Below are positions 1 to 64,000 of a stretch of 64,000 nucleotides of DNA, piece after piece. The DNA comes from Shigella phage ESh26. The position numbers were made by a program, and so were the translations under genes. Within the stretch, counting starts at the first letter, position 1. The number at the start of each line of letters is the position of its first letter. Location of the stretch: the sequence record ON528736; one strand, written 5' to 3'. The notes beneath the pieces are model-generated. The model saw only the letters and a program-made list of their open reading frames with translations, was not told the DNA's origin and searched no databases.

Positions 1-58
1 GTAAATGAGCTAATGCACGGTATGCAAACTCATTATCAATCCAAGGTATTGATGACAT
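1..58 (-). CDS. 61: DNA primase gp61, N-terminal fragment (gene continues past window start)
   Basis: minus ATG at 56-58 then MSSIPWIDNEFAYRALAHL; position downstream of 41/dmd/sp block as in T4. Confidence 0.5.
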   Translation of the reverse strand, partial: MSSIPWIDNEFAYRALAHL

Positions 59-60
59 TT

Positions 61-225
61 TTACTCTTCTTTTTCTTTAGATTCCTCTTTTTTCTTTTTA
101 GGAATCTGTTCAGGACCTTTATTTACTACAGCGCCTGACGTTGTTCCAGTGGAGATATTTTCAGGATTACCACCTGAATCTCCAGCTACCATATCTTCTT
201 TGATAAATTCTTTATATGTTTTCAT
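61..225 (-). CDS. small protein at T4 61.1 position, N-terminus MKTYKEFIKE resembles internal-protein leader
   Basis: 54-codon minus ORF (ATG 223-225, stop 61-63), below ORF-track cutoff; Lys/Glu-rich tail. Confidence 0.45.
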   Translation of the reverse strand: MKTYKEFIKEDMVAGDSGGNPENISTGTTSGAVVNKGPEQIPKKKKEESKEKEE

Positions 226-226
226 A

Positions 227-853
227 TTAACCTCTATTCATAAAAGCATTAAAAATTTGGTCATCAATAGAAACATTTACTTTAGACTGTTTTTCTGATA
301 GTAATTCATATCCACATATTACAATTTTGTGATCAATATCAAAATGCACAGAAGCAATATGATTAATGATGTTTTCAGTAAAGTCTAAATCAACATCAAT
401 ATCTTTTTGACCACAGCCCAAAGGATAAATAATGCGAGTAATTCGATTATCTTTAACAAAGATTCCACCGACATACTCTGTGCTGCGTTTAAAGTCTACA
501 CGCCGACGAAATGAAAAATATTCAGGCTCTTTATGAGCTCGGCTCATAGGACACAACGAGTAACTAGAATAAGAGATGTCAAATCCTACGCCTTCAATAT
601 GAGCCAAAGTATTACGATTAAACCAATTATAATCGTACGCCAAATCCATTAGATTATAATATGTAAAAGGCACCGGATTAACATCATTAGTCACAAGCAC
701 GTAATTAGCAATTGCTATAATTTCATTGTTTTTAACGAATACAAACCGTGATTGATGGGAATGACCTGGACCCGCGTTTTCACGATTAATGATATAACAC
801 TGGGCACCTTTATATTTGTATGTATCTTTGCACTTGTGCATTTGATAGAGCAT
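227..853 (-). CDS. 61.2-like protein (candidate AdfA-type anti-DarT factor)
   Basis: 208 aa ORF, size and position match T4 61.2; function from recall only. Confidence 0.5.
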   Translation of the reverse strand: MLYQMHKCKDTYKYKGAQCYIINRENAGPGHSHQSRFVFVKNNEIIAIANYVLVTNDVNPVPFTYYNLMDLAYDYNWFNRNTLAHIEGVGFDISYSSYSLCPMSRAHKEPEYFSFRRRVDFKRSTEYVGGIFVKDNRITRIIYPLGCGQKDIDVDLDFTENIINHIASVHFDIDHKIVICGYELLSEKQSKVNVSIDDQIFNAFMNRG

Positions 854-1146
854 TATTCACCTACCACTTCAGCGATGATATTTTTATTATTAAAGTTTTT
901 ATCGCAATACAGAACATAATTATACTGCATTACACCACCAGACTTAAGCTGTTTTTGCACTTCAGCTTTCATTTCAGGACGATCACGCTCAACAATATTC
1001 ATAATATCTGCTTCAATTTGAGTTTCAACTTCAGTCTGATCTGCAGTCATAGACCATTCACACAAATCTTTGTCATAACCCGCCATAGCAGGCTGAGCAG
1101 CACAAGAAGATAAAGCAAAAATTATAGCAAAGATAAATTTTTTCAT
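853..1146 (-). CDS. sp: spackle periplasmic superinfection-exclusion protein
   Basis: 97 aa, N-terminal signal peptide MKKFIFAIIFALSSCAAQPAMA, early promoter upstream, T4 synteny. Confidence 0.8.
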   Translation of the reverse strand: MKKFIFAIIFALSSCAAQPAMAGYDKDLCEWSMTADQTEVETQIEADIMNIVERDRPEMKAEVQKQLKSGGVMQYNYVLYCDKNFNNKNIIAEVVGE

Positions 1147-1169
1147 GATAATCTCCTCAGTAGTTTATG

Positions 1170-1204
1170 TTTATATAGTATCTCAATTTCCAATAAAAGT
1201 AAAC
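1170..1204 (-). promoter_or_regulatory. T4-type early promoter
   Basis: minus strand GTTTAC -35 (1199-1204) and TACTATA -10 region upstream of sp. Confidence 0.6.
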
Positions 1205-1206
1205 AG

Positions 1207-1464
1207 CTATTTTAAAACTTCTGCATAATCACATGTTACAAACTGTTTCTCTAACTTGACGATTTTACGAAAGTATCTTTTGCATTGGCGAATCTGTCGC
1301 TTCGTAGGGCGCACAGCAAACTTAATAAATTCCACTCGACCAAATGGAGGACTTTCTTCTGCTGGAATATCTAATACCAATTCCCACGTATCTGCGATAA
1401 GTGCTTTGAATTGAGTATTTTTCCTGACGTTATACGGTGTAGGTTTAAATAAAACAATATGCAT
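1207..1464 (-). CDS. 61.4-like small basic protein (candidate TifA-type toxin inhibitor)
   Basis: ORF 1207-1506; ATG at 1462-1464 gives 85 aa and abuts dmd stop; synteny with T4 61.4. Confidence 0.45.
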   Translation of the reverse strand: MHIVLFKPTPYNVRKNTQFKALIADTWELVLDIPAEESPPFGRVEFIKFAVRPTKRQIRQCKRYFRKIVKLEKQFVTCDYAEVLK

Positions 1465-1465
1465 A

Positions 1466-1648
1466 TTATCCTCGGCAATCCACTTCGCATACTTTCTTGT
1501 CATCAATGAAAGCTTTAACTAGCGCTTTATTAACTTCAGCATATTGAGTAGTAGCCCATTGAACGTCATCTTTCATCATTGTGATTTCTTTAGTAAACAT
1601 GCTTTCGTTCTTAAACCACCCCATAAAAACTACCTTTACCAATTCCAT
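1466..1648 (-). CDS. dmd: Dmd antitoxin (inhibitor of RnlA/LsoA RNases)
   Basis: 60 aa MELVKVVFMGWFKNESMFTKEITMMKDD..., matches recalled T4 Dmd; immediately downstream of gene 41. Confidence 0.85.
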   Translation of the reverse strand: MELVKVVFMGWFKNESMFTKEITMMKDDVQWATTQYAEVNKALVKAFIDDKKVCEVDCRG

Positions 1649-1706
1649 AAAAATCTCCTCATTTAACCAACAAGACTACTATACCATAGTCTTGTCGGCT
1701 TGTAAA

Positions 1707-3134
1707 CTAAAATTTTAATTCATTTGCCAAAGCATCTAACTGAGCTCGAGCGGATTCGTTTCTTTGATAGCGATTCTGTTCAGCCTGAATCTGCTGTGAA
1801 CCTGCTACTTCGTTCACTTCGGTTGGAGTAGAATCTTGCTCAATTTCTACCCATTTCTGATTTCCTTTTTGAACACCCATCAAAAACTTATTCCATTTAT
1901 TCTTATCACCGTATCGTGATTTGATTTGCTTAATGAGTTGTTGTTCAGCAGCTGCTAGCTCCTCGGTTTCAATGACCGCAAGCATAAAATCAGCTGTTGC
2001 TGGAAGACCGGCAGATTCTGCAATATCGCTCATGTTAACATCAGAAGAGTCCCAAGCTTGCTTACCAACCTGTGCTGCAGTCCAAAGAACAGTTTCGGTT
2101 TCAACAGCCAGAGCACGCAATTCCTCTGCGATAGCTTTAACAGTCGTGTAACTATTTTCTGAATAAACTCTGATGCGGCAAGATTTACAAATACCCAGAT
2201 AGTCAACAATAATGATTGTTGGAACAAAATTCTTCTTGAGCTTTAATTCATTTAAAAGCGACCGAAATGTATTAGCGTCTGCTCCACCAGTAGGATATTG
2301 CTTAACGATTAAACGACCGAGAGTAGATTTCTCACGCCATTTTTCCATTTTTCCTTTATACTCAGCGTAAGAAATATGCCCATCATCAATGTCATCAAGG
2401 GAAACATCAAGCATATTAGCATCAATACGTTTAGCACAAACTTCTTCTGCCATTTCCATGGAAATGTAAAGAACATTGTGTCCGAGCTGCAAATAATCTG
2501 CTGCCAATGAACACAATCCTAATGACTTGCCAACGTTAACACCGGCCATTAAAACGTTCAGTGTTCCAGTTTCAGCTCCGCCTTTAGTAATTTTATTTAG
2601 AATTTTGAGTTTAAATGGAACCTTACGAGCTTTATTCATATAAGATAGCCAACGTGCTTCGTAGTCATCCATCCAATCATGACCAACGTAACTATCAAAT
2701 GAAATTGATAATGCTTGGCGCATGATGTCAGGAATAGCACCAACATCCGGCATTTTCTTATTTCGTTTTTCTGGAGGAAGCTCAGCATTAGTTTGAATTT
2801 CAATTATTTTAGACGTAGCATTAAACATCGCCCTTTGCTGAACATATTTTTCTGTTTCTTTTACTAACCAGCTGTGGTCTTCTGGAGAATCGGCTAGTTT
2901 CGAAATAAGTGTTTTTACACCAGAATATTCTGTTTCAGTAAATGAACTATTTTCTAATGCAACATTTAACGCATTAATAGATGGAACGCTATGGTATTCA
3001 TTAACATGAGATTTAATTAATTTGAATGTATTTTTAGCTGGACCACTTTCAAAATATTCTGAATCCATATATGGCCAAACTTTTGAAAAATAAGCTTGAT
3101 CAAATATGAGATGAGAAAGAATAATTTCTACCAC
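1707..3134 (-). CDS. 41: replicative DNA helicase gp41 (DnaB family)
   Basis: 475 aa, Walker A GVNVGKS, T4 gp41 length and synteny. Confidence 0.95.
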   Translation of the reverse strand: MVEIILSHLIFDQAYFSKVWPYMDSEYFESGPAKNTFKLIKSHVNEYHSVPSINALNVALENSSFTETEYSGVKTLISKLADSPEDHSWLVKETEKYVQQRAMFNATSKIIEIQTNAELPPEKRNKKMPDVGAIPDIMRQALSISFDSYVGHDWMDDYEARWLSYMNKARKVPFKLKILNKITKGGAETGTLNVLMAGVNVGKSLGLCSLAADYLQLGHNVLYISMEMAEEVCAKRIDANMLDVSLDDIDDGHISYAEYKGKMEKWREKSTLGRLIVKQYPTGGADANTFRSLLNELKLKKNFVPTIIIVDYLGICKSCRIRVYSENSYTTVKAIAEELRALAVETETVLWTAAQVGKQAWDSSDVNMSDIAESAGLPATADFMLAVIETEELAAAEQQLIKQIKSRYGDKNKWNKFLMGVQKGNQKWVEIEQDSTPTEVNEVAGSQQIQAEQNRYQRNESARAQLDALANELKF

Positions 3135-3143
3135 ACTTACTCC

Positions 3144-3506
3144 TTAAAAGAATTTAAATTTTTTCTTTGACCTTTTATTAAATGCATCTTGTAGTTGCAT
3201 TGTAATACATTTTTCTACATGAGGAGCTAACTCAGCTTTTCTTTCTTGGTCAAGAACAGCAAAGTCCATTACGACTTTTCCATCAACCCAATCTAATTTT
3301 GTCACATACACAATGTGTGTAGAACCGTCTTCTAGTTTAATGACAATCTCCTGGATAACATTTTCCATGGCAGATTTAATTATCTTAAGAGATTCATTAA
3401 AAAGACGTTCTTTTCTTTCTTCTTCCCCCTCCGAAGAGGGGGATTCATCGATAATTTCTAGATCTAAATCTAAATCATCTTTATTCATTAAATTCTTCCA
3501 TATCAC
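3144..3506 (-). CDS. small acidic protein at gene 40 position
   Basis: 120 aa ORF between uvsX and 41. Confidence 0.45.
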   Translation of the reverse strand: MIWKNLMNKDDLDLDLEIIDESPSSEGEEERKERLFNESLKIIKSAMENVIQEIVIKLEDGSTHIVYVTKLDWVDGKVVMDFAVLDQERKAELAPHVEKCITMQLQDAFNKRSKKKFKFF

Positions 3507-4662
3507 TTAACTGATCTAGGTCAGTTTCTAAATCAGCTGCTGATTTACTTTTACTTTCTGGAGATTTAAATTTTTCAACCTTTGAGTTAATCAATTCATC
3601 AACTTCAGCTTCAACAATTTCATTACTATCAATAGCACCTAACTGATAAGCACGTTTAATAGCATCTCGGAATGGCTGATGCTTAAATAAAGGACCCCAG
3701 AATGTAGTGCAGTTGGTATCTTTTGCACGCCAAGATTTTTCTTCGCGAATCATCTCACCGGTTTCTTCGTCAAGAAATTCACGAGCATACCAGCCATTTT
3801 TAGGTTTTACCACAAATCCTAATTCTAGAGCCATATCTAACAATCCAGAATAAGGATCGATGCCACCGTCAAATTTAACATCAATAAAGAATTTACTTTT
3901 TTCTTTAACGGTACGAGATTTTTCTACATTTAGAACAAATTGATACCCCTGAAGATCAGAACCATCTTTAATCTGGCGCTTACCGATAATGAATACGGTA
4001 TCAGCCGAATACATTACGCCTGTACCACCTGTCATCACGGTTTTACTAAACATTTCAATTGTTTCAATTGTATGGTTAACCGCAACGCATGGAATGTTTT
4101 TAATACTAAAATAAGGAGTAACAATACGGAATAATGACTTCAGTGATTTAGCACGAGTCATATCTGCTACAGATTTTTCATTCAAGGCATCTTCCGTTTC
4201 TTTCTTAGAAGCCATATTACCGATTGAGTCGATGAATACAATAACTTTTTCACCGCGCTCAATAGCTTCAAGCTGATTCACCATATCAATTTTCAGCTGT
4301 TCAACTGACTGAATTGGTGTATGAATTACTCGTTCCGGGTCAACTCCCATGGATCGCAAATAAGCTGGAGTAATACCAAATTCGCTATCATAAAATAGAC
4401 AAACCGCGTCAGGATATTTGTTCAAATACGCCGCAACCATAGTCAAAGACATATTTGATTTAAAGTGTTTAGAAGGACCTGCAAAAATGGTTAAACCAGA
4501 CTGCATACCACCATCAATCGCACCAGAAATAGCGATATTAAGCATTGGGATTTTTGTACGGATTACATCCTTTTCATTAAAGAATTTAGATGCAGTCAGT
4601 TCAGCAGTCATTTTAGAAGTGGAAGCTTTAATCAAACGGGATTTTAAATCTGCAATAGACAT
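3481..4662 (-). CDS. uvsX: UvsX recombinase (RecA/Rad51 family)
   Basis: 393 aa, MSIADLKSRLIKASTSK..., near-identical to recalled T4 UvsX. Confidence 0.95.
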   Translation of the reverse strand: MSIADLKSRLIKASTSKMTAELTASKFFNEKDVIRTKIPMLNIAISGAIDGGMQSGLTIFAGPSKHFKSNMSLTMVAAYLNKYPDAVCLFYDSEFGITPAYLRSMGVDPERVIHTPIQSVEQLKIDMVNQLEAIERGEKVIVFIDSIGNMASKKETEDALNEKSVADMTRAKSLKSLFRIVTPYFSIKNIPCVAVNHTIETIEMFSKTVMTGGTGVMYSADTVFIIGKRQIKDGSDLQGYQFVLNVEKSRTVKEKSKFFIDVKFDGGIDPYSGLLDMALELGFVVKPKNGWYAREFLDEETGEMIREEKSWRAKDTNCTTFWGPLFKHQPFRDAIKRAYQLGAIDSNEIVEAEVDELINSKVEKFKSPESKSKSAADLETDLDQLSDMEEFNE

Positions 4663-4739
4663 TCATTTTTTCCATAGGCATCATTATATTTTCCTCACTG
4701 GTTAAAGATAGAGTAATTATAACACAATAAATTTAGGCA

Positions 4740-5582
4740 TTAATCGACTGCTATTGGATGAATAGCATTAAACTTATGAAACGCTTCTGATTTTTCTTTG
4801 CGTGAAACACACATGCGAAGAACCTTTAATGGCTCGTCTTCTTCACCCAACGATTTTCTCTTTTCGATATTCGATGTTTTCCAACGAGCTTGCTCTGGAA
4901 ACTCTCTATTGATTTGCTCAAGAGCTCTATTATGTTTTGAATTACTACGAATTGAACTACATCCGCCAGGAGCTTGTGCTTTTCCAGATACAACCAGATA
5001 TTTGAACAAGGCCAAATGCGGATAACCTTGATTAATTAAATTGAGAAATGCATACATATCTTCGCATAAATCAATTTTTCCATACCCAATTTGTTCTGTC
5101 GTGAGTTTTCCAAGGTCATACCATGTATTCGTGAATCCATATGAATTTTCACGATAATTACCCCAAGATGAAGTAATTTTAAAAATTGGTAGACGAGCAT
5201 GGCCATGATAATACCCACAATCCATGGCATCTTCAACGTATTGAATCAATTCATAGAACTGTTCACGAGTTAATTGATTAATTTTATCTACACAGCGACG
5301 ATCATCTTTCTTTCGCATTGAACTCATACGAATAGTAGTATCATCGTCAATCATCCAGATTCGTTGACCTGCATACATATCAGTAATTGCTTTACGAGTA
5401 CCAGCAATTCCATTAACATCATCAGGAATAGTTATAATTTTGGCTTTAGACCCGTAAGCGTCATAATAAGCTTTTTCTTCGTGTTCACGTACTACAATAT
5501 GAGGTTCATAATCAGTCGGAAACATATCAAGGGCAGAAACTGCCCCTACGCGTTGATAGCTTGGAATTACGAATTGAATCAT
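4740..5582 (-). CDS. DNA glycosyltransferase, not T4 beta-gt; possibly T2/T6-type beta-1,6-glucosyl-alpha-glucose transferase
   Basis: 280 aa from ATG 5580-5582 (track start 5588 is GTG); DxD-like motif WMIDDDTTI; occupies beta-gt locus between uvsX and 42. Confidence 0.5.
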   Translation of the reverse strand: MIQFVIPSYQRVGAVSALDMFPTDYEPHIVVREHEEKAYYDAYGSKAKIITIPDDVNGIAGTRKAITDMYAGQRIWMIDDDTTIRMSSMRKKDDRRCVDKINQLTREQFYELIQYVEDAMDCGYYHGHARLPIFKITSSWGNYRENSYGFTNTWYDLGKLTTEQIGYGKIDLCEDMYAFLNLINQGYPHLALFKYLVVSGKAQAPGGCSSIRSNSKHNRALEQINREFPEQARWKTSNIEKRKSLGEEDEPLKVLRMCVSRKEKSEAFHKFNAIHPIAVD

Positions 5583-6319
5583 TTCCACTCACCATTATAA
5601 TCTTTTTTCACAATATGAGTTTCGCCAGTATTCCACCAATGATCAACCAAGTAAAAATGACGAGAATATACATGAAGACTTCCAACATTCCATATAATAG
5701 AACCTGCTTTATACTGACGAGTTGAATCACCTGCATTCAAATCAGATACTAATTTATCTAGTACGTATTTTTGCCATGCATAATCATTACGGAATCCGAA
5801 GACAACGTCATTTGAACGCATGCTCACTACTGCATTGACTTTCTTATCACGAATCAGGTACTGTACTGTATTCGTACACATGAAATCTGACATACCATCT
5901 TTATTGTAGTCAAACTGCATGGATGGACGAGTATAAATCATGATACCGCGTCGAGAATCAGGATTTTGACCAAGTTCAGCTAAACACATATCATATTGGG
6001 CATAGTTATCTTCTGACCAGATGGCCCAACCATAATTCGAATTAATTTCGCCTTTAGAAGATGCTACCTGTTGCCAAATCTTCGGTGTTTCACCTGGAAT
6101 ATCTTTAACAAACAAACTTTTAGATTTATACCATTCAAGTTCACGCTGAATGTATTCATCATTAAGAGCGCCAAAAATAAATGGTTCATCTGCTACAAAT
6201 GATGCGCCAATAATTTCAATAGTTTTAACGCCAGTTTTATCAACTACGAAATCTTTTTCCTTTAATGCAAGCCCCAAATGAAGACGGATTTCTTCAACTG
6301 TCATAGAGTCACTAATCAT
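5579..6319 (-). CDS. 42: dCMP hydroxymethylase gp42
   Basis: 246 aa, thymidylate-synthase-like fold, T4 synteny. Confidence 0.9.
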   Translation of the reverse strand: MISDSMTVEEIRLHLGLALKEKDFVVDKTGVKTIEIIGASFVADEPFIFGALNDEYIQRELEWYKSKSLFVKDIPGETPKIWQQVASSKGEINSNYGWAIWSEDNYAQYDMCLAELGQNPDSRRGIMIYTRPSMQFDYNKDGMSDFMCTNTVQYLIRDKKVNAVVSMRSNDVVFGFRNDYAWQKYVLDKLVSDLNAGDSTRQYKAGSIIWNVGSLHVYSRHFYLVDHWWNTGETHIVKKDYNGEWK

Positions 6320-6472
6320 TTAAACCTCAATTGATACATTCATATTTAACTTGTAACAGTAATAAACCCCAACCTATAATAAGTGTCGGAATCATACAAG
6401 GAACCGTTACGCTATAGTATATACTTATTATAATCATCAAGATTAAAAGCAATACTGCTAAAATTTTGCTTT

Positions 6473-6724
6473 TCATTCCTTCTCTCTGATGATAATTACT
6501 TGATTCGGTTGTGCAGATTTTTTAGTTTCACCCGCAATTGACCAAATAAATGTAATAAACCAACCAATAATTGACCAATTAAACAGTAAAGATGTGAAAA
6601 AGATTCCTACTGTCGATTTTGACCCACGCATCAAGGCGATGAACCACGGAAGCATGTATATAATGATAGCCAACACGCCTGAAACTAAAACCATAAAAAT
6701 TGAACCTGCTACTAAAGTTTCCAT
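6473..6724 (-). CDS. imm: immunity to superinfection membrane protein Imm
   Basis: 83 aa, two hydrophobic helices, position between 43 and 42. Confidence 0.8.
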   Translation of the reverse strand: METLVAGSIFMVLVSGVLAIIIYMLPWFIALMRGSKSTVGIFFTSLLFNWSIIGWFITFIWSIAGETKKSAQPNQVIIIREKE

Positions 6725-6731
6725 GTTTTCC

Positions 6732-7112
6732 TCACTTAGTCAAATTTTTTACACATGAATTATAAGAATTCACTACATACTCCATCGGAGCATTTTTACC
6801 GGTACGCCATTGGTAATTATTAGCCCAATTAGCCCAAAGTTCGGCGCAGTAGTTTTCAATTTTTTCTTCGCGTGTAATTACATCTGAATTACGATATGCT
6901 TGAGCAGATTCATCTGGACGAATAGCTTCGTCAAAATTCGCCTGCATTTGTTCTACTGTCTGTTTTGGAGCTTCTTTATAACACTTGACGTTAGGATTAT
7001 AAAATTTGCTTGAACAGTTTACAATTTTTCCTACATCAGATTGATTTACTACCGGTCCTTGAGCTACACAGCCAGTAAGACCCAATGTAATAACCAAAAT
7101 AGCAATTTTCAT
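6732..7112 (-). CDS. predicted lipoprotein
   Basis: 126 aa, signal peptide with lipobox LTGC. Confidence 0.5.
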   Translation of the reverse strand: MKIAILVITLGLTGCVAQGPVVNQSDVGKIVNCSSKFYNPNVKCYKEAPKQTVEQMQANFDEAIRPDESAQAYRNSDVITREEKIENYCAELWANWANNYQWRTGKNAPMEYVVNSYNSCVKNLTK

Positions 7113-7122
7113 AATAATTTCC

Positions 7123-7380
7123 TCAAATACAAGCAGTAATTACTCCAGTAGTGCTTACACAGGTATTACCTAATTGAACACCAAGCGTTCCATTAGTATT
7201 CATATGAAGATTATCATCAATTTTTGTTGATACTTTACCATTCATGTGAATAACAGTATTAGATTCAATCACATTCTGAGTGTCATTTTCAATATCAATA
7301 AATGGAACAGCTGCTAATGCAACTAGAACAACTGCTAATGCAACTAAACACGCTGCTAAACAACCATAAACAATTTTCAT
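7123..7380 (-). CDS. small membrane protein
   Basis: 85 aa from ATG 7378-7380 (MKIVYGCLAAC...), early promoter and SD directly upstream; the longer track ORF would read through the promoter. Confidence 0.5.
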   Translation of the reverse strand: MKIVYGCLAACLVALAVVLVALAAVPFIDIENDTQNVIESNTVIHMNGKVSTKIDDNLHMNTNGTLGVQLGNTCVSTTGVITACI

Positions 7381-7411
7381 TTTATTCTCCAAATCCGTAT
7401 CAGTTGATAGT

Positions 7412-7444
7412 TGTATAGTACCATGGAAGAACAGAGATGTAAAC
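7412..7444 (-). promoter_or_regulatory. T4-type early promoter
   Basis: GTTTAC -35, GGTACTATAC -10, A/T-rich UP region; same cassette as at 33874-33905. Confidence 0.65.
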
Positions 7445-7532
7445 CGTTTTGTGAAAAAATTTTTAATGAATTTACAGGACCTAGAATCATCTATTTTTCC
7501 TAAGTATAGATTTATATTACTTGTATGAAAAA

Positions 7533-7548
7533 GGGACCCGGAGGTCCC
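7533..7548 (-). terminator. rho-independent terminator after gene 43
   Basis: minus GGGACC-UCCG-GGUCCC followed by UUUUU. Confidence 0.7.
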
Positions 7549-7561
7549 TAGATTTATTCTA

Positions 7562-10258
7562 TCAGCCAAACAGGAAGTCTAACGAAGCTTTTTCCTCATA
7601 GTCCATACCTGCCGATTCACACATACCCGCAAGCGGTTTAACAAACGATTTTTGGAACAAAGTTGAGTAGTCAATCCAAGACAGTACGTCAGAACGAATT
7701 TCTTTTGGAAGTTCTGTACCCGATGGCCAAGCAATGCACTTATCACCAAATGGATTTCCTTCACGCAATGGAAGAACCATTACCTTATTTCCATCCAAAA
7801 TTGGAGCTACACCTAAACCACTAACAGCTCGACGATAAGTTAGCACACCACGAATATGGAACGGACATTTAAATCCTGGCCACCCTTTATCATCATATTT
7901 CGCTATATCGTTCGCAGTTTTTACTTCAGCAATAACTTTATAGTCAAGTTGACGATATTCTTTCTCAAAGTTCTTGTAATATTCTTGGACAGACTCTTCA
8001 CCTTCCTGAAGAATACGACGAATACTTTCTTCGAGAGCTTCTTGTACTGCTTTTGGTGTTGAACTCTGTTGAGTTTCCATACCCATAATTTTTAGATGCG
8101 GTTCGGCAAATCGCTTATCTTCCATATCATAAACGTTCAGAGCATAACGTTTTTTCGCTTTCCAAAATCCACCAACACCCTTTGAACCAAGTGGAGGGCA
8201 AGAAATAGCTTCACGGTCCATATGCATCAGATGCTCGCGGTTATTCATATAATCACATAACTCACGATATGCAACATCAATCATAGGTTCCATCTTTTTC
8301 TTACCAAACTGATTCATGAATTCAACTAAATCATTTTGTTCTTTAAAGCGATCAAGACCTACTTTTTCAATAACTTTATCTACACAGACATATACCGAAT
8401 CAGTATCACCTGCTGCGATGAAATCTTCACCATTAGTTCCACATACTTTATTCAGATATTCATTAATTTTGCGAGCAATCCACTGAATACCGACTTGACC
8501 GAAAATTGTGATAGCAGTAGCATTTCGCAAATCATAGTAACGGAAATGAATATTACCAAGAGCACCATAAAGACTGTTAATAAGAATTTTACGGTTCAGC
8601 TGATTTGTGTTAGCAAGTGTAGCTGCTTTTTCACATTCTTCGATCAGACTATTAAGAACAGATTCGGTGTAATTCGATAATTCGTTTAAGAAATCATCAC
8701 TGAACTTAACATATCGTTCAACTTCTGGTTTAGTTGAGCAAGACCCTGCACCTTTCATAATAATCTTTTTAATAGCTTCGGCATTCATTTCTTCCGCGAA
8801 CATTTTCTTTTTCCAATCTTTACGCTGGAAAAATACTTTAGCGATTTCCTTTGGAATGATACCTTCTTGGTGCTTATCATACATCCATCCATTCGGAGAG
8901 CAAGAATATTCATCACTTGGCTTAGGAGCTGTTCCTGCGATATATTCATGAATTGGATGAACTTTAAACTGCCCGCGAATAGTCTCAGGACTAATGTTAA
9001 CCTGACGAATAATGCTAGGATACAGAGACGTCAAGTCAAAACTCATAATGTATCGACGAGCAATCGGTTTAGGTTCAAATACAAATGCACCTGGAAAACT
9101 CTGTTTAACGTGCGAACCTTGTTGAGGAATAACCTTATGTTCACCTTTCAGTGAGTTAAAAATAATAGCATCCCAAGTTTTAATAGGACTCATTACACCA
9201 GAAAAAGGCATTTTAGCGTAATAAGACATACTTAAAACTAGATCGATAAACCCACGAATTTTATCAATTGCTTGAACTGATTCTACGTCAATGATGTTAT
9301 AACTAATGTATCGTTGATGATTAGTCTCACGAAGTTTATTAATAGGACCATCGTACGGCAATTTACCTTTTTTGGTTTCATGTTGAGCAACTGATTCCAA
9401 AGAGAACGATGGCAAATTAGTAAATGCGAACTTCTTGTATAAATCTAAATAATCAAGAATAGATACGCCATCAATAGAATAAATTTCTTTGCTACCGTAC
9501 ATATTTTGAATTAGTTTAGATTTTACTCGACCGATTGGAGAGAAGCGTTTCATACTGCGTTCACCGAGAACCATTTTAACACGGTTCATGATATACGGAA
9601 CGTCAAATCCCTCAATATTCCAACCAGTAAAAATAGCAGGTCGTTTCTGTTCCCAGAGATTAATATATTCCATGAGCATATCACGCTCATTATCGAATGG
9701 CATATAAATTACTCGGTCAAGAATTTCTTGAGGAACTTCATCACCACCTTCACAGTCAAGCTTAGCAGCTAACTTTGCATCCCATTTTGATACTGAACCG
9801 TACATTGAATTCAACAAATCAAAGACGTAAAAACGATCGTCAATTGAATCATAATGAGTGATAGCATCAATTTCATATTCTGCTTTCATTGGGTCAGGAA
9901 ATTTATCACCAGTAACCTCAATGTCACAGTTAGCTACACGAACAAATTTTCGGTCATAAACAATTTCTGAACCATATGTATCACTGATATAAGCGAGTTT
10001 AAAATCGTTCATACCGAGAGCTTCGAGACCGATGTCTTCCATTCGCTTCATCCAGTCTCGTGCATCTTTCATTGATGGAAATTTTTGAGGAGCACAGTTT
10101 TTACCATAAATGTCTTTGTATTTTGACTCTTCCTTACAATGTCTAAACATAGTCGGAAGATATTCTACTTCACGAGTACGTTCCTTTCCGTTTTCATCAA
10201 TATAACGCTCAACAATATTATTTCCGACTGTTTCGATAGAGATATAAAATTCTTTCAT
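7562..10258 (-). CDS. 43: DNA polymerase gp43 (family B)
   Basis: 898 aa, exo and pol motifs, T4 length. Confidence 0.97.
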   Translation of the reverse strand: MKEFYISIETVGNNIVERYIDENGKERTREVEYLPTMFRHCKEESKYKDIYGKNCAPQKFPSMKDARDWMKRMEDIGLEALGMNDFKLAYISDTYGSEIVYDRKFVRVANCDIEVTGDKFPDPMKAEYEIDAITHYDSIDDRFYVFDLLNSMYGSVSKWDAKLAAKLDCEGGDEVPQEILDRVIYMPFDNERDMLMEYINLWEQKRPAIFTGWNIEGFDVPYIMNRVKMVLGERSMKRFSPIGRVKSKLIQNMYGSKEIYSIDGVSILDYLDLYKKFAFTNLPSFSLESVAQHETKKGKLPYDGPINKLRETNHQRYISYNIIDVESVQAIDKIRGFIDLVLSMSYYAKMPFSGVMSPIKTWDAIIFNSLKGEHKVIPQQGSHVKQSFPGAFVFEPKPIARRYIMSFDLTSLYPSIIRQVNISPETIRGQFKVHPIHEYIAGTAPKPSDEYSCSPNGWMYDKHQEGIIPKEIAKVFFQRKDWKKKMFAEEMNAEAIKKIIMKGAGSCSTKPEVERYVKFSDDFLNELSNYTESVLNSLIEECEKAATLANTNQLNRKILINSLYGALGNIHFRYYDLRNATAITIFGQVGIQWIARKINEYLNKVCGTNGEDFIAAGDTDSVYVCVDKVIEKVGLDRFKEQNDLVEFMNQFGKKKMEPMIDVAYRELCDYMNNREHLMHMDREAISCPPLGSKGVGGFWKAKKRYALNVYDMEDKRFAEPHLKIMGMETQQSSTPKAVQEALEESIRRILQEGEESVQEYYKNFEKEYRQLDYKVIAEVKTANDIAKYDDKGWPGFKCPFHIRGVLTYRRAVSGLGVAPILDGNKVMVLPLREGNPFGDKCIAWPSGTELPKEIRSDVLSWIDYSTLFQKSFVKPLAGMCESAGMDYEEKASLDFLFG

Positions 10259-10298
10259 AGATATTCCTTAGTTTATAGCCCGAGTTATTAGGCTCTTA
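10259..10298 (-). promoter_or_regulatory. gene 43 translational operator (autoregulatory hairpin plus SD)
   Basis: minus strand GAGCCUAAUAACUCGGGCUAUAAACUAAGGAAUAUCUAUG matches recalled T4 gp43 operator. Confidence 0.6.
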
Positions 10299-10316
10299 AT
10301 ATATTATACTCCAAAT

Positions 10317-10334
10317 AAGGGGCCGAAGCCCCTT
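10317..10334 (-). other. intergenic UUCG-tetraloop hairpin (RNA stability or attenuation element)
   Basis: GGGGC-UUCG-GCCCC on minus strand, weak U tail. Confidence 0.5.
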
Positions 10335-10338
10335 TGCT

Positions 10339-10575
10339 TTAAATTTCTATTGTACGACGCGATATAACGGACTTGCCATCTTTATTTGTGGTTTTGATAA
10401 TCGCATGAAATGCGAGCTGGTGCGGGTAAACTAATCGTTGGAATTCTTTTTGGAATTCTATTTGTTTATCTTCCGGGAGGTCAAAAACCAGTTGGGTAGA
10501 AGACAGACCATATGTTTGTTTTAGATTTTCGAATATTAGAAAAGCTTCGGTAAACTGAATCTCTGATTGTGTCAT
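10339..10575 (-). CDS. hypothetical protein between regA and gene 43
   Basis: 78 aa from ATG 10573-10575 with AAGG SD. Confidence 0.4.
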   Translation of the reverse strand: MTQSEIQFTEAFLIFENLKQTYGLSSTQLVFDLPEDKQIEFQKEFQRLVYPHQLAFHAIIKTTNKDGKSVISRRTIEI

Positions 10576-10585
10576 ATAATTTGCC

Positions 10586-10954
10586 TTAATTACCAATCGT
10601 ATATTTAGGAACGAGTTTCCATTCGTGTTTTTGTTTAAAAGAAATAACTCGGAAGTTATTAGTTAAATCTTTCATAAAAGTTCTTTGACCAGGAACGATT
10701 TCAATCAGTCCCCAATCTTCTAACAGCCACGCAATCGAATCACGACGAACTTCATCTTCTTCTGTCATTTCAACCTGACGGCCATCCATACGAAGCATTT
10801 CTTTAAAATGAACGATATAGTATAGTCCTTTTTTCTGAAGAATATGACAGGACTGATACAGAACTTTATCTTTATTATTAGCAATTCCCATACGAGTCAA
10901 GGTTTCTTTTACTTTCAGAAAATCTTCAGGTTTTTTAAGAGTAATTTCAATCAT
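10586..10954 (-). CDS. regA: RegA translational repressor
   Basis: 122 aa MIEITLKKPEDFLKVKETLTRMGIANNKDKV..., matches recalled T4 RegA. Confidence 0.9.
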   Translation of the reverse strand: MIEITLKKPEDFLKVKETLTRMGIANNKDKVLYQSCHILQKKGLYYIVHFKEMLRMDGRQVEMTEEDEVRRDSIAWLLEDWGLIEIVPGQRTFMKDLTNNFRVISFKQKHEWKLVPKYTIGN

Positions 10955-10955
10955 T

Positions 10956-11519
10956 TTACCATTCCAATGCTAGTTTTTTGAGTTGTTTCTGTTCTTTTAC
11001 ATTCTTAGTCACTTCTTTCAAAAAATCATCCGTGACTAAACCTTTTAGTTCTTTTAATACTAAAGGAAGTTTTCCATTTTTAGTAAGAATTGATTTATAG
11101 TTAATTGCATCATTTGTATTAACTTGATACCGCTTAGCAAGTAACTTAATAATCAATACTTCGGTAGAATCTTCGACCAGTTTTGCCCATTTACCATATC
11201 TTTTACCACGAGGAACAGCAGCCATCAGATAATTAAAATGGGCTTCATCACTTAAACCTGATCCAATTAAATTCATCGCATATACAGCTGGCATGCATTC
11301 AGGAAATTGTGATAATGCATTCTCAACCATGTATTTTGAATAATCTTTTTGAGCAATAGAGCATTTAGTTTTATTATTAATAGCTCCAATTATTTCAAAA
11401 AATTCATTTTCAGCTTTTTCCTTAAAAGAATCAGCAGCAGATTGGACAGCTGTCCAATCTTTTGAATACCAAGCAACTTGATGCTCGTTTAATTGAATAT
11501 CATCTTCAAATAAGCTCAT
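10956..11519 (-). CDS. 62: clamp loader small subunit gp62
   Basis: 187 aa, between 44 and regA. Confidence 0.85.
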
Positions 11520-11520
11520 A

Positions 11521-12495
11521 TCACTTCCACTGCATTTCGCATGCTAATTGAATGAAAAGATATGCTAAATGTAATTCCGTATTAGCCGCAATTCCATGAT
11601 ATTGGTTATTTTCACCAACAATTTCATACATACGAATAATACTTTGCGGAGTTACGCGTGTATAAATTTCTTCGGCAAGTTTACCTACGAACCACGAATA
11701 ATCAGCTGCATATTTTGGCGCTAAAGCTCTGAGCTGTTTAACATCTTTATTTTTGAGAGATTCAAGAACATCATCAATAGCACCACGATCGTTAGTAACC
11801 AGTGATAAAATACCAGCATCCAAAACACCTTTAGATGAATAACTATCGAGCTCACCAATAGTTTTACGAAAATCAGGAAAATTCTTTTTAACCAAAGCTG
11901 CTACAACTTTCATATCAGCTATAGCAATTCCTTCATGCTTGCAGATTTCAGTCAATCGACGAATCATCTGCTTCATCATTTCAATTTTATCTTCATCGGT
12001 CGGCTGACCGAACGTAATAACTCGGCAGCGTGACTGAAGCGGTTTAATAATACCATCAATATTGTTAGCAGTAATAATAATACTACAGTTTGAACTATAA
12101 GCTTCCATAAAGGAACGAAGATGTCGCTGAGACTCTGCTAACCCTGAACGGTCAAATTCATCAATAATGATTACTTTTTGACGACCATCAAATGAAGCTG
12201 CACTAGCAAAATTAGTCAAAGGACCACGAACGAAATCAATTTTACAATCTGACCCATTCACAAACATCATATCAGCATTTACATCATGACACAATGCTTT
12301 TGCTACAGTTGTTTTACCTGTTCCTGGAGAAGGAGAATGAAGAATAATATGTGGAATCTTACCTTTACTTGTAATAGATTTAAAGGTTTCTTTATCAAAG
12401 GCGGGAAGAATACATTCATCGATAGTAGATGGACGATATTTCTGTTCAAGAATGTGTTCTTTTTCATTTACAGTAATCATAATTTCCTCATTCAA
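11521..12495 (-). CDS. 44: clamp loader ATPase gp44
   Basis: 324 aa, Walker [14 protein letters not shown]+. Confidence 0.9.
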
Positions 12496-12512
12496 GTTTT
12501 AGTGTAAATTAT

Positions 12513-12530
12513 AAAGGGCCGAAGCCCTTT
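12513..12530 (-). other. intergenic UUCG-tetraloop hairpin between 45 and 44
   Basis: AAAGGGC-UUCG-GCCCUUU. Confidence 0.5.
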
Positions 12531-12531
12531 A

Positions 12532-13218
12532 TTAAAAATCGTGGGTAGAATCAGCTTCAAGAGCTACTACATAATTCGCGTGTTCACCTTCAAATTTAGC
12601 AGCACCTTGTTTACCTTTTGCCCAGAGCAGAAGTTTATAATTTCCTGGTTGCATTTTCATATTTGCCATATTGATAATGAAATTAAATGTATTTTCACCA
12701 TCATAATCACCAAGAGTCAAAGAATATTTAACGCGAGTCAAAGCAGAATCTTCTACTTTGTTAAAACCGTTAATTACAATTTTACCTTCTTTTACTGTGA
12801 TAGCAATTGTATCAATCTGCAGACCACGAGATACACGCAACAGCTGTTGAAGGTCTTCAGCTTTAATTTCGGTAACAACAGATGCTACCGGGAATGGAAT
12901 TGGTTTATTAGGAGCAACTACTGTACTCGGATCGGCTGCTGGCCAAAAAATTGTTGAACGAGCATCAGCAATTTTAATATTTCCATCTTCTGACTGGGAA
13001 ATTTCTGCATCGTCATTAACTAAAGACAGAATACCGAGAAAACCGTTCAAATCGTAAATTGCTACATCAAAATCAATAGTGTCAGAAATATTTGCTTCCG
13101 CATAAGTTGTACCATTAACTGCGCGAGTCATAATAAATTGACCAGATTTAAGCATAATACCAGAGTTAATAGTAGCGAAATTTTTGAGCAGAGCAGTAGT
13201 ATCTTTAGACAGTTTCAT
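12532..13218 (-). CDS. 45: sliding clamp gp45
   Basis: 228 aa, T4 length and synteny. Confidence 0.9.
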   Translation of the reverse strand: MKLSKDTTALLKNFATINSGIMLKSGQFIMTRAVNGTTYAEANISDTIDFDVAIYDLNGFLGILSLVNDDAEISQSEDGNIKIADARSTIFWPAADPSTVVAPNKPIPFPVASVVTEIKAEDLQQLLRVSRGLQIDTIAITVKEGKIVINGFNKVEDSALTRVKYSLTLGDYDGENTFNFIINMANMKMQPGNYKLLLWAKGKQGAAKFEGEHANYVVALEADSTHDF

Positions 13219-13273
13219 GTAATTTCCTTCAATTCAAATGAGATTTAATTTTATAACTAATTTAATCAAGCAA

Positions 13274-13663
13274 TTAACGATTAAAATCGGCAGCAATTGT
13301 TTCTGCAACAATTTGAGCAGCAACAATTAGACGTTCATCTGCATTACCACAATAATCATCTTCAAGACGTTCACCACATGAAGTCATAATAAATTTAGCA
13401 CCAGCATTTAAAGATTCTGTCGTATGTTTGCGCATTAGTTCAATCCATTTATTACTTACTTCACGATCGATAGCTTCATAATACGCATGACGAGCAGGTG
13501 CAGATTTAATTTTGCTCTGAATAACTTCCATCGCGTTATCAGAAAGAGACAAAACCCATGCTCGACGAATTTTATTTTGGTTTTGTGGATTTGAATCAGA
13601 ACGCACGTGTTTTGGCTGAATATCTTTTACATCAACAGTATAATTCACAGTAATTTTAGTCAT
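13274..13663 (-). CDS. rpbA: RNA polymerase binding protein RpbA
   Basis: 129 aa, position between 45 and 46. Confidence 0.75.
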
Positions 13664-13672
13664 AATACACCT

Positions 13673-13861
13673 TTAGTCATAATAATCAGTAACAGTCCAA
13701 GCTTCATTCCTGTTGGACATTATTTTCGTATATTCTGATTTAAATGCATTCTTAAGCATAGATTCAGTAACTATATGCTCTTCATTAGAAAAATTATTTC
13801 TCAGAATATATCGTTTTATTTCAGGAATAGTTAATAGATGCTGTCCAGTTGAATATTCCAT
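13673..13861 (-). CDS. hypothetical protein (45.2 position)
   Basis: 62 aa ORF. Confidence 0.45.
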   Translation of the reverse strand: MEYSTGQHLLTIPEIKRYILRNNFSNEEHIVTESMLKNAFKSEYTKIMSNRNEAWTVTDYYD

Positions 13862-13916
13862 GTTTTTCCTCCATAGAGATTATACTCTAATAAATTAAAG
13901 CATAATCTCTTATAAA

Positions 13917-15599
13917 TTAAACCATTACAGTAAATCGACCAACTTTCTTCATTTGAAGATGCTGACCATATGCTTGCGGGTCATGGTCTCTATGTGAAAT
14001 AACAAAAACATTAGTATTTTTTAAACTATCTAAAATAGTTGAAATAGCTTTTACACCTTCAACATCGGTTGCTGAATCAAAAACTTCATCAAGAATTAAT
14101 GTGTTTATTTTAACACCTGAAACTTTTTCAGCAATATCACGCCAAGTAAATAAAAGAGCAATATCAATTCGTGCTTTTTCACCTTGACTAAATGAAGCAT
14201 AACTAAAATCTTCACGACCGCGGGATTTAATTGTCTCATTAAATTCTTCATCTAATGTAAACACATAATCCGCTTCCATTATTTTAAGATAATGGTTAAT
14301 CTGCTTATTAAATAATGGAATGTACTTTTTAATAATAGCACCTTTAATACCAGAATCTTTTAGCATATCAGTCAAAATTCCTCGGTGGTATTTTTCCATT
14401 ACTAAATTAGTTTTTGTCTTAACAATTTTATCAAGTTCTTCTTGAAGCAGTGCTATTTCATCAGCATGGTCAATAAACTCGGATGATGCTTTTTCTATAG
14501 CTGCTTTAACTTTTTTAGCTTTATCTACCGTCGTGATTAGAGATTGCTTTTTATTGCGAATATCATTCGCCAACGTCTGCTGGGTTTTAATATTATCTCG
14601 GTATTCATCAACGAGAACTTTTAAATTATCACGATGTGTTGAAAGCTGTTCAAACGAATGTGTGCATTCAGAAACTTTATCTTTAATTTTAGAAACAACT
14701 TTATCACCGGAACTTAATTGTGACAAACAAGTTGGACATAATCCACCTTCGTGATACATATTAATGACTTTATTATACGAGTCAATTTTTGATTTAATTA
14801 AAAATGCTTCTTGACCGATTTTATTAAATGCATCAGTTGGATCTTCATCCAAAACAATATTAACTAATCTTTCATTAGCTTCTTCTATTTCCGATTTTAA
14901 CGTTCTAGCTTCTTTTGCCAAATCATCATACATATTCTGTAGACGAGTAAGGTTATCACCAGTTAATTTTTTCTGGCGTTCAACGTTATCATTATATATT
15001 TTAATTTGTTGGATAATACTATCTTTTTTAACATCAAGCACTTGGTTTTGTGAATTTAATTCACGTATTAGTGCTTTATTGAGCTTATCCATTTCAGCTA
15101 ATGTTCCTACCTCGAGTAGGTCTTCGACGAGTTTTCTTCTTGCAGGAGTGGATAGGCCCATAAAAGGGGTATATCCAGCCGTGCCGAGTACGACGATCTG
15201 TTTGAAACTGGCGTATGACATTCCGATAAGCTGTTCAAATTCTGCTTGGAAATCTTTACTGCTGGCAGATTCATTAAGACGTGTACCGTTAACGGTGATT
15301 TCGAAAACGTTTGGTTTTTGTCCTCTTTTGATATAGTACTTTTTCTCATCATATTCCATCCACAGTTCAACTAAAAGTTCTTTCTTATTCGTGCTGTTTA
15401 TTAATTGACCTTTCTTTACATCACGAAATGGCTTGCCAAAAAGCCCAAATGTAATGGCTTCTAACATAGTAGACTTACCACCGCCATTTCGCCCAGTAAT
15501 AAGAGTTTTTTGAACCTTATCTAGTTGAATGTCAATAGGATTTCCACCTACTGACATTATATTTTGATACCTAACTCGGTTTAGTTTAAAATTCTTCAC
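13917..15599 (-). CDS. 46: recombination nuclease subunit gp46 (Rad50/SbcC-like)
   Basis: 560 aa, Walker A GRNGGGKST, coiled-coil middle, signature/Walker B at C-terminus. Confidence 0.9.
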   Translation of the reverse strand: MKNFKLNRVRYQNIMSVGGNPIDIQLDKVQKTLITGRNGGGKSTMLEAITFGLFGKPFRDVKKGQLINSTNKKELLVELWMEYDEKKYYIKRGQKPNVFEITVNGTRLNESASSKDFQAEFEQLIGMSYASFKQIVVLGTAGYTPFMGLSTPARRKLVEDLLEVGTLAEMDKLNKALIRELNSQNQVLDVKKDSIIQQIKIYNDNVERQKKLTGDNLTRLQNMYDDLAKEARTLKSEIEEANERLVNIVLDEDPTDAFNKIGQEAFLIKSKIDSYNKVINMYHEGGLCPTCLSQLSSGDKVVSKIKDKVSECTHSFEQLSTHRDNLKVLVDEYRDNIKTQQTLANDIRNKKQSLITTVDKAKKVKAAIEKASSEFIDHADEIALLQEELDKIVKTKTNLVMEKYHRGILTDMLKDSGIKGAIIKKYIPLFNKQINHYLKIMEADYVFTLDEEFNETIKSRGREDFSYASFSQGEKARIDIALLFTWRDIAEKVSGVKINTLILDEVFDSATDVEGVKAISTILDSLKNTNVFVISHRDHDPQAYGQHLQMKKVGRFTVMV

Positions 15600-15859
15600 A
15601 AAAGATTCCTTTTAATGTATCTTTTAGACCATTCTATCATATCATCATAATCTAAAAAGTATTCATCAAATTCAGCCATGCAAACAACACCTTGTGCTGC
15701 TTTTGATGTGATATAAATTATTCCAACATATCTAGAATCTTCTTCGGTGTAATCAATATTTGCTACGAATTCATCGTTAATGTCAAATGTCGAAAACTTC
15801 ACAGTATGCATCCTTAATACAAGATACAGCCATATCTTGTAATGATTTAGGTGTGTCAT
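15596..15859 (-). CDS. hypothetical protein (46.1 position)
   Basis: 87 aa ORF. Confidence 0.45.
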   Translation of the reverse strand: MTHLNHYKIWLYLVLRMHTVKFSTFDINDEFVANIDYTEEDSRYVGIIYITSKAAQGVVCMAEFDEYFLDYDDMIEWSKRYIKRNLL

Positions 15860-16046
15860 TATCTAAAATGTTGAAGTTAAAAGATACAGCCCAGTCAGTG
15901 CAGACCGTAACCTTTTTAATACAATTATCTTCAACCTCTAGCGGTTCAAACCAATATTCAATAATTTCTTTATGCCCAATATCATCTTTTACTTCGCATT
16001 CAAAATGCTGACTCATCATAACATTTTTAAATTCATCAAAAGTCAT
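15783..16046 (-). CDS. hypothetical protein (46.2 position)
   Basis: 87 aa ORF. Confidence 0.45.
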   Translation of the reverse strand: MTFDEFKNVMMSQHFECEVKDDIGHKEIIEYWFEPLEVEDNCIKKVTVCTDWAVSFNFNILDNDTPKSLQDMAVSCIKDAYCEVFDI

Positions 16047-17062
16047 TGTGTTGCCTCTACATATAACTGATTTGCATATTGAATAAGTGCTTCGCGGTCA
16101 GAATCAGTGATGTCTGGAATTGCATTAATGTATTCTTCCATCAACGTCTGAAGAGATTGAACTTCAACTTCTTCACTATCATCTGACTCGACTGAGTTAT
16201 CAATCTTTGACACAACTCGTAATGAATGCACAACTTTTTCTAGTTCAGATTCGAACTTCGTTAAATTTTTGTCTACTTCAGTTACTATAACACGCACTGA
16301 TAGATTTGTAAAATCTTTATAGTCAATTTTTCCCTTAAATGGATATTGAATTCGACGATGCCAGGTGGTGTTGTTTGGAATAAATTCCATTCGTTCTGTT
16401 TCTGTATCAAACATCCAGAACCCACGAGGGTCATTCTCGTCACCTGCAGTTAGTGTCCATGGTGTCCCAATATATCTGACGTTAGCAGCCTCAGAGATAG
16501 TATGGAAGTGACCAGACCACACCTCTTTATAAGTCTTAAGGAAATCAGGTTCAAGACCGTGAGATTTCATTCCTTTATAAAAATAAAATCCATTCAGTTC
16601 CCAGTGACCAACACAAAAAGAAGCAGATGAAGTTTTGATGTGTTCAAGAATTTCACCAGTATTTTCTTCGCACATCCAAGGAATTAAATCAATCAAACAC
16701 CCGTCAAAATCTACTGTAGTAGGCTTATCATATACTTTAACATTAGGATATTTAGCCAAAAGCTCAGTAGAAGCATTTGGAGTTAAAGTATTTTTAAAGT
16801 GCATATCATGGTTTCCTACGACAGTATGTAGGGTAATACCAGCATCATCAAGCATTTGAACTATTTCACGAGCGAACTCCATAGTTTTATGTGTGATTGC
16901 TTTTCGCACATCAAAAATATCGCCGTATTGAATCCATGTAGTAATTCCGTTTTTCTTAGAATATTCTATTGCTTGTTTAATTCCATCCAACTGAATGGAT
17001 TGAACCCACTCATCATCGGCTTTAACACCTAAATGCCAATCACCTAAATTTAAAATTTTCAT
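16043..17062 (-). CDS. 47: recombination nuclease subunit gp47 (Mre11/SbcD-like)
   Basis: 339 aa, phosphoesterase motifs GDWHLG, GNHD. Confidence 0.9.
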   Translation of the reverse strand: MKILNLGDWHLGVKADDEWVQSIQLDGIKQAIEYSKKNGITTWIQYGDIFDVRKAITHKTMEFAREIVQMLDDAGITLHTVVGNHDMHFKNTLTPNASTELLAKYPNVKVYDKPTTVDFDGCLIDLIPWMCEENTGEILEHIKTSSASFCVGHWELNGFYFYKGMKSHGLEPDFLKTYKEVWSGHFHTISEAANVRYIGTPWTLTAGDENDPRGFWMFDTETERMEFIPNNTTWHRRIQYPFKGKIDYKDFTNLSVRVIVTEVDKNLTKFESELEKVVHSLRVVSKIDNSVESDDSEEVEVQSLQTLMEEYINAIPDITDSDREALIQYANQLYVEATQ

Positions 17063-17222
17063 ATATCAAGAACCGTCATTGAAATGCAAAATAAAATTAT
17101 TGAAATAAATCCATCTGGAGTGCTAAAGAACCCAATCCAACATGCTCTAGTGAATAGATAAAACGCGAGAAAAAGTATCACATATCCAAGAAATATCATT
17201 ATATCAAACTCCGTATAAAGCT

Positions 17223-17240
17223 AAAGGGCCGAAGCCCTTT
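17223..17240 (-). other. UUCG-tetraloop hairpin downstream of a-gt
   Basis: AAAGGGC-UUCG-GCCCUUU overlapping a-gt stop. Confidence 0.5.
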
Positions 17241-18441
17241 ATTTTGTAATAATGTCAAACTGTTCTTTAAAGCAGAAGCTTGAATCTTGATGCTGATACA
17301 AAAATTCATAAGCTTTTTCGCGTTCACGGTCATAAAGAGCTCGGTCAGATGACAGTTCTTTAATACGCTCAAATGTTGATTCCATGTCATTTTCATCAAA
17401 CCAAACGATACCGCTATCATGAGAAATTAACGGAGTATTATCAACACGGAATTTTAAATTTTCGCCAGTAGATTTCCAAAATACCGGAATTGTTCCGCAC
17501 GCACCAAGCTCGAGATGAGTATATTCTAAAGAACGTTGTAGATATTTTTTGTCCAACTTACTCAACTGATAACCAAATCCGGATTTACTCATGCGTTCAA
17601 GCATTTCGCTATTTACATAACGGTCGAGAATTTGCGTTGGCAAATTAGGAGCAATTTTAATTTGGTCTACTTGATGAAGACGATAATACTCGTATGGAAT
17701 TCCTTTTTCTTTAATAGGAATGAACGCTGGAGAACGTTCCAGACCTTCCATAATAGTACTTAGTCCAGCAGGTTTAAGATGTTTTTCGTGAAAATCAAAC
17801 ATCTGATAAAAGCCTTTCCATGTAGTCGTACGACCAATCCAACGGTTGACATTCATGTTAATTTCAGAAACATCTTTCCAGTATGTTGATCGAACTTTCG
17901 CAATATCCATAGGAGGCTGAAAGTTGTATACGGTCGGTGCTTCTTCAATATCATCAAACAGAGAAACTGTTTCTGGATACCATTCTTTCATCAGAACTTT
18001 ATTAAAATCACCATTATCAGAATGACTAAAAATAACATCAGCTCGGCGAACAGTTTCTTCTAATCCCAAATTTCGACGCAAAGAAAGAGAAGAATGGTCA
18101 TGTTGATAAACTACAACACGAACCGAAGGTTTAATGTTATCAATAATTTTTTTATAGTTATTAATAGTGTCTTCTTCGACTGAAGTAGCAGGAACTGAAT
18201 TGATAATTAGAATATCACAATCATTTACCAGCTTAAGTGTTTTATCGTATTCTTTTGCCAATAAAACCGGAATTGAAAATGATTTATAATCATGCGCGCA
18301 ATTACGTGTAAATGATTTATCTTTAGCATAAACCAAAGTTACTTCATGACCATTTTTAATAAACCAATCACGCTGCTCAAGAGAAAATTTAGTTACGCCG
18401 CAACCTTCAAGACCTCGAGCCATAAAAATGCATACTTTCAT
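17239..18441 (-). CDS. agt: DNA alpha-glucosyltransferase
   Basis: 400 aa MKVCIFMARGLEGCGVTKF..., near-identical to recalled T4 alpha-gt. Confidence 0.85.
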   Translation of the reverse strand: MKVCIFMARGLEGCGVTKFSLEQRDWFIKNGHEVTLVYAKDKSFTRNCAHDYKSFSIPVLLAKEYDKTLKLVNDCDILIINSVPATSVEEDTINNYKKIIDNIKPSVRVVVYQHDHSSLSLRRNLGLEETVRRADVIFSHSDNGDFNKVLMKEWYPETVSLFDDIEEAPTVYNFQPPMDIAKVRSTYWKDVSEINMNVNRWIGRTTTWKGFYQMFDFHEKHLKPAGLSTIMEGLERSPAFIPIKEKGIPYEYYRLHQVDQIKIAPNLPTQILDRYVNSEMLERMSKSGFGYQLSKLDKKYLQRSLEYTHLELGACGTIPVFWKSTGENLKFRVDNTPLISHDSGIVWFDENDMESTFERIKELSSDRALYDREREKAYEFLYQHQDSSFCFKEQFDIITK

Positions 18442-18492
18442 TTAATATCCTCATTGTTTTGGTTTATTTTACCAAAAATTTATAAAGCAATA

Positions 18493-18510
18493 TAGGAGCC
18501 GAAGCTCCTA
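18493..18510 (-). other. UUCG-tetraloop hairpin
   Basis: UAGGAGC-UUCG-GCUCCUA. Confidence 0.45.
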
Positions 18511-18684
18511 TCCGCATAATACACCGTACAGAGGCTCATTAGAGCTTCTAAATTTTATACGCTTATATGTTATAGTTCCTTCTGCTTTAGCTTTATCATG
18601 AGACTCTTTAAAGCGTCTCATCATTTCTACTTTAGAGGAACGAATTTTATTATAATCTATTTCAGAAGTCTGGGTGTTCATCTT

Positions 18685-18891
18685 TCACAGTTGCCACCAT
18701 TTTTTGACTTGATAGGAATCAACCCACACTTTCATATTAGGGTCTGCTCTTACAATAGGAGGATTAACTTCTTTAATTGAACTATCATGGTATTCTTTTT
18801 CAGAAATTTTCACACAAAGATGACCATTCAAAGATTCAGTAAATCCGGCATTAATTTTAAGACGCTTGAATTTTACGTGTGTAAGCATCAA
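18685..18891 (-). CDS. hypothetical protein
   Basis: 68 aa ORF, overlaps next ORF by 35 nt. Confidence 0.3.
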   Translation of the reverse strand: MMLTHVKFKRLKINAGFTESLNGHLCVKISEKEYHDSSIKEVNPPIVRADPNMKVWVDSYQVKKWWQL

Positions 18892-19174
18892 TCATATCCT
18901 CAATCTGCGATCTAGTAGTCTTCCAAAGAATACTAATGAGTTCATCGTTATATGGCTGTTTTAGAATATCCCGACTTTTCTTGATAGCATATTCGTATTG
19001 AGCAAAATTATTGTTTTCAGCTGCAAGCTGAGCGTGCTTATAAAGACGGTTCAATTCGCGTTTGTTTTTAGACAATAACTTATTTGCTTTTCTTTCTGCT
19101 TCAAGACGGTTCTTTTCTTCAATAGAAGAAATAAGCTTTTCCACTTCATCATTAATTTCGGGTTTATCAGTCAT
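18857..19174 (-). CDS. hypothetical protein
   Basis: 105 aa ORF. Confidence 0.45.
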   Translation of the reverse strand: MTDKPEINDEVEKLISSIEEKNRLEAERKANKLLSKNKRELNRLYKHAQLAAENNNFAQYEYAIKKSRDILKQPYNDELISILWKTTRSQIEDMIDAYTRKIQAS

Positions 19175-19175
19175 A

Positions 19176-19394
19176 TTATTTCTCTAATATAAAATAAAAA
19201 TCATCATCTGTTAAATGATACCGATAGTTTAATTCTACACCATTAGATTTAAAAGCGGTATCATACGGATTTTCTGGATCAATATCAATGTCAAGAGCTA
19301 AAACTTCCCTGAGATACATTTTAAGTAAATAGGGAATAGCTTCAACTTCAGGTATTTCTTCCAAGAATCCGGAGAGGTTAATCGTTAGCCTCAT
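19176..19394 (-). CDS. hypothetical protein
   Basis: 72 aa ORF. Confidence 0.4.
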
Positions 19395-19941
19395 ATAAAA
19401 AATCCAAACTAGGAGAATCGTCTACAACACTTTTCTTTTCAGCCCCCGGTGTTCTATAGGTTGATTCTTCGTAATGCGTCATTTTATCGTAGATGTCTTG
19501 AATAAAAGTTTCATCTACTAACGCAACCATATCGTCGTCACGACTGTCATAGACATTGTGAACGAAGTAACTGTATTTCTTTGCAACTTCCTTACGTTCT
19601 TTTTTAATACGTTGGACGAATGCATTAAAACAAGCTTGAGTTATATATGCATGTGGGTTTTTATATTTCGTTTCATCAAAATTATGAAGCCCCTTAATAG
19701 AAGCTTCTATACCATCTGCAATCATTTCTTGTTTCCAGGATTGGGTGTATCCTGAAAAGTTGAAACGTTTAGATAAGCCTTCTGCGATAAGCATAATGGC
19801 TAATCCGATAGTATCATTCTGACGAACTACTTTATTTGGGTCTTTATTATTTGCTAATTCTGTTTTCCAATCAATAATAGCTTGTAAAAGCTCTTTATTG
19901 TTTACGTAATTATATTTAGGCTTAGTTTCTGACATTTTCAC
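19378..19941 (-). CDS. 55: late-transcription sigma factor gp55
   Basis: 187 aa, T4 synteny. Confidence 0.9.
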
Positions 19942-20013
19942 CTCTTAGCTCAATTCATAGATCTATTATATCATAATATTTGAAGATCTATCTTAAAGCA
20001 TAGAGGATATCAG

Positions 20014-20283
20014 TTATCTAAGTAAGCAGTATGCTTGGAATACTTTCTCCATCATCTTTTTAAATTCATGAATATCTATATAATGACTAGTTAAATCAGC
20101 ATGATATAAAAAGTCTAAAAACTTTTCATGTGTGCTAGCATATTCACTTTCATTTAATTCAGAAACATGGCTTTCCCAATATCCAACACCAGTCTTATTT
20201 GGGAAAAATGAAATTTTCATGTATTGGTCAACATAGAAAATTCCATAATTTTCAATAGTAATAGAAATATTAATAAATTTCAT
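20014..20283 (-). CDS. hypothetical protein
   Basis: 89 aa ORF. Confidence 0.4.
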   Translation of the reverse strand: MKFINISITIENYGIFYVDQYMKISFFPNKTGVGYWESHVSELNESEYASTHEKFLDFLYHADLTSHYIDIHEFKKMMEKVFQAYCLLR

Positions 20284-20501
20284 ACATTCATCAACTTAGC
20301 CGCTTCAAGAGCTGCATCTAACGAATCAAACTGGTCAACGTATTCAATCAATTCGCCATAATTAGCGTATAACCACCATTGGCTAAATTCATACTCAAGG
20401 ATGAATCCATTTCCTTCAATTTGAGTTAAACCAATGCCATTTGTATTTACTTCATATCCGGCAAGACGCAAATCGTTAATAAGAGCTTCGTTCATATTCA
20501 T
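20280..20501 (-). CDS. hypothetical protein
   Basis: 73 aa ORF. Confidence 0.4.
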   Translation of the reverse strand: MNMNEALINDLRLAGYEVNTNGIGLTQIEGNGFILEYEFSQWWLYANYGELIEYVDQFDSLDAALEAAKLMNV

Positions 20502-20824
20502 ACCTTAGCAATTTTCAGGTCAGCAAATTTTTTCTTGCGTTGATTTTTCATACGACGAATAGTTTTATCGGAAATTTCATGCTTTTGATAAGCTTTAGAT
20601 TCTACGCCAAAAGCTTTAACATCAAATTCTGACAAGATATATTGAACCAACAATTCACGGACAGTATTGCGCCCAATCTTCTGATCATTCTGTTTCATCG
20701 TCTGATGAAGCTCTTTTTCCCATTTATCCAAAATTTGAGGAGTTACAATATCACCTTTTTCTAGCAAAGAAACTACTTTATCATATGCATAAGAATTGAT
20801 GGCGTTTTTAATTTGAATAGTCAT
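20498..20824 (-). CDS. hypothetical protein
   Basis: 108 aa ORF. Confidence 0.45.
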   Translation of the reverse strand: MTIQIKNAINSYAYDKVVSLLEKGDIVTPQILDKWEKELHQTMKQNDQKIGRNTVRELLVQYILSEFDVKAFGVESKAYQKHEISDKTIRRMKNQRKKKFADLKIAKV

Positions 20825-20861
20825 ACATTATCCTCAATTACATTAAAATTTTATTATCCAA

Positions 20862-20877
20862 AAGGGCCGAAGCCCTT
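20862..20877 (-). other. UUCG-tetraloop hairpin
   Basis: AAGGGC-UUCG-GCCCUU then U-rich. Confidence 0.5.
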
Positions 20878-21076
20878 AGCTAAATTTTTTGGCACCCTTC
20901 CAGCCTTCGTACATCATTGCAGCTGATATTAATATTGCTCCTGCGCATTTTGAATATTTGTGATTCCAAAACCAGTTTAGAAAAACTTCGTCATCAATAC
21001 CTTGGGCTATCATATTTTCAAAGAACTGACGACGAGCTTCAGCAATTCGTTGCGATAATTTAGATTCAGGATTCAT
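20876..21076 (-). CDS. hypothetical protein
   Basis: 66 aa ORF. Confidence 0.4.
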   Translation of the reverse strand: MNPESKLSQRIAEARRQFFENMIAQGIDDEVFLNWFWNHKYSKCAGAILISAAMMYEGWKGAKKFS

Positions 21077-21215
21077 TTAAATTTTCCAGTTACCATTTTC
21101 ATCAATAAATTTAATCCAGTCATTTACTGACCACTTGGTCGTATCGCCTTTTGGAGCAACATTTAAAGTGTATAATCCTTGTTTAAAAAGCATGCGTTTG
21201 ATATTCATATTTTCC

Positions 21216-21509
21216 TCAGCTATAACGATAACACTCGTTTGATTTACGCTTAGCAACTCGTTGAGAAGTATTGTAATCAAAATCATCGTCAATGTAAACT
21301 GATTTTTTCAACTTTCTTACTTCACCACGTAATTGACGATTTAGCTCATCTTTAACTTCTGAATCAATGCCTTTCATTCTACGCCATTTATCTGAGCGAA
21401 AAATGTTTTCAACCATATCTTTATGACTTACACCATCAGGAGCTTTACGCTTTCCGAAATAGTCATAATCACGAACTTTCAAGTCTTTACGACGATACGT
21501 TTTACCCAT
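21216..21509 (-). CDS. small basic protein
   Basis: 97 aa from ATG 21507-21509 (MGKTYRRKDL...). Confidence 0.4.
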   Translation of the reverse strand: MGKTYRRKDLKVRDYDYFGKRKAPDGVSHKDMVENIFRSDKWRRMKGIDSEVKDELNRQLRGEVRKLKKSVYIDDDFDYNTSQRVAKRKSNECYRYS

Positions 21510-21684
21510 GGAGTTTAATTTCCTTAGCAACTGAACTAAATACAGCACGATCACAAATCATCTGTTTATGTAACTTGAGTATAAGATAATAAACTTCAAA
21601 ACCGTTTACATAAGTAACACGAACAACATTACCATTAATAAAATAATATTGTCCCTTTTTAATTTCTTTATCAACCACAACCAT
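21502..21684 (-). CDS. hypothetical protein
   Basis: 60 aa ORF with early promoter upstream. Confidence 0.45.
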   Translation of the reverse strand: MVVVDKEIKKGQYYFINGNVVRVTYVNGFEVYYLILKLHKQMICDRAVFSSVAKEIKLHG

Positions 21685-21711
21685 ATCAAATCCTCAAAGG
21701 CAATTCATATG

Positions 21712-21744
21712 TTAATAATACCATAGTTTGAACTTCTTGTAAAC
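21712..21744 (-). promoter_or_regulatory. T4-type early promoter
   Basis: GTTTAC -35 at 21739-21744, TATTAT-like -10. Confidence 0.55.
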
Positions 21745-21764
21745 AACTTTGTGAAATTATTTTA

Positions 21765-21788
21765 GGGAACGATAAGAAGGGAACGATA
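21765..21788 (-). repeat. direct repeat GGGAACGATA x2 upstream of early promoter
   Basis: two exact 10-mers separated by AGAA. Confidence 0.5.
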
Positions 21789-21824
21789 GATTAGAATGGT
21801 AATATACAGAATGCGAGAAAGAAA

Positions 21825-21837
21825 GGCCCAGAGGGCC
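21825..21837 (-). terminator. terminator hairpin after nrdH
   Basis: GGGCC-loop-GGCCC then U-rich run. Confidence 0.5.
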
Positions 21838-21841
21838 CGTC

Positions 21842-22150
21842 TTAGTCTTCTATGATATCTCTATCATATCCAAGTGAAATGAGAGTTTCTTTGAAGTGTT
21901 TAATGTTCTTTTGTCTAGAATCATTGATGAAAATGACTGGATAACGAATGTTAAGAGATGTGAATCCAGCGCGTTTAGCAAGAGATACAATCAGTGGACG
22001 ATCATACTCAATCTTACCATTATTTGTAAGAACTTTATAGAAAGTAAAAGGAGCATTGAGCTCCTTTAGAAGTTTTGTAACTGATTGACATCCAGGACAA
22101 CGACCTACTTCATCTGGAATTCCATAGACTTCAATCTTATTTTGTTTCAC
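21842..22150 (-). CDS. nrdH: glutaredoxin-like NrdH
   Basis: 102 aa, CPGC redox motif, upstream of nrdG/nrdD. Confidence 0.8.
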   Translation of the reverse strand: MKQNKIEVYGIPDEVGRCPGCQSVTKLLKELNAPFTFYKVLTNNGKIEYDRPLIVSLAKRAGFTSLNIRYPVIFINDSRQKNIKHFKETLISLGYDRDIIED

Positions 22151-22152
22151 AA

Positions 22153-22365
22153 CTATTCCTTACTAAGAGCAGCATTCAGCTTATTAGTAATTTTATCCAG
22201 ACGCTCATTGAACTCGCTAGAAGACAGTCCTTTTTCTGGAGAAATCAAACTAATCACGAAAAATATAACAATAAAAGGAATAAGGAAAATAGCTCCAACT
22301 GCCATAAACAAAAAGAATGTTACGGTTGTAAGAAAATCAGCTAAACCTTTACGAAATTTATACAT
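22153..22365 (-). CDS. small membrane protein
   Basis: 70 aa, one hydrophobic helix. Confidence 0.45.
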   Translation of the reverse strand: MYKFRKGLADFLTTVTFFLFMAVGAIFLIPFIVIFFVISLISPEKGLSSSEFNERLDKITNKLNAALSKE

Positions 22366-22480
22366 ATTTTACCCTTAATTGATTAACCAAGCATTGATAA
22401 GCACTAAACTATATTGCGAATAAAATTCTGGACCAAAATGAAAAATCATATCATTTATAGTGTCCATAATATAATTCAAT

Positions 22481-22951
22481 TTAATCATGTTTCCACACCC
22501 CATCGGTATTTGACCAAAGTCGCTGATTATCTGATCCTCGCCACAGCTTTTTGGTCGGAAGATTTTTCTCATACTTCCCATCAATAATAACATCAACATA
22601 TTTAAGCATTTCTAGTTGTTTAATATCTTCAAACTTATATCCTGTCCACAACCAAATGCTTTTATTTGGATAAAGATTTTTTACTGTTTGAACCACAGAG
22701 TGAATAACATCTCGGTTATCGGGATAGAGAGGGTCTCCTCCAGTTATAGTTAATCCTTCTATATAATCATTATTCAAACATTCAATTAATTGTTCTAGTG
22801 TTTCACCAGTGAATGGAACGCCATTTCTAGCGTTCCATGTTGATTTATTATAACACCCTTCGCATTTATGCAAACAACCTGTAACGAAAAGAACGACCCT
22901 GCATCCAGGGCCATTCACAAAATCGCAAGGATAAAATCTATCATAATTCAT
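22481..22951 (-). CDS. nrdG: anaerobic ribonucleotide reductase activase NrdG (radical SAM)
   Basis: 156 aa, CLHKCEGC (CX3CX2C) cluster motif. Confidence 0.9.
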   Translation of the reverse strand: MNYDRFYPCDFVNGPGCRVVLFVTGCLHKCEGCYNKSTWNARNGVPFTGETLEQLIECLNNDYIEGLTITGGDPLYPDNRDVIHSVVQTVKNLYPNKSIWLWTGYKFEDIKQLEMLKYVDVIIDGKYEKNLPTKKLWRGSDNQRLWSNTDGVWKHD

Positions 22952-24765
22952 TGGTGTTTAACCCTATGCATGATTTCTTTATTTTTGCCGAGATTAAATC
23001 CGCGTTCGTTCGGATTTCCCAAATAACCACAAGTTCTTCTTATTGTGTTCATCTTTTTAGGATCAGTTTCTCCACAAATAGAACAAACAAATCCGTTTTC
23101 AGTAGGAGTCATTTCATGGGTACTTCCACATGTAAAACATTTATCTACTGGCATATTAACGCCAAAATAATCTAAATGTTGTGCAGCATAATCCCATACA
23201 GCCTCAAGACCTTTTAGGTTATTTTTCATATCAGGAAGTTCAACATAAGAAATGTGACCGCCTGTCGCAATGAAATGATATGGTGCTTCGCGAGAAATCT
23301 TTTCAAACGGAGTGATATTTTCTTCTACTGAAACATGGAAACTGTTAGTGTACCATCCTTTATCAGTAACGTCTTTTACACTTCCATATTTTTCAGTATC
23401 AAGTTTACAGAAGCGATAACAAAGGTTTTCAGCAGGTGTAGAATACAAACTAAAAGCAAAACCGGTTCTTTCAGTCCACTGTTTAAGACGAGCATTCATT
23501 TTAGTCAAAATTTCCTGTCCAATATCACGACCGACAAGAATATTCAATTCGTGAATACCAATGTATCCTAGGGACACTGAACTTCTACCGTTTTTAAATA
23601 ACTCAATTATGTCGTCATCAGGTTTAAGACGAACCCCGAATGCACCTTCTTGGTAAAGAATAGGAGCAACAGTCGCTTTAACTCCTTTTAAGGAACTAAT
23701 TCTACACATCAAAGCTTCAAAACACAAATCCATTCGTTCATTGAACAATTCGGTAAATTTCTGTTCATTGAACTGTGTTCCAATATAAGAATCTAATGCG
23801 ATACGAGGAAGATTCAGTGTTACAACACCGAGATTATTACGTCCATCAAGAATTTCATTACCAGTCGAATCTTTCCATACACTCAAGAAACTACGGCAAC
23901 CCATTGGAGAAACAGGAATAGATGAACCGGTGATAGCTTTATTATTCTTAACTGAAATAATATCAGGATACATTCTTTTGCTTGCACACTCTAGAGCAAG
24001 CTGCTTAATATCATAGTTCGGATCGTCTTTATAAAGATTAACGCCTTCTTCAACGAACATAACAAGTTTAGGGAAAATAGGAGTTATCCCATCGCGACCA
24101 AGGCCTTTAATACGATTTTTCAGAATTGCTTTCTGAATCATTCGTTCAGTCCAGTCAGTTCCCGTACCAAACGTAATTGTCACAAAAGGCGTTTGCCCAT
24201 TTGAACTAAAGAGAGTATTTACTTCATATTCATAAGCTTGGAATGCATCGTATACGTCTTTTTCTGTTTTAGATTGAGCGTAATTCAACGCATCAGCGAT
24301 TTGCCATTTTTCTGCATCCTCAATATGTTTTGCATAGGTGCGTTTAACATAAGGAGAAAGTACTTTATCTACATTAGCAAAAGTCGTTCCGCCATATTGA
24401 TGAGAAGCAACCTGCGCAGTAATTTGTGCCATAATTGCAGTAGCAACGCCGATTGATTTAGGAGTTTCAATCTGTGCATTACCGAGCTTAAATCCGTTTT
24501 CAAGCATTCCTTTTAAATCTACTAAACAGCAATTAGTAAATGGAAGAGCAGGGGAATAATCAATATCATGGAAATGGATAATTCCGCTTTCATGTGCTTT
24601 CATAATAAAAGACGGGACCATATTTTTGGCAATGTGTTTAGACACAATACCAGCCATAAGGTCCCGTTGAGTTGGAAAAACACGAGAATCTTTATTAGCA
24701 TTCTCGTTCAAAAGGTCTTTATTAGTTTTATGAATCAATCCTTCAATTTCTTTTTCAATTGTCAT
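22948..24765 (-). CDS. nrdD: anaerobic ribonucleoside-triphosphate reductase NrdD, uninterrupted
   Basis: 605 aa continuous ORF, C-terminal Zn ribbon and glycyl-radical region. Confidence 0.95.
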   Translation of the reverse strand: MTIEKEIEGLIHKTNKDLLNENANKDSRVFPTQRDLMAGIVSKHIAKNMVPSFIMKAHESGIIHFHDIDYSPALPFTNCCLVDLKGMLENGFKLGNAQIETPKSIGVATAIMAQITAQVASHQYGGTTFANVDKVLSPYVKRTYAKHIEDAEKWQIADALNYAQSKTEKDVYDAFQAYEYEVNTLFSSNGQTPFVTITFGTGTDWTERMIQKAILKNRIKGLGRDGITPIFPKLVMFVEEGVNLYKDDPNYDIKQLALECASKRMYPDIISVKNNKAITGSSIPVSPMGCRSFLSVWKDSTGNEILDGRNNLGVVTLNLPRIALDSYIGTQFNEQKFTELFNERMDLCFEALMCRISSLKGVKATVAPILYQEGAFGVRLKPDDDIIELFKNGRSSVSLGYIGIHELNILVGRDIGQEILTKMNARLKQWTERTGFAFSLYSTPAENLCYRFCKLDTEKYGSVKDVTDKGWYTNSFHVSVEENITPFEKISREAPYHFIATGGHISYVELPDMKNNLKGLEAVWDYAAQHLDYFGVNMPVDKCFTCGSTHEMTPTENGFVCSICGETDPKKMNTIRRTCGYLGNPNERGFNLGKNKEIMHRVKHQ

Positions 24766-25235
24766 TTTAAACTCTTTCTAAGCTGCTTCTTAAATGAAGC
24801 TATTAATTGTGTTTTAGTGTCAGATTCATTATATTCAAATCCTCTTTGAAGCATCTCAGCCATCATTTCCTCTTTTCCTAAACGAGAAAATTCCTTTGAT
24901 TTATCTCCAACGAAGTTAGGGTGAATATTATTTTGGGTGTAATCGGATTTTAAATAAGTAAGTAAATTTTCTAACCATTCAAGATAATCAACGCCTTGTC
25001 CCTTTAAGCCAGAACGATTAAATTTGTGTTTCATTTGACCTTCCGCTGCATTGCAAAGATTACAGAGCAATCCACGCACCTTTCCTGCTTTTGGTCCATT
25101 TAATTCATGGTCATGGTCAAGGTGATTAGCTTGAACATCAGGATTTAATTCTCGTTGGCAAATTAAGCATTTACCGTTTTGTGCATCATAAAATTTCTGT
25201 TTTTCTTCTTTATATAATTTGCCAGTCAATAACAT
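24762..25235 (-). CDS. 49: endonuclease VII (Holliday junction resolvase)
   Basis: 157 aa, CLICQRELNPDVQANHLDHDHELNG, matches recalled T4 gp49. Confidence 0.9.
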   Translation of the reverse strand: MLLTGKLYKEEKQKFYDAQNGKCLICQRELNPDVQANHLDHDHELNGPKAGKVRGLLCNLCNAAEGQMKHKFNRSGLKGQGVDYLEWLENLLTYLKSDYTQNNIHPNFVGDKSKEFSRLGKEEMMAEMLQRGFEYNESDTKTQLIASFKKQLRKSLK

Positions 25236-25284
25236 AATAAAACCCTTACCTTGAATAGATAAGGGTATTTATTATTTTCAAGTA

Positions 25285-25749
25285 TTAAAACGCTCGGTCA
25301 GAAAAAGAAATTTGAGTTTCAAGCCATTCAATGTATTCTGCCGCAGCTTGCATCAAATTTCCTTCATAACCATCGTTATTTTCTTGTGCAGCTAATTTAG
25401 CTAATGCATATGAAATGCGTTCACCTTGAAAAGCGGCTTTAGGTTTATGAATAACTTGATCAACTCGTTCTACGACCTCTTCAATTTCGCCATTTTCTGC
25501 GGATTCAGTATTCCACAAGCACCAATACGTAATTGGCTTATCGTAGATGTTAATAATCTTTCCATCAGAAAGTTCAATTTCAATAATTCCAGTATCAGGT
25601 TCTATATCATCTTCGCATTCTTTTGCAAGTTCACGAACTTTAAAGACAGTACCTGCACTAAGTTCCGGCCAGTAATTACACAGCCCTTTATCAGCACGAT
25701 TAATTCTAAACCACTTATCTACTGCAATCATATCCCATCTCCATATCAA
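25285..25749 (-). CDS. hypothetical protein (pin locus position)
   Basis: 154 aa ORF downstream of 49. Confidence 0.4.
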   Translation of the reverse strand: MIWRWDMIAVDKWFRINRADKGLCNYWPELSAGTVFKVRELAKECEDDIEPDTGIIEIELSDGKIINIYDKPITYWCLWNTESAENGEIEEVVERVDQVIHKPKAAFQGERISYALAKLAAQENNDGYEGNLMQAAAEYIEWLETQISFSDRAF

Positions 25750-25854
25750 TTAAGTCATTTATCGTCGGTTCATTATATACTGTTTCTTCATCAGTGTAAA
25801 CCGGTTCTTCCGGCTCTGGCTCTACAGTTTCCCATCTAGCCGCCCACCAAGGTT

Positions 25855-26175
25855 TTATAGCGTAATCCATTCTCGTACTGTCTGAGTTACTACACGTTCA
25901 CGGGGCTCGACTAGTTCAACAGTCGGAACTGCATAATACCAGTCAGAATGATAAGAACCTGAGCGAGATTCATTTACGGAAACATGTACATTGTGTTTTG
26001 GACTAAAATAAACACACTGACGATATTGGCATTTACCATCTTGCACCCAGTCTTCTATTTCAATAGGTTTAAGATAATCCGAAAAATCGAAATCATAATT
26101 TTCTGAAAATGCATCATGGTCTTCGATGATTTCGCTCAGAACTGCATCAACATCTAATTTATTTTCAATATTCAT
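25855..26175 (-). CDS. hypothetical acidic protein
   Basis: 106 aa ORF. Confidence 0.45.
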   Translation of the reverse strand: MNIENKLDVDAVLSEIIEDHDAFSENYDFDFSDYLKPIEIEDWVQDGKCQYRQCVYFSPKHNVHVSVNESRSGSYHSDWYYAVPTVELVEPRERVVTQTVREWITL

Positions 26176-26185
26176 TTTTCACCAA

Positions 26186-26395
26186 TTAATTTCGCAATTT
26201 ATTAAGTTCTTCATAATCAATCCAGGATTCTAGTCCTGATGGCAAATCAGATTCAATTTCCCAAAGAAGTTCTTCAATTTTCTGAAGACGATCTAATTCT
26301 TCAGCAGGAATAGTAACCATTGACGGAGTTCTTGATACGCTAATATCGTAAATCATATTTACCCCAGTTTGACCATACAATCGCCATATTTCCAT
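26186..26395 (-). CDS. hypothetical protein
   Basis: 69 aa ORF. Confidence 0.4.
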   Translation of the reverse strand: MEIWRLYGQTGVNMIYDISVSRTPSMVTIPAEELDRLQKIEELLWEIESDLPSGLESWIDYEELNKLRN

Positions 26396-26574
26396 TTAGA
26401 AATAGACTTTTCACCATTAGAATAATAAACTTCAAGTTTAGCACGGTTATTTTTAATTTGAATAACCTTGGCTGTCATCAAAGTTCCATACCCATAGTAA
26501 ACTGCAACTTCATCACCTACATATACCGCGCTTCCGCGGTAGTCATGGATATAATCAGTCCCTTCGAGCATCAT
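26359..26574 (-). CDS. hypothetical protein
   Basis: 71 aa ORF. Confidence 0.4.
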   Translation of the reverse strand: MMLEGTDYIHDYRGSAVYVGDEVAVYYGYGTLMTAKVIQIKNNRAKLEVYYSNGEKSISKWKYGDCMVKLG

Positions 26575-26834
26575 TTAAAGTATTCCCGCAATTGGTCAAA
26601 TCCACCAATATGACTTCCATCAGGAGCAAATACCTGAGGCATCGTCAAACCAATTTGAGTATCACGACCTAGTTTCGTCAGAAGCTCAGCGATTTTCTCA
26701 TCATCAAAAACACCTTTTTCCGGCATAATGTTGATAAATTCAAATGGCTGTTTCTTTACAGTCAAAAGACGTTTTGCATTATCGCAATACACGCATTTAT
26801 GGATGTTGCTATCATAACCATATACTTTAAACAT
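26571..26834 (-). CDS. nrdC: thioredoxin/glutaredoxin NrdC
   Basis: 87 aa MFKVYGYDSNIHKCVYCDNAK, CVYC motif. Confidence 0.85.
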   Translation of the reverse strand: MFKVYGYDSNIHKCVYCDNAKRLLTVKKQPFEFINIMPEKGVFDDEKIAELLTKLGRDTQIGLTMPQVFAPDGSHIGGFDQLREYFK

Positions 26835-26835
26835 A

Positions 26836-27078
26836 TTATTCCTTAATTCCTAGTACTTGTTTAAAAGTCTCATCGTAATCAAGACTTTGGCCCGTTTGTT
26901 CTTTATGTTTGTATATAATATCACTTACTTCTGATAGCATATTTTTATATGAACGGGTTATAGCAGATTTAAGCACGCTGTATCTATCAGGAAATTTACC
27001 ATGTTCATTATAATACGCTATTGCTAATTCACGGACTGCTTTTTCAGCAGTCTCCATATATTCTTTACGCTTGGTCAT
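26836..27078 (-). CDS. hypothetical protein
   Basis: 80 aa from ATG 27076-27078. Confidence 0.4.
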
Positions 27079-27079
27079 T

Positions 27080-27448
27080 TTAATCCAAAATATTATTAGG
27101 CATTGGTTGAACACTCGCAAGTTCTTTAAAGAACTCAGTAGAGTCAGGTAATTTAACCATTTCCGGAGCATGCTTGCTAAATTTGTGTTTACAATGACGG
27201 CATTTATATTCAAGTTCCGGTTTACGCCAGTTAATCAATTGAACCTGTTCAGTACCGCATTCAGGACAATTAGGAACGTTTTTAGAAGCCCTTTCGCGAC
27301 GATCAACCATAGCCATAATAGCATCCCAGGCTGGAGGTTTAAAATCTAAATCGTCAGTAACTAACAGTCCTTTATCAAACCCAGCGCATGGAGTCCATTC
27401 AGGAAAATCTGAAGCTTCGGCAATATCTTCTAATAGACGCTTTTTCAT
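27080..27448 (-). CDS. zinc-ribbon protein
   Basis: 122 aa, CPECG...CRHCKH. Confidence 0.45.
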
Positions 27449-28374
27449 TTCAATACCTCAATAGCATTACGTAAACCATTTGCTTTTGCATTAAGAGCTT
27501 TTAACAATTTGGTGTGTTCGGCAATCTGGGCTTCAACTTCAATCAAACGAGCATTGAGATATTCACGTTCTTCGCTCAAGTTATCAATCTTTTCTACTTT
27601 AGGCTCTTTTACAACTGTCTTATATGTATTAGGGTTCTTCAGTTTAATTAGAATACGTGAACTGTATAACATTGAACCATTATCTTCGATTTCGTCATAC
27701 ATTTCTACTACGTCCATGATTTTTAACATCATGCGGAGTTTATAAGACAACGAACGAATAGTTTTGTTGTGCTTATTAATTTCTTTAGAGTTCATGGTGC
27801 CAAGATTACGTGAGTAATAATAAGGAACCTGGATATTAATTAACACTGATGAACCACCTGGCTTGTGTGTTACTTCATCAGCAATAACCCAATCCTTAAC
27901 ATGAACTGTATTTGTACGGTCATCACCAGCAGTAAATAGTTTGCGAGCATGCTTAAAAAGCATATTCACTTGGTCATTGAATTGACAAGCAAATTTATCA
28001 GCAAATTTAGTTTCAGGAATGGTAGATAACCAATCAGCCAAGTGGGTCTTTTTAACATCGTTAACAATAGTAAATTCAACCAAATCGGTTATAGATGTTG
28101 CAGATTTAATGAAGCTCGGCTTCATAAAGTTTTTAATGTTATCGCGAGCTACAGTAGAAGATAACATACGAGAACGTTTAAACCATTCAAGCAAATTGCC
28201 TAACGAATGAGAATAAGCGTTTTGAGTATCTTTACAGATATGATTTTCCTGACCAACATATTGAAGGAAATCACGAAGAATATTATTGATTACTGCTCTG
28301 TGTCCGATTTGATAATTACGGTGTTTAGTAATAAGACTGTCAAAATAATCAATATAATGTTTACGAGTTTTCAT
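27445..28374 (-). CDS. paralog family protein A with C-terminal coiled coil
   Basis: 309 aa, N-term MKTRKHY, C-term heptad-rich [42 protein letters not shown]. Confidence 0.5.
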   Translation of the reverse strand: MKTRKHYIDYFDSLITKHRNYQIGHRAVINNILRDFLQYVGQENHICKDTQNAYSHSLGNLLEWFKRSRMLSSTVARDNIKNFMKPSFIKSATSITDLVEFTIVNDVKKTHLADWLSTIPETKFADKFACQFNDQVNMLFKHARKLFTAGDDRTNTVHVKDWVIADEVTHKPGGSSVLINIQVPYYYSRNLGTMNSKEINKHNKTIRSLSYKLRMMLKIMDVVEMYDEIEDNGSMLYSSRILIKLKNPNTYKTVVKEPKVEKIDNLSEEREYLNARLIEVEAQIAEHTKLLKALNAKANGLRNAIEVLK

Positions 28375-28426
28375 GTTCTTCTCACTTGGTTAATGATTTA
28401 TACTCCGAGCCATCCTTGGCTTTAAA

Positions 28427-29428
28427 TTACTTAATTAACTGTAAAGCTTGTTCAAGACGATCCAGGCGATTAACAGATTCTTCCCAAATCCTTTTAGCCT
28501 GCTCATATTCTTTCTGCGCTTTATTAGAAATTTCTAGAGCTTCTTTATAAGCTTTTTCTAGTGCAATAACTTCTGGACGAATTTCTAGCGGTTCAGGCGA
28601 ATCGTCAAGATTATCCATTAGTTCCTCAAGGGTAGTTTCTTCTTTAGGAGTATTCACAATTTCATCACATTTTTGTTGGTAAATTTCTTTATTAGTCGGT
28701 GAGTACGCACACTTTACTTCACGGAGACTAACTATAATTTTATATCCTTCCCAACCACACATATTTTTGAAAGGATATGTATGAATACTTTTTACAGTTT
28801 CCATACAATCCAAAGCCGTTTCTAATTGATGAGTTATAGTGCTAGCAATTGAGAAAAATTTATTAATATTCTTTTGGTTAGCTTCTGGTGTAAAAAATTC
28901 ATAATTCACAAAAATAGCTACTTTATTTTTATCAAGCTCATATTCTTTTACGATAATCATATCAGAAGCCAAAGGATGAATTTGACGATAATCACCATAA
29001 CATAATTTAGAAGCTGATTTTAAAAGTTGCTTCTTGAAAAGTCTGAAATTACTAATCCAACGACGAGTAAAAATATTCTTAGGGTCTTCTTTAATATTAA
29101 GATGATAAGAATTAACATCACCGAACCAATTGTATCCTATTACACCTTTAGTTCGTTTAATTTCTTTCCCAAAATTACCAAGAATATCCCGATTAACCAA
29201 ATATGAAAGAAGACGAGACCCTTTAAAGGTTATCTTAATATCATCTTTATCTACGCGGCTAGAAATTTCACGAACTTCATGAATAAATTTACTGGAAGAA
29301 ACAATACTTGCATCAATACTGCTGAGCCATTGATTGATAATAGAAAGAACAGCATTCTGACTAGACATGGGTTTAACTTTATCATCAATAACGCTATTGA
29401 ATGATTTGATATATTCGTTACGAGTCAT
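28427..29428 (-). CDS. paralog family protein B with C-terminal coiled coil
   Basis: 333 aa from ATG 29426-29428 (MTRNEY), GAGGAG SD and early promoter upstream. Confidence 0.5.
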   Translation of the reverse strand: MTRNEYIKSFNSVIDDKVKPMSSQNAVLSIINQWLSSIDASIVSSSKFIHEVREISSRVDKDDIKITFKGSRLLSYLVNRDILGNFGKEIKRTKGVIGYNWFGDVNSYHLNIKEDPKNIFTRRWISNFRLFKKQLLKSASKLCYGDYRQIHPLASDMIIVKEYELDKNKVAIFVNYEFFTPEANQKNINKFFSIASTITHQLETALDCMETVKSIHTYPFKNMCGWEGYKIIVSLREVKCAYSPTNKEIYQQKCDEIVNTPKEETTLEELMDNLDDSPEPLEIRPEVIALEKAYKEALEISNKAQKEYEQAKRIWEESVNRLDRLEQALQLIK

Positions 29429-29454
29429 AATAATCTCCTCAGTAGAAAGTAAGA

Positions 29455-29486
29455 ACATTATACCACATCCTTGTGGCAAAGTAAAC
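29455..29486 (-). promoter_or_regulatory. T4-type early promoter
   Basis: GTTTAC -35, extended -10 TGTGGTATAAT, GAGGAG SD before ATG 29428. Confidence 0.65.
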
Positions 29487-30511
29487 TAGTTCAGTGCATT
29501 TAGTGCATTGTTCAGTTTAGAACGTTGCTTTGTCAGATTTTGAACTCTTGACTGTGCTTGTTCTAACACCTTTTCAGCTTCTAACATTTCATTAGTTGCT
29601 TTAACAAGTTCATCATCTACTGCTTTAAGAGACTTCTCAATCGCATCGGCGTGCCATTTTTCTACAGGTTTAAAATTTGAATTTTCAGTAGGAAGAAAAC
29701 TCACTTTATTAAGTTTCCATGCATCTGTACTACTTGAACTGTACATCCAACATTTAGGATCGTTTGATGAGTAATTGGATAAATTTAAATTTAAGTTATC
29801 TTGCACTTCTTGCTTTTTCTCTTGTGTAACTTCGTCCTTTCTCAAAAATTCATATTTAAATGAAACGATCATATCAAGTTCATATGTTGTTGTGTCTAAT
29901 TTAAATCGTTCGAAATGTTGTGAAATCTTAGACTGAACAGCGGCAACAACATCCATATACTTAAATGCTTCTGTCAACTGCGATTTAAGGCATTCGCAAA
30001 TTGAAAGAGAATTTTTTGTATTAGGTTTAAAGCTAATTCGTGCAGTTCTGTTATTTTCTTTTAATGGTCTTACTTCCATCTGAAGAGTATAACCATCAAA
30101 TTTCAGGTTCTTTAAGTTAATGTCAGAACCTTTTAATCGACTAGCCGTCGACAAAATTTGCTTTAATTGTTTACGGAATAGAGCAATAAATCTCCATTCA
30201 ATACGATAATGATTTGGATTGAAAAATCCAGATGATAAATCGACCTTACTCTGACCAACGCCTTGAACAAATAGAGGATTTTTATAATCAATAGTTTTAC
30301 AGAAATCAATGAGCTGCTCACGAGCCGTCATTTGTGTAATATACCCCGCTTTACTAAAATGACGTAACCATTCACTGCTATTCATATATTTAAAGTGAAT
30401 ATCACGATTAACTTTATCAGGGTCTAAATTATTTTGGCACAAAAATGTCATAACATCACGAGTATAACTGGCATTACGAACCATATCTTCAATTTGAGAA
30501 CGAGTTTTCAT
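29486..30511 (-). CDS. paralog family protein C with C-terminal coiled coil
   Basis: 341 aa, N-term MKTRSQ, central W..F..LFRKQLK motif shared with B. Confidence 0.5.
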   Translation of the reverse strand: MKTRSQIEDMVRNASYTRDVMTFLCQNNLDPDKVNRDIHFKYMNSSEWLRHFSKAGYITQMTAREQLIDFCKTIDYKNPLFVQGVGQSKVDLSSGFFNPNHYRIEWRFIALFRKQLKQILSTASRLKGSDINLKNLKFDGYTLQMEVRPLKENNRTARISFKPNTKNSLSICECLKSQLTEAFKYMDVVAAVQSKISQHFERFKLDTTTYELDMIVSFKYEFLRKDEVTQEKKQEVQDNLNLNLSNYSSNDPKCWMYSSSSTDAWKLNKVSFLPTENSNFKPVEKWHADAIEKSLKAVDDELVKATNEMLEAEKVLEQAQSRVQNLTKQRSKLNNALNALN

Positions 30512-30519
30512 GGTGTTCC

Positions 30520-31431
30520 TTAAGATTTAAGTAAATCGACAATTTTAATTAACTTTTCACGCTCAGATTTAGCTTTACTACTCAGTCCAGATAGTCTGAA
30601 AATTTCATCATCATATTGTTGAATAGAAATATTCAGCTCTTCAATCTGTTTATTAAAATAATCAATTTGTTCAGAATGTTTTTCGTTACTACGAACTGGT
30701 ACAGGTTTCGTAGGCAATGTAGTTGAACTGGATTCATTCGGGCGATAAATTAAAATACAACTTGAACCAATAGGGCATTTTGCACCAGATGAATATTCTA
30801 ATGTTCCAGCTTCTTTTAAAACTTCAAAAGCTAAACAGAGATGATGCCCCATATTAACATAATCTGTAGAGTGAGCTCTGATGTAATAATCATCGCCACG
30901 AATACTAAATTTAAAGCATTTAAGGTCTTCTGTATTATTGGTCTTAAAAATCATTTGTTTATCTAGACCTTTAGCTAATCGAGCGCCCAATGCTAATAAT
31001 CGTCGTTGATTTTCCCACAAATCCGCAATCATTTGATCGAATGATAATTTCGGCATTAGTCGACCGTAAAGGTCATATCCTTTATTATAATTACGAAGGA
31101 TTTCACTCGCGTTAATACGAGACAACGCTCCAATTTTATTAAGGGCTTTCATAATGCGATTAGATAAACTCATTCCAGACCCATTTGTTCGCTGCAAATG
31201 TTTTTCTAATCCAAATCCAATATCAACTTTAAATTTATCTAAAATTTCGGCATGAACATCTTTATCAATAACATTCAAATCCAAAGTTGGGTTAAATCTA
31301 TGAAAAAATTTATCTGGCTCTGCACGGCGAAATACAGTCCATTCATTCATCATTTTTTTATTAACTAAAGATTTAATTACTGCATTGACATTATTAATTA
31401 CTACTGACATATTTTCCTCACTCAATTTCAA
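30520..31431 (-). CDS. paralog family protein D with C-terminal coiled coil
   Basis: 303 aa, same architecture. Confidence 0.45.
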   Translation of the reverse strand: MKLSEENMSVVINNVNAVIKSLVNKKMMNEWTVFRRAEPDKFFHRFNPTLDLNVIDKDVHAEILDKFKVDIGFGLEKHLQRTNGSGMSLSNRIMKALNKIGALSRINASEILRNYNKGYDLYGRLMPKLSFDQMIADLWENQRRLLALGARLAKGLDKQMIFKTNNTEDLKCFKFSIRGDDYYIRAHSTDYVNMGHHLCLAFEVLKEAGTLEYSSGAKCPIGSSCILIYRPNESSSTTLPTKPVPVRSNEKHSEQIDYFNKQIEELNISIQQYDDEIFRLSGLSSKAKSEREKLIKIVDLLKS

Positions 31432-31825
31432 TTTTACTAAATATACAGAATAAGATGGAACAGACTATATAAGCACCACACACAGATTGAACTAATGCCA
31501 TTCCAAAGAACCAAACAATATTATCAAACAATGTCTGTTTTACGTCGAAAGGACGTAAACTTACAGTAATATTATCACCTTTTTCTATTGAAGAATACAT
31601 CTCTGGGGAAATATATTCACTAAATCTATAACCGTCTTTGAGTTCATATACGGCAATAAACGATAAACTAGACCCTTTTCCTTGTGTTCCCGTAATGGTA
31701 TTAACTACAGTAACATCATAATCTTTATAGTGCATATAATCATTAATTGCGTAATAACCATATGCAACTACTACACATAAACAACATATCAATAAATTCA
31801 ATCTTTTAATTATCAACTGTTTCAT
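31418..31825 (-). CDS. membrane protein
   Basis: 135 aa, N- and C-terminal hydrophobic helices. Confidence 0.45.
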   Translation of the reverse strand: MKQLIIKRLNLLICCLCVVVAYGYYAINDYMHYKDYDVTVVNTITGTQGKGSSLSFIAVYELKDGYRFSEYISPEMYSSIEKGDNITVSLRPFDVKQTLFDNIVWFFGMALVQSVCGAYIVCSILFCIFSKIEIE

Positions 31826-31880
31826 AATAATCTCAATTAAAAGGGCTTAGAACCATTATACCATCCTTGGTATAAAGCGG

Positions 31881-32408
31881 TTATGCGAGTACCGTCTTTA
31901 ACCGTTCTTCAAACTTCCGAAGAGTATTTTGGCGTTCAGCTCTTTGCTTTTTGTAAGTTTCAATACGCTCTGAAATGAGAGTGTATCGTTCATTTACCGA
32001 TTCTTTCATAAAATCAGGAATTTCACGAGAAGCTTTAATCTCGTCAAATTTATCAATAACAGCTTGCTCTTCAGCAATTAAATTATCATACATTAAAATA
32101 TCTTTCTTGATGAACTCAATATCTTCTTGAGTTACACGAGATAATTTAGATGCTTTATCCTTTTTGTACTGTTCGTTAGTATCACGAGACCAGTGTAATG
32201 CACGATTTTTATTCGTATTTTTGTAAATTTCTACAATACCGATCTCATCAATAATAACGATCCAATTCCAACGGGATTTGTAAATTTGTCCTCCATCAAC
32301 AGTGATTTCACCTCCGATTGAGATGTCATTAAAGAACTTGCTTTGTGCTTCAGATTTAAATTTACCATCGTTATAATTTACCAAGTTGAAAATATCTTTA
32401 GCGTTCAT
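31881..32408 (-). CDS. hypothetical protein
   Basis: 175 aa, early promoter upstream. Confidence 0.45.
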   Translation of the reverse strand: MNAKDIFNLVNYNDGKFKSEAQSKFFNDISIGGEITVDGGQIYKSRWNWIVIIDEIGIVEIYKNTNKNRALHWSRDTNEQYKKDKASKLSRVTQEDIEFIKKDILMYDNLIAEEQAVIDKFDEIKASREIPDFMKESVNERYTLISERIETYKKQRAERQNTLRKFEERLKTVLA

Positions 32409-32433
32409 TTTGTGTTCCTCCGTAGTTGATAGT

Positions 32434-32466
32434 TGTATAGTACCACAGAGGAACAGTCTTGTAAAC
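32434..32466 (-). promoter_or_regulatory. T4-type early promoter
   Basis: GTTTAC -35, GGTACTATAC -10. Confidence 0.6.
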
Positions 32467-32468
32467 CA

Positions 32469-32771
32469 CTAAAAGAAACTTCTTTCACAATTTTTTCCAC
32501 TGAACCAGGCGCTCACTGCTTTCTTAGTCTCAGGAGCAGTGTTATCCATAAACCATTCAAAGGCAGCCTTTTTATGATTCTGGAGGGCTTCTCGGGCTTT
32601 AATCTGCTCACGGTCTATTAACACTAACATATGAGCCTTTCTTGACACCATGGGCTTCTTATGATTTTTTGAATACTCCCAGTCATTTGTCCATCGCATT
32701 GTCGTTGCGAACTGAAATACTGCTTCTTTAATTTTAGTTTCGTAAATTTCACGAGCCTTTGAGTATAACAT
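32469..32771 (-). CDS. hypothetical protein
   Basis: 100 aa from ATG 32769-32771 preceded by GGAGG. Confidence 0.4.
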   Translation of the reverse strand: MLYSKAREIYETKIKEAVFQFATTMRWTNDWEYSKNHKKPMVSRKAHMLVLIDREQIKAREALQNHKKAAFEWFMDNTAPETKKAVSAWFSGKNCERSFF

Positions 32772-32872
32772 CATTACCTCCATTCACCAGTTTAATTCTA
32801 GTCATCTTTTTAATGGCAGTCCATATAATCTATTTCTGAACTGCCTTTTTGTCATAGAAGTCCTCTTATGAA

Positions 32873-33841
32873 TTATTTCAGAAGAGTAACCTCAGCGATT
32901 TCTTCCCAACCGTTTTTGTCGGTCATAATAAAGTCAGCAAGATAAAGAGCAGTACGCAGTGAAACATTGCGTAAACGGTTAACATTAACTTTCATCCATG
33001 ATAATGCTTTATAAGTTTCTTCATCAGAAAGACCGCGCTTTTGCATCATGTCAGTTGAAAGAATAACATCTTCAACCCTGACCATAATTTCTTCATTAGT
33101 GTGAACACCCAAATCTAAATAAACCGAGCGGGACACTAATGCTTGTAAATGTGGAGCAAGTTTAGTACCACGGTCTAATTCGCGGTCAATGTCAACGTTT
33201 GTGATAAAAACAATCGTTCCTTTAAATTCAAACTCACGCTCAATGCCTTTTTCTTCTAAGTAAGAAGACGCAGTGCTCCAGCAGACTTTACGGGTCTCTC
33301 CAGTGTCCAGAGCGGCTTTTAGAAGATTAAGAATGTCCATATCAGAGAAAACATCCACATCGTCAATCAAAAGGACAGAATTCTCTTCACGATTATTCCA
33401 AAGCTGCTCATAAAGACCAATACCAGAGATTTTACCATTAATGCTTTTATATTCAATGTATCCAATATCATTTGCTTTATTTAAAGCTTTATCTAAAGAA
33501 TACGTTTTACCAATACCTGCTGCTCCTGAGATAATTAATGAACGAATATTTCCGTTAATAATACCATTCGTCATCATTCCCATAACATTAAATCTTTTAT
33601 TAATGCGGGTTTTCATATCTTCATACGATTCTTTAACTTCTTCAACTTTTACACCATCATATGAAATATCTGATTTGTAAACCCAAACACCGCGACGTTT
33701 ACCGTCAATTTCAACAAAAACTTTACCATCTCCTTGCGCATCTACCGGAGCATTATCTGGGAACCATTCGCCTAAGAGCTCAAAAGTTCCAGAGATTTCT
33801 TTACCGAAGTAGATACCCTTATTGATAGTTACAGTTTTCAT
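32873..33841 (-). CDS. P-loop NTPase (Walker A/B)
   Basis: 322 aa from ATG 33839-33841; GAAGIGKTYS Walker A, VLLIDDVD Walker B; early promoter upstream. Confidence 0.55.
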   Translation of the reverse strand: MKTVTINKGIYFGKEISGTFELLGEWFPDNAPVDAQGDGKVFVEIDGKRRGVWVYKSDISYDGVKVEEVKESYEDMKTRINKRFNVMGMMTNGIINGNIRSLIISGAAGIGKTYSLDKALNKANDIGYIEYKSINGKISGIGLYEQLWNNREENSVLLIDDVDVFSDMDILNLLKAALDTGETRKVCWSTASSYLEEKGIEREFEFKGTIVFITNVDIDRELDRGTKLAPHLQALVSRSVYLDLGVHTNEEIMVRVEDVILSTDMMQKRGLSDEETYKALSWMKVNVNRLRNVSLRTALYLADFIMTDKNGWEEIAEVTLLK

Positions 33842-33873
33842 TTTATTCTCCAAATCCGTATCAGTTGATAGTT

Positions 33874-33905
33874 GTATAGTACCATAAAGCTTTATGCTTG
33901 TAAAC
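33874..33905 (-). promoter_or_regulatory. T4-type early promoter
   Basis: GTTTAC -35, GGTACTATAC -10, identical leader GGATTTGGAGAATAAAATG. Confidence 0.65.
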
Positions 33906-33935
33906 TGTTCTGTGAAAAAATTTTGAAATAAAAAA

Positions 33936-33953
33936 GGGAGCCCGAAGGCTCCC
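33936..33953 (-). terminator. rho-independent terminator after NTase gene
   Basis: minus GGGAGCC-UUCG-GGCUCCC then UUUUUU. Confidence 0.7.
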
Positions 33954-33955
33954 TA

Positions 33956-34969
33956 TCATTTATAATAACTTCGGTGGTTTTCAAGATAAACCCTCTCAAG
34001 GAAGTCATCCCAGAAACCCATATCTACTTTTTGCTGCATACCGTTCTTAGAAGCTTCAATGGATGCTGCTTCTACTTGATCGACCACATCTTCCAAAAAC
34101 TCTTGAACAGTTTTAAATGGATGTTTACCCAACTTCACGTCGAGAATAAATGGAGCGTCTTGAAGTGGATAGACTAAGTCACCAGTTTTGTAAATTTCCA
34201 ATAGTTGGAGTCCACCACGACAAGCATGACTCAGAGCTTTCCAGTCAATGCCCTCATTCGCTTCAGCCTTACGAGCACGTTCGCCGTATTCAGCATCAAG
34301 TTTATTCAAAGATTGCTTAAGCTCGATAAGAGAAAGCGTTGTCTGATATTTACGACCCAACACAGTGTAGAACGTTTGTGGACCTGTTTTCTCATGATTA
34401 TGGAATACCCATTCACAGAATTCGTTTTCTGGAAGACGATGCTTAATATCTTCTACCTTAGTTCGACGTTGCTTAATAGAACCATCTTCTTGATAATCAA
34501 CCCATTGCTCAGGGATTTGATTAACTACTTTCAATACATCACGTAATGCGGCCAAACGAGAACCCTTAACACCGTATTTAGAAGCTTGCTTGCGAACATA
34601 TCCTAAATAGGATTTCATGTTAGTTGTATAAAAACGAGAACGATTGTCTTGAATAAACTTCCATACATCAGGCAAATCAGATTTAACTACCAGTTCAGGT
34701 GGAGTATGGAGCATATCCAATGCTACAGTTTCACCATCTGCTGCTAATTTAAAGAAATATTTAAGACTGTATAGTTCATGGTCAATATCATCTTTAGTGT
34801 TTTTAGATGATGTGTTGTTAGTGTTTTTACTCATATGCTCTTTAACATTTCCGATAAGAATATCACGAGCAGGAGGAACAAAGATTTCTTTAAAATCTAC
34901 ATCAGATTCTGGAGTAGAAGTTCCATAAAGATGACTACCAAAATAGCTTTTCATTACTGTTTTCATCAT
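33956..34969 (-). CDS. MNT/Pol-beta superfamily nucleotidyltransferase-like protein
   Basis: 337 aa; N-terminal FGSHLYGTSTPESDVDF fits GSx3Gx5SDxD signature; terminator follows stop. Confidence 0.5.
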   Translation of the reverse strand: MMKTVMKSYFGSHLYGTSTPESDVDFKEIFVPPARDILIGNVKEHMSKNTNNTSSKNTKDDIDHELYSLKYFFKLAADGETVALDMLHTPPELVVKSDLPDVWKFIQDNRSRFYTTNMKSYLGYVRKQASKYGVKGSRLAALRDVLKVVNQIPEQWVDYQEDGSIKQRRTKVEDIKHRLPENEFCEWVFHNHEKTGPQTFYTVLGRKYQTTLSLIELKQSLNKLDAEYGERARKAEANEGIDWKALSHACRGGLQLLEIYKTGDLVYPLQDAPFILDVKLGKHPFKTVQEFLEDVVDQVEAASIEASKNGMQQKVDMGFWDDFLERVYLENHRSYYK

Positions 34970-35439
34970 TCAGCCTTATATTCAATAACAGGACATACTT
35001 TAGCTTTACGTGCTTTTAAAAATTCGACGATAATAGATTTCTTGGGTTGAATAGGAGGTAAACCTTTATACGCTCTATCAATATTTTCTACATGTAAAGC
35101 ATAATCCTTTTTCCATTTATAATCTTTATATTTTTCATGCAGTTGTGCAGGAATAACAAATGAACCAATAATAAGTAAAACAAGCAAAATGGCAAGTATA
35201 AATGCTGATGGAATAAGAGTCCATAAACTACCAAAAATAAGCCATTTCTGTATGATTTCTGCGCAGATAATAGTTAGACCTGCGAGCATAGTACATCCGA
35301 ATAAAGAAACGAAAAATGTAGGGATAACAATAGACCAAAAATACGCGCACAGTGTCTTAGGTCGTTTCCATTCGTCGTTAAACATTTTGAATAATTTATA
35401 ATGCCAAGAGTTTTCATTAATAACCATAATTATAATCAT
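34966..35439 (-). CDS. multi-pass membrane protein
   Basis: 157 aa, 3 hydrophobic helices. Confidence 0.45.
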   Translation of the reverse strand: MIIIMVINENSWHYKLFKMFNDEWKRPKTLCAYFWSIVIPTFFVSLFGCTMLAGLTIICAEIIQKWLIFGSLWTLIPSAFILAILLVLLIIGSFVIPAQLHEKYKDYKWKKDYALHVENIDRAYKGLPPIQPKKSIIVEFLKARKAKVCPVIEYKAE

Positions 35440-35957
35440 CCTTTCATTGAAGGTGTAACAGTTGTTAAATACTTAATCATAGCTTCAGCTTCTGATTTTG
35501 ATAATGAAATTTCTCCATTGTTTTGACGAATAGAAATAAAATCCGGATGACGGTCACCACCAGCTTTTAAAATACACATATAAGTATCAGTTTCATCTTC
35601 AATATCTGAAATAATTGAAGCAGTTCCACATGAATGTGGTTTTTGATAAATCAATGCAGCTTTTCTTCCACCGTTTGACTGTTCATAAACTTTTAACACA
35701 TCAAACAAATCGCTTCTTTTATCAATAGCTAAGATGTTGTTTTCATCTTCAATGTTAAATCCTTCGGATACTTCATAAAGTGTCACCCATAAATCACCAA
35801 TATCAATAACAGCGTTCACCTTTCCATGATTTTCAAGCGTATGACAAATTTTCTTAATTTCATCATAACTCATTTTAATAATATCATCTCCTTGAATAAG
35901 AAAGATGTCATTTTTAAATTCAACACGAATTAAACCACTTCCACTTGAAATAAACAT
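35436..35957 (-). CDS. hypothetical protein, paralog of next gene
   Basis: 173 aa, C-term SKSEAEAMIKYLTTVTPSMKG. Confidence 0.45.
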   Translation of the reverse strand: MFISSGSGLIRVEFKNDIFLIQGDDIIKMSYDEIKKICHTLENHGKVNAVIDIGDLWVTLYEVSEGFNIEDENNILAIDKRSDLFDVLKVYEQSNGGRKAALIYQKPHSCGTASIISDIEDETDTYMCILKAGGDRHPDFISIRQNNGEISLSKSEAEAMIKYLTTVTPSMKG

Positions 35958-35963
35958 ATTTCC

Positions 35964-36530
35964 TCACTTTGAAATCATAGTTGGAATGACAGAATCAAGA
36001 TAAGTCTTTAGCGCAATAGCTTCGTCTTTAGTAAATGTAACAATATGCGATCGAAAATCGTCAATTTGACGAATAGTTAAGACATCTCCATCTTCATAGC
36101 ATTTTGACACATTTAAAACAGTTTCATCATTTTGATCGCACTGATCGCAAGCGTTAGTAATAATAGCATTGCAATTTTTGAGCCATTTTAAACTATGTTT
36201 TCTTTCATTAGAATAATAAAAATATTTAATGTAAGTTATAAAATTATCCCAATTATTAATTGATAAACACATTGACTCACTTTTAATATTAAATCCTGGG
36301 CATGAAGAATAAAAATGAATTTTGTGCTCATCATTGATGCTTACTATTTTATCAGTATAAGGATATTCAATTTGGGTTAAATGAATGATTTCACTAGGCA
36401 TAAAATACAGCATATCGTCTTCTTGTGTCAAACGATACATGTTATTTACTTTTTCTATAGCCAATTCGCCAAAAAGCGGACTAACTTCTAATACTAATCG
36501 TTTCATATTGATTCTCTTCGACTCACTCAC
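35964..36530 (-). CDS. hypothetical protein, paralog of previous gene
   Basis: 188 aa, C-term TKDEAIALKTYLDSVIPTMISK. Confidence 0.45.
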   Translation of the reverse strand: MSESKRINMKRLVLEVSPLFGELAIEKVNNMYRLTQEDDMLYFMPSEIIHLTQIEYPYTDKIVSINDEHKIHFYSSCPGFNIKSESMCLSINNWDNFITYIKYFYYSNERKHSLKWLKNCNAIITNACDQCDQNDETVLNVSKCYEDGDVLTIRQIDDFRSHIVTFTKDEAIALKTYLDSVIPTMISK

Positions 36531-36663
36531 AATTACATACTCCTTTGAATAATATCAATAATGTTGTTCACCAAATTATACGTAAACATTGGGTAATTAT
36601 ATTGAATCATCACATACACAACAAACAAAACTTTCATTCTCTTCTCCTTGGCAGTTGACAAGA

Positions 36664-36695
36664 TTACTATACCATAACCTTGCCAACTTGTAAAC
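36664..36695 (-). promoter_or_regulatory. T4-type early promoter
   Basis: GTTTAC -35, GGTATAGTAAT -10; drives small ORF 36533-36637 and the operon below. Confidence 0.55.
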
Positions 36696-36860
36696 CATTA
36701 AATGACGTTTTCAATAAAATTCTGAAGCTTTGTGTGAGCATCAACCATGATTTTCATTTCTTCCTTTGCGAAAGCTGTACCTCTTTCCCGAGCAGAATAC
36801 TCATAGTCAGAAACTGCGTTAGCATATTCTTCAATTAGCTTCATTAAAAACATCTGCTTT

Positions 36861-37055
36861 TCAGTTTTCATTATTCCACCTAATCATTTCAAGATATTGA
36901 ACTAACTTAGCTTTGGATTTATCCAAATCCTTTTTAGCTGCTTCTATACCATCGTATGAGTATCCTTCACAATGCTCAACTGCCAATTGGTATGAATCTA
37001 TTTCAATATCACGTGCTAATTTAATGATTTTTTCAAACTGTTCACGTGTTAGCAT
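36861..37055 (-). CDS. small acidic protein
   Basis: 64 aa ORF. Confidence 0.4.
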   Translation of the reverse strand: MLTREQFEKIIKLARDIEIDSYQLAVEHCEGYSYDGIEAAKKDLDKSKAKLVQYLEMIRWNNEN

Positions 37056-37057
37056 AC

Positions 37058-37297
37058 TTAAACTCTCGTATTATGATCGATAATTTCATCAAGAAACATA
37101 TCTAAAGCTTCTACAGCATTATCAACTTTAGCTTCAAGTTCTTCAGCACCTTTATTTGCAATGCCTGCCGAAAACCAAGCAAAGTCACTAAGTTCCTCAT
37201 CTGCTTTGCGAATTAAAGCTACCAATTCTTTAATTTTATCTGCTTGTTCAATGCTAATCATTATTCCACCACATATGAAAGAGAGAATATTGCACAC
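37058..37297 (-). CDS. small acidic protein
   Basis: 79 aa ORF. Confidence 0.4.
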
Positions 37298-37449
37298 GCC
37301 ATATGAGTTGCAGCTTCATCACACATACTATAGCGTTTCTTAAGAAATTCTACAAGTTCTTCACTAGTAACTTCATCCATGTCGACGAAAAAATCACCAT
37401 TAATGATGACGTAGATATTTCCTTCTTGATTAAGTGCTTCAATTTTCAT
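37261..37449 (-). CDS. small protein
   Basis: 62 aa from ATG 37447-37449 with SD; track start is TTG. Confidence 0.4.
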
Positions 37450-37473
37450 GATGTTCTCCTCTTTATCCGATAG

Positions 37474-37507
37474 TTGTATAGTATCACAGCTCAAATGGAA
37501 AGTAAAC
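37474..37507 (-). promoter_or_regulatory. T4-type early promoter
   Basis: GTTTAC -35, GATACTATAC -10. Confidence 0.6.
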
Positions 37508-37522
37508 CGGTAAAATGAAAAA

Positions 37523-37540
37523 AGTCTCCCGAAGGAGACT
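37523..37540 (-). terminator. rho-independent terminator
   Basis: minus AGUCUCC-UUCG-GGAGACU then UUUUUU. Confidence 0.7.
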
Positions 37541-37544
37541 AATG

Positions 37545-37931
37545 TTATTCGAGGGAAAGAAGATATTTGCTCTGGTAAAACATCCCAGTAATATCATCTA
37601 TCGTGCTTTGAATGGCTGGAGGCATTTCTTTATAAATGCTGTTCGATTGGTCTAGTATGCGATCAATCATTTTAATTGTGTCGGTAGGAAGTTTACTGGC
37701 ATCTGGAATAGAAGGCGTGTATTTTCTACCAGAATACCCCAAATATTGCTCACCAAATTTATCAATCAAATCTGGCAACTCAGAGAAAATAAAATCGTAT
37801 GCTTTGTGTCTAGCATAACTTTTAGTTTCAAAATGTGCAGAATGAAAATAAGCTTGTGCAGCCATTAATAAACCTAAGTATTCATCTGCCTTTGAAGGTT
37901 TTCCACTTTGTGAAAAGTCGCTGAATTTCAT
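37545..37931 (-). CDS. hypothetical protein downstream of rI
   Basis: 128 aa, terminator after stop. Confidence 0.45.
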
Positions 37932-38221
37932 TCAGTCTCCAATTTAATGTTCATAATTCTAGCGTATGATTGTGCCATCTCCGCGCCTCGCTCTATACAT
38001 TCAAAATCGGAAGAGCACGGGTCATTTTTATAAGTCGTTCGCATAAAACTATAGAACTGTTCAGATGATTCTACGCTTTTATTTTCAAAAAGCATATAAA
38101 CGTGTCTAATACCAGATTCCATAAATTTATCAAAATGAGGATCGACATTCGCTTCAATCGGTGGAGACAAAGCAAATGCTAATCCTAGCATGGCAAATAG
38201 TGCCGTTGCTTTTAAGGCCAT
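37928..38221 (-). CDS. rI: lysis inhibition regulator RI
   Basis: 97 aa MALKATALFAMLGLAFALSPPIEANVDPHFDKFMESGIRHVYML..., matches recalled T4 RI. Confidence 0.85.
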   Translation of the reverse strand: MALKATALFAMLGLAFALSPPIEANVDPHFDKFMESGIRHVYMLFENKSVESSEQFYSFMRTTYKNDPCSSDFECIERGAEMAQSYARIMNIKLETE

Positions 38222-38233
38222 AAAGGCCTCCTA

Positions 38234-38446
38234 TCATTTTTGTCCTGTATTTACTTTATGCCGATGCACGGCCTTAACTTTATCAAGGTATTTTTCAAAA
38301 TTTCGCAATCTAGTATAGTCTGCCGGAGATTGGTTGAGTGATACTTCTCGACGCAAAGCTGAAATGATATTTCCAACTTCCCTACGAATTTCATCTAATT
38401 GAAGAACAGTAAGATTGCGAAGTTGCTTTTCAGTTAATTGTAGCAT
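38234..38446 (-). CDS. hypothetical protein
   Basis: 70 aa ORF between tk and rI. Confidence 0.45.
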
Positions 38447-38488
38447 ATATACCCCTTTAGTTAGATAAACCTATTTATAACTTTTGCA

Positions 38489-39070
38489 CTAACCGAGCTT
38501 TTTAGTTAATTCATTCCAATGTTTTCTACACAAAGAAACATAAATTTCATCACCAATACAGATTTGATTGCCTTCTTTAACTGGTGTTCCATCTTCCATT
38601 AATCGAGCTGTCATAATAGCTTTTTTACCACAATGACAAACTGCTTTTAGTTCAATAAGTTTATCTGCAATCGCCAAAAGTTCTTTAGAACCTTCAAATA
38701 ATTTTCCAGCGAAATCAGTCCTTAGCCCATAAGCCATAACAGGAACATTATATGTATCAACAATTCGGCTTAATTGATGCACCTGTTCAGTTTTTAAAAA
38801 CTGGGCTTCATCTACAAATACACAATGAATATCTTTTTGTGCTTCAGCCCATTTATAGAACTCAAAAATATCCATATCATCCGTAATAATATTCGCTTCC
38901 TGTTTAATTCCAATGCGAGAAACGACTTCACAGACAGAATCGCGAGTATCAATAGCAGGCTTAAGAACTAATACACCCATTCCGCGTTCTTTATAATTAT
39001 GCGCAGCAGTCAAAAGAGAAGCAGATTTTCCAGCATTCATTGCTGCATAAGTAAAAATTAAACTCGCCAT
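38489..39070 (-). CDS. tk: thymidine kinase
   Basis: 193 aa, P-loop AMNAGKS, C-terminal Zn ribbon. Confidence 0.9.
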   Translation of the reverse strand: MASLIFTYAAMNAGKSASLLTAAHNYKERGMGVLVLKPAIDTRDSVCEVVSRIGIKQEANIITDDMDIFEFYKWAEAQKDIHCVFVDEAQFLKTEQVHQLSRIVDTYNVPVMAYGLRTDFAGKLFEGSKELLAIADKLIELKAVCHCGKKAIMTARLMEDGTPVKEGNQICIGDEIYVSLCRKHWNELTKKLG

Positions 39071-39079
39071 ATCACCTTC

Positions 39080-39265
39080 TTAAAGCGTATTCACATAAGC
39101 TATTAATTCGTTTTCTTTCTTATCAAACCGATCAGCAAATTCTTCCTGTTGTTCGGGAGATAGCGGGCCGTATTCATCATAAAAGGTGTTTGCTTCTGTA
39201 TGCTCATCTAGAAGTTCATGGATAAGCTCAAACAATTTATCTTTTTGTTCTTTGCTTAGGCTCAC
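39080..39265 (-). CDS. small acidic protein
   Basis: 61 aa ORF. Confidence 0.4.
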   Translation of the reverse strand: MSLSKEQKDKLFELIHELLDEHTEANTFYDEYGPLSPEQQEEFADRFDKKENELIAYVNTL

Positions 39266-39434
39266 AGTATGTCAATCCCCAAAAGTTTTAAAATGACTCG
39301 TTTCTGATTCATAACCGCTACGATTGAATGACCGTTGGGGTCTTTTTGACCCGATCCAATTATAAATCCTTTTTGTGCAGAAAGTTCAATCAAAACATCG
39401 AGTTCACGTAATAGTTGATATTTTAAATCATCAT

Positions 39435-39662
39435 TCATTTTGGTTTACCTTCTTTAACGAAATCAGGATAAGGATAAAATCCTGAATAAAATCCTTCACC
39501 TTTATGATTGATGCATCCTTTATTAGAACAATAGCACCAATAATCGAAATCACAAGCCATTTCATCATTACATAAAGCAAAAACAACCGGCCATTCACAC
39601 TTTTCGCAGTGGGCATTTTTAAGAATACTAGTTTGGCTCATAACCATGTAACCTTTAAGCAA
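39435..39662 (-). CDS. Cys-rich small protein
   Basis: 75 aa, 9 Cys. Confidence 0.4.
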   Translation of the reverse strand: MLKGYMVMSQTSILKNAHCEKCEWPVVFALCNDEMACDFDYWCYCSNKGCINHKGEGFYSGFYPYPDFVKEGKPK

Positions 39663-39850
39663 TATTCTTCTACGTGCTGTTTACGACCTTTCTTATCAAT
39701 AAAGGTATATTCAACGAATGTTCCAATATAGTCTTTATCTACATCATGTGGACTATTAATTGGACATTTAGTACGGCAAATGCGTTCCCATTGACGAATA
39801 ATTTCCACTTTGTTTTTAGGATCAAACGGATGCGGGTAATGTACTTTCAT
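39638..39850 (-). CDS. hypothetical protein
   Basis: 70 aa ORF. Confidence 0.4.
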   Translation of the reverse strand: MKVHYPHPFDPKNKVEIIRQWERICRTKCPINSPHDVDKDYIGTFVEYTFIDKKGRKQHVEEYCLKVTWL

Positions 39851-40301
39851 AATCCACCACTATTAAATCAATATCAGGAGTAAACATGTCGATTAATTTA
39901 GAAACCTTATCCCAATCGCCGCCAGCAATACCGCAACCTATGCGTGGAATGTAAATTACTGGTTTAAACAAAAGGGTTTCTGCCTGTAGATTTAATTCTA
40001 TCATGCAGTTTACTAAAGCACCATAATCAAGATTAGGACCCGGTTCGTATTGCGTATACAAATTATAGCACATACTAAATCCTGTAGGATTATGTTTAAA
40101 AACAATAGACATATCGCCTAATTTATCACGAGAACCGTACTCGGTAGTGGTTTTATCTATTTCTAAAATTTTGGGATAGGCTCTTGCTAATTGACCTGCT
40201 ACGCCAGAGCCCATTGTGTGAAAGCAATTGCACCCGTGCGCAATAATATTACCTTGAAGAAATAGGGCGACAATATCGCCCTTGATATATTTTACAATCA
40301 T
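39822..40301 (-). CDS. macrodomain-like protein (ADP-ribose binding/processing fold)
   Basis: 159 aa; KGDIVA...IIAHGCNCFHTMGSGVAGQLARAYP and IYIPRIGCGIAGGDW align by eye to macrodomain motifs. Confidence 0.5.
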   Translation of the reverse strand: MIVKYIKGDIVALFLQGNIIAHGCNCFHTMGSGVAGQLARAYPKILEIDKTTTEYGSRDKLGDMSIVFKHNPTGFSMCYNLYTQYEPGPNLDYGALVNCMIELNLQAETLLFKPVIYIPRIGCGIAGGDWDKVSKLIDMFTPDIDLIVVDYESTLPASV

Positions 40302-40639
40302 CTAGTACTCAATCCTCGATTATAAGAATCTACTAAACGGTCAACCATTGAATGACAAGCGGCTTTATCTTTCTCCTCCGCAACTGAACATTCTAAGGTA
40401 TTCCACTTTTTAGCATATCGTTTTAACAATGTATCATTTTTGTATCTGCTTGATTTATCTCTTTCTCCGTCTTTATATGCATATATTAATTTCTGTGCAA
40501 ATTCAGCTTGGCATGCTTTATTTTTCCCACAATAATCCGCGGCGGTACGGTTTACATACTCTCTAATTTCAGTATATGATGTATCTGCTAACGCAGAAAA
40601 TGAAATTAATCCTATACATAAAACCAAAATTTTAGTCAT
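40298..40639 (-). CDS. secreted protein (signal peptide)
   Basis: 113 aa, MTKILVLCIGLISFSALA. Confidence 0.45.
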   Translation of the reverse strand: MTKILVLCIGLISFSALADTSYTEIREYVNRTAADYCGKNKACQAEFAQKLIYAYKDGERDKSSRYKNDTLLKRYAKKWNTLECSVAEEKDKAACHSMVDRLVDSYNRGLSTR

Positions 40640-41177
40640 TTACTATTTCCAAAAGTTTATTATTTTTAAGGTAATTAGCCTTTTCTAGGACTTCAGAAGC
40701 ATATTTAGAACCTGCTTTAACATTCCATCCCGAATTATAAGAGGATATTGCTTTTCTTATATCACCCTTATGTATATTTAACCAATAAGAAAGTTCAATG
40801 TACGCCCAGGAAGCTGAATTGGACCGTTTATTCAACATTCTTTTTATTTCAGCATCGGTCATATTATAACCAAGTTCCTTGACTCTCGCTCGCATAGTAG
40901 GCAAATAATTTTGGAACATTCCATAGGCATGATGCTTTGGTTTAGATTTTAAATTAACTCCGGCAGAGCTTTCTTGCCATAAAATAGCAGCCATTATATG
41001 ACCCAATCCGCTCTTGTGGATATTTTTGTGTGTTTTATATTTTCCATCCTTAGAAAATTGTTCCCCGAATTGATATGCGTAGCGCATGTTATCGAGTTGG
41101 ACATTACTGAAAGTATGCTCGGAGCTATGTGCCATCATTGAAATGGCCAATAGACCAGCGAGTAGTGCTTTTCTCAT
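40632..41177 (-). CDS. periplasmic lytic transglycosylase-like (SLT domain) protein
   Basis: 181 aa, signal peptide, WQESSAG...AYGMFQ resembles SLT catalytic motifs. Confidence 0.5.
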   Translation of the reverse strand: MRKALLAGLLAISMMAHSSEHTFSNVQLDNMRYAYQFGEQFSKDGKYKTHKNIHKSGLGHIMAAILWQESSAGVNLKSKPKHHAYGMFQNYLPTMRARVKELGYNMTDAEIKRMLNKRSNSASWAYIELSYWLNIHKGDIRKAISSYNSGWNVKAGSKYASEVLEKANYLKNNKLLEIVND

Positions 41178-41184
41178 GCTTACC

Positions 41185-41646
41185 TCATTGAGTTTTAATT
41201 ACTGCTTTAGAAGCCTTTCCTGGTAAACGACGACTGTTGATAATTGCCATCCTACATTGAAGCGACGGGTCTTTGAACTTCGCATTAGGTTTACAAACTG
41301 TAAATCCAAGCCAAAGATTTCCATCTGTGATTTCTAAACGTCCAGGGCGATATTCAACCCCATCAATAAAATCCTCGTCAATGTCAGGACGCGGAGGCAT
41401 ACTCAGGAATTCATTAACTTCTAAAACATGGTCTTTTATTTTGTGGAATAATTCAAAAACATATGTCTCATCAATCTCCCGTTGAATTGCACGATCAAGA
41501 AGATGCTGAGAATATTTTAGATGAAACGATGAGACCCCTGCTGCTTTTGATGCCTCACGAATCTCATTGTTAATTTGACGAAACTCCGACTCAAAGTGAC
41601 GACGAAGCTTATTTCGACGGATAAAAACTTCTGTGTTGATAGTCAT
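41185..41646 (-). CDS. regB: RegB endoribonuclease
   Basis: 153 aa MTINTEVFIRRNKLRRHFESEF..., matches recalled T4 RegB. Confidence 0.8.
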   Translation of the reverse strand: MTINTEVFIRRNKLRRHFESEFRQINNEIREASKAAGVSSFHLKYSQHLLDRAIQREIDETYVFELFHKIKDHVLEVNEFLSMPPRPDIDEDFIDGVEYRPGRLEITDGNLWLGFTVCKPNAKFKDPSLQCRMAIINSRRLPGKASKAVIKTQ

Positions 41647-41671
41647 GTTATTCTCCTCTTAACTGATAGAA

Positions 41672-41703
41672 AAATTATACCACAGTCAAGAGGAAAAGTA
41701 AAC
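41672..41703 (-). promoter_or_regulatory. T4-type early promoter (regB)
   Basis: GTTTAC -35, TGTGGTATAAT extended -10. Confidence 0.65.
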
Positions 41704-41705
41704 AG

Positions 41706-41984
41706 TTATTCTTTAAATCTAATCAATTTATTCATAGACTTTGAAACTTCTGCACGGACCTCATGTAGGTTTTTAAGCTGTTCAAGACGCTGCTCATAGT
41801 AAGCAATTTCATCTTCTTCGAGACAGTCCTGTGAATCTTCTTTAAGATAACGTGCATAATCCTGGAAAGCTTTACGGACTACTTCTTGGAAGTCATCAAG
41901 ACTTTGAATTTTCTTAGGAGCAACAGATACACGACGAGGGGCAGTATAATACTCATAACCAAACCCTGCGCTTAATTGAGCCAT
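41706..41984 (-). CDS. hypothetical protein
   Basis: 92 aa from internal ATG ([13 protein letters not shown]). Confidence 0.35.
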
Positions 41985-42250
41985 TAATATTTTTCCTCTG
42001 GTTGGAACACAGCACGACAAGCCCACATACTGGCTTCTTTGAGTTTCGTTTTAGCAATAGTTAACTGATCGAGGCTTTCAGCATAATTCTTCGCGAATTC
42101 ACAGTCTTCACAATTATCTAGTGCTTCCCAAAATTCATCGTATAAAGCGTCAAAGATAAGTCCTAAACGAACTTCAGCGTCTTTGATAGCATTCACTTTA
42201 CCGATTTTCTCTTCAGTGTGCGGCTTATAACCTTTAATGTCTTCAATCAT
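41984..42250 (-). CDS. vs.4-position protein, candidate Acb2-like cyclic-nucleotide sponge
   Basis: 88 aa from ATG 42248-42250 with GAGGAAG SD; assignment by synteny and size only. Confidence 0.35.
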
Positions 42251-42464
42251 ATTTGACTTCCTCACCAGTACATAAATCATATTCAACTAAACGAATAGGT
42301 TCATGAATGCCATATCCTTGAACAGAAATTTCTGTCGTAGGATAAATTCCATCAATATCACCCATGGTCCACGCTTCATTAAATTGCTGTTCGCCTGAAT
42401 TACTAAACCACTCGGCGAAAGCATTTAACACATCTTTAGAACCTTCAATAATTATCTTTGCCAT
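42243..42464 (-). CDS. hypothetical protein
   Basis: 73 aa ORF. Confidence 0.4.
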   Translation of the reverse strand: MAKIIIEGSKDVLNAFAEWFSNSGEQQFNEAWTMGDIDGIYPTTEISVQGYGIHEPIRLVEYDLCTGEEVKYD

Positions 42465-42826
42465 TACAAGCTCTCAGTAAAGGTACGAGCGATAACGTCG
42501 CGCTGCTGTTCCGGAGTCAGAGAGTTAAAGCGAACTGCATAACCGGATACACGGATGGTCAGCTGCGGATATTTTTCCGGATGCTTAACTGCATCTTCAA
42601 GAGTTTCACGACGCAGAACGTTAACGTTCAGGTGTTGACCACCTTCAATTTTAACTGTAGGCTGTGATTCAATTTCAATTTCACGGGTGTGCAAACCGTA
42701 GAAAATTTCTGGGTCTACAAAAGAGTCCTCTTTAAAGGTTTTAGAAACAATAATTCGTGCTTGAATACCATCTTCAAAATAAATAGTACCTTTATGTGTG
42801 CCTTCAAGAATTTGATATGCTTTCAT
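42464..42826 (-). CDS. autonomous glycyl radical cofactor (GrcA/YfiD-like)
   Basis: 120 aa; C-terminal [61 protein letters not shown] matches recalled E. coli GrcA and PFL glycyl-radical motif RVSGYAV. Confidence 0.85.
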
Positions 42827-42832
42827 ATAACC

Positions 42833-43213
42833 TCAATTAGAAAATAAATTTATCCAAGACTGTTCTTTAATTAAAAATGGCTCAGAATCATATGCCATTA
42901 AACTTTGGGTGATTAGTCCTTTAAAAGGTCCATCAATAAATTCCATGGTAAAATATGGAATTTTATTCATTAATCTTGCATTAGGAGCAGTACACAAAAC
43001 TCTGCATCCTTTGAATACACCTTTTTGTAATTTGTATTGCTTAGGATAAAATTCGCTCAAGACGTTGTTATTTGCCAAAATTTCAAAATGATTCACCAAT
43101 TTATTTTTAATAGTTTTTGGCGAAAAATAAAGATATTCGAAAAGCTGTGTGTCTGTCATCATTGCATTCCGATTACGAAAAACTGCGGACGAGTAATACC
43201 ACCAATGCAACAT
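42833..43213 (-). CDS. hypothetical protein
   Basis: 126 aa ORF. Confidence 0.4.
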   Translation of the reverse strand: MLHWWYYSSAVFRNRNAMMTDTQLFEYLYFSPKTIKNKLVNHFEILANNNVLSEFYPKQYKLQKGVFKGCRVLCTAPNARLMNKIPYFTMEFIDGPFKGLITQSLMAYDSEPFLIKEQSWINLFSN

Positions 43214-43746
43214 TTAATATTACAGCAGTAGTGTACAGTGTCAATATGGACACTATAAATCTTATCCATATCAGGAGATTTAACAGGCTCATCAATTATA
43301 TACAAAATTCGAGAAAGCGATAAACCTCTGAACTTGCTTCCTTTATTACCGATAAAACTACGGACAGAATCAGTAAATAAGCGGAATCGAATATCATCAC
43401 TAGAATAACGAGAAAATTCTTTTTTAATGTGGCCTGCAGAAATTTTAGCGTAAGCTGAAGTATTAGAAAGAACAATAACTGTTCCACCGTCATACAGCCA
43501 ATTAGCAGCAAAGTTAGTCACAGCAGTTGATTTACCAGATTGACGTCCACCATCTAGTCGAAGTGTGCAATACTGTTTGAGTAAGTCTTCAAATGGTGGG
43601 ATATAATCGTTTTTACAAATTTCTTCTACTCTAGCATCAGAATGGTGTGTAAAAGCATTCATCAGGGATAGATAAGGGCCAGTTAAAAATGTTCTCATTT
43701 TATTCTCTCTAAATTTGGGCCATTCCATGGCACATGAATTGTCCAT
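43159..43746 (-). CDS. P-loop protein
   Basis: 195 aa, GGRQSGKST Walker A-like. Confidence 0.45.
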   Translation of the reverse strand: MDNSCAMEWPKFRENKMRTFLTGPYLSLMNAFTHHSDARVEEICKNDYIPPFEDLLKQYCTLRLDGGRQSGKSTAVTNFAANWLYDGGTVIVLSNTSAYAKISAGHIKKEFSRYSSDDIRFRLFTDSVRSFIGNKGSKFRGLSLSRILYIIDEPVKSPDMDKIYSVHIDTVHYCCNIKCCIGGITRPQFFVIGMQ

Positions 43747-43851
43747 TTCTGTATTTACCCATTACCGCACTCAGGCTCGACCTTATTACAGGTTGGCGGG
43801 AATCCCTCATAGAATCATGAGGTCCAGCTTGTTCCCATATTTCTTATTTGC

Positions 43852-44329
43852 TTATTTGAATGATTTGACGTACTGAATAGAACCTTTACTATTCACGAAA
43901 GCGATTTTACCATTTTTGTTATACATGGTAGCAGTACGCTGATAGCCATAAGTTTGCTTACCAGATTGATAACCAACTAATGCAAAATTATCTTCACCCA
44001 TTTTATTCTGCTTCGCGCGGATACGTTCATGACCGTGCGCCATAAGAACCTTAGCATCGCCAGTTGAAATTGATCTACGAGTTTTTTCATCTTCAACTGT
44101 ACTAACAAAGTCGTCAAATGAATCAAATTTAGCATGAGATTTATTATACAGTTTTCCATCTACTGCATAATTATATCCCTGTACATCCATCTCAACTTCT
44201 GTACCATCATCCAATACAGCAGTGATTTTTTGACCTTTTTTAAATTTCAAAAGATCAGTAAAAGATTCAGCAATAATTTGAGAATTAATAGCTGGCTGCT
44301 TCAGTGATAAATTCTTGATATGTTTTCAT
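43852..44329 (-). pseudogene. internal-protein-like gene with capsid-targeting leader out of frame with its body
   Basis: ATG 44327-44329 encodes MKTYQEFITEAASY then TAA at 44285-44287; 132-codon body 43852-44250 is in +1 frame with no ATG; late promoter and SD upstream. Confidence 0.45.
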
Positions 44330-44338
44330 GTGTTTCCT

Positions 44339-44755
44339 TTAAATGTAAATATTTTTACCGTAGTATTTATACCAGTGTGGCTTCATTAAAATTTTTTCAT
44401 CGAGTCGTTGTTGACTCAATTTAATAGCAGATTTGCATGGATTATAATCATTTTTCCATTCTGCTGGAATATCGCTGATGTCAGGAACTTCAGTATCTTT
44501 TATACTAAACCCACGTTTTAAGCATTCCGTTATAATGTCTGATTGACGCTTTCGCAAAAATTCTAACTTATCGTAAAAGAACGTAACATGACCAGAACCT
44601 AAAATAAACTCAGAAGATATTTTAAAATCTTTAACCCGCTTACCATTTGCCACGTGTTTACGAACTATACCAAAAACACGTGGCAATTCACGGTATTCTG
44701 CGATTAAATGTTGATCAGCAAGTTCAGATACTAAAGTCAAATTAATACGAGTCAT
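44339..44755 (-). CDS. denV: endonuclease V (pyrimidine dimer glycosylase)
   Basis: 138 aa from ATG 44753-44755, [17 protein letters not shown]...; track ORF starts 12 codons upstream. Confidence 0.85.
44364..44371 (-). promoter_or_regulatory. late promoter TATAAATA (gp55-dependent)
   Basis: exact TATAAATA on minus strand about 35 nt upstream of ATG 44329. Confidence 0.6.
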
Positions 44756-44778
44756 TTTATCCCTCCAAGTAACTGTGA

Positions 44779-44811
44779 ATAATACTATCACAATTCTAGG
44801 AGAAAGTAAAC
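44779..44811 (-). promoter_or_regulatory. T4-type early promoter (denV)
   Basis: GTTTAC -35, GATAGTATTA -10. Confidence 0.6.
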
Positions 44812-44815
44812 AACT

Positions 44816-45346
<531 letters not shown>

Positions 45347-45802
45347 TTAAAAGAGGCTGTTCATTATTCGGTAAAGTGAAGGGCCCATCACATATTGCCA
45401 CTGAGTACGAGGAATAAGAGCAAAAGCATCCATCTCTGGAATCATAACGCCATCTTTATTTTCAAAATAAGACTCGCAATGGCAATTTCTGAACATCTCA
45501 TGCTCTACTGGAATCGTATAATAAAATAACTGTAAGTCTTTATTACTAGAATATTTAAATACACCTAGGTCTTCTAGAAGGTCTGGATTATAATTGTTAA
45601 AACCAGTCTCTTCTGAGCATTCTCTTCGTGCTGCATCTAATGCGCTTAAATCAGAATTTTCTACACGCCCCTTTGGAATATCCCAGCGATGTGCCATCAT
45701 TCCAGGCTTACGAGAACCAGTAACTCGTCCCATAAATAAATCTTTATCTTCTGTCATAAAGATAATACCAGCTGATAATGTTTTCATTTTAATTTCCTGC
45801 AT
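45347..45802 (-). CDS. nudE: Nudix hydrolase NudE
   Basis: 151 aa, Nudix box GRVENSDLSALDAARRECSEETG. Confidence 0.8.
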   Translation of the reverse strand: MQEIKMKTLSAGIIFMTEDKDLFMGRVTGSRKPGMMAHRWDIPKGRVENSDLSALDAARRECSEETGFNNYNPDLLEDLGVFKYSSNKDLQLFYYTIPVEHEMFRNCHCESYFENKDGVMIPEMDAFALIPRTQWQYVMGPSLYRIMNSLF

Positions 45803-46272
45803 TCAGTGATAAAGTTATTTAAATTTTGGGTATATTTCTTTTCATCAAAAATCTTTTGCTGCCTACGTAACCGCCATGGCATTTCAATGAACACGCACCA
45901 TATTCCTGATAGTACTGCTGCTGTAAAAATATTAACAAGTATAATTAAAAGAATCCAATCTTCCGTTCTGCCTACTGGACTTTCTCCAAAGAAGCAAAAT
46001 ACAAATGATGTCACAGGAAAACTAATAATATACCACAGAATAACCTTCTTATCTGTGAACCAATCAGCGTTCGTTAACTTAGCACGACCATTTTGAATAC
46101 ACACGAATTTATCATCTGTTACAGTAGATGGCTTAACTGCTTGATATCCCATTCTAAACTCCCTAATTAATCGTTTCTTTGTATCTTCAGAACAGCCGCT
46201 CCAGTCAACTCTATCAACTGAAATGCCATCGTCCCCATCATCTAAATCATACCAGCGAGTTTTTAAAATCAT
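45784..46272 (-). CDS. membrane protein, ECRK-tail family member 1
   Basis: 162 aa, hydrophobic helices, C-term ITECRKLK. Confidence 0.45.
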   Translation of the reverse strand: MILKTRWYDLDDGDDGISVDRVDWSGCSEDTKKRLIREFRMGYQAVKPSTVTDDKFVCIQNGRAKLTNADWFTDKKVILWYIISFPVTSFVFCFFGESPVGRTEDWILLIILVNIFTAAVLSGIWCVFIEMPWRLRRQQKIFDEKKYTQNLNNFITECRKLK

Positions 46273-46631
46273 TTAATTTTCCTACAATCACTCACAAACT
46301 CTTCCATTGATTCTTTTTCAATATAAGACATGTAGTTATTATATTCCTTTAATTGTATTTTGTAATCCTTTTTTCTTTGCCAATTTATTTTAAAATTATC
46401 ATAATGAAAATATATCATGGTACCAAAGAATGAAAATAATGAAATCGCTATAGTATAATGAAGTTCACTCCAAACTTCTATTATATTTACTGTGCCGTCG
46501 ATATTTAAAATAAGACAGTCAATTAACAATCCAATAAGACTACCCGCAAGAGCTGCAGCCAACGCCACAGCAAAAATTAAAAATGACTCAGGAAGCGAAT
46601 ATTTGACTTTATTTAGTTTTGGCTTTTGCAT
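46269..46631 (-). CDS. membrane protein, ECRK-tail family member 2
   Basis: 120 aa, C-term VSDCRKIK. Confidence 0.45.
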   Translation of the reverse strand: MQKPKLNKVKYSLPESFLIFAVALAAALAGSLIGLLIDCLILNIDGTVNIIEVWSELHYTIAISLFSFFGTMIYFHYDNFKINWQRKKDYKIQLKEYNNYMSYIEKESMEEFVSDCRKIK

Positions 46632-47026
46632 CGTGATTCCTTAACAAATTTCATAATTTCATCAAATTCATACGCAGCAAGTTTAAGCTGGTGTTCCTTT
46701 TTAATCTTTTTACACTGTGCTTTCCAATCACGTACGCGTTTACGATAATGTCTTCCTTGATACCAGTATCCTACCCAATTTACGGGTACTAATAAAAGTG
46801 GAACTATTAATGGAAGAATTAGCATTAACACAAGTATTTCGCCAGAATCAATATCAGTCATAACATCTAAAACACCTCCAATAATCAGTAGAATTACAAA
46901 TGATATAAGTATTACAGGACCTATTAATACATCAGTAGAAATTATCTGGCGCTTTAATTCATACTTTAAAGGTTTACTTGGAAGATACATTGATGGCTTT
47001 GACATATTCTCTACATTCCTTAACAA
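46613..47026 (-). CDS. membrane protein, ECRK-tail family member 3
   Basis: 137 aa, C-term VKESRCKSQN. Confidence 0.45.
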   Translation of the reverse strand: MLRNVENMSKPSMYLPSKPLKYELKRQIISTDVLIGPVILISFVILLIIGGVLDVMTDIDSGEILVLMLILPLIVPLLLVPVNWVGYWYQGRHYRKRVRDWKAQCKKIKKEHQLKLAAYEFDEIMKFVKESRCKSQN

Positions 47027-47588
47027 ATTTTTCTAATAATAAATCGCTTTCAAAATTAGGATTTTCCACGAATTTATCAAAAAGATCATCAACAATAGTT
47101 AAGATATTCTTTTTACTAAGAATACGTTTATTTTCATATTTTGTTTCAGAATCAACTATAAGAGTAAAGAAATATTTCTTTCCCTGAAATTTTACCGTAG
47201 TATCAATATAGAACAAATTTGACTTTTGTAAATTACGTTTAAACCATGCGTCACTTAAACTATAAACGCCAAGATAATCATAATCGTCATTTAAATAACA
47301 AACTGTCCATTCAGGAGAAATGAAATCAGTAAATTCAACATCAAAATCACATGTCAATGAATGAATTGATTCAATACTTTTAATGAGTATTCCAGGACGT
47401 ATTAAAGACTTTTTACCTCTAGAAAATCTTCCAGAAAGACTTTCATCAGTTTCATATGAAGACCCCCAATAGTAATTACGTCCTTCTGCCATGCGTTTAA
47501 GAGCATTTAGTAATTGGTCTGGAACATCAACCTGTCTTTGGAACTCTTCAAACATTGAATTGAAATCACTTTGCATTTTCATTTTCAT
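46974..47588 (-). CDS. soluble protein with related C-terminal KFVKECREY motif
   Basis: 204 aa ORF. Confidence 0.45.
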   Translation of the reverse strand: MKMKMQSDFNSMFEEFQRQVDVPDQLLNALKRMAEGRNYYWGSSYETDESLSGRFSRGKKSLIRPGILIKSIESIHSLTCDFDVEFTDFISPEWTVCYLNDDYDYLGVYSLSDAWFKRNLQKSNLFYIDTTVKFQGKKYFFTLIVDSETKYENKRILSKKNILTIVDDLFDKFVENPNFESDLLLEKFVKECREYVKAINVSSK

Positions 47589-47608
47589 TCCTATTTACTC
47601 CAAGTAAT

Positions 47609-47626
47609 AGGGGCCGAAGCCCCTTA
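47609..47626 (-). other. UUCG-tetraloop hairpin
   Basis: AGGGGC-UUCG-GCCCCU. Confidence 0.45.
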
Positions 47627-47629
47627 TCA

Positions 47630-48223
47630 TTATTTCAGGGAATTAATGTATTCCTGAACATCGGCAGAGGTAGTTTCAACCCCAGAAATATTACCGTTAA
47701 AGGTTTCAACTCGAGCAAGGGTATCTTCAATATCAACCTTAGTCAGTGCTGCAATTTCAACTACATCATCGGCAGTACTAATTCCAAGGGCATTTGCTGC
47801 ACGAGTTTCACGGATATATTCCAATTTAACTGCAAGTTCTTGGCGAGCATCATCTAATTCAACTACTTTCTTGGCGATTTCAATTCGCATTTCAGCATAA
47901 CCGTCAGCCTTAGTAGTCAACTGCTCAGCTGTTCGACGATATAGTAAACCGAGTTTAGCATGCATTGTTACATCTTGACCTTCGGAAAGAAGTTTACGAA
48001 TTTCACGCTCTTTTGATTCAGCCTGTCGATTCTTTTCGACAATAAGTTCACGAATACGTTTTTCTTCATTAATAGATTTAACAGAAGCAGTTTTTAGATC
48101 TTTAATTTTATCAAGTAGTTTTGCTGCTGCAGCAGTATACTGTTCTTCAACAGATAGATTTTTAGCCATAGCAGAACCAAGTTTAGTGCGAATAAACTCA
48201 ACAATTTTCTTCAGTGTGTTCAT
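47630..48223 (-). CDS. coiled-coil protein, weak PspA/IM30-like resemblance
   Basis: 197 aa, largely alpha-helical heptad pattern. Confidence 0.4.
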
Positions 48224-48297
48224 AGTATTTCCTTAGGTTGATTAAGATTTAAAATCCGTGTAGAATTATATCCTGTTATTTGAGAAATGTAAACATG

Positions 48298-48696
48298 TTA
48301 TTTCATTTTTGCGAGACAGATTTCATTGGCTTCCCATTGAGCTTGCTTAATAATAGCTTTGGATACAGGAACCTTTTGACCATAAGTTTTTGACGTTGAG
48401 AGAACAATATATTTGTTTGCCTCATTATGCCAACCCCATGATTCTTCGCCATGAGTACCTTTAACTACAGCTGACACCTCAACAGAGCAGCCATCAGAAC
48501 TAATCTTGGTGTCTACAATCCATTCATTTCTCTCGACAGCTTCATTTTCAGACCTCATTTTTTCTTCATACACGGCGGCCCAATCAGTTTTTGTCAAGCT
48601 TAAACTAAGAGCTTTCTCTAATTCTTTGGCAGCTTTTTGTTGTTCGGGTGTTAATGAATTATATAACTCTCGCATTTCTTTATCTTCAATATTCAT
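48298..48696 (-). CDS. hypothetical protein
   Basis: 132 aa ORF. Confidence 0.4.
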   Translation of the reverse strand: MNIEDKEMRELYNSLTPEQQKAAKELEKALSLSLTKTDWAAVYEEKMRSENEAVERNEWIVDTKISSDGCSVEVSAVVKGTHGEESWGWHNEANKYIVLSTSKTYGQKVPVSKAIIKQAQWEANEICLAKMK

Positions 48697-48751
48697 TATG
48701 TTCTCCTCAAGTTACAGGCTCATAATATCTAAATCATGAGCCTATGTAAAC

Positions 48752-49069
48752 TTATTTCATATTATTGAAATATTCTTCTGCGATTTCGTCGTTATCATGG
48801 TAAACTTTAGAAGACAGTTTAACATAACCTTCAGCTGTGAACATATTAATCACAACTTTTACAGTATACCACTGACCATCTTCATTACCCATTACTGCGT
48901 AAGTTTCAAACATCGGATGGTCAGGACCGATAACTTTAATATCATTCACTGTACGACCGAAATCTTCTGAAACGCATTTCATAAAGAAGTTGAACAGTTC
49001 GCCGTAATTATCCATTTCATTCTCCAAGTTGTTTTTCTGTATCAGTAGTTGATAGTTGTATAGTACCAT
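48752..49069 (-). CDS. hypothetical protein
   Basis: 105 aa, early promoter upstream. Confidence 0.45.
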   Translation of the reverse strand: MVLYNYQLLIQKNNLENEMDNYGELFNFFMKCVSEDFGRTVNDIKVIGPDHPMFETYAVMGNEDGQWYTVKVVINMFTAEGYVKLSSKVYHDNDEIAEEYFNNMK

Positions 49070-49089
49070 GGAAGAACAGGGATGTAAAT
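49058..49089 (-). promoter_or_regulatory. T4-type early promoter
   Basis: ATTTAC -35, GGTACTATAC -10. Confidence 0.55.
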
Positions 49090-49110
49090 AGTTTTGTGAA
49101 AAAATTTTTA

Positions 49111-49133
49111 GGGAATTATGGGGCAGGGAGGGG
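49111..49133 (+). other. G-quadruplex-forming motif
   Basis: GGGaattatGGGGcaGGGaGGGG: four G-runs of 3 or more with loops 6, 2, 1. Confidence 0.45.
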
Positions 49134-49178
49134 CAATTAAAAGGTAGGATAATATATTATAAAGGGTATAAACTAAAT

Positions 49179-49208
49179 GATGCCTAGAGATGCCCAGAAA
49201 GGCCTAGA
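49179..49208. repeat. three tandem 10 bp units
   Basis: gatgcctaga / gatgcccaga / aaggcctaga, phased at 10 bp. Confidence 0.5.
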
Positions 49209-49218
49209 TACCAAAAAG

Positions 49219-49237
49219 CCCTATCATTTAGATAGGG
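49219..49237 (-). terminator. rho-independent terminator after internal protein gene
   Basis: CCCUAUC-loop-GAUAGGG then CUUUUU. Confidence 0.65.
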
Positions 49238-49245
49238 ATTTAAAA

Positions 49246-49809
49246 TTATTTATCTAGTTTAGTTATTATAGCTTCTGCAGCAGCTTTTAGCTTAGATGCG
49301 GTGTTAATACGATTTTTAATTTCAGTATACGCATCGCCAAGAACATCAAGGCTATCAGAATAAACACTTACACTATTGCGTTCGCTATTTGAAATAGAAC
49401 CTTTAGTTTTGCGGTCAAAATCGGTGTACACGTCTTGAAGATCGCGGGCTGCCTTCTTTGCATCATCCAATGCATCAAGAGCTTTATTCAAAGCATTAAC
49501 GTATTTTTTAGTGTCGAACATATTCTTAGAAATTTTAACAGGTGCGCGTTCAGGAGTAGCTAACACAGATTTAGGAACCTGAGCGCCAGATGCCAATTTC
49601 TTAGAAATTTTGAAAAATGCTTTATTGAATTTATTTTCTTGACTCATTGTAAAAGAACTATTATCGATGTTGTACATTTCAATAGCTTTAGCTTTCCACT
49701 TAAGAAAATCGCCGCGGTCTTTTGGGTCCAATTGGAAGAATACTTTAGTAAGATCTGCTTCAGATGGTAATTTTGCTGCTTCGGTTAAAAATTCGGCATA
49801 GGTTTTCAT
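49246..49809 (-). CDS. internal protein (head-packaged, capsid-targeting leader)
   Basis: 187 aa, N-term MKTYAEFLTEAAKL; terminator after stop. Confidence 0.6.
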   Translation of the reverse strand: MKTYAEFLTEAAKLPSEADLTKVFFQLDPKDRGDFLKWKAKAIEMYNIDNSSFTMSQENKFNKAFFKISKKLASGAQVPKSVLATPERAPVKISKNMFDTKKYVNALNKALDALDDAKKAARDLQDVYTDFDRKTKGSISNSERNSVSVYSDSLDVLGDAYTEIKNRINTASKLKAAAEAIITKLDK

Positions 49810-49905
49810 TTAAAATCCTTGAAATAATTTATCGGTTGGTTATTAATTATTTATTACTTTGTTACTATCCGTAGCAGCATTCTCTATGTGATTCAAACCA
49901 AAAAG

Positions 49906-49925
49906 CCCCAACCTTTCGGCTGGGG
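49906..49925 (-). terminator. rho-independent terminator after internal protein gene
   Basis: 8 bp stem CCCCAGCC/GGUUGGGG with GAAA loop then CUUUUU. Confidence 0.75.
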
Positions 49926-49934
49926 TTAAGAATG

Positions 49935-50408
49935 TTATTTGATTTGTTTAGCAGACCAAATGCGGTCTTTAATAATTTTTTGGATGTCTTCAACATACTC
50001 AAGAGAGTGAACATGCGGATTATCTTTGAAACTATAAGCACGGGCTAACTTTTGGCCTTCGGTTTTGATTACTAAAAGCTCTTTAAGGATAGCTTCATAT
50101 TTAGCGATAATTCCTTTAACGATATTTTTTTCTTGTGCAGCTTTAGGATCTGCTTTAGGAGCAGGTTTACCCGAAGCCTTTGCAAAAGCAGCGCCAGTAG
50201 CAACTAAACTTTTCCAGGCCATACTAACTGCATTTCCCGTAAATCCTTCTGCTTTCATGTCGCGAGCAAATTGGAATCGTGATTCGTCAGAAGCATCTTT
50301 ATAGGAATATTTACCCGCTGCAATGGCTGCTTTTGCGACAGCTTGAATTTCGGTGCTAGATGCTTCATTTAACACCGCTTCATTTAAAAATTGAGCATAT
50401 GATTTCAT
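49935..50408 (-). CDS. internal protein (capsid-targeting leader)
   Basis: 157 aa, N-term MKSYAQFLNEAVL; late promoter TATAAATA upstream; terminator after stop. Confidence 0.6.
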   Translation of the reverse strand: MKSYAQFLNEAVLNEASSTEIQAVAKAAIAAGKYSYKDASDESRFQFARDMKAEGFTGNAVSMAWKSLVATGAAFAKASGKPAPKADPKAAQEKNIVKGIIAKYEAILKELLVIKTEGQKLARAYSFKDNPHVHSLEYVEDIQKIIKDRIWSAKQIK

Positions 50409-50448
50409 CTTATTTCCTGTTTTAATTCGTGGATTTAATATACTACTA

Positions 50449-50456
50449 TATTTATA
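50449..50456 (-). promoter_or_regulatory. late promoter TATAAATA
   Basis: minus-strand TATAAATA upstream of internal protein gene start 50408. Confidence 0.6.
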
Positions 50457-50463
50457 CTAAAAA

Positions 50464-50485
50464 GCCCCAACCTTTCGGTCGGGGC
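50464..50485 (-). terminator. rho-independent terminator ending the tRNA/stable-RNA transcription unit
   Basis: 9 bp stem, GAAA loop, then UUUUU. Confidence 0.75.
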
Positions 50486-50797
50486 TAAGCCTTGCGGCAA
50501 CCTTGTCGGGGTTCCACCTGCTAAGGCAAGTGTTTGTACGAAACGCCGGGATTCGAACCCGGTTATTAAGCAGTTGACGCTACTCAATATTTTTAAAAGG
50601 CCATATCTCGACCATATCCGAACGTTCCGTCAAAAACGCTACTCGGCTTACGGCAAAGATATTTCCTCGAATCGATAATTCTGTGCGCCGTTTCTGCTGT
50701 GATGTAAGGGGACATTAACAGATCGTAAAGATTTGTTAATGCCAGTCCTTACCCAGGGAACATCAGTCCGACGACTTACCGGTAGCGACCCGGTTTC
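50486..50797 (-). ncRNA. candidate stable RNA region with tRNA T-arm motif
   Basis: 312 nt without ORF, GC-richer than surroundings, CCGGGTTCGAATCCCGG on minus strand, ends at strong terminator 50464-50485. Confidence 0.3.
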
Positions 50798-51148
50798 TTA
50801 ATATTCTTTTAAAGCATCAATCTGTTCACGGCGTTTACGCCATAAATCAATTGCTTCATACGCAGATTCAGCATTTCGAATTAGTCGGCATTTGTGTAAA
50901 GACTTGTGATTTTGATATTGCGTAGATAACGAAATTTTATCTAAAAGGTCTTTACGTTCAAAGTATTCGTAACCATCTAAGCCAAATGAACGATTTTTGA
51001 GAAATTGCCAATGACCATATTCGTTTTCGACATAAACATAATCCGCATGTTGATAAAGCAAATTAATTACACGTTCAGAAATAACAGTGTCATTGTGATT
51101 AAAATAAAATGTTAAATCATGAACTACTAAATAAACATTACCTTTCAT
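50798..51148 (-). CDS. hypothetical protein immediately downstream of tRNA-Arg
   Basis: 116 aa, GAGGAA SD 8 nt before ATG. Confidence 0.45.
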   Translation of the reverse strand: MKGNVYLVVHDLTFYFNHNDTVISERVINLLYQHADYVYVENEYGHWQFLKNRSFGLDGYEYFERKDLLDKISLSTQYQNHKSLHKCRLIRNAESAYEAIDLWRKRREQIDALKEY

Positions 51149-51154
51149 ATTTTC

Positions 51155-51230
51155 CTCACTTAATTGGTCGAGGCAGTAGGGATCGAACCTACGACCTAGG
51201 ACTTAGAAGGTCCTTGCTCTTCCTTCTGAG
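51155..51230 (-). tRNA. tRNA-Arg (anticodon UCU)
   Basis: hand-folded cloverleaf, 76 nt, T-loop TTCGATC, CCA encoded. Confidence 0.85.
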
Positions 51231-51234
51231 CTAT

Positions 51235-51310
51235 GCCCCGTAATTGGGGTGACCGATGGGGGTCGAACCCATGACTACGAGAATCACAATCTCGAGTTCT
51301 ACCAACTGAA
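51235..51310 (-). tRNA. tRNA-His (anticodon GUG), no encoded G-1
   Basis: hand-folded, 7 bp acceptor GTGGCCG/CGGTCAC, C73, CCA encoded. Confidence 0.75.
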
Positions 51311-51423
51311 CTACGGCCACATTAATACCTACTCCAACAATCAAGATGTCTTCACACGAAATTAAGAGAAGAGTGATCAGTTCAACCCTATAATCGCGTC
51401 AAGTAGATATTAATGTGACAGTT
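51311..51423 (-). ncRNA. 113 nt spacer inside tRNA cluster, possible small stable RNA
   Basis: no ORF; palindrome TGTGACAGTTGTCACA; lies between tRNA-Asn and tRNA-His. Confidence 0.2.
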
Positions 51424-51498
51424 GTCACAAATTTGGCGGACGTGATAGGATTCGAACCTATAACCAATCGCTTAACAGGCGATCGCTCTGCCATTGAG
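51424..51498 (-). tRNA. tRNA-Asn (anticodon GUU)
   Basis: hand-folded, 75 nt, anticodon loop CTGTTAA, CCA encoded. Confidence 0.8.
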
Positions 51499-51502
51499 CT
51501 AC

Positions 51503-51589
51503 ACATCCAAATTGGTGGGGAGTGATGGAGTCGAACCACCCGAGTCGCAATGACAATGGATTTACAGTCCACACCGCTACCTCTACGGG
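51503..51589 (-). tRNA. tRNA-Tyr (anticodon GUA), long variable arm
   Basis: hand-folded, 87 nt, loop CTGTAAA, class II variable arm. Confidence 0.8.
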
Positions 51590-51602
51590 ATAACTCCCCT
51601 TA

Positions 51603-51677
51603 ATTCTTAATTTGGTGGCCCTGGGTGGAATTGAACCACCATCTGGCGATTATGAGTCGCTTGCTTGAACCTTCCAG
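51603..51677 (-). tRNA. tRNA with CAU anticodon (Ile-lysidine type by position, or Met)
   Basis: hand-folded, 75 nt; follows Thr as tRNA-Ile does in T4. Confidence 0.75.
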
Positions 51678-51678
51678 C

Positions 51679-51754
51679 TACAGGGCCTTGGTGCTGATTG
51701 ACGGAATCGAACCGCCGACCTTCTCATTACAAGTGAGTTGCTCTACCTACTGAG
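51679..51754 (-). tRNA. tRNA-Thr (anticodon UGU)
   Basis: hand-folded, 76 nt, loop CTTGTAA. Confidence 0.85.
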
Positions 51755-51759
51755 CTAAA

Positions 51760-51849
51760 TCAGCAAAACTGGCGGAGGCGATAGGATTTGAACCTATGAG
51801 TCGCCGGAGCGACTGCCGGTTTTCAAGACCGGTGCATTAAACCACTCTG
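51760..51849 (-). tRNA. tRNA-Ser (anticodon UGA), long variable arm
   Basis: hand-folded, 90 nt. Confidence 0.85.
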
Positions 51850-51851
51850 CC

Positions 51852-51925
51852 ACGCCTCCAGTCTCCATACAAGGATTTGAACCTTGGACCTCCTGATCCC
51901 AAATCAGGCGCTCTACCAAACTGAG
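51852..51925 (-). tRNA. tRNA-Pro (anticodon UGG), CCA not encoded
   Basis: hand-folded, 74 nt, loop TTTGGGA. Confidence 0.8.
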
Positions 51926-51935
51926 CTACACGGAG

Positions 51936-52101
<166 letters not shown>

Positions 52102-52102
52102 C

Positions 52103-52175
52103 CATTCTCGCGCTGGGAATAAAGGACTCGAACCTTTGCATCCTGGAATCAAAATCCAGTGCCTTACCAACTTGG
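52103..52175 (-). tRNA. tRNA-Gln (anticodon UUG), CCA not encoded
   Basis: hand-folded, 73 nt, 5' UGGGAAU. Confidence 0.85.
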
Positions 52176-52282
52176 CTAATTCCCAATTATTAACAAAGGC
52201 TCTTAAGCAAGAACCCTTGATGATAGAGGGTATTAATCAGTGCGATATGAGTTAATAATAACAAATAATTCTTAAAGCATAT

Positions 52283-52570
52283 TTACCATTTATGATAATA
52301 CATATTTACGATGCATTCAAGACCCAAAGGATTCTTGAAAATATCATATTCAAGAGGACCTTTTTCTGTTTCAATAAAGAAATCAAAATTTACTGTATTA
52401 AATTTACGGTCTTCCTTTACTAATTTAACTTGAGAAGATGAACGGTCAATGTAAACCTTTTCAACTTCAAAACATGTTAAAATGCCATAATCATCAATCA
52501 AGGCTTTAGCTGCTTCTTGATCATATTTATATCCATTTTCAATGGATGATACTTTCGCATAAAGAATCAT
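52283..52570 (-). CDS. hypothetical protein
   Basis: 95 aa ORF. Confidence 0.4.
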   Translation of the reverse strand: MILYAKVSSIENGYKYDQEAAKALIDDYGILTCFEVEKVYIDRSSSQVKLVKEDRKFNTVNFDFFIETEKGPLEYDIFKNPLGLECIVNMYYHKW

Positions 52571-52572
52571 TA

Positions 52573-52983
52573 TTAACCTTTATCAACAATAGTATGTGTA
52601 TTGGCATTTACGATTTGCCACCAATCGAAACTATCGCCAAATCGTTTTGATTTATTGTCTTCAATAATTTGGCGTAATTCATCTTCTGTTTCAGCATACG
52701 CAATCAAATCATCATATCCACCACAAGGATAGTAATTATCGCCTGCGAACAAAAGAAAATTTACTTTAGATGGGTCTACATAATAATGCTCTTTAGGATA
52801 TTTAGTTCCTCTCCAATCAGTTACTTCAACATAACGATAAGAAAATCCATTTTTACTTTCAATCCAACTCCACGCTTCAAAAGGAGTATTAAAAACTTTA
52901 TCAGGTATTAAATTACCTTCAAAATGAGAAGGATTTGCATAATCCCCAGCATAAACATAGTATTCGTTAATACTCACACTCAT
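52573..52983 (-). CDS. hypothetical protein
   Basis: 136 aa from ATG 52981-52983. Confidence 0.45.
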   Translation of the reverse strand: MSVSINEYYVYAGDYANPSHFEGNLIPDKVFNTPFEAWSWIESKNGFSYRYVEVTDWRGTKYPKEHYYVDPSKVNFLLFAGDNYYPCGGYDDLIAYAETEDELRQIIEDNKSKRFGDSFDWWQIVNANTHTIVDKG

Positions 52984-52984
52984 T

Positions 52985-53170
52985 CTATTCACCTTTAGAA
53001 ATTTTATCCATAACAATAGCTATTAAACCAATTAAAAATGCTACTACAAGTGAAAAAACATTTTCTGCTGTAGTCAATAATCCGCATATAAATCCAACAA
53101 ACATTGAAAAACTAAAAGCGGAAGCAGAAATTGCAATAGCAACATTTCGAATTAATTCACAACGTTTCAT
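52985..53170 (-). CDS. small membrane protein
   Basis: 61 aa from ATG 53168-53170, early promoter upstream. Confidence 0.45.
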   Translation of the reverse strand: MKRCELIRNVAIAISASAFSFSMFVGFICGLLTTAENVFSLVVAFLIGLIAIVMDKISKGE

Positions 53171-53185
53171 TTTATTCTCCTCAGT

Positions 53186-53228
53186 AGTTGATGAGATAAT
53201 AGTATCACTACCCCATCTAAAAGTAAAC
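53186..53228 (-). promoter_or_regulatory. T4-type early promoter
   Basis: GTTTAC -35, GATACTATTA -10. Confidence 0.6.
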
Positions 53229-53462
53229 TTATTTTTTACGAAAAATTGATTTATTTTCTGCTGCCCATTTTTCAATAACTGCAGCAGGACCAGTAACAAC
53301 AATTTTATCACCGTAATCTTCTGCGGCGAGTTGACCGAAATTATCTAATGCATCACGAAGAACTCCATAAGGCATTTCACCCATTTTATCTTTCTTGCCA
53401 GTGTAAATAAACTCAACTTTTACATCAGAAGATTCAGCGATAAACTCTTTGAAAGTTTTCAT
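53229..53462 (-). CDS. internal protein (capsid-targeting leader)
   Basis: 77 aa from ATG 53460-53462, MKTFKEFIAESS; early promoter upstream. Confidence 0.55.
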   Translation of the reverse strand: MKTFKEFIAESSDVKVEFIYTGKKDKMGEMPYGVLRDALDNFGQLAAEDYGDKIVVTGPAAVIEKWAAENKSIFRKK

Positions 53463-53494
53463 TTTGATTTCCATTTGATTTTGTTTTGATAGGG

Positions 53495-53526
53495 TAATAG
53501 TATCACTACTAAAACCCTGTGTAAAC
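53495..53526 (-). promoter_or_regulatory. T4-type early promoter
   Basis: GTTTAC -35, GATACTATTA -10. Confidence 0.6.
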
Positions 53527-53538
53527 AACTTTGTGAAA

Positions 53539-53796
53539 TTATTTTAAATCTTCTAATCGTTTCTTCATCTTAGAACCATTTTTAGCAATTTCTCCTGCAT
53601 CGGAGCATAACGCTAAAAGTGCTTTAACTTTAGTTTGGTCTCCTTTAAAAGATGAAGGATCGACTGCAGCAGCAAGTTCTTTAATACGAGAGAAAAGACG
53701 CTCAGCTTCAGCTAAAGCCATTCCAAGCTTTACTTCCATACCGTGAGAAGATTCAGTGATAGTAGTTTTTGTAGCAAACTCTTTGAAAGTTTTCAT
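53539..53796 (-). CDS. internal protein (capsid-targeting leader)
   Basis: 85 aa MKTFKEFATKTTITESS; early promoter upstream. Confidence 0.55.
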   Translation of the reverse strand: MKTFKEFATKTTITESSHGMEVKLGMALAEAERLFSRIKELAAAVDPSSFKGDQTKVKALLALCSDAGEIAKNGSKMKKRLEDLK

Positions 53797-53824
53797 TTTA
53801 TTTTCCTAATTAATTTTGATGAGA

Positions 53825-53856
53825 TAATAGTATCACTACCTCATCAGCATGTAAAC
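53825..53856 (-). promoter_or_regulatory. T4-type early promoter
   Basis: GTTTAC -35, GATACTATTA -10. Confidence 0.6.
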
Positions 53857-53868
53857 AACTTTGTGAAA

Positions 53869-54565
<697 letters not shown>

Positions 54566-54566
<1 letters not shown>

Positions 54567-55279
54567 TATAGTACCTTTAGTGTATTTTTAATTTTAGAAA
54601 AAAGTTCTTCAAGAGAACCATCGTTTGTAATTACTAAATCGCCATCACGAATTGGCAATCCAGCTTCTGTAATATGTGTATCATTGGATTTTTGACCAGG
54701 ACGAACTACATGAATTACTGTAGCACCCATCGCCCTAGCCGCATCCATTTCATGATCTTGACGAGTATCAGGAACGATATAATAATCATAACCTGAGTTA
54801 AATTTATCAAGATAATCTAAAGCAAATAATTTTACCCAATACATGCGGTCGAAGTTATTAACAATCAAATCCGTACCTAGGGCTTGCATCAGACGACGGA
54901 CTGACCATTGATCTTCAATATTATTTATAACGTCAGCAATCTTGTTAAATGCTACGAAATTAACTGCGTCATCAAAAACAAACACACCTTTAATTGGGCT
55001 TTTACTATTAAGATAGCAAAATGCTTGTTCCATAATCGTAATTACTTCTAATTTAGTCAGATTTAAATTAGTTTCACGATCATAGTCAATTCCTTCAAAC
55101 TCTTTACGAGTTAAGCAAGGATAATCAGTGTTTGCTGCAAATACGCCCCATGCATAAGCCAATGCATCCTTAATAGGACCAGCAAGTTGATATTTAACTG
55201 CAGAATAATTTTTCATGATAAAATCTGCAGTAGTATCTTTTCCACTACGCTTTACACCACTTAAAAAGATTAGTTTCAT
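54566..55279 (-). CDS. 1: deoxynucleoside monophosphate kinase gp1
   Basis: 237 aa, P-loop GVKRSGKDT. Confidence 0.9.
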
Positions 55280-55328
55280 ATGTTTCTCCTCAAATTTAGT
55301 TAAGATTATAACACATGAAACTGAAGCA

Positions 55329-55859
55329 TTAAACTTCTGCTATAATTTTGCCATCTTTTTCTACTTGAAAATACATATAAGGAATCGTTGCTGTGCATAC
55401 TAAGGCTGGGTCTGAATCTTCCGTGTAGCTAAATTCTACTTCAGAGAGGTCAGAAACCCAAGGCTTATAAAAATTTATTGACATCACGATTTCAGTTTTA
55501 CTATTATCTAAAATGTAAAGCGTAATGTATTCAGGACCTGTTTTTTGGGCAGTATTTTCGCCTGTAAGATAGTTACTAGTTCCTAGCATCCATTCATACA
55601 TTCCTATCCACGACTTAAGCTCTTCATCAACTATAAATCTCACGATGAGTGGATCATACTCAAATGTAACTCCTGGACGCTGTGCTCGGCCTAGTCCAAA
55701 CGGCCCAGTCACGGTATCAGTAACAGGTATCCTAATTCCTGGAATAGGAACTGACTGAGCATTTAAAGTAAAAGCAGATGTAGTATTACTATGCGGTATT
55801 GATACTACAAAGTTAGTTGTATTTGCTTGGTTAAAAATTTGTTGTAGTGCTTGCGACAT
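55329..55859 (-). CDS. 3: tail completion/sheath stabilizer gp3
   Basis: 176 aa from ATG 55857-55859 (MSQALQQIFNQ). Confidence 0.75.
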   Translation of the reverse strand: MSQALQQIFNQANTTNFVVSIPHSNTTSAFTLNAQSVPIPGIRIPVTDTVTGPFGLGRAQRPGVTFEYDPLIVRFIVDEELKSWIGMYEWMLGTSNYLTGENTAQKTGPEYITLYILDNSKTEIVMSINFYKPWVSDLSEVEFSYTEDSDPALVCTATIPYMYFQVEKDGKIIAEV

Positions 55860-55965
55860 ATATTCCTCATAATGCTTCATAAATGTTGGTGGTATAATGG
55901 GTCTAAGTCCCTTCCATTCAATTCCAATTAGAACAAACAATAGAAAAGAATGGAAGATAATAGAA

Positions 55966-56640
55966 TTAATTTATTAGACTTCTTAAACGAGCAGAAGTCA
56001 TAAATGGAAATTTTTCTAAAGTTGGCTTTCGCCAATATCTTGGATGACAAGTTGATTTAAAATCAAGAACAATTTTCTTTGCTTCATCAATAGTGTTAAC
56101 TCCAAAGTTATCTAACATTATTTTCTTTTCTTTTTCCCACCGTTTATTAGCTAAAGCAGATTGAAGCTTTTTGTTTTTAAATGTGTCATTTTTTCTAGAA
56201 TGAGTTGTGCCTTGTGTCGGACTCCATCCTCTTCCTAAAATAAATCCCTCAGGAATTATATCTCCATCATGTAATTTTATACATCTTTTACCATTATTAT
56301 AATATTTTCGTCCAGTTTGTGTATTTGAAATATTATTTGCATGTTTTCTTTTTAACCAACCATAAACTTTATTATTTCTCCTAACATATTTAGTTGAAAC
56401 CGTCATTTTTATGGCTGCATAAGATAATTTTAAAGAATTTGGGTGTATTTTTACTAATAGCTGATGTGCAACATAATGCTCTTCTGGAGTTAAATCAACC
56501 AAGTTAGAAGCATCATTACTACCGCCTAAACATTTCGGAATAATATGATGTCTTTCTTTATATCCAGTAAGGGCTCTATTGCGAGCCCTATCAATTAGTG
56601 AATTATAAATTTTTTCATAATTCATCGTACATTGCTCCAA
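55966..56640 (-). CDS. free-standing HNH endonuclease (homing-endonuclease-like)
   Basis: 224 aa; [37 protein letters not shown] motif; basic C-terminal half; between genes 3 and 2. Confidence 0.6.
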
Positions 56641-57449
56641 ACTTTGTTTGCAGAGAAACGTTTTCCTTTGGAGTAGAAGCTTTGGAGTGGCATTAACACA
56701 ACGTTCGCCCAGTCTTTCGGGGCGATTTCAACAAGGCTACCCATGATATTACCGGGTATATATGCCTTAATCATTTGATCTGCACCCCTAAATCCTTTCA
56801 CTTGACTCCAATCAATTTTTAATTTCGTTTTATTAGTAATAGTAGGTGTATTTGAATATTGCTTTAAAAGCTCTTCTAGAAATTGCTGACGAGCTTTAGG
56901 TGGAATATAGTGCAAGTTCAATCCGTACATTAAATTATGTTTACCTAAACCAAGATAAATTATCAAAGGAAATTTATCCCAGTAAGGAAGAGTTTCCTTG
57001 TGTTTAGCATCATAAGCAAAAGCATATATTCGTCCCGGCTGCGGGCGAACAACTTTATGTCCTTTTACTTGCTTAATAGTTTCAGCAAACCACTTTCTGG
57101 TTTTATTATTAATTGCTGCGCCTTCATTACGAATTTTATCACGCAATGTTTGCCTGAATGAATTTATCATAAGCAGTTGTCTTTCTTGCTTATTGAGTTT
57201 ATTCATTGGTTTTGATTCAAGCTTTTGAATCTTTTCAGCTGTTTTAATTCCTGAAGCATATTTTGACATTGCTGAAGTAAACGTAGAGTATTTGATTCCT
57301 CTTTCTTCGGCAAATTGCTTTCCTGTCATTCCTTTTGCTTTGGCCTTTTTGTATTCAAGACCTATCTGAATCCATTTCTTTTCGTTTAATGATTGCTTAA
57401 CCTTTGGAACTTGGGGAGTGCTTTCATTAATTATTTGAAAAATAGCCAT
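56622..57449 (-). CDS. 2: DNA end protector gp2
   Basis: 275 aa, T4 length and synteny. Confidence 0.85.
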
Positions 57450-57901
57450 TATGCCCCCTTAAAGCCAAGAGCTCGTAATCCATCTTCTGTTAGAATTCTA
57501 AATTTTATTCCGCGCTTTTCAGCTAAAGCTTGCGCTGCTTTCCATTTATCAGTATTAACGGAATATGTATAAATTTCATTCATAAATCTTTTCTTCGCTG
57601 CAGTTGTTAGATGTGCTGGTTTAACTGGTGGTTGTGTTTCTTTTTTAGGTTTTATTTCAATAAAAAATTCTTGACCAGAAGAATCTTTCATCCAAATATC
57701 CATGAAGTATCTACGTTTTTTCCCTTCTGCATTACAAAAATAAGGAATTACTGCTGTTTCACTACCCCATGCAATAATTTCTGGATTTTTATCTAACCAT
57801 TCAAAAAAGAATTTTTCCCAATTTGATCTATACGTAATTTTTTTAGGGTCACCTCTATATTTTGATATATTTTTAGGAACCCATTTTCCAGAATATGCCA
57901 T
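57449..57901 (-). CDS. 4: head completion protein gp4
   Basis: 150 aa, T4 length and synteny. Confidence 0.85.
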
Positions 57902-57912
57902 TGGATTCTCCT

Positions 57913-57920
57913 TATAAATA
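57913..57920 (+). promoter_or_regulatory. late promoter TATAAATA for gene 53
   Basis: plus-strand TATAAATA 29 nt upstream of ATG 57949. Confidence 0.7.
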
Positions 57921-57948
57921 GATAATATATTTATAAACAGGAGGGCCC

Positions 57949-58539
57949 ATGCTCTTTACATTTTTTGATCCGATTGAATATGCGGCCAAAACGGTGAATA
58001 AAAACGCGCCGACTATTCCTATGACAGATATTTTTAGAAACTATAAAGACTATTTCAAACGTGCTCTTGCGGGGTACCGCTTACGTACTTATTATATTAA
58101 AGGTTCACCACGCCCGGAAGAATTAGCAAATGCTATATATGGAAATCCGCAGTTGTATTGGGTTTTATTGATGTGTAATGATAATTATGATCCGTATTAT
58201 GGATGGATTACTTCGCAAGAAGCTGCTTATCAAGCATCTATACAAAAATACAAAAACGTAGGTGGAGACCAAATAGTATATCATGTGAACGAGAACGGTG
58301 AAAAATTTTATAATTTAGTATCATATGATGATAATCCATATGTTTGGTATGACAAAGGCGATAAAGCTAGAAAATATCCTCAATATGAAGGAGCACTTGC
58401 TGCGGTCGATACGTATGAAGCTGCTGTTCTTGAAAATGAAAAACTTCGTCAAATAAAAATAATAGCAAAATCAGACATCAATTCATTTATGAACGACCTT
58501 ATACGTATAATGGAGAAATCTTATGGAAATGATAAGTAA
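57949..58539 (+). CDS. 53: baseplate wedge protein gp53
   Basis: 196 aa, late promoter TATAAATA 57913-57920. Confidence 0.85.
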   Translation: MLFTFFDPIEYAAKTVNKNAPTIPMTDIFRNYKDYFKRALAGYRLRTYYIKGSPRPEELANAIYGNPQLYWVLLMCNDNYDPYYGWITSQEAAYQASIQKYKNVGGDQIVYHVNENGEKFYNLVSYDDNPYVWYDKGDKARKYPQYEGALAAVDTYEAAVLENEKLRQIKIIAKSDINSFMNDLIRIMEKSYGNDK

Positions 58540-60250
58540 TAACCTTAATTGGTTTGTTGGTGTTGTTGAAGATAGAATGGACCCATTAAAATTAGGTCGT
58601 GTTCGTGTTCGTGTAGTTGGTCTGCATCCACCTCAAAGAGCACAAGGCGACGTAATGGGTATTCCAACCGATAAATTACCATGGATGTCAGTTATTCAAC
58701 CTATAACTTCTGCAGCAATGTCTGGAATTGGAGGATCAGTTACTGGTCCGGTAGAAGGAACTAGAGTTTATGGTCATTTTTTAGACAAATGGAAAACTAA
58801 CGGAATTGTCCTTGGCACGTATGGTGGAATAGTTCGCGAAAAGCCTAATAGACTTGAAGGATTTTCTGACCCGACTGGACAGTATCCTAGACGTCTAGGA
58901 AATGATACTAACGTATTAAACCAAGGCGGAGAAGTAGGATATGATTCGTCTTCTAATATTATCCAAGACAGTAATCTAGACACTGCGATAAATCCCGATG
59001 ATAGACCGCTATCAGAGATTCCAACTGATGATAATCCAAATATGTCAATGGCTGAAATGCTTCGCCGTGATGAAGGATTAAGACTAAAAGTTTATTGGGA
59101 TACTGAAGGATATCCGACAATTGGTATTGGTCATCTTATCATGAAGCAGCCAGTTCGTGATATGACTCAAATTAATAAAGTTTTATCAAAACAAGTTGGT
59201 CGTGAAATTACCGGAAATCCAGGTTCTATTACAATGGAAGAAGCGGTAACTTTATTTGAACGTGATTTGGCTGATATGCAACGTGACATTAAATCACATT
59301 CTAAAGTTGGCCCAGTTTGGCAAGCAGTTAATCGTTCTCGTCAAATGGCATTAGAAAATATGGCATTTCAGATGGGTGTTGGTGGTGTAGCTAAATTTAA
59401 CACAATGTTAACTGCTATGTTAGCCGGAGATTGGGAAAAAGCATATAAAGCTGGTCGTGATTCATTGTGGTATCAACAAACAAAAGGCCGTGCATCCCGT
59501 GTTACCATGATTATTCTCACAGGGAATTTGGAATCATACGGTATTGAAGTGAAAACACCGGCTAGGTCTTTGTCAGCAATGGCTGCTACTGTAGCAAAGT
59601 CTTCTGATCCAGCTGACCCTCCTATTCCGAATGATTCGAGAATTTTATTTAAAGAACCTGTTTCTTCATATAAAGGCGAATATCCGTATGTTCATACAAT
59701 GGAAACTGAAAGCGGTCATATTCAGGAGTTTGATGATACCCCTGGGCAAGAACGATACAGATTAGTTCATCCGACTGGAACATATGAGGAAGTATCACCG
59801 TCAGGAAGAAGAACAAGAAAAACTGTTGATAATTTGTATGATATAACAAATGCTGATGGTAATTTTTTGGTAGCTGGCGATAAAAAGACTAACGTCGGTG
59901 GGTCAGAAATTTATTACAACATGGATAATCGTCTCCACCAAATAGATGGAAGCAATACAATATTTGTGCGTGGCGATGAAACTAAGACGGTTGAAGGTAA
60001 TGGAACTATCCTAGTCAAAGGTAATGTTACTATTGTAGTTGAAGGTAATGCTGACATTACAGTTAAAGGAGATGCTACCACTTTAGTTGAAGGAAATCAG
60101 ACTAATACAGTAAATGGAAATCTTTCTTGGAAAGTTGCTGGGACAGTTGATTGGGACGTTGGTGGTGATTGGACAGAAAAAATGGCATCTATGAGTTCTA
60201 TTTCATCTGGTCAATACACAATTGATGGATCGAGGATTGACATTGGCTAA
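58523..60250 (+). CDS. 5: baseplate hub/tail lysozyme gp5
   Basis: 575 aa; lysozyme domain MAEMLRRDEGLRLKVYWDTEGYPTIGIGHL; C-terminal VxG beta-helix repeats. Confidence 0.95.
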   Translation: MEMISNNLNWFVGVVEDRMDPLKLGRVRVRVVGLHPPQRAQGDVMGIPTDKLPWMSVIQPITSAAMSGIGGSVTGPVEGTRVYGHFLDKWKTNGIVLGTYGGIVREKPNRLEGFSDPTGQYPRRLGNDTNVLNQGGEVGYDSSSNIIQDSNLDTAINPDDRPLSEIPTDDNPNMSMAEMLRRDEGLRLKVYWDTEGYPTIGIGHLIMKQPVRDMTQINKVLSKQVGREITGNPGSITMEEAVTLFERDLADMQRDIKSHSKVGPVWQAVNRSRQMALENMAFQMGVGGVAKFNTMLTAMLAGDWEKAYKAGRDSLWYQQTKGRASRVTMIILTGNLESYGIEVKTPARSLSAMAATVAKSSDPADPPIPNDSRILFKEPVSSYKGEYPYVHTMETESGHIQEFDDTPGQERYRLVHPTGTYEEVSPSGRRTRKTVDNLYDITNADGNFLVAGDKKTNVGGSEIYYNMDNRLHQIDGSNTIFVRGDETKTVEGNGTILVKGNVTIVVEGNADITVKGDATTLVEGNQTNTVNGNLSWKVAGTVDWDVGGDWTEKMASMSSISSGQYTIDGSRIDIG

Positions 60251-60779
60251 TATACTTCCAATGAGCGCTGATTTAGGAGAATCCATGGAAGGTTCTTCTA
60301 TCGACGTCACCTTTACCGCTCAATTAGAAACAGGTGAAACGTTAGTATCTATAAATATAACTAGTTACGAAGAAACTCCTGGGGTTTTAGTAGAAGAAAA
60401 TCGTTTATATGGAACGTATGAATCTGTATTTGGATTTGGAAATGATGCATTGAAATATCGTTTAGATAATGAATTTAAAACTGCTGCTTCATGGGAAGAC
60501 CTTCCAACTGATTCTAATACTCAGTTATATTTATGGAAAGCTCCTCAAAACCTCCAGAAGACATTCACTTACGAAGTAACATTAATATATGACTACCAAG
60601 AACAAGGTGAATCTGGAGGTTCTGGCAGTAATTCTAGGTCATCTTCTGATACTACTGAACCAACTGATCCTCCAGCTCCAATAAGAAAAACTCTTGTTAA
60701 AAATTATACAAAAACTATAGTTGGAAATTGGAGCCGTTGGGCTAATAAATTGAGAAGCTACGTGTATGAGAGGCCATAA
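60222..60779 (+). CDS. gp5.1-like protein
   Basis: ORF after gene 5; start uncertain (60222 or 60261). Confidence 0.5.
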
Positions 60780-61073
60780 ATGTCAGGATTAAGTTATGAT
60801 AAGTGTGTTACTGCCGGCCATGAAGCATGGCCTCCAACAGTTGTGAATGCTACGCAAAGTAAAGTATTCACTGGAGGAATTGCTGTTCTCGTAGCAGGTG
60901 ATCCAATTACAGAACATACAGAAATTAAAAAGCCATATGAAACACATGGCGGAGTGACACAACCTAGAACTTCTAAGGTATATGTCACTGGAAAGAAAGC
61001 TGTTCAAATGGCTGATCCAATATCATGCGGTGATACAGTGGCTCAGGCATCATCTAAAGTATTCATTAAATAG
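60780..61073 (+). CDS. 5.4: gp5.4 PAAR-like spike tip protein
   Basis: 97 aa, Gly/Val-rich with Cys/His. Confidence 0.75.
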
Positions 61074-61081
61074 GATTTAAA

Positions 61082-63064
61082 ATGGCAAATACCCCTGTAA
61101 ATTATCAATTAACAAGAACAGCAAATGCTATTCCCGAGATATTCGTCGGGGGTACATTTGCTGAAATAAAACAAAACCTCATTGAATGGCTTAATGGCCA
61201 AAATGAATTTTTGGATTATGATTTTGAAGGCTCAAGATTAAACGTTCTGTGCGACCTTTTGGCTTATAATACATTATACATTCAGCAGTTTGGTAATGCT
61301 GCCTTGTACGAAAGCTTTATGCGTACTGCTAATTTGCGTAGTTCAGTAGTTCAAGCTGCACAAGATAATGGATATTTACCTACTTCAAAATCAGCTGCTC
61401 AAACTGAAATTATGCTAACTTGTACAGACGCATTGAATAGAAATTACATTACTATTCCTCGTGGTACTCGCTTTTTAGCATATGCAAAAGATACTTCAGT
61501 TAATCCTTACAACTTTGTATCTACCGAAGATGTTATTGCTATTCGCGATAAAAATAACCAATATTTTCCACGTTTAAAATTAGCCCAGGGGCGTATAGTA
61601 AGAACTGAAATCATTTATGATAAATTAACACCTATTATCATTTATGACAAAAATATAGATAGAAACCAAGTTAAACTATACGTTGATGGAGCAGAATGGA
61701 TTAACTGGACAAGAAAGTCAATGGTTCATGCTGGTTCTACATCGACAATTTACTACATGCGTGAAACTATTGATGGAAATACTGAGTTTTATTTTGGTGA
61801 AGGCGAGATTTCTGTTAATGCGGCAGAAGGAGCATTGACTGCTAATTATATTGGAGGTCTTAAACCTACCCAGAACTCTACGATTGTTATTGAGTACATC
61901 AGTACTAACGGTGCAGATGCGAATGGCGCAGTCGGATTTTCATATGCAGATACATTAACAAATATAACTGTCATCAACATTAATGAAAATCCAAACGATG
62001 ACCCAGATTTTGTTGGGGCAGATGGCGGCGGCGATCCAGAAGATATTGAACGTATTCGCGAATTGGGTACTATTAAACGCGAAACCCAGCAACGCTGCGT
62101 AACTGCAACTGACTATGATACATTCGTTTCAGAGAGATTTGGTTCTATTATTCAAGCAGTTCAGACGTTCACTGATTCTACTAAACCTGGTTATGCATTT
62201 ATTGCTGCTAAACCTAAATCAGGTCTGTATTTAACTACCGTACAGCGCGAAGATATTAAAAATTATCTCAAAGACTATAATTTAGCTCCTATTACGCCAT
62301 CAATTATTTCTCCTAATTATCTTTTTATTAAGACTAATTTAAAAGTCACATATGCTTTAAATAAGCTGCAAGAATCCGAACAGTGGCTCGAAGGTCAAAT
62401 AATTGATAAAATTGATCGTTATTATACCGAAGATGTAGAAATTTTTAACTCATCTTTCGCTAAATCTAAGATGTTGACATATGTAGATGATGCAGATCAT
62501 TCTATCATTGGTTCATCAGCGACAATTCAAATTGTTCGTGAAGTACAAAACTTCTATAAAACGCCTGAAGCAGGTATTAAATACAATAATCAAATAAAAG
62601 ATCGTTCTATGGAATCTAATACGTTTTCATTTAATTCTGGACGAAAGGTTGTAAATCCTGATACTGGTTTAGAAGAAGATGTATTATATGACGTTCGCAT
62701 AGTATCAACAGACCGAGATTCTAAAGGAATTGGTAAAGTTATTATTGGTCCATTTGCTTCTGGCGATGTTACAGAAAATGAAAACATTCAGCCATATACA
62801 GGCAACGATTTTAACAAATTAGCAAATTCTGATGGACGCGACAAATACTATGTTATCGGTGAAATAAATTATCCAGCTGATGTGATTTATTGGAATATCG
62901 CTAAAATTAATTTAACATCTGAAAAATTTGAAGTTCAGACCATCGAATTATATTCTGACCCAACCGATGATGTTATCTTTACTCGCGACGGTTCACTGAT
63001 TGTATTTGAAAATGACTTACGTCCACAATACTTAACTATCGATTTGGAGCCTATATCACAATGA
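61082..63064 (+). CDS. 6: baseplate wedge protein gp6
   Basis: 660 aa, T4 length and synteny. Confidence 0.9.
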   Translation: MANTPVNYQLTRTANAIPEIFVGGTFAEIKQNLIEWLNGQNEFLDYDFEGSRLNVLCDLLAYNTLYIQQFGNAALYESFMRTANLRSSVVQAAQDNGYLPTSKSAAQTEIMLTCTDALNRNYITIPRGTRFLAYAKDTSVNPYNFVSTEDVIAIRDKNNQYFPRLKLAQGRIVRTEIIYDKLTPIIIYDKNIDRNQVKLYVDGAEWINWTRKSMVHAGSTSTIYYMRETIDGNTEFYFGEGEISVNAAEGALTANYIGGLKPTQNSTIVIEYISTNGADANGAVGFSYADTLTNITVININENPNDDPDFVGADGGGDPEDIERIRELGTIKRETQQRCVTATDYDTFVSERFGSIIQAVQTFTDSTKPGYAFIAAKPKSGLYLTTVQREDIKNYLKDYNLAPITPSIISPNYLFIKTNLKVTYALNKLQESEQWLEGQIIDKIDRYYTEDVEIFNSSFAKSKMLTYVDDADHSIIGSSATIQIVREVQNFYKTPEAGIKYNNQIKDRSMESNTFSFNSGRKVVNPDTGLEEDVLYDVRIVSTDRDSKGIGKVIIGPFASGDVTENENIQPYTGNDFNKLANSDGRDKYYVIGEINYPADVIYWNIAKINLTSEKFEVQTIELYSDPTDDVIFTRDGSLIVFENDLRPQYLTIDLEPISQ

Positions 63065-64000
63065 CAGTAAAAGCACCTTCAGTCACTAGTCTCAGAATTT
63101 CCAAGTTATCCGCAAATCAGGTGCAAGTACGCTGGGATGACGTTGGTGCTAATTTCTACTATTTTGTAGAAATCGCTGAGACAAAAACAAACTCGGGGGA
63201 AAATCTCCCGAGTAATCAATACAGATGGATTAACTTAGGATATACTGCAAATAACAGCTTCTTTTTTGATGATGCTGACCCATTGACATCATACGTTATT
63301 AGAGTAGCTACAGCTGCACAAGATTTTGAGCAGTCTGATTGGATTTATACCGAAGAGTTTGAAACTTTTGCTACAAATGCTTATACATTTCAAAACATGA
63401 TTGAAATGCAATTAGCTAATAAATTCATTCAGGAAAAATTTACTCTTAATAATTCTGATTATGTTAATTTTAACAATGACACTATAATGGCTGCATTGAT
63501 GAATGAATCATTTCAATTCAGCCCATCATATGTTGATGTTTCATCAATAAGTAATTTTATTATTGGTGAAAATGAGTATCATGAAATACAAGGTTCTATT
63601 CAGCAAGTATGTAAGGATATTAACCGAGTTTATTTGATGGAATCAGAAGGGATTCTATACCTTTTTGAGCGCTATCAACCTGTAGTTAAAGTATCCAATG
63701 ATAAAGGACAAACTTGGAAAGCTGTAAAGCTCTTCAATGACCGCGTAGGATATCCTTTATCTAAGACAGTATATTACCAATCTGCGAACACAACATACGT
63801 TCTAGGATACGACAAGATTTTCTATGGCCGCAAATCTACTGATGTTAGATGGTCAGCTGATGATGTCAGATTTAGTTCTCAGGATATAACATTTGCTAAA
63901 CTTGGCGACCAATTACATTTAGGATTTGATGTAGAAATTTTTGCCACTTACGCGACTTTACCAGCGAATGTATATCGCATTGCAGAAGCTATTACTTGCA
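63061..64000 (+). CDS. 7: baseplate wedge protein gp7, N-terminal part (runs off window end)
   Basis: ATG 63061 overlapping gp6 stop (ATGA), open to window end. Confidence 0.8.
   Translation, partial: MTVKAPSVTSLRISKLSANQVQVRWDDVGANFYYFVEIAETKTNSGENLPSNQYRWINLGYTANNSFFFDDADPLTSYVIRVATAAQDFEQSDWIYTEEFETFATNAYTFQNMIEMQLANKFIQEKFTLNNSDYVNFNNDTIMAALMNESFQFSPSYVDVSSISNFIIGENEYHEIQGSIQQVCKDINRVYLMESEGILYLFERYQPVVKVSNDKGQTWKAVKLFNDRVGYPLSKTVYYQSANTTYVLGYDKIFYGRKSTDVRWSADDVRFSSQDITFAKLGDQLHLGFDVEIFATYATLPANVYRIAEAITC

Follow-up and report, generated by a model that had tools for sequence, protein, structure and literature searches.

Genes between uvsX and gene 42

The window, by which we mean the whole stretch of 64,000 nucleotides from Shigella phage ESh26 (sequence record ON528736) that was analysed, carries an ORF for a 280-aa protein between uvsX and gene 42. 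An earlier note, made from the sequence alone, had placed such an ORF there, and this was confirmed: it runs from 4740 to 5582 on the minus strand and overlaps gene 42 in an ATGA. The order of the flanks uvsX and gene 42 is the same as in T4, T2 and T6, and the slot between them holds ba-gt in the Tequatrovirus phages T2, T6, TB37, EH2 and Geo. The features of the window needed here are the following:

3481..4662, minus strand: uvsX recombinase, 393 aa, which marks the locus on the downstream side (ORF; DNA 90% identical to that of T4 uvsX as far as window position 4650)
4651..5596, minus strand: cassette of 946 bp without T4 DNA homology (the BLASTN alignment with T4 ends at 4650 and starts again at 5597)
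4740..5582 including the stop codon, minus strand: gene read here as ba-gt (other names ggt, g-gt, TAGT), beta-glucosyl-HMC-alpha-glucosyltransferase, 280 aa (ORF; identity to T2, T6 and KIT03; PHROG 842; PF20691; predicted GT-A fold)
5058..5063, minus strand: codons of Glu174-Asp175, the ED motif (D175 in 99 and E174 in 81 of 99 homologues)
5331..5357, minus strand: WMIDDDTTI, residues 76-84, a DxD-type motif read from the sequence, with the codons of D79-D80-D81 at 5340-5348
5550..5552, minus strand: codon of Arg11 in the N-terminal IPSYQR motif (Arg in 99 of 99 homologues, His in T2)
5579..5582, minus strand: ATGA overlap of the gene 42 TGA (5581-5579) with the ba-gt ATG (5582-5580), from sequence and ORF coordinates
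5579..6319, minus strand: gene 42, dCMP hydroxymethylase, 246 aa, the upstream neighbour (ORF; 95% DNA identity to T4 gene 42)
17239..18441, minus strand: a-gt, 400-aa alpha-glucosyltransferase, T2 allele (identity to T2; annotation in the best DNA matches)

In the ORF list the frame opens with a GTG and covers 4740..5588 on the minus strand (282 aa). The ATG at 5582, two codons inside, yields the 280-aa protein that begins MIQFVIPSYQR, and it is also the start annotated in homologous records, whose matches span all 843 nt. The overlap with gene 42 is annotated alike in T2, TB37, EH2 and Geo, and its arrangement suggests translational coupling of the two genes. The gene 42 product itself gave weak matches to the thymidylate-synthase family, as expected for a dCMP hydroxymethylase. 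In nine pairwise comparisons of ba-gt, 21 to 43 of the 26 to 47 nucleotide differences were at third codon positions, and 21 to 43 codon changes were synonymous versus 3 to 8 that were non-synonymous; this dominance of third-position and synonymous changes shows that the ORF is a genuine gene that evolves under purifying selection. Two plus-strand ORFs within ba-gt (4798-5025 and 5364-5600) were rejected as antisense noise, and the third-position variation fits the minus-strand frame.

A scan for sigma-70 promoters and terminators around ba-gt, which covers no T4-type middle or late promoters, returned 12 sites compared with 9.8 ± 2.8 in shuffled sequence and thus no excess. The minus strand directly after the ba-gt stop codon (intergenic region 4663-4739) reads ATGCCTAAATTTATTGTGTTATAAT. 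There, a MotA-box-like TGCCTA was seen by eye 12 nt upstream of a TATAAT, and together these two elements may form a T4-type middle promoter of uvsX.

Identity and predicted fold of the 280-aa protein

Direct alignment over the full 280 aa gave 98.2% identity to the ba-gt of T2, and the identity to the ba-gt of T6 was 97.5% over the full length. Both of these enzymes have the same length of 280 aa and an alpha-gt as partner, and their genes lie at the same uvsX/gene 42 locus and overlap gene 42 in the same way, as is the case here. The T2 and T6 ba-gt sequences were reportedly determined by Winkler and Rueger in 1993; in UniProt they are found as Q06717 and Q06718 (cited in PMC6024577). With the protein annotated as ba-gt in Escherichia phage KIT03, the window protein shares 100% identity. 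Moreover, a megablast search with the gene found 479 phage records with 90-99% identity, many of them annotated as beta-glucosyl-HMC-alpha-glucosyltransferase, and a tblastn search with the protein found 689 phage records, 94 of which had at least 99% identity. PHROG 842, which bears the same name, was matched at 4.9e-89. [quoted passage not shown]

Neither ba-gt nor alpha-gt has a model in NCBIfam, but the Pfam profile PF20691 (TAGT, TET-associated glycosyltransferase) matched ba-gt with 38.8 bits (gathering cut-off, 27.5) over residues 3-207, corresponding to positions 2-205 of the 205 profile positions. The TAGT family has a GT-A fold and is a sister to GT2. Judged from its score, the window protein is a divergent member, and it has about 70 additional C-terminal residues (208-280) past the Pfam domain. 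A word-indexed protein search gave just 11 relatives; therefore, the deep alignment was built from an exhaustive, profile-free search of representatives, which gave 339 relatives of ba-gt, and the 99 full-length ones, down to about 20% identity, were aligned. R11, D80, D175 and G207 are invariant in all 99 family members, and I6, P7, R63, D79, D81, G186, G206 and R212 are kept in at least 90%. All of these residues are present in the window protein.

The DxD-like motif WMIDDDTTI to which the earlier note had pointed was found at residues 76-84. Motifs of the DxD type bind the metal and the nucleotide sugar in GT-A enzymes. D80 of the window motif is invariant, D79 and D81 are each present in 98 of the 99 family members, and in the structure model the three aspartates are located at the end of the predicted strand E74-78. 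By analogy, DDD 79-81 is probably the motif that binds the metal and the nucleotide sugar. By analogy to GT2 enzymes, E174-D175 is a candidate for the catalytic base of an inverting GT-A enzyme. The predicted structure indeed has a GT-A fold with a single Rossmann-like domain, and the two domains of a GT-B fold were not seen in the model. A sequence search for a solved structure of a TAGT relative found none.

The differences from the characterized enzymes are few. Five substitutions separate the window protein from the ba-gt of T2, among them R11 and P251 (H11 and S251 in T2); six substitutions separate it from the ba-gt of T6 (AP018814), in which one Asp of the DDD is absent in addition. None of the changes on the side of the window is at a conserved position. 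The Escherichia phages TB37 and EH2, for which DNA analyses are published, have a ba-gt that is 98.9% identical, with K46, K92 and I101 of the window as the sole differences in the protein, and 36-37 nucleotide changes in the gene that are mostly synonymous. These three private substitutions are conservative and fall into variable columns of the alignment. Taken together, we are highly confident that the ORF is the intact ba-gt of an ordinary T2/T6-like Tequatrovirus, acting with alpha-gt in a pathway to gentiobiosyl-hmC. A ba-gt at this locus is already known; it is ordinary and present in most T4 relatives. The sequences annotated so far include an identical protein and near-identical genes in the hundreds, so the window ba-gt adds nothing new.

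Predicted glucosylation of the phage DNA

Gene identity, predicted fold and conserved residues come from our own analysis; for the chemistry we rely on the literature on T2, T6 and their close relatives, and from these we infer the quantitative pattern. The alpha-gt of the window is 98.8-99% identical to that of T2, 99.0% to those of TB37 and EH2, 91.2% to that of T6 and 90.8-91% to that of T4. The earlier note had called it T4-like, which holds as far as 90.8-91% identity goes, but the gene is the T2 allele. Gene 42, alpha-gt and ba-gt are present together and intact, so that the gene set for making the expected acceptor accompanies the enzyme.

In phages of this type, alpha-gt glucosylates about three quarters of the hmC, and ba-gt adds a beta-1,6-linked glucose to give gentiobiosyl-hmC (PMC6024577, PMC11078745, bioRxiv 10.64898/2026.02.25.707755). 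HPLC/MS of Tequatrovirus DNA from phages with alpha-GT and TAGT but without beta-GT found hmC, alpha-glucosyl-hmC and gentiobiosyl-hmC and no beta-glucosyl-hmC (PMC13390438). In the window phage, gene 42 would make hm-dCMP, and replication would place hmC in the DNA. The T2-type alpha-gt would then put an alpha-linked glucose on about 70-75% of the hmC, and the resulting alpha-glucosyl-hmC would be the substrate of ba-gt. With UDP-glucose as the donor, ba-gt would by analogy extend this first glucose by another one in beta-1,6 linkage, so that gentiobiosyl-hmC is formed. Indirect support for such a transfer comes from the MS data on close relatives (PMC13390438) and from T6 mutants with a deleted ba-gt (PMC11078745, bioRxiv 10.64898/2026.02.25.707755). 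The mechanism, again by analogy, would be that of an inverting GT-A enzyme, with the DDD binding metal and UDP-glucose and E174-D175 acting as the base. Because b-gt is absent, no beta-glucosyl-hmC would arise, and the share of hmC that stays bare would be about a quarter to a third.

How much of the glucosylated hmC carries the second glucose differs between phages with much the same enzymes:

Window: T2-type alpha-gt; ba-gt with R11 and P251, 98.9% identical to that of TB37 and EH2
T2: T2-type alpha-gt; ba-gt with H11 and S251; about 5% gentiobiosyl
T6: T4/T6-type alpha-gt; ba-gt with R11 and P251; about 72% gentiobiosyl
TB37 and EH2: T2-type alpha-gt, 99.8% identical to that of T2; ba-gt differing from that of T2 at residues 11 (R) and 251 (P) only
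Geo: T4/T6-type alpha-gt; ba-gt with eight differences from the window; intermediate, 1:2:2 (PMC13390438)

The DNA of TB37 and EH2 contains about two thirds gentiobiosyl-hmC and about one third bare hmC, with alpha-glucosyl-hmC at background (PMC13390438). Since the window matches these two phages in both enzymes and keeps Arg11, we predict from the sequences, with moderate confidence, that its DNA is T6-like and mostly gentiobiosylated rather than T2-like and mostly monoglucosylated. However, the two enzymes of T2 are almost the same (98.2% and 98.8% identical), and yet T2 has only about 5% gentiobiosyl-hmC; the ratio is therefore not set by sequence identity alone, and the expression level or other loci could matter.

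If ba-gt worked at the low level seen in T2, the DNA of the window phage would be mostly alpha-monoglucosylated with a few per cent of gentiobiosyl-hmC. The T2 allele of alpha-gt and the closeness of ba-gt to its T2 counterpart speak for this, as does T2 itself, whose DNA has about 70% alpha-glucosyl-hmC and about 5% gentiobiosyl-hmC (bioRxiv 10.64898/2026.02.25.707755, PMC6024577). We consider it unlikely, since TB37 and EH2 reach about two thirds gentiobiosyl-hmC with a T2-type alpha-gt and a ba-gt that departs from that of T2 at residues 11 and 251 only (PMC13390438), and R11 and P251 are exactly what the window shares with them. Moreover, the His11 of T2 replaces an arginine found in all 99 aligned homologues of the TAGT family, and it is accompanied by P251S. 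A 40-nt probe for the His11 allele, designed so that each of its 28-mers covers the base, found only seven T2 records, which come from several laboratories, and SV76; apart from SV76, the allele is thus confined to T2 stocks. Because the R11H allele is confined in this way, and because of the alleles and the DNA data of TB37 and EH2, we put forward the hypothesis that R11H may be a hypomorphic change that explains the low gentiobiosylation of T2. Going further, and only tentatively since we give it somewhat less than an even chance, the window enzyme would be fully active and convert alpha-glucosyl-hmC almost completely to gentiobiosyl-hmC, and the difference between T2 (about 5%) and a T6-like pattern (about 70%) would be due to the T2-private R11H and not to the alpha-gt allele or gene dosage. 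If this is true, the extent of gentiobiosylation of any Tequatrovirus, the window phage included, could be read from its ba-gt sequence. IMG/VR contributed five related loci only, too few for allele statistics.

Lesions of ba-gt were also seen in records of T6. In AP018814, an in-frame deletion of 3 nt in GATGATGAT turns the near-invariant DDD into DD, and in MH550421, codon 10 of ba-gt is a TAG stop and 'ggt' is annotated as truncated. Judged from these records, laboratory T6 stocks may carry ba-gt lesions and differ in gentiobiosylation.

A transferase of the TAGT family could in principle use another acceptor or donor, for example by acting directly on bare hmC or by transferring another sugar. 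TAGT homologues are known from many phages that lack alpha-GT as well as beta-GT, and the family is not tied to one acceptor (PMC13216743). At 97-100% identity to enzymes of phages with known DNA chemistry, a change in specificity is very unlikely; the three private substitutions are conservative and fall at variable positions, and alpha-gt, the maker of the expected acceptor, is present. We therefore regard such a divergent specificity as highly improbable.

That the ORF might be a diverged or truncated T4-type beta-glucosyltransferase of the GT-B type, adding a single beta-glucose to hmC, is suggested by nothing but its position in the slot of T4 b-gt and has a negligible probability, since BLASTP found no similarity between the two proteins (best E = 3.3), DNA homology is lacking across the whole cassette, the predicted fold is GT-A and not GT-B, and the Pfam match is to TAGT and not to the b-gt family. 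A degraded b-gt was ruled out by BLASTP, BLASTN and the predicted fold alike. The view of the earlier note that the protein does not resemble T4 beta-gt therefore stands, and the significant alignment that it had named as a refutation is absent.

T4 b-gt occupies the syntenic slot beside gene 42, uses UDP-glucose and makes a beta linkage on modified phage DNA, but it is unrelated to ba-gt in sequence and fold, and it glucosylates the hydroxymethyl group of hmC, whereas the acceptor of ba-gt is the glucose of alpha-glucosyl-hmC. The GT-B structure of T4 b-gt is available as PDB 1JG7 (cited in PMC13216743). T4 does carry the 351-aa b-gt at this locus, as the earlier note had said, but also segA, a homing endonuclease gene that it had omitted, and the T4 cassette that holds both is 1941 bp long compared with 946 bp here. 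The homology to T4 ends at 4650, within the first codons of uvsX, and sets in again at 5597, where six codons of gene 42 are left. The earlier note was thus right that a different enzyme occupies the beta-gt locus but took T4 as the norm; the combination of alpha-gt and ba-gt is the majority state in Tequatrovirus, and T4 is the exception.

A short match to T4 was found at the 3' end of ba-gt. T4 positions 24238-24262 match window positions 4738-4762 over 25 nt (23 of 25 identical; E of about 1e-4 in a small search). The stretch comprises the last codons of ba-gt, the stop codon and the two following bases, and in T4 it directly precedes the start codon of segA. Judged by sequence, it seems to be the remnant of a ba-gt displaced by b-gt and segA in the T4 lineage, and it would fit a descent of T4 from an ancestor with ba-gt.

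Host defences and other features of the window

As ba-gt decides the sugar pattern of the phage DNA, it also decides which host defences can see that DNA. The earlier note had expected the altered modification to change which restriction systems are blocked, and published deletions of T6 ba-gt, named delta-ba-gt in PMC11078745 and delta-g-gt in bioRxiv 10.64898/2026.02.25.707755, back this. In vitro, DNA with gentiobiosyl-hmC is resistant to the glycosylase Brig1, and T6 delta-ba-gt is more sensitive to Brig1 (PMC11078745). The glucosidase BapA cannot strip the gentiobiose from gentiobiosyl-hmC, and the bare hmC that is retained by phages without b-gt is the target of Brig3 (bioRxiv 10.64898/2026.02.25.707755). 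Enzymes of the GmrSD family cut all these forms of hmC (PMC13216743, PMC13390438). The annotation of ba-gt in the window is therefore useful for the prediction of host range or the choice of therapy phages.

No orthologue of T4 IPI, which acts against GmrSD, was found at its usual position in the window. At this locus (53229-53796, minus strand), which is flanked by 57B and the tRNA cluster, two small proteins of the head interior or virion are encoded (PHROG 3499 and 8111), which have only the N-terminal targeting peptide MKTFKEF in common with IPI. The tRNA cluster (51165-52185, minus strand) has 11 genes (Arg, His, Asn, Tyr, Met/Ile-CAT, Thr, Ser, Pro, Gly, Leu and Gln), compared with 8 in T4, the additional ones being those for His, Asn and Tyr; segB, which interrupts the cluster of T4, is not apparent in it. 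At 55966-56640 on the minus strand, adjoining gene 3, an ORF of 224 aa with matches to the HNH family (PHROG 655 at 2.8e-59) encodes a homing endonuclease; at this point, genes 3 and 2 of T4 are separated by a gap of only 106 nt. Between imm.1 and gene 43 (7113-7372, minus strand), about 260 bp without a T4 counterpart encode a predicted membrane protein of 82 aa (PHROG 4189). Finally, the interval from gene 42 to imm contains a hydrophobic ORF of 49 aa (6327-6476, minus strand; PHROG 3610); this ORF is annotated in TB37, EH2 and Geo but not in T4, despite 95% identical DNA.

Follow-up and report, generated by a model that had tools for sequence, protein, structure and literature searches.

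Why should a T4-like phage carry four genes of similar size, with similar C-termini, side by side on one strand? The question is raised by a 64,000-nucleotide stretch of Shigella phage ESh26 (ON528736), which we analysed as a whole and call the window. A preliminary description of this DNA had proposed four tandem paralogs at 27445–31431 with an early promoter among them, and had guessed at diversifying selection on host-range or anti-defence functions. We consider it probable (roughly 0.6) that these genes, nrdC.3 to nrdC.6, form an early-expressed, modular family of anti-defence proteins encoded by non-essential accessory genes. Below we discuss the identity, ancestry, architecture and variation of the four genes, and how these may relate to such a role.

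Identity of the four genes

Sequence comparison identifies the window as genomic DNA of a Tequatrovirus, a T4-like phage, in which the four genes are the orthologs of T4 nrdC.3, nrdC.4, nrdC.5 and nrdC.6. Megablast matched the array region to 656 phage records, with identity up to 97.5%. The proposed comparison with the T4 nrdC.x genes showed that the array equals nrdC.3 to nrdC.6, and gene order and lengths agree with those in T4. All four consecutive open reading frames on the minus strand were borne out. The nrdC.3 ortholog (27445–28374, 309 aa) and the nrdC.4 ortholog (28427–29428, 333 aa from the ATG of MTRNEY) both gave full-length matches to phrog_1435 (E = 6.9e-117 and 8.3e-166), and nrdC.4 has GAGGAG 7 nt 5' of its ATG. 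The nrdC.5 ortholog (29486–30511, 341 aa) matched Pfam DUF7235 (PF23882) with E = 4.2e-114 and 381.6 bits against a gathering cut-off of 30, its residues 1–341 aligning to profile positions 1–307 of 307. The nrdC.6 ortholog (30520–31410, 296 aa) had a full-length profile match to phrog_2257 (E = 1.1e-151), and PF26899 was present in all 105 nrdC.6 homologs. We set the nrdC.6 start at the ATG at 31410, rather than at the previously proposed TTG at 31431, because the latter falls within the upstream gene nrdC.7, whereas the former is preceded by a GAGG ribosome-binding site and agrees with the T4 annotation.

The T4 proteins NrdC.3, NrdC.4 and NrdC.6 belong to PHROG 1435 and 2257 (newer Pfam families PF26897 and PF26899), and the window genes are their orthologs in the same order and of the same lengths. 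At 60% identity to T4 NrdC.3, the window's nrdC.3 represents a different allele class; it is 97–98% identical to other Tequatrovirus alleles. The window's nrdC.5 is 92% identical to T4 NrdC.5, and the genes around it and the early promoter downstream are also as in T4. Searches of the four proteins with Pfam, PHROGs and PADLOC returned family names only, with no function and no homology to defence systems. Of the window's 74 ORFs with 120 aa or more, none beyond these four was found to belong to the family.

Common ancestry of the four families

Databases split the four genes over three separate families. In contrast, on the strength of profile comparisons and predicted structures we regard nrdC.3 to nrdC.6 as diverged paralogs of one phage-restricted superfamily. 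The genes were already known; joining them into one superfamily may be new.

The proposed pairwise alignments alone would not have led to this view. BLASTP joined only nrdC.3 and nrdC.4 (27% identity over 159 aa, E = 3e-7), and the other five of the six pairs were not significant; the paralogy holds as a very old one, visible at the level of profiles and structures. Alignment of family profiles with hhalign, from which P0056, a natural nrdC.5+nrdC.3 chimera, was left out, joined the nrdC.3 and nrdC.4 families at 98.4% probability (E = 8e-15) and joined nrdC.3+nrdC.4 to nrdC.5 at 92.7% probability (E = 4e-7, 239 colinear columns). The nrdC.6 profile matched nrdC.3+nrdC.4 with E = 2e-4 directly, and with E = 7e-7 when the bridging homolog Yen9_292 was included. 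The control families NrdC.10 and NrdC.11 gave E = 0.07–0.64. When 1.84 billion proteins were searched exhaustively with the nrdC.4 profile HMM, the nrdC.3 family came up with E = 1.9e-7 and no cellular protein was retrieved. Foldseek comparison of the nrdC.4 AlphaFold2 model with BFVD returned proteins of ~300–370 aa from many Straboviridae, among them the model of JS10 NrdC.6 (E = 2.9e-5) and the tandem pair Acj61p120/p121, which is sited between nrdC and nrdC.10. Tandem copies of the superfamily occupy the same locus across Straboviridae. The link to nrdC.6 is the weakest of those proposed: it consists of moderate sequence statistics and a single Foldseek match, and the best of its E-values depend on one intermediate sequence in the profile.

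Short motifs were less informative than profiles. An M(K)TR start, described earlier for all four proteins, occurs in three of them (MKTRKHY, MTRNEY, MKTRSQ), but the fourth begins MSVVIN. Similarly, the motif W..F.KQL...AS(K/R)L is clear in nrdC.4 and nrdC.5 but degenerate in nrdC.3 and nrdC.6. Ungapped motif HMMs built with one family left out ranked neither nrdC.6 nor nrdC.5 above decoys, such that the short motifs alone are not significant. These failures, together with the five non-significant BLASTP pairs and the absence of nrdC.5 and nrdC.6 from the HMMER hits of the nrdC.4 profile in the 1.84 billion proteins, are what would be expected if the four proteins were not homologous and had converged on similar length and coiled-coil composition. 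We judge this very improbable. The profile–profile matches run colinearly from motif 1 through the core and for the most part leave out the C-terminal helix; E-values of 1e-4 to 1e-15 compare with 0.07 or more for the controls; and what Foldseek matched were not generic coiled coils but Straboviridae proteins that share size and locus.

At the DNA level, the array contains no repeats indicative of recent duplication, only microhomologies of 19–25 nt. We also considered NrdC.8 as a truncated member of the superfamily; it has a similar C-terminal helix, yet is unrelated (E above 0.02).

Protein architecture

The four proteins may share one build, in which a helical N-terminus leads into an alpha/beta core and a disordered linker connects this to a long C-terminal helix with heptad character. 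This build is modelled confidently in nrdC.4 only, and for nrdC.3 and nrdC.6 it is suggested by alignments and heptad scores. The AlphaFold2 model of nrdC.4 (pLDDT 84) has a single helix at residues 285–332 (28433–28576, minus strand) after a disordered linker at 260–283. The nrdC.5 model, made from a shallow alignment, has an overall pLDDT of 48 and is reliable only in its C-terminal helix, residues 282–340 (pLDDT 70–90; 29492–29668, minus strand). The C-terminal helices expected from the preliminary description were thus recovered, with lengths of 48 residues in nrdC.4 and 59 in nrdC.5.

Heptad content was scored with a crude, home-made measure that was judged against shuffled sequences and is not a calibrated predictor; each protein's top score was reached by ~0.5–5% of shuffles. 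Three proteins had their top score at the C-terminus; nrdC.4 had it at residues 185–212, although some of its C-terminal windows also exceeded the 95th percentile of shuffles. The peak in nrdC.5 was at residues 287–314. In nrdC.3 the peak at 271–298 falls within a putative heptad-rich helix of approximately residues 263–309 (27448–27588, minus strand), which is the best-conserved region of its family. In nrdC.6 the peak at 246–273 falls within a putative helical region of approximately residues 243–296 (30523–30684, minus strand), which is broken at RLSGLSS and conserved within its family. All four proteins end in a similar helix of the form ...L..A(I/L)..L(K/N). We suggest that the proteins probably oligomerise through a coiled coil made by the C-terminal helix.

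The four proteins have pI values of 7.6–9.4, and their N-terminal and core regions carry a net charge of ~+7 to +10. These values rule out acidic DNA-mimic anti-restriction proteins of the Ocr/ArdA type. The basic charge fits nucleic-acid binding equally well. The superfamily core is weakly similar to tail terminator proteins with the lambda gpU-like alpha/beta fold.

Predicted early transcription

A scan and reading of the sequence confirmed the early promoter previously placed at 29455–29486. On the minus strand, an exact GTTTAC, a 14-nt spacer and the extended -10 element GTGGTATAAT run from 29486 to 29457, i.e., GTTTAC-N14-GTGGTATAAT, the T4 type. The promoter lies between nrdC.5 and nrdC.4 and overlaps the nrdC.5 stop codon by a single base, which is the last of the codon and the first of the promoter. 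Phage SA20RB has the same early promoter annotated at this position. We predict that it drives nrdC.4, nrdC.3 and the genes downstream.

Variation, fusion and selection

The expectation of diversifying selection was not met in its usual sense. Gene-wide dN/dS in the array was 0.05–0.32, indicating relaxed purifying rather than positive selection. The proposed dN/dS check did place the array above its neighbours nrdC, nrdC.8 and nrdC.10 (0–0.09), but below 1.

In natural phages, array genes were found deleted, frameshifted or fused in frame. Phages carry none or one to four copies, and viable phages exist that have lost or frameshifted a single member. Gene 094 of Salmonella phage Manna consists of nrdC.6 residues 1–269 joined in frame to nrdC.4 residues 255–333 at 'DEI'. 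The junction corresponds to a 21-nt direct repeat in nrdC.6 (30601–30621, encoding QQYDDEI) that is 81% identical to 28658–28678 in nrdC.4 (encoding QQKCDEI). Array diversity arises mainly by replacement of alleles or cassettes, deletion and fusion. In T4, nrdC.3 to nrdC.6 were all scored non-essential on K-12.

Proposed anti-defence function

A clue to function comes from published work on T4. Dsr1 is a SIR2 defence protein of E. coli ECOR17 that is counteracted by T4 NrdC.5, and nrdC.5 supplied in trans restores plating of a deletion mutant on Dsr1-carrying cells (PMC9391042). By orthology (92% identity), the window's nrdC.5 would counteract Dsr1 as well. The initial guess of a host-range or anti-defence function agrees with this work, but such activity has been demonstrated for one of the four genes only. 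The same paper gives no mechanism and omits the three paralogs, and our literature search found neither a follow-up on the mechanism of nrdC.5 nor a renaming of the gene. The text of the HIDEN-SEQ report does not include nrdC.3, nrdC.4 or nrdC.6 among its conditionally essential genes.

The surroundings of the array are suggestive. It sits between two published anti-defence genes: nrdC.1, which inhibits Septu, and nrdC.8, whose Bas37 ortholog inhibits Druantia III (10.1101/2025.11.20.689424). The T4 'anti-TA island' (dmd, tifA, adfA) and other T-even counter-defence clusters are also made of small-to-medium, non-essential early genes, each directed against a different host system. The island's genes encode unrelated proteins, however, whereas the nrdC array encodes four mutual paralogs.

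We propose that the four genes are transcribed from early promoters, and that their products would neutralise host immune proteins before the triggering late phage proteins appear. This timing would suit Dsr1, the sensor of which recognises the major capsid protein, a late product (PMC12803255). NrdC.5 would counteract the SIR2/TPR NADase Dsr1, presumably by binding the defence protein directly, and nrdC.3, nrdC.4 and nrdC.6 may each target other strain-specific defences. The helical N-terminus and basic alpha/beta core, which differ among paralogs and alleles, would be followed by a flexible linker and the long conserved C-terminal helix, which would form a coiled coil and an oligomer. A comparable phage protein is DSAD1, which is likewise an inhibitor of a SIR2 NADase defence, one with a sensor that responds to a late structural protein; DSAD1 acts on DSR2 and NrdC.5 on Dsr1, the likeness is one of function, and sensor binding by NrdC.5 is our supposition.

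A bolder version of this proposal is tentative, and we favour it less than not. NrdC.3 to NrdC.6 and their Straboviridae relatives might constitute a modular inhibitor platform, in which an exchangeable, conserved C-terminal coiled coil gives oligomeric avidity and fast-changing N-terminal and core modules each block a different one of the pattern-recognition defence proteins by which late structural proteins are sensed (e.g., TPR sensors of the Dsr1/Avs7 type). The core, with its weak likeness to tail terminators, could possibly act as a structural-protein decoy.

Two other explanations start from the same data. Because a similar terminal helix ends all four proteins and ranks high in conservation within each family, the paralogs could be subunits of one hetero-oligomeric complex held together by these helices, or could all dock on one shared partner; the Manna fusion, which keeps the frame between an nrdC.6 body and an nrdC.4 tail, would suit this arrangement. 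We think it rather unlikely, given that nrdC.5 alone in trans suffices against Dsr1, and that variable copy number and single losses or frameshifts in viable phages fit independent modules better. It is slightly less unlikely, though still doubtful, that only nrdC.5 was recruited to counter-defence and that nrdC.3, nrdC.4 and nrdC.6 are basic nucleic-acid-binding or host-takeover proteins outside immunity. The basic N-terminal and core regions (pI 7.6–9.4) are compatible with that role, as is a weak, sub-threshold match of nrdC.3 to an integrase SAM-like N-terminal domain (E = 0.057). Yet our searches gave no significant DNA- or RNA-binding domain, the three genes are dispensable on K-12 and vary in presence between phages, and they sit within a run of published anti-defence genes. 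We prefer the reading of the array as a family of early anti-defence proteins.

One member of the array, nrdC.5, is a proven host-range determinant. If the three orphan paralogs likewise disable host immune proteins, the locus would give three new inhibitor–target pairs, and more such pairs are possible among the tandem relatives at the same locus in several further genera of T4-like phages, with an Acinetobacter phage among the carriers. It would also show phage counter-defence diversifying through duplication and module swapping. Natural deletion or fusion of array genes should narrow host range, which is relevant to the choice of T4-like phages for therapy.

Database annotation

Lastly, the widespread annotation of nrdC.3 to nrdC.6 as 'thioredoxin' is wrong. 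We considered a thioredoxin or glutaredoxin identity, which calls for a thioredoxin-fold domain with CxxC, and rejected it: the proteins have no Pfam thioredoxin match and their predicted fold is unrelated. The 'thioredoxin' label in many GenBank records derives from the 'nrdC.x' gene names.

The array and its promoter

The window comes from a T4-like (Tequatrovirus) genome, and comparison with annotated relatives and with T4 itself identified the four minus-strand ORFs as nrdC.3 (27445–28374, 309 aa), nrdC.4 (28427–29428, 333 aa), nrdC.5 (29486–30511, 341 aa) and nrdC.6 (30520–31410, 296 aa). A megablast search matched the 3,987-base array region to 656 phage records, with a top identity of 97.5%. 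The preliminary description had placed four consecutive minus-strand genes here, which held, but its end at 31431 did not: that position is a TTG inside nrdC.7, the membrane-protein gene upstream, and nrdC.6 starts at the ATG at 31410, the annotated position, where a GAGG ribosome-binding site is present. The early promoter that it saw within the array was confirmed. It is a perfect match to the T4 type (GTTTAC-N14-GTGGTATAAT) and lies on the minus strand at 29486–29457, immediately past the nrdC.5 stop codon and upstream of the nrdC.4 GAGGAG-ATG; the annotation of phage SA20RB has the identical element. A sequence scan found early-promoter-like sites upstream of nrdC.8 and of nrdC.10 as well.

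The translation-start regions of nrdC.3 (28363–28381) and nrdC.5 (30500–30518) were identical at 17 of 19 nt. The nucleotides in common are upstream bases plus ATGAAAACTCGT, which encodes MKTR; elsewhere the two proteins can barely be aligned.

The array is already known: its genes are catalogued T4 ORFs, they have Pfam and PHROG families, and a phenotype of nrdC.5 has been published. In many GenBank entries, nrdC.3 to nrdC.6 and neighbouring genes are annotated as ‘thioredoxin’, a label that derives from the nrdC.x gene names. We rejected a thioredoxin identity for the four proteins, which found no support in sequence or predicted fold. In the literature searched, we did not find the four genes and their tandem relatives in other T4-like genera grouped into a single superfamily of shared modular architecture.

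Relationship among the four proteins

The claim that the four are paralogs was only partly upheld by pairwise BLASTP, where nrdC.3 and nrdC.4 aligned (27% identity over 159 aa, E = 3e-7) and no other pair did so significantly. PHROGs places nrdC.3 and nrdC.4 in one family and nrdC.5 and nrdC.6 in two separate families, and Pfam names nrdC.5 alone of the four (DUF7235). Short motifs can be aligned by eye across all four (e.g. WFKRSRMLSSTVARDNIKNFMK / TFKGSRLLSYLVNRDILGNFGK / HFSKAGYITQMTAREQLIDFCK / ALNKIGALSRINASEILRNYNK), but were not significant when tested alone.

Profile comparison reached further. Family alignments were built from three database searches and related loci, and the natural nrdC.5+nrdC.3 chimera P0056 was left out of the profiles behind the values reported here. 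The nrdC.3 and nrdC.4 profiles matched with 98.4% probability (E = 8e-15), and the two combined matched nrdC.5 with 92.7% probability (E = 4e-7) over 239 colinear columns; extended nrdC.4 and nrdC.5 profiles gave 86% (E = 5e-6). Control comparisons with the unrelated neighbour families NrdC.10 and NrdC.11 gave E values of 0.07–0.64. When the nrdC.4 profile was searched exhaustively with HMMER against 1.84 billion representatives, only seven proteins matched, one of them from the nrdC.3 family (E = 1.9e-7), with no cellular protein apparent among the matches. We are therefore confident that nrdC.3, nrdC.4 and nrdC.5 are members of one old superfamily.

The weakest link is nrdC.6. Together with one Klebsiella-phage relative, it matched nrdC.3+nrdC.4 at E = 2e-4 over 140 colinear columns and nrdC.5 at E = 8e-4. 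Yersinia phage fHe-Yen9-01 encodes a 292-aa protein that lies as close to the nrdC.6 family (E = 1.5e-4) as to nrdC.3+nrdC.4 (E = 1.9e-4), and inclusion of this protein in the nrdC.6 profile strengthened the links to E = 7e-7. The AlphaFold2 model of nrdC.4 (pLDDT 84) also matched the BFVD model of NrdC.6 from phage JS10 (E = 2.9e-5), which is independent, structural support for paralogy. Membership of nrdC.6 in the same superfamily is probable, and the reading of these likenesses as convergence without homology is less well supported.

Protein architecture

The nrdC.4 model consists of a helical N-terminal region (residues 1–84), an alpha/beta core (88–235), a disordered linker (~260–283) and a single 48-residue helix (285–332). 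In the nrdC.5 model a 59-residue C-terminal helix was reliable and the remainder was not. By a crude heptad score, the proposed heptad-rich C-terminus was the peak in nrdC.3, nrdC.5 and nrdC.6, whereas the nrdC.4 peak fell at residues 185–212, although windows at its C-terminus also scored above threshold. All four proteins end in ‘...L..A(I/L)..L(K/N)’, and within each family conservation was higher in the C-terminal helix and motif regions than in the N-terminus and the remaining core. The proteins are soluble and basic (pI 7.6–9.4), and we therefore rejected the possibility that they are acidic DNA mimics.

Distribution, rearrangement and selection

BFVD matches to the nrdC.4 model were proteins of ~300–370 aa from many Straboviridae. 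Two of them, from Acinetobacter phage Acj61, form a tandem pair at the locus that the array occupies in the window, between nrdC and nrdC.10. Copy number differed among phages. In loci from IMG/VR contigs and phage VR7, other Escherichia-type genera had three members; in the sampled Klebsiella and Yersinia phages, one or two could be detected. A distinct cassette of three genes occurs in one Tequatrovirus lineage, and its members share 78% identity with nrdC.3, 23% with nrdC.5 and 33% with nrdC.6. The nrdC.3 gene itself falls into three allele classes (~97%, ~77% and ~61% identity).

Natural variants, besides the P0056 chimera, show that array genes can be lost. The nrdC.4 gene is frameshifted in phages G8 (locus L003, 4895–5948) and T2, and phage ACG-C40 (locus L028, 4305–4716) has lost nrdC.5, nrdC.4 and nrdC.3, so that nrdC.6 is its sole intact member. 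In Salmonella phage Manna, gene 094 (locus L027, 3715–4752) is an in-frame fusion of nrdC.6 residues 1–269 to nrdC.4 residues 255–333, the linker and tail, and nrdC.5 is deleted alongside it. The junction is a 21-nt microhomology (QQxxDEI) that the window has at 28658–28678 and 30601–30621. Separately, the NrdC.6 homolog of Shigella phage Sf25 (P0122, 378 aa) has an internal tandem duplication of ~82 residues (IRAHSTDY...NKQIEEL), which could be genuine or result from misassembly.

Gene-wide dN/dS of nrdC.3 to nrdC.6 was 0.05–0.32, compared with 0–0.09 for nrdC, nrdC.8 and nrdC.10. The pattern is one of relaxed purifying selection and cassette exchange, and the suggested diversifying selection was not demonstrated as positive selection. 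The nrdC.2 gene (27080–27448, minus strand) ranked among the most variable at this locus, with 44–98% identity between phages and dN/dS up to 0.46; it has a CPEC...CRHC zinc-ribbon signature and a sub-threshold Pfam match to Zn_ribbon_8.

Published and proposed counter-defence function

The preliminary description guessed at anti-defence or host-range functions. For nrdC.5 this agrees with published work on the T4 ortholog: supplied in trans, it allowed an evolved deletion mutant to plate again on cells with Dsr1 of E. coli ECOR17 (PMC9391042), a defence protein whose TPR sensor is reported to recognise phage major capsid protein (2026 preprint, PMC12803255). A 2025 preprint (10.1101/2025.11.20.689424) reports T4 nrdC.1 as an inhibitor of Septu, Bas37 gene 0203 as an inhibitor of Druantia III, and T4 nrdC.3 to nrdC.6 as all non-essential on K-12. 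From the Bas37 annotation, we found gene 0203 to be the ortholog of nrdC.8, two genes past the array. The window encodes both on the minus strand, nrdC.1 at 26836–27078 (98.8% identity to the T4 protein) and nrdC.8 at 31881–32408 (98.9% to Bas37 gene 0203). The array therefore lies in a counter-defence island with one proven member, and its unification as a superfamily makes the three orphan genes specific candidates for new counter-defence factors. The C-terminus of nrdC.8 is also a heptad-rich helix; comparison showed it to be unrelated to the array.

In the mechanism that we infer as most likely, each paralog would be made early in infection and would bind and block a specific immune sensor or effector of the host, ahead of the build-up of the late structural proteins that trigger it. 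The N-terminal and core module, which is variable, would supply specificity, and oligomerisation would be mediated by the C-terminal coiled coil; roles for nrdC.3, nrdC.4 and nrdC.6 are putative. Two other readings, that the paralogs form a single hetero-oligomeric complex or that they are nucleic-acid-binding takeover proteins, are less well supported than separate blockers of host immunity.

Nearby, nrdC.10 (32873–33841, minus strand) gave weak, sub-threshold matches to AAA/STAND-type NTPases, and nrdC.11 (33956–34966, minus strand) matched the RlaP nucleotidyltransferase family above threshold. T4 has eight tRNA genes, and ESh26 appears to carry tRNA genes beyond that set, with 11 clustered on the minus strand at 51165–52185 (Arg, His, Asn, Tyr, Met, Thr, Ser, Pro, Gly, Leu and Gln). 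Septu has been reported in one paper to cleave tRNA-Tyr. In Acj61 (locus L026, 1229–3938), a nicotinamide phosphoribosyltransferase gene adjoins a ribose-phosphate pyrophosphokinase gene. The two resemble an NAD-reconstitution pathway; such pathways have been reported to counteract defences that deplete NAD.

Follow-up and report, generated by a model that had tools for sequence, protein, structure and literature searches.

The Pnkp and Rnl1 pathway of phage T4 was the first RNA repair system to be described. RloC-type nucleases have been proposed to evade Pnkp-Rnl1 repair by removing the wobble nucleotide, and the RlaP family (RNA ligase-associating Polβ nucleotidyltransferases, NTases; Pfam PF10127) was reportedly named by Burroughs and Aravind in 2016. 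[quoted passage not shown] The RlaPs of phages are predicted to act with RNA ligases in tRNA repair (PMC7824862).

In T4, a nucleotidyltransferase domain was assigned to nrdC.11 in 2006 (PMC1524935), and a December 2025 preprint named T4 NrdC.11 as an RlaP of cluster 5 (PMC12776372). The RefSeq annotation of NrdC.11 is also "nucleotidyltransferase". The T4 region from nrdC.11 to mobD.3 can be deleted (PMC9825161), which fits an accessory gene. A preliminary description of the locus studied here recognised no characterised T4 function in it; this is right as far as experiments on T4 NrdC.11 go, but the domain, the family and the RefSeq label had all been assigned earlier.

The window that we analysed is a stretch of 64,000 nucleotides from Shigella phage ESh26 (ON528736). 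It shares ~97% nucleotide identity with known Tequatrovirus genomes, and on sequence similarity we assign it to Tequatrovirus, the T4-like phages. The matching Tequatrovirus records are annotated at the locus as mobD.2a / mobD.1a / mobD.1 / nrdC.11 / nrdC.10, and the gene block mobD.2–mobD.1–nrdC.11 has been catalogued before in T4-like phages. Five closely packed open reading frames (ORFs), whose coordinates we confirmed, lie on the minus strand between a promoter-like site and a terminator. We read them as one transcription unit (mobD.2, mobD.1, a paralog, a membrane protein ORF and nrdC.11) that would run from a single early-type promoter to a single intrinsic terminator. The anatomy first sketched for this region is supported, with the five ORFs, the promoter-like site and the terminator all present on that strand.

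The first gene of the unit is mobD.2 (36533..36637, minus strand), which encodes 34 aa from an ATG start preceded by an AAGGAG Shine-Dalgarno sequence. Its product matches phrog_3515 (E 6.5e-22) and carries the T4 annotation mobD.2. It is followed on the same strand by the gene for the MobD.1 ortholog of the T4_y05I family (35964..36530), of 188 aa from a GTG at 36530 and with an alternative ATG at 36506, the start used in many homologs. A second T4_y05I-family protein of 173 aa, a paralog of MobD.1, is encoded at 35436..35957 (minus strand), and a small membrane protein of 157 aa at 34966..35439 (minus strand; alternative start at 35427). The last gene (33956..34969, minus strand) encodes NrdC.11, a 337-aa Polβ-type nucleotidyltransferase of the RlaP family (PF10127). 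Start and stop codons had been said to overlap throughout; ATGA overlaps occur at two of the four junctions (173-aa protein to membrane protein, and membrane protein to NrdC.11), whereas 2 nt and 6 nt separate the ORFs at the remaining two junctions.

NrdC.11 of T4 (NP_049709; "uncharacterized 38.9 kDa protein") is the ortholog: it has the same length, and its gene likewise separates nrdC.10 from the mobD.1 block. NrdC.11 of the window shares 99% identity with the T2 ortholog, P0001. T4 carries mobD, an HNH homing endonuclease gene, immediately upstream of nrdC.11, in the place occupied here by the genes of the 173-aa paralog and the 157-aa membrane protein. Presence and absence across phages was one of the checks suggested at the outset: an NrdC.11-type gene occurs in 1517 phage records, and also in many bacteria, tblastn located the membrane protein in 875 phage records, and the 173-aa paralog is absent from T4.

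An early promoter had been placed at 36664-36695, and we found a sigma-70/T4-early-type promoter-like site at 36666..36694 on the minus strand (GTTTACA, a 17-nt spacer and a TG-extended TATAGT), immediately past the stop codon that ends mobD.2a, the ORF upstream. With a 10/12 match it has the top score in a scan of 6 kb (32500-38500), tied among three sites, and it alone among them has the extended TG. T4 and ime09 have exactly this promoter-like sequence. Overall, the scan was not enriched (29 sites versus 25.9 ± 4.6 in shuffled sequences), and the promoter call is made because of position and score, not statistics. Searches with strict patterns, which give a weak negative, found neither a late (TATAAATA) nor a MotA-box middle-promoter pattern inside the unit. 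At the other end, an intrinsic terminator lies at 33935..33954 on the minus strand (GGGAGCC-TTCG-GGCTCCC, then a T-run). The stem measures 8 bp, 6 of them G-C pairs, and the loop is TTCG; with a dG of -17.7 kcal/mol the terminator is stronger than chance (z = -3.85), in line with the terminator reported at first. Across the 6 kb the scan counted 9 terminator-like sites, where 2.9 ± 1.7 were expected. A separate promoter-like site for nrdC.10 (33904-33876, minus strand) lies downstream of the terminator.

NrdC.11 matches the RlaP model PF10127 at 43.8 bits (cut-off 23; E 3.3e-11), over residues 7-135 only, which correspond to model positions 23-142 of 249. It also matches phrog_388, "nucleotidyltransferase" (7e-137). 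In the homolog search, the 120 matches listed in a first pass were all 78% identical or more, and an exhaustive representative search gave a diverse set, with PF10127 matched by 137 of 138 diverse homologs. Across these 138 sequences G11 and S12 are invariant, and conservation is 90% or more at D23, D25, D61, D63 and D85; in the alignment, D63 falls on D75, the third Asp of canonical RlaP, which is invariant there. The Polβ-superfamily active site (hG[GS], DxD and a third carboxylate) is thus kept in NrdC.11, with G11-S12, D23, D25 and D63 as the predicted catalytic residues.

Structure prediction of the 337-aa protein, as had been proposed, gave an AlphaFold model with a pLDDT of 94.7, in which a Polβ-type NTase core is joined to a helical C-terminal domain. 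The C-terminal region of the model has a beta-rich insert (residues ~155-209) and five long helices, and the helical bundle carries the invariant residues H248 and R251. The best PDB fold matches to the model (3c18, KNTase and HalB) are all Polβ-type NTases. The conserved GS and DxD residues, the model and its fold matches together uphold the nucleotidyltransferase fold that had been claimed for this protein. Comparison of the single sequence and of the 138-sequence profile with the chains of a PDB set that evidently lacks PfRlaP returned nothing meaningful, and an NCBIfam scan of all six proteins gave no matches. From these sequence relationships, we classify NrdC.11 as an RlaP of the Polβ superfamily, though a divergent one.

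The profile searches retained the nucleotidyltransferase signature, through PF10127, but not the MNT family to which the preliminary description had assigned the protein. The MNT model PF01909 scores 13.9 bits (cut-off 21; E 0.076), and only 2 of the 138 homologs reach E 1e-3 with the MNT/Polbeta models (PF01909 / PF18765). MNT proteins are small single-domain proteins encoded beside a HEPN partner, whereas NrdC.11 has 337 aa with a C-terminal region of ~200 residues; the neighbours of its gene encode a membrane protein and an AAA ATPase. We also considered that the C-terminal bundle might act as a HEPN RNase and rejected this, as the conserved pattern is H248-x-x-R251 and not Rx4-6H. Metagenomes contain a natural variant (P0130) that has lost the NTase domain through an in-frame deletion.

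The Pseudomonas RlaPs and NrdC.11 have in common PF10127 and the GS...DxD...D pattern, and, judged from the model, apparently also an NTase domain at the N-terminus with a helical domain after it. NrdC.11-type proteins differ in being ~70-80 residues longer than canonical RlaP and in carrying the beta-rich insert. In hhalign comparisons (E 7.8e-8) the alignment of NrdC.11 with canonical RlaP covers 124 N-terminal columns and homology ends near residue 131. The C-terminal ~200 residues have no homology to canonical RlaP detectable with Pfam or by profile-profile comparison. That canonical RlaP appears alignable with the N-terminal ~130 residues only is new in the present analysis. Because the C-terminal half is divergent and contains the beta insert, the substrate and product of NrdC.11 could differ from those of RlaP, and, since the N-terminal third alone can be aligned, the characterised RlaPs are perhaps imperfect models for the phage branch. 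Of the fold matches, kanamycin nucleotidyltransferase / ANT(4') and 3c18 have 8-10% identity to NrdC.11 and TM-scores of 0.24-0.30; the substrates of KNTase/ANT(4') are small molecules, and there is no sequence-profile relationship to NrdC.11. Hailong HalB (9dbh, 9dbj), a protein of 217 aa that makes oligodeoxyadenylate signals in a defence system, is 15% identical.

We analysed the gene neighbourhoods of cellular relatives of NrdC.11, which are encoded in 156 cellular-genome stretches; 80 cellular relatives with 32-54% identity over nearly the full length were kept. Among same-strand neighbours within ±2 genes at 64 loci we found canonical RlaP (12), AAA_33 (3), RtcB (2), RtcA (RTC; 2), PNKP ligase (2) and Ro60/TROVE (2). 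RNA repair is the sole recurring theme of these neighbourhoods, and the association of cellular NrdC.11-type genes with RlaP, RtcB, RtcA, Pnkp-ligase and Ro60 genes is also new here. Cellular relatives of canonical RlaP likewise adjoin RtcB, RtcA and other RNA-repair genes. The tandem of an NrdC.11-type gene with canonical RlaP at 12 of the 64 loci hints at non-identical roles. No counterpart of mobD.2, of either y05I protein, of the membrane protein or of NrdC.10 turned up near the cellular relatives. In the phage there is no ligase or Pnkp gene in or beside the unit, and nrdC.11 is not adjacent to pseT, rnlA or rnlB.

Taking these observations together, we think it probable, with considerable room for doubt, that the unit supplies NrdC.11 as an RlaP-family RNA-end nucleotidyltransferase that restores nucleotides on damaged tRNA before ligation. 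In such a mechanism D23, D25 and D63 would hold two metal ions, and the enzyme would add one or two nucleotides, untemplated, to the 3'-OH of a broken RNA. Its chief target would be tRNA halves that an RloC-type anticodon nuclease of the host has shortened by a nucleotide, and the phage Pnkp and the 3'-OH/5'-P ligase Rnl1 could afterwards join the halves into a usable tRNA of full length. In this way nrdC.11 would provide an accessory counter-defence or RNA-repair function. That NrdC.11 shares the activity of RlaP, uses tRNA as a substrate and cooperates with Pnkp and Rnl1 is what we infer by analogy with the Pseudomonas enzymes. tRNA end repair had been listed among the possible roles of this NTase, which comes close to the best current reading. 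If NrdC.11 restores the wobble nucleotide, T-even phages hold a complete answer to "smart" anticodon nucleases, and a function would be gained for a gene carried by more than 1,500 sequenced phages. Nucleotide restoration of this kind has been proposed in earlier publications (PMC7824862, PMC12776372), and the locus is a ready test case for it, not a discovery.

The same fold and family evidence would also suit an RNA 3'-end nucleotidyltransferase that does not serve anticodon-loop repair and acts, for example, on damaged tRNA 3'-CCA ends or on host or phage transcripts marked for decay or stabilisation. PfRlaP showed little NTP specificity and labelled single-stranded RNAs as well as species of the size of rRNA and tRNA (PMC12776372), the C-terminal half of NrdC.11, being divergent, could give another RNA specificity, and expression from the promoter-like site is apparently early. 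Against this, the cellular neighbours are ligase and end-healing genes, which point to the repair of breaks and not to tailing, and no CCA-adding-enzyme family was matched in Pfam; we regard this alternative as unlikely. We hold about the same low expectation for a more elaborate version of tRNA repair, in which the NrdC.11 type would be a functionally distinct RlaP branch that has only the core in common with RlaP, has its own C-terminal substrate-binding region (H248/R251 and the beta insert) and in bacteria often stands in tandem with canonical RlaP. In T-even phages it would then supply the third activity that the Pnkp-Rnl1 pathway lacks, against nucleotide-excising anticodon nucleases such as RloC, perhaps helped by the co-transcribed, PUR/Whirly-like MobD.1 proteins as RNA-end binders.

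Readings in which the substrate is not RNA fare worse. NrdC.11 might nucleotidylylate a protein or a small molecule, as MNT antitoxins do when they AMPylate HEPN toxins and KNTase/ANT when they adenylylate aminoglycosides, and so directly neutralise a host effector. The sub-threshold MNT model, the lack of a HEPN partner gene and of an Rx4-6H motif at H248/R251, and cellular neighbourhoods made up of RNA-repair and not toxin-antitoxin genes all speak against this, as does the observation that PfRlaP does not label E. coli proteins (PMC12776372), and we consider it quite improbable. More improbable still, to the point of being hardly credible, is that NrdC.11 makes a free oligonucleotide or nucleotide signal, for example a HalB-like oligodeoxyadenylate that would silence a Hailong-type effector as an anti-defence mimic. 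The resemblance to HalB is of the kind expected between any two Polβ NTase cores; identity is just 14-15%, no profile match to HalB or to any PDB chain was found, and the Pfam family and genomic context favour RNA repair. A PADLOC scan of the six proteins gave no hit at E ≤ 0.01, including for CD-NTase/CBASS and Hailong HalB, and links to CBASS, Thoeris or retron defences found no support.

A separate question is whether the five genes act together. The odds appear to us evenly balanced that they are a syntenic run of unrelated accessory genes under one promoter, acting independently. No operon partner occurs near the cellular NrdC.11-type genes, T4 retains nrdC.11 despite replacement of the paralog and the membrane gene by a homing endonuclease, and the y05I family (33 and 13 clusters) is confined to T-even phages of enterobacteria whereas NrdC.11 is far more widespread. 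On the other hand, the order y05I, membrane protein, NTase is kept in Mosigvirus with overlapping or near-abutting codons, and the genes for the membrane protein, the NTase and NrdC.10 are found together even in an Acinetobacter phage. The four products of the unit other than NrdC.11 are phage-lineage-specific.

The membrane protein, whose gene is immediately upstream of the NTase gene in Mosigvirus and near it in the Acinetobacter phage, matches phrog_944 "membrane protein" (4.5e-49). It had been described as having three helices; its membrane nature is supported, and hydropathy, with two long hydrophobic stretches at residues ~29-66 and 66-102, is compatible with 2-4 helices.

The paralogy of the 188-aa and 173-aa proteins and their common C-terminal motif, both noted at the start, hold up well. 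The two proteins are 27% identical over 179 residues (BLASTP, E=4e-10), and both match Pfam PF24449 followed by PF24448 with E values from 1e-23 to 1e-41. The scores are 139.5 and 81.5 bits for the 188-aa protein and 117.3 (5.2e-34) and 81.5 bits (5.5e-23) for the 173-aa protein, against cut-offs of 24.9 and 27. Both therefore have the PF24449 N-domain and the PF24448 C-domain, in that order, which define membership of T4_y05I. The residues of the C-terminal pattern Y-L-x-x-V-x-P-x-M are invariant or nearly invariant among 29 family members. A profile of the y05I family had no match among solved structures, and an internal-repeat test on the family was not significant. Structure prediction, which had been proposed for the paralogs too, gave a model of low confidence (pLDDT 57, pTM 0.46), in which the MobD.1 paralogs may have a PUR/Whirly-like single-strand nucleic-acid-binding fold; identity to PUR-alpha, Whirly and trypanosome MRP1-MRP2 is 3-9%. 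On this reading the two paralogs may bind single-stranded nucleic acid. This possible fold has likewise not been put forward before the present analysis.

Names in the databases differ from these family assignments. Many records mislabel NrdC.11 as "thioredoxin", and MobD.1 is named "molybdopterin-guanine dinucleotide biosynthesis protein" in many records.

The locus shares ~97% nucleotide identity with many genomes of Tequatrovirus (685 matching records), and annotated relatives name its genes mobD.2a, "mobD.1a", mobD.1, an RB69ORF104c-like ORF, nrdC.11 and nrdC.10. The gene block recognized in the preliminary description was confirmed, and it is the known nrdC.11/mobD.1 block. The unit spans 33935-36694 on the minus strand and comprises a promoter-like site, five ORFs and a terminator. 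A pattern scan placed the promoter-like site (GTTTACA-17 nt-TG-TATAGT) at 36694-36666. It is followed on the same strand by a 34-codon ORF (36637-36533), a 188-aa ORF (36530-35964; start GTG, alternative ATG at 36506), a 173-aa ORF (35957-35436), a 157-aa hydrophobic ORF (35439-34966), a 337-aa ORF (34969-33956) and a hairpin with a T-run (33954-33935). The genes are tightly packed as first described. The claim that start and stop codons overlap throughout was overstated because ATGA overlaps occur at only two of the four junctions (173 aa/membrane and membrane/337 aa) and the remaining two are gapped by 2 and 6 nt.

We assessed the signals flanking the unit. The terminator is convincing: its hairpin has 8 pairs (6 G-C) and a TTCG loop (dG -17.7 kcal/mol, z -3.85), and terminator-like sites are commoner across the scanned region than in shuffles (9 vs 2.9 +/- 1.7). 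The predicted promoter has the top score within 6 kb, tied among three 10/12 matches of which it alone carries the extended TG, and the same sequence is found in T4 and ime09. We grade it as plausible only, because the scan total is close to that of shuffled sequence (29 vs 25.9 sites). No late-promoter or MotA-box patterns were found inside the unit.

We compared the gene order to those of related phages. T4 has the order mobD.2 - mobD.1 - mobD (HNH homing endonuclease) - nrdC.11, and T4 MobD.1 is the ortholog of the 188-aa protein (87% identity), with only 25% identity to the 173-aa protein. T4 therefore has neither the second paralog nor the membrane gene, and the mobile endonuclease mobD occupies their place; its insertion site was given as nrdC.11/mobD.1 by Edgell and co-authors (PMC2988022). 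Mosigvirus has a single y05I gene, the membrane gene and the nucleotidyltransferase (NTase), closely abutting. Several database labels in this region are wrong, their apparent source being the names nrdC.x and mobD.x of the genes: NrdC.11 is "thioredoxin" in many records and "HNH homing endonuclease" in one, MobD.1 and MobD.4 are [quoted passage not shown], and a small ORF adjoining the block is labelled "helicase loader".

The 337-aa protein is NrdC.11, detected by tblastn in 1517 phage records with identity falling to 29% in Vibrio phages. The NTase fold proposed in the preliminary description was correct, whereas its minimal nucleotidyltransferase (MNT) label was not: the MNT-type Pfam model PF01909 scored below threshold and PF10127 (RlaP, RNA ligase-associating Polβ nucleotidyltransferase) scored 43.8 bits (cut-off 23). 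An exhaustive homolog search yielded 3421 representative clusters at E <= 1e-3, of which 138 representatives with 35-55% identity to the window protein were aligned; 137 of these match PF10127. G11, S12, Y132, H248, R251 and P268 are invariant in this alignment, and D23, D25, D61, D63, D85 and K244 are >= 90% conserved. AlphaFold gave a model of very high confidence (pLDDT 94.7, pTM 0.84), in which an alpha/beta NTase core is accompanied by a beta-rich insert (about 155-209) and, towards the C-terminus, by five long helices. Sequence searches against solved structures retrieved no related structure.

Full-length NrdC.11-type proteins were confirmed in 156 stretches of cellular genomes, of which 80 (32-54% identical) were kept. 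For 64 loci, genes were called and the same-strand +/-2 neighbours scanned against Pfam. The sole recurrent theme was RNA repair. In 12 of the 64 loci, in bacterial genomes, a canonical ~255-aa RlaP lies directly 3' of the long NrdC.11-type gene on the same strand (L011, L021, L040, L044, L056, L057, L059, L065, L074, L075 and others, at about 5950-6800 in each stretch), which suggests that the two types work as a pair. The other recurrent neighbours are AAA_33 kinase-like domains (3), RtcB (2), RtcA (2), Pnkp ligase (2) and Ro60/TROVE (2). T-even phages have the long type alone in the nrdC.11 block. In profile-profile comparison with canonical RlaPs, only the first ~124 columns of the NrdC.11 clade align (E 7.8e-8, probability 94.5%), with D63 opposite the invariant third Asp of canonical RlaP; the C-terminal ~200 residues have no detectable homology to it. 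Based on this N-terminal-only alignment and the tandem loci, the NrdC.11 type is a divergent branch that often accompanies rather than replaces canonical RlaP. The RNA-repair neighbourhoods and the N-terminal-only alignment are new in this analysis. The closest "cellular" relatives, in stretches from a Bacilli MAG (L007) and Flagellimonas marina (L008), match at 5001-6002 with 53-54% identity and are far nearer to the phage proteins than the others; these stretches may be prophages or phage contigs binned into genomes.

The RlaP interpretation is already in the literature. Nolan et al. put nrdC.11 in a nucleotidyltransferase COG in 2006 (PMC1524935), and Iyer et al. predicted that phage RlaPs put back nucleotides lost to RloC-type nucleases before ligation (PMC7824862). 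A December 2025 preprint reported that P. fluorescens and P. aeruginosa RlaPs add 1 or 2 NMP (or dNMP) onto RNA 3'-OH, not onto DNA or protein, favour cleaved-tRNA mimics and Mn2+, and partly restore aminoacylation of repaired tRNA missing a nucleotide; it listed "T4NrdC.11" as an RlaP in a separate sequence cluster, cluster 5 (PMC12776372). Given the divergence and tandem occurrence of the NrdC.11 type, we are cautious in carrying the Pseudomonas biochemistry over to the phage enzyme.

The best-supported mechanism, which we consider somewhat probable, is that NrdC.11 would extend the 3' ends of damaged RNA by 1-2 nucleotides in the manner of RlaP, and that the phage Pnkp/Rnl1 system would then ligate the extended ends. 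Family membership, the conserved catalytic residues, the fold, the cellular neighbourhoods and the biochemistry of a different RlaP cluster all point to this activity. Less supported are the tailing of other RNA ends, the nucleotidylylation of a protein or small molecule, and a HalB-like synthesis of oligonucleotides. The value of the nrdC.11 block is that it offers a clean, testable case.

The 188-aa and 173-aa proteins are paralogs (27% identity, E 4e-10). Both match phrog_1502 and, with very strong scores, PF24449 and PF24448 ("y05I-like putative transcription factor"). The shared C-terminal motif noted previously was borne out, with Y177, L178, V181 and M185 invariant and P183 >= 90% conserved. 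The family is narrow: clustering at 90% identity gave 33 and 13 clusters, exclusively from enterobacterial T-even phages. A PUR/Whirly-like single-strand-binding fold, proposed from a low-confidence model, is a lead only; a sequence-profile search with the family found no support for the fold, and an internal-repeat test was not significant. The two halves of the y05I proteins are weakly similar (hhalign E 0.005 with a probability of only 7%; about 30-52 and 150-180 in the 188-aa protein), each half having a strand that ends at an invariant Gln (Q36, Q155), then a strand and a helix. This non-significant similarity would fit a duplicated PUR-like repeat. One protein (P0291, 6 contigs) is chimeric, with an N-terminal two-thirds of the 188-aa type and a C-terminal third of the 173-aa type, a sequence arrangement indicating that the tandem paralogs recombine.

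The 157-aa protein matches phrog_944 ("membrane protein") and occurs in 875 phage records (tblastn). Its hydropathy profile has two long stretches of hydrophobic residues (about 29-66 and 66-102) followed by a basic tail. An Acinetobacter Lazarusvirus has a copy with 26% identity, placed two genes upstream of its NTase. Directly downstream of the unit is NrdC.10 (32873-33841, minus strand), with its own promoter-like site at 33904-33876. NrdC.10 is a P-loop/AAA-type ATPase that matches phrog_1250, its Pfam AAA/STAND matches being weak and sub-threshold. It is unusually conserved, with 66% identity in the Acinetobacter Lazarusvirus, where it is still near the NTase.

We asked whether the five genes form a single functional module. 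Probably they do not demonstrably do so: neither mobD.2, the y05I proteins, the membrane protein nor NrdC.10 was found beside the cellular NrdC.11 relatives, T4 manages without two of the unit's genes, and the T4 region nrdC.11-mobD.3 is deletable (PMC9825161). In addition, a metagenomic protein (P0130, 2 contigs) fuses MobD.1 residues 1-50 in frame to NrdC.11 residues 194-327; here a natural deletion of ~2 kb has removed the paralog and the membrane gene together with the catalytic domain of the NTase. The unit's genes are accessory, which is in keeping with a role in host range or counter-defence.

Eleven clustered tRNA genes lie at 51165-52185 of the window on the minus strand (Arg, His, Asn, Tyr, Met/Ile-CAT, Thr, Ser, Pro, Gly, Leu and Gln). 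T4 has 8 tRNA genes. The His, Asn and Tyr tRNAs, extra relative to T4, have GUN-type anticodons and make up three of the four tRNAs targeted by colicin E5; their presence would fit a tRNA-damage arms race.

What the first reader, a model, noticed from the sequence alone, without database searches (positions are those of the whole stretch)
39822..40301. Macrodomain-like protein upstream of tk
The 159 aa ORF has KGDIVA...IIAHGCNCFHTMGSGVAGQLARAYP and IYIPRIGCGIAGGDW, which align by eye to the macrodomain Gly-rich phosphate-binding motifs, with HGCNC replacing NAAN. A phage macrodomain could reverse ADP-ribosylation of DNA or protein (for example by DarT-like toxins) or process ADP-ribose-derived defence signals.
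Basis: partly seen in the sequence, partly recalled or inferred. Interest (0 to 1): 0.5.

Follow-up and report, generated by a model that had tools for sequence, protein, structure and literature searches.

The report
T4-like phage tk.4/AdfM macrodomain gene
This is the already-known tk.4 (adfM) gene of a T4-like phage, a small macrodomain enzyme that most likely strips ADP-ribose off phage DNA to defeat the bacterial DarTG2 defence; here it is a common but divergent allele, so the finding is correct but ordinary.

Summary

The window is a Tequatrovirus. The gene sits between vs and tk.3, so it is the positional ortholog of T4 tk.4. A 2025 preprint renamed T4 tk.4 as adfM because its knock-out makes T4 sensitive to DarTG2.

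Three refinements:
- **Divergent allele.** The protein is only 58% identical to T4 Tk.4, while flanking genes are 93-100% identical. It is a sharply bounded allele cassette, about as common in sequenced phages as the T4 type.
- **Catalytic residue.** The catalytic position holds an invariant Gln (Q84), as in SCO6735. DarG, TARG1 and PhiKZ AdfM have Lys there.
- **A rival function.** The same phage family (PHROG 335) includes Adpp, a proven ADP-ribose-1''-phosphate phosphatase of NARP1 operons, 39% identical. A genome carrying the identical protein has no NARP1 genes, which argues against that role.

No enzyme activity has been measured for either T-even allele. Novelty is low.

The parts
39822..40301 (-). 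tk.4 / adfM-type gene: stand-alone 159-aa macrodomain protein
40197..40238 (-). Loop 1 of the ADP-ribose pocket, H22-GCNCFHTMGSG-V-A35. H22, G23, N25, C26, G33 and A35 are invariant in the family.
   Evidence: Translation. Invariant columns. N25 aligns with SCO6735 N27, DarG N22 and PhiKZ AdfM N23, whose mutation lowers activity. H22 aligns with SCO6735 H24 and Poa1p H23.
40050..40064 (-). N80-L-Y-T-Q84: strand end carrying the catalytic-position residue, here Gln
   Evidence: Translation. Q84 aligns with TARG1 K84 and the Bt_1257 Gln in the profile alignment. In MAFFT it aligns with SCO6735 Q85 and DarG K80. Q84 is invariant in 58 homologs.
39912..39947 (-). Loop 2 (phosphate-binding loop), P119-RIGCGIAGGD-W130
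   Evidence: Translation. G122 and G124 align with SCO6735 G126 and G128 (G128E lowers activity). P119, G122, G124 and W130 are invariant.
40298..40301 (-). ATGA overlap of the vs stop codon with the tk.4 start codon. Translational coupling is inferred from it.
   Evidence: Sequence and ORF ends. The junction is identical in T4, T2 and Sfk20.
39810..40263 (.). Variable allele cassette. Nucleotide identity to T4 falls from 97-100% in the flanks to 48-80% inside.
   Evidence: Sliding-window identity. Flanking proteins are 93-100% identical to T4 against 58% for Tk.4. The 5' boundary lies at the first base after the hairpin.
40264..40282 (-). 8-bp GC-rich hairpin (AGGGCGAU-AUU-GUCGCCCU) in codons 7-12. 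It is invariant between alleles and marks the 5' edge of the cassette. Its function is unknown.
   Evidence: Terminator-like scan, alignment and fold. The fold z-score is only -1.0, so it may mean nothing.
40298..40639 (-). vs (valyl-tRNA synthetase modifier), the upstream neighbour that defines synteny
   Evidence: 97% identical to T4 Vs. PHROG 1256.
39638..39850 (-). tk.3, the downstream neighbour. Its start overlaps the tk.4 3' end by 29 nt.
   Evidence: 93% identical to T4 Tk.3. ORF coordinates.
41674..41702 (-). Promoter-like site (TTTACT-17-TATAAT with an extended TG) upstream of regB. It is a possible start of the regB-vs.1-vs-tk.4 transcription unit.
   Evidence: Consensus scan only. 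The number of such sites in the region is not above the shuffled expectation, so this is a lead and not a finding.

Best explanation
The ORF is the tk.4 (adfM) gene of a T4-like phage. It encodes a stand-alone macrodomain hydrolase of the ALC1-like class.

Proposed mechanism:
1. The gene is made early in infection, probably as part of the regB-vs.1-vs-tk.4 unit, with translation coupled to vs through an ATGA overlap (inferred).
2. The two Gly-rich loops (H22-A35 and P119-W130) hold the diphosphate and distal ribose of ADP-ribose (inferred from fold and alignment).
3. N25 positions Q84, which orients the distal ribose so that a water molecule cleaves the C1''-N glycosidic bond. This follows the Gln-type mechanism proposed for SCO6735, not the Lys mechanism of DarG and TARG1.
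4. The substrate most likely to matter in vivo is thymidine-linked ADP-ribose, placed on single-stranded phage DNA at TNTC motifs by DarT2 of host DarTG2 systems. Removing it lets replication proceed, so the phage carries its own 'orphan antitoxin'.

Shown here: the ORF, the fold, the conserved residues, synteny with T4 tk.4, and the absence of NARP1 partner genes. Taken from the literature: the T4 tk.4 knock-out phenotype on DarTG2, and thymidine-ADPr hydrolysis by the Gln-type enzyme SCO6735. Inferred: that this 58%-identical allele does the same.
For: Identity and synteny:
- The window is a Tequatrovirus, with the region 99.1% identical to phage A6-6.
- The gene lies between vs and tk.3, exactly as T4 tk.4 does.
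- It is 58% identical to T4 Tk.4 over 155 aa, E 8e-71.

Fold and class:
- Pfam Macro is above its cut-off.
- AF2 pLDDT is 94.9.

Active-site residues:
- Every SCO6735 residue whose mutation reduces or abolishes thymidine-ADPr-DNA hydrolysis without unfolding the protein (N27, Q85, G128) is present and invariant: N25, Q84, G124.

Literature:
- T4 tk.4 was the only significant HIDEN-SEQ hit on DarTG2, and its knock-out sensitises T4.
- T2, which carries the T4-type allele, and T4 stay DarTG2-resistant without adfN and adfA.

Against the Adpp rival:
- No Adps or Namat homolog exists in the window or in the whole Sfk20 genome, which encodes the identical protein. Best E was 0.88, while positive controls gave 1e-13 to 0.
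- In a rough NJ tree the window and T4 alleles share one Tevenvirinae clade, and Adpp falls outside it.
Against: - No enzymatic assay exists for T4 AdfM or for this allele. The DarTG2 phenotype is genetic and comes from a preprint.
- This allele differs from T4's at 42% of positions, including the phosphate loop (IGCGIAGGDW here against IGAGIGKGNW in T4).
- A 39%-identical relative with the same invariant residues is a proven ADPR-1''-P phosphatase, so conserved residues cannot assign the substrate.
- The basic residue SCO6735 uses to position DNA (K34) is Ser or Ala in the Tk.4 clade, and the long 'mobile loop' is absent.
- No phage with the window-type allele has been tested on DarTG2.
Confidence: 0.6

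Rival explanations
1. It is an ADP-ribose-1''-phosphate phosphatase, like phage Adpp and yeast Poa1p. It would convert ADPR-1P, made by RES-domain NADases such as the aRES defence, back to ADPR. That would either detoxify the metabolite or feed NAD+ rebuilding.
For: - It belongs to the same PHROG 335 'phosphatase' family as Vibrio phage Gary Adpp (KNV71_gp137), with 39% identity and E 1e-26.
- Adpp is biochemically shown to make ADPR from ADPR-1P.
- The H-x-C-N-C...G-x-G motif is most like Poa1p, with an N-terminal-half match at E 1.8e-9.
- The phosphate loop IGCGIAGGDWD is nearly identical to Adpp's IGCGLAGGDWD.
- RefSeq annotates T4 tk.4 as 'phosphatase; contains A1pp phosphatase motif'.
Against: - Adpp is useful because it sits inside NARP1 operons, between or beside Adps and Namat. 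Neither gene exists in the window or in a complete genome with the identical protein.
- Adpp proteins have a 15-residue loop after the Gln and a basic residue at position 32. The T-even clade has 8 residues and Ser or Ala.
- The T4 ortholog's only known phenotype is on DarTG2.
- Both activities could coexist in one pocket.
Confidence: 0.2
2. It reverses ADP-ribosylation of protein or RNA rather than DNA. Candidate sources are host defence transferases such as the mRNA ADP-ribosyltransferase CmdT, or the phage's own Alt, ModA and ModB enzymes.
For: - TARG1, SCO6735 and Poa1p-type macrodomains act on several ADP-ribosylated substrates; SCO6735 also de-modifies PARP1.
- A genome with the identical protein encodes the Alt and Mod transferases.
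- CmdTAC targets T-even phages (abstract).
Against: - The CmdTAC paper mentions macrodomains only in its reference list and never mentions tk.4.
- T4 Alt, ModA and ModB modify arginine, a linkage macrodomains are not known to cleave (background knowledge, not tested here).
Confidence: 0.08
3. It acts mainly without catalysis, by binding and blocking DarT2, or by binding or degrading ADP-ribose-derived immune signals such as those of Thoeris.
For: - Catalytically dead SCO6735 (Q85A) still inhibits DarT by interaction.
- The sharply bounded allele replacement would fit selection on a protein-protein interface.
Against: - All residues needed for catalysis are invariant across 58 homologs down to 40% identity. 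That argues for an enzyme.
- The DarT-binding C-terminal domain of DarG is absent (159 aa; NCBIfam DarG 28.9 bits against a cut-off of 250).
- No evidence links this family to Thoeris.
Confidence: 0.05

Closest known systems
Phage T4 Tk.4 = AdfM (anti-DarT factor Macrodomain), bioRxiv 10.1101/2025.11.20.689424
   Same: Same locus between vs and tk.3, with the same ATGA coupling to vs. Similar length (155 against 159 aa). Same PHROG 335. All 14 family-invariant residues are shared, including N25 and Q84, and the loop after the Gln is the same 8 residues.
   Different: Only 58% identical, while the neighbours are 93-100% identical. The phosphate loop is AGG here and GKG in T4. This allele has four extra C-terminal residues that overlap tk.3 by 29 nt. 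The DarTG2 phenotype has been tested only for the T4 allele.
Adpp, the ADPR-1''-P phosphatase of NARP1-AP operons (Vibrio phage Gary KNV71_gp137), bioRxiv 10.64898/2026.01.28.702374
   Same: Same PHROG 335. 39% identity, E 1e-26. Gln at the catalytic position, the H-x-C-N-C motif, and a near-identical phosphate loop.
   Different: Adpp lies between Adps and Namat, whereas no NARP1 genes accompany the window gene. Adpp has a 15-residue loop after the Gln and Arg at position 32, against 8 residues and Ser here.
SCO6735 (Streptomyces coelicolor) and Bt_1257, the Gln-type subclass of ALC1-like macrodomains (PMC9411070)
   Different: About 25% identity. The 5-6-residue longer 'mobile loop' that defines this subclass is missing, and the DNA-positioning Lys34 is Ser. 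These are cellular proteins, not phage proteins.
DarG antitoxin macrodomain (T. aquaticus, M. tuberculosis)
   Different: DarG has Lys80 where this protein has Gln84. DarG has a C-terminal DarT-binding domain and an adjacent darT gene, both absent here. The NCBIfam DarG score of 28.9 is far below its cut-off of 250.
PhiKZ gp104, 'AdfM' of chimalliviruses (Cell Rep 2026, PMC13309987)
   Same: A phage-encoded stand-alone macrodomain that counters DarTG2. It is shown in vitro to remove DarT2 ADP-ribose from DNA, and it also falls in PHROG 335.
   Different: Barely alignable by BLASTP (E 0.001 over 33 aa). It is DarG-like, with Lys at the catalytic position (FPTKDNW), and groups with DarG in the tree. 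The shared name covers two separate lineages.
Yeast Poa1p (ADP-ribose 1''-phosphate phosphatase) and human TARG1
   Different: At the catalytic position Poa1p has Ser and TARG1 has Lys84, with Asp125 where this protein has Ala126.

Membership tests
Macrodomain (Pfam PF01661) | Profile match above the curated gathering score | tested here: met
   33.8 bits against a cut-off of 22, E 3.7e-8, residues 22-136 on profile positions 2-117 of 118.
Macrodomain (Pfam PF01661) | Three-layer alpha/beta/alpha macro fold | tested here: met
Macrodomain (Pfam PF01661) | Binds ADP-ribose | not testable with these tools
   Only the conserved Gly-rich loops could be checked.
ALC1-like macrodomain class (TARG1 / DarG / SCO6735 / Poa1p) | Closest structural and sequence relatives all belong to this class | tested here: met
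T4 Tk.4 / AdfM (T-even anti-DarTG2 factor) | Position between vs and tk.3 in a Tequatrovirus genome | tested here: met
   The junction with vs is identical to T4 and T2.
T4 Tk.4 / AdfM (T-even anti-DarTG2 factor) | Full-length homology to T4 Tk.4 | tested here: met
   58% identity over 155 aa without gaps, E 8e-71. Same subclade in the NJ tree.
T4 Tk.4 / AdfM (T-even anti-DarTG2 factor) | Required for growth on a DarTG2 host | not testable with these tools
   Shown only for the T4 allele.
DarG antitoxin (NCBIfam NF048014 equivalog) | Score above the curated cut-off; two-domain protein of about 340 aa | tested here: not met
   28.9 bits against a cut-off of 250. Only the macro part of the profile (positions 2-142 of 338) is matched. 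PADLOC DarG gives E 3.4e-7 on the same part.
DarG antitoxin (NCBIfam NF048014 equivalog) | Catalytic lysine (K80 in T. aquaticus DarG) | tested here: not met
   Gln84 occupies that column.
DarG antitoxin (NCBIfam NF048014 equivalog) | Adjacent darT toxin gene | tested here: not met
   The neighbours are vs and tk.3.
SCO6735 / Bt_1257 Gln-type subclass | Gln at the catalytic position, held by the conserved Asn | tested here: met
   Q84 and N25 are both invariant in 58 homologs.
SCO6735 / Bt_1257 Gln-type subclass | Mobile loop five residues longer than in DarG and TARG1 | tested here: not met
   The loop is 8 residues here, against 13-14 in SCO6735 and Bt_1257.
Adpp (NARP1-associated ADPR-1P phosphatase) | Gene located within or next to an Adps-Namat (NARP1) operon | tested here: not met
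   No Adps or Namat homolog in the window or in the full Sfk20 genome (E >= 0.88). Controls found them in L002 and L003.
Adpp (NARP1-associated ADPR-1P phosphatase) | Hydrolyses ADPR-1''-phosphate to ADPR | not testable with these tools
   Sequence relatedness only: 39% identity.

The most novel reading that the evidence does not exclude
The two deeply diverged tk.4 alleles that alternate at one locus in otherwise near-identical Tequatrovirus genomes (58% identical protein, sharp boundaries, both common) may be specificity variants kept by an arms race. The window-type allele, whose phosphate loop matches Adpp and the family consensus, might prefer a different ADP-ribose adduct than T4 AdfM does. 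Candidates are another DarT2 clade's product, ADPR-1''-P from aRES-like NADases, or RNA-linked ADP-ribose. Alternatively, it may escape a host factor that recognises the T4-type protein.
Probability: 0.15. Interest if true: 0.55.

Novelty: already known. Interest (0 to 1): 0.2.

Why it matters
As a discovery it matters little. Macro domains in T4-like phages have been annotated for about two decades, and the anti-DarTG2 role of T4 tk.4 was reported in 2025.

What is useful is the caution it gives for annotation. One phage protein family (PHROG 335, labelled 'phosphatase') now holds three kinds of member:
- T4 AdfM, which has a DNA-repair-like anti-DarTG2 phenotype.
- Adpp, which has proven ADPR-1''-P phosphatase activity against aRES.
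- PhiKZ AdfM, a Lys-type DarG-like enzyme that received the same name independently.

The T-even proteins use Gln, not the DarG lysine. 'Orphan DarG antitoxin' is therefore a functional analogy and not a description of descent or mechanism. The allele cassette offers a ready natural experiment on substrate or toxin specificity.

Tried and rejected
- **DarG membership** was rejected. The NCBIfam score is far below its cut-off, there is no C-terminal domain, there is no catalytic Lys, and there is no darT neighbour.
It was rebuilt without that row.
- **The promoter and terminator scan** gave counts no higher than shuffled sequence: 11 against 14.4±3.7, and 4 against 2.1±1.8. Expression signals therefore remain inference.
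- **The 5' hairpin** folds no better than shuffles, z -1.0.
- **The PhiKZ 'AdfM' comparison** showed almost no direct similarity, E 0.001. Its in-vitro data cannot simply be transferred to this protein.
- **The NARP1 search**, the Adpp context test, was negative.
- **The original DarTG phage-defence paper** (PMC9250638) is not held.
- **The aRES preprint text** gives no data on T-even phages.
- **The CmdTAC paper** has no link to tk.4.
- **Not attempted:** dN/dS between the alleles, because synonymous sites are saturated at about 60% nucleotide identity.

Full report
**Observation.** The ORF lister returns 39822..40301 on the minus strand: ATG start, 159 aa, with the three quoted peptide stretches (motif coordinates verified). 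The start codon overlaps the stop codon of the upstream gene in an ATGA (40298-40301). The 3' end overlaps the next ORF by 29 nt.

**What the window is.** Megablast of 38400-41700 finds 830 phage records, nearly all T4-like. The best is 99.1% identical (Escherichia phage A6-6), and annotations read thymidine kinase, RegB and valyl-tRNA synthetase modifier. Against the T4 reference, the order on the minus strand is regB 41185-41646, vs.1 40632-41177, vs 40298-40639, the ORF, tk.3 39638-39850, three small ORFs, then tk 38489-39070. The ORF is therefore the positional ortholog of T4 tk.4. RefSeq already annotates T4 tk.4 as 'phosphatase; contains A1pp phosphatase motif'.

**Is it a macrodomain?** Yes.
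- Pfam Macro scores 33.8 bits against a gathering score of 22.
- PHROG 335 matches at E 4e-71.
- phmmer against PDB sequences finds Bt_1257 (1e-10), yeast Poa1p, SCO6735, M. tuberculosis DarG and TARG1.
- A profile of 58 homologs raises these to E 1e-19 to 4e-12.
- AlphaFold2 on that alignment gives pLDDT 94.9 and pTM 0.89. Only the last nine residues are uncertain.

The protein thus belongs to the ALC1-like class.

**Active site.** Across 58 homologs down to 40% identity, the invariant residues are H22, G23, N25, C26, G33, A35, D49, N80, Y82, Q84, P119, G122, G124 and W130. I recovered the real sequences of the solved relatives from printed alignments and aligned them.
- Q84 sits in the column of TARG1 K84, DarG K80 and SCO6735 Q85.
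- N25 matches SCO6735 N27 and DarG N22.
- G122 and G124 match SCO6735 G126 and G128.
- H22 matches SCO6735 H24 and Poa1p H23.

The SCO6735 study shows that this Gln-type enzyme removes DarT-made ADP-ribose from thymidine in DNA. In that study Q85A abolishes activity, and N27S and G128E greatly reduce it. The T-even protein differs from SCO6735 and Bt_1257 in two ways. It lacks their 5-6-residue longer 'mobile loop', and it has Ser where they have the DNA-contacting Lys34. So it is a Gln-type enzyme with a DarG/TARG1-length loop.

**What is known about function.** A November 2025 preprint (HIDEN-SEQ) found tk.4 as the single significant T4 gene required on a DarTG2 host, confirmed this with a clean knock-out, and named it adfM. 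Enzymatic removal of ADP-ribose from DNA was inferred, not measured. Earlier work had shown that T2 and T4 stay DarTG2-resistant without adfA and adfN, and predicted a further factor. T2 carries the T4-type allele. Independently, a 2026 Cell Reports paper gave the same name to PhiKZ gp104 and showed in vitro that it removes DarT2 ADP-ribose from DNA. That protein is DarG-like with Lys (FPTKDNW). It is barely alignable to the window protein and groups with DarG in a rough tree.

**A rival that emerged from context.** In the spread of tblastn hits, relatives of 33-38% identity lay beside 'ribose-phosphate pyrophosphokinase' and 'nicotinamide phosphoribosyl transferase'. In Vibrio phages Pontus and Gary and in Acinetobacter phage Rocket, the macro gene sits inside or beside that pair. 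A January 2026 preprint identifies exactly this protein (Gary KNV71_gp137, Adpp) as an ADPR-1''-phosphate phosphatase. It lets the NARP1 pathway rebuild NAD+ after cleavage by the aRES defence. Adpp is 39% identical to the window protein (E 1e-26) and 35% identical to T4 Tk.4. It is in the same PHROG and shares every invariant residue, including the Gln. Residues therefore cannot tell the two activities apart.

Context can. tblastn with Gary Adps and Namat found nothing in the window or in the complete genome of Shigella phage Sfk20, whose protein is 100% identical to the window's. Best E was 0.88, while the same queries found distant homologs in the control loci at 1e-13 and 5e-95. Adpp proteins also have a 15-residue loop after the Gln and a basic residue at position 32, unlike the T-even clade, and they branch outside it. 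I therefore favour the AdfM role (0.6) over an Adpp-like role (0.2). The pocket may well do both reactions.

**The allele.** The protein is only 58% identical to T4 Tk.4. By contrast Tk, Tk.3, Vs, Vs.1 and RegB are 93-100% identical. Nucleotide identity to T4 is 97-100% on both sides and 48-80% between about 39810 and 40263. The 5' boundary falls at the first base after an invariant 8-bp hairpin in codons 7-12. About 284 phage records carry the window-type allele at full length with at least 90% nucleotide identity. By protein, 312 records are at least 90% identical to the window type, against 224 for the T4 type. Intermediate alleles of 75-85% also exist. This looks like cassette exchange at a counter-defence locus. 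Whether the alleles differ in specificity is untested, and that is the most novel reading left open.

**Verdict.** The macrodomain is annotated in many phage records as 'macro domain protein', 'Poa1p_like family protein' or 'phosphatase', and the anti-DarTG2 role is published for T4. The added points are modest: a Gln-type catalytic position, two unrelated lineages both named AdfM, a family shared with Adpp, and a sharply bounded allele polymorphism. Interest 0.2.

Noticed in passing
window 39080-39662 (-): The tk.1/tk.2 interval differs from T4. It holds three small ORFs of 61, 58 and 75 aa (PHROGs 653, 3452 and 2306, all of unknown function). Only the 61-aa ORF resembles T4 Tk.2 (52%). The 75-aa ORF (39435-39662) is a Cys/His-rich 'Phage zinc binding domain' protein (Pfam PF23895, E 4e-29). 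This makes a second variable patch next to the tk.4 cassette.
   Followed up: partly
window 40264-40282 (-): A perfect 8-bp GC-rich hairpin lies inside codons 7-12 of tk.4. It is identical in T4, T2 and Sfk20, and allele divergence begins at the very next base. The fold is no more stable than shuffled sequence (z -1.0), so it may be only a recombination boundary or chance.
   Followed up: partly
L002 3501-3971; L003 3504-3980; L004 2501-2977: Relatives of the window protein (34-39% identical) sit inside NARP1 NAD+-rebuilding operons, as Adps-macro-Namat or Adps-x-Namat-macro. The phages are unrelated to each other: Vibrio Thalassavirus and an Acinetobacter myovirus. In all three loci an RNA ligase or phosphoesterase gene lies nearby.
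   Followed up: yes
literature: The name AdfM has been given independently to two different proteins. T4 Tk.4 is Gln-type and is the family of the window protein. PhiKZ gp104 is Lys-type and DarG-like. The two share only marginal BLASTP similarity (E 0.001).
   Followed up: yes
window 45347-45802 (-) and 53869-54324 (-): The window also encodes a Nudix hydrolase at the position of T4 NudE, which could consume the ADP-ribose released by the macrodomain. It also encodes Acb1, the anti-CBASS nuclease (Pfam PF23474, E 3e-60). Several counter-defence or nucleotide-scavenging genes therefore lie within 15 kb.
   Followed up: no
window 40632-41177 (-): Vs.1, two genes upstream, has a signal-peptide-like N-terminus and a weak SLT lytic-transglycosylase domain match (Pfam E 5e-5). 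It is annotated only as hypothetical in T4.
   Followed up: no
window 41984-42464 (-) versus T4 vs.4/vs.5: The ORF at the vs.5 position (42243-42464, 73 aa) matches T4 Vs.5 over only 18 residues. This is another small replaced segment in the regB-denV interval.
   Followed up: no
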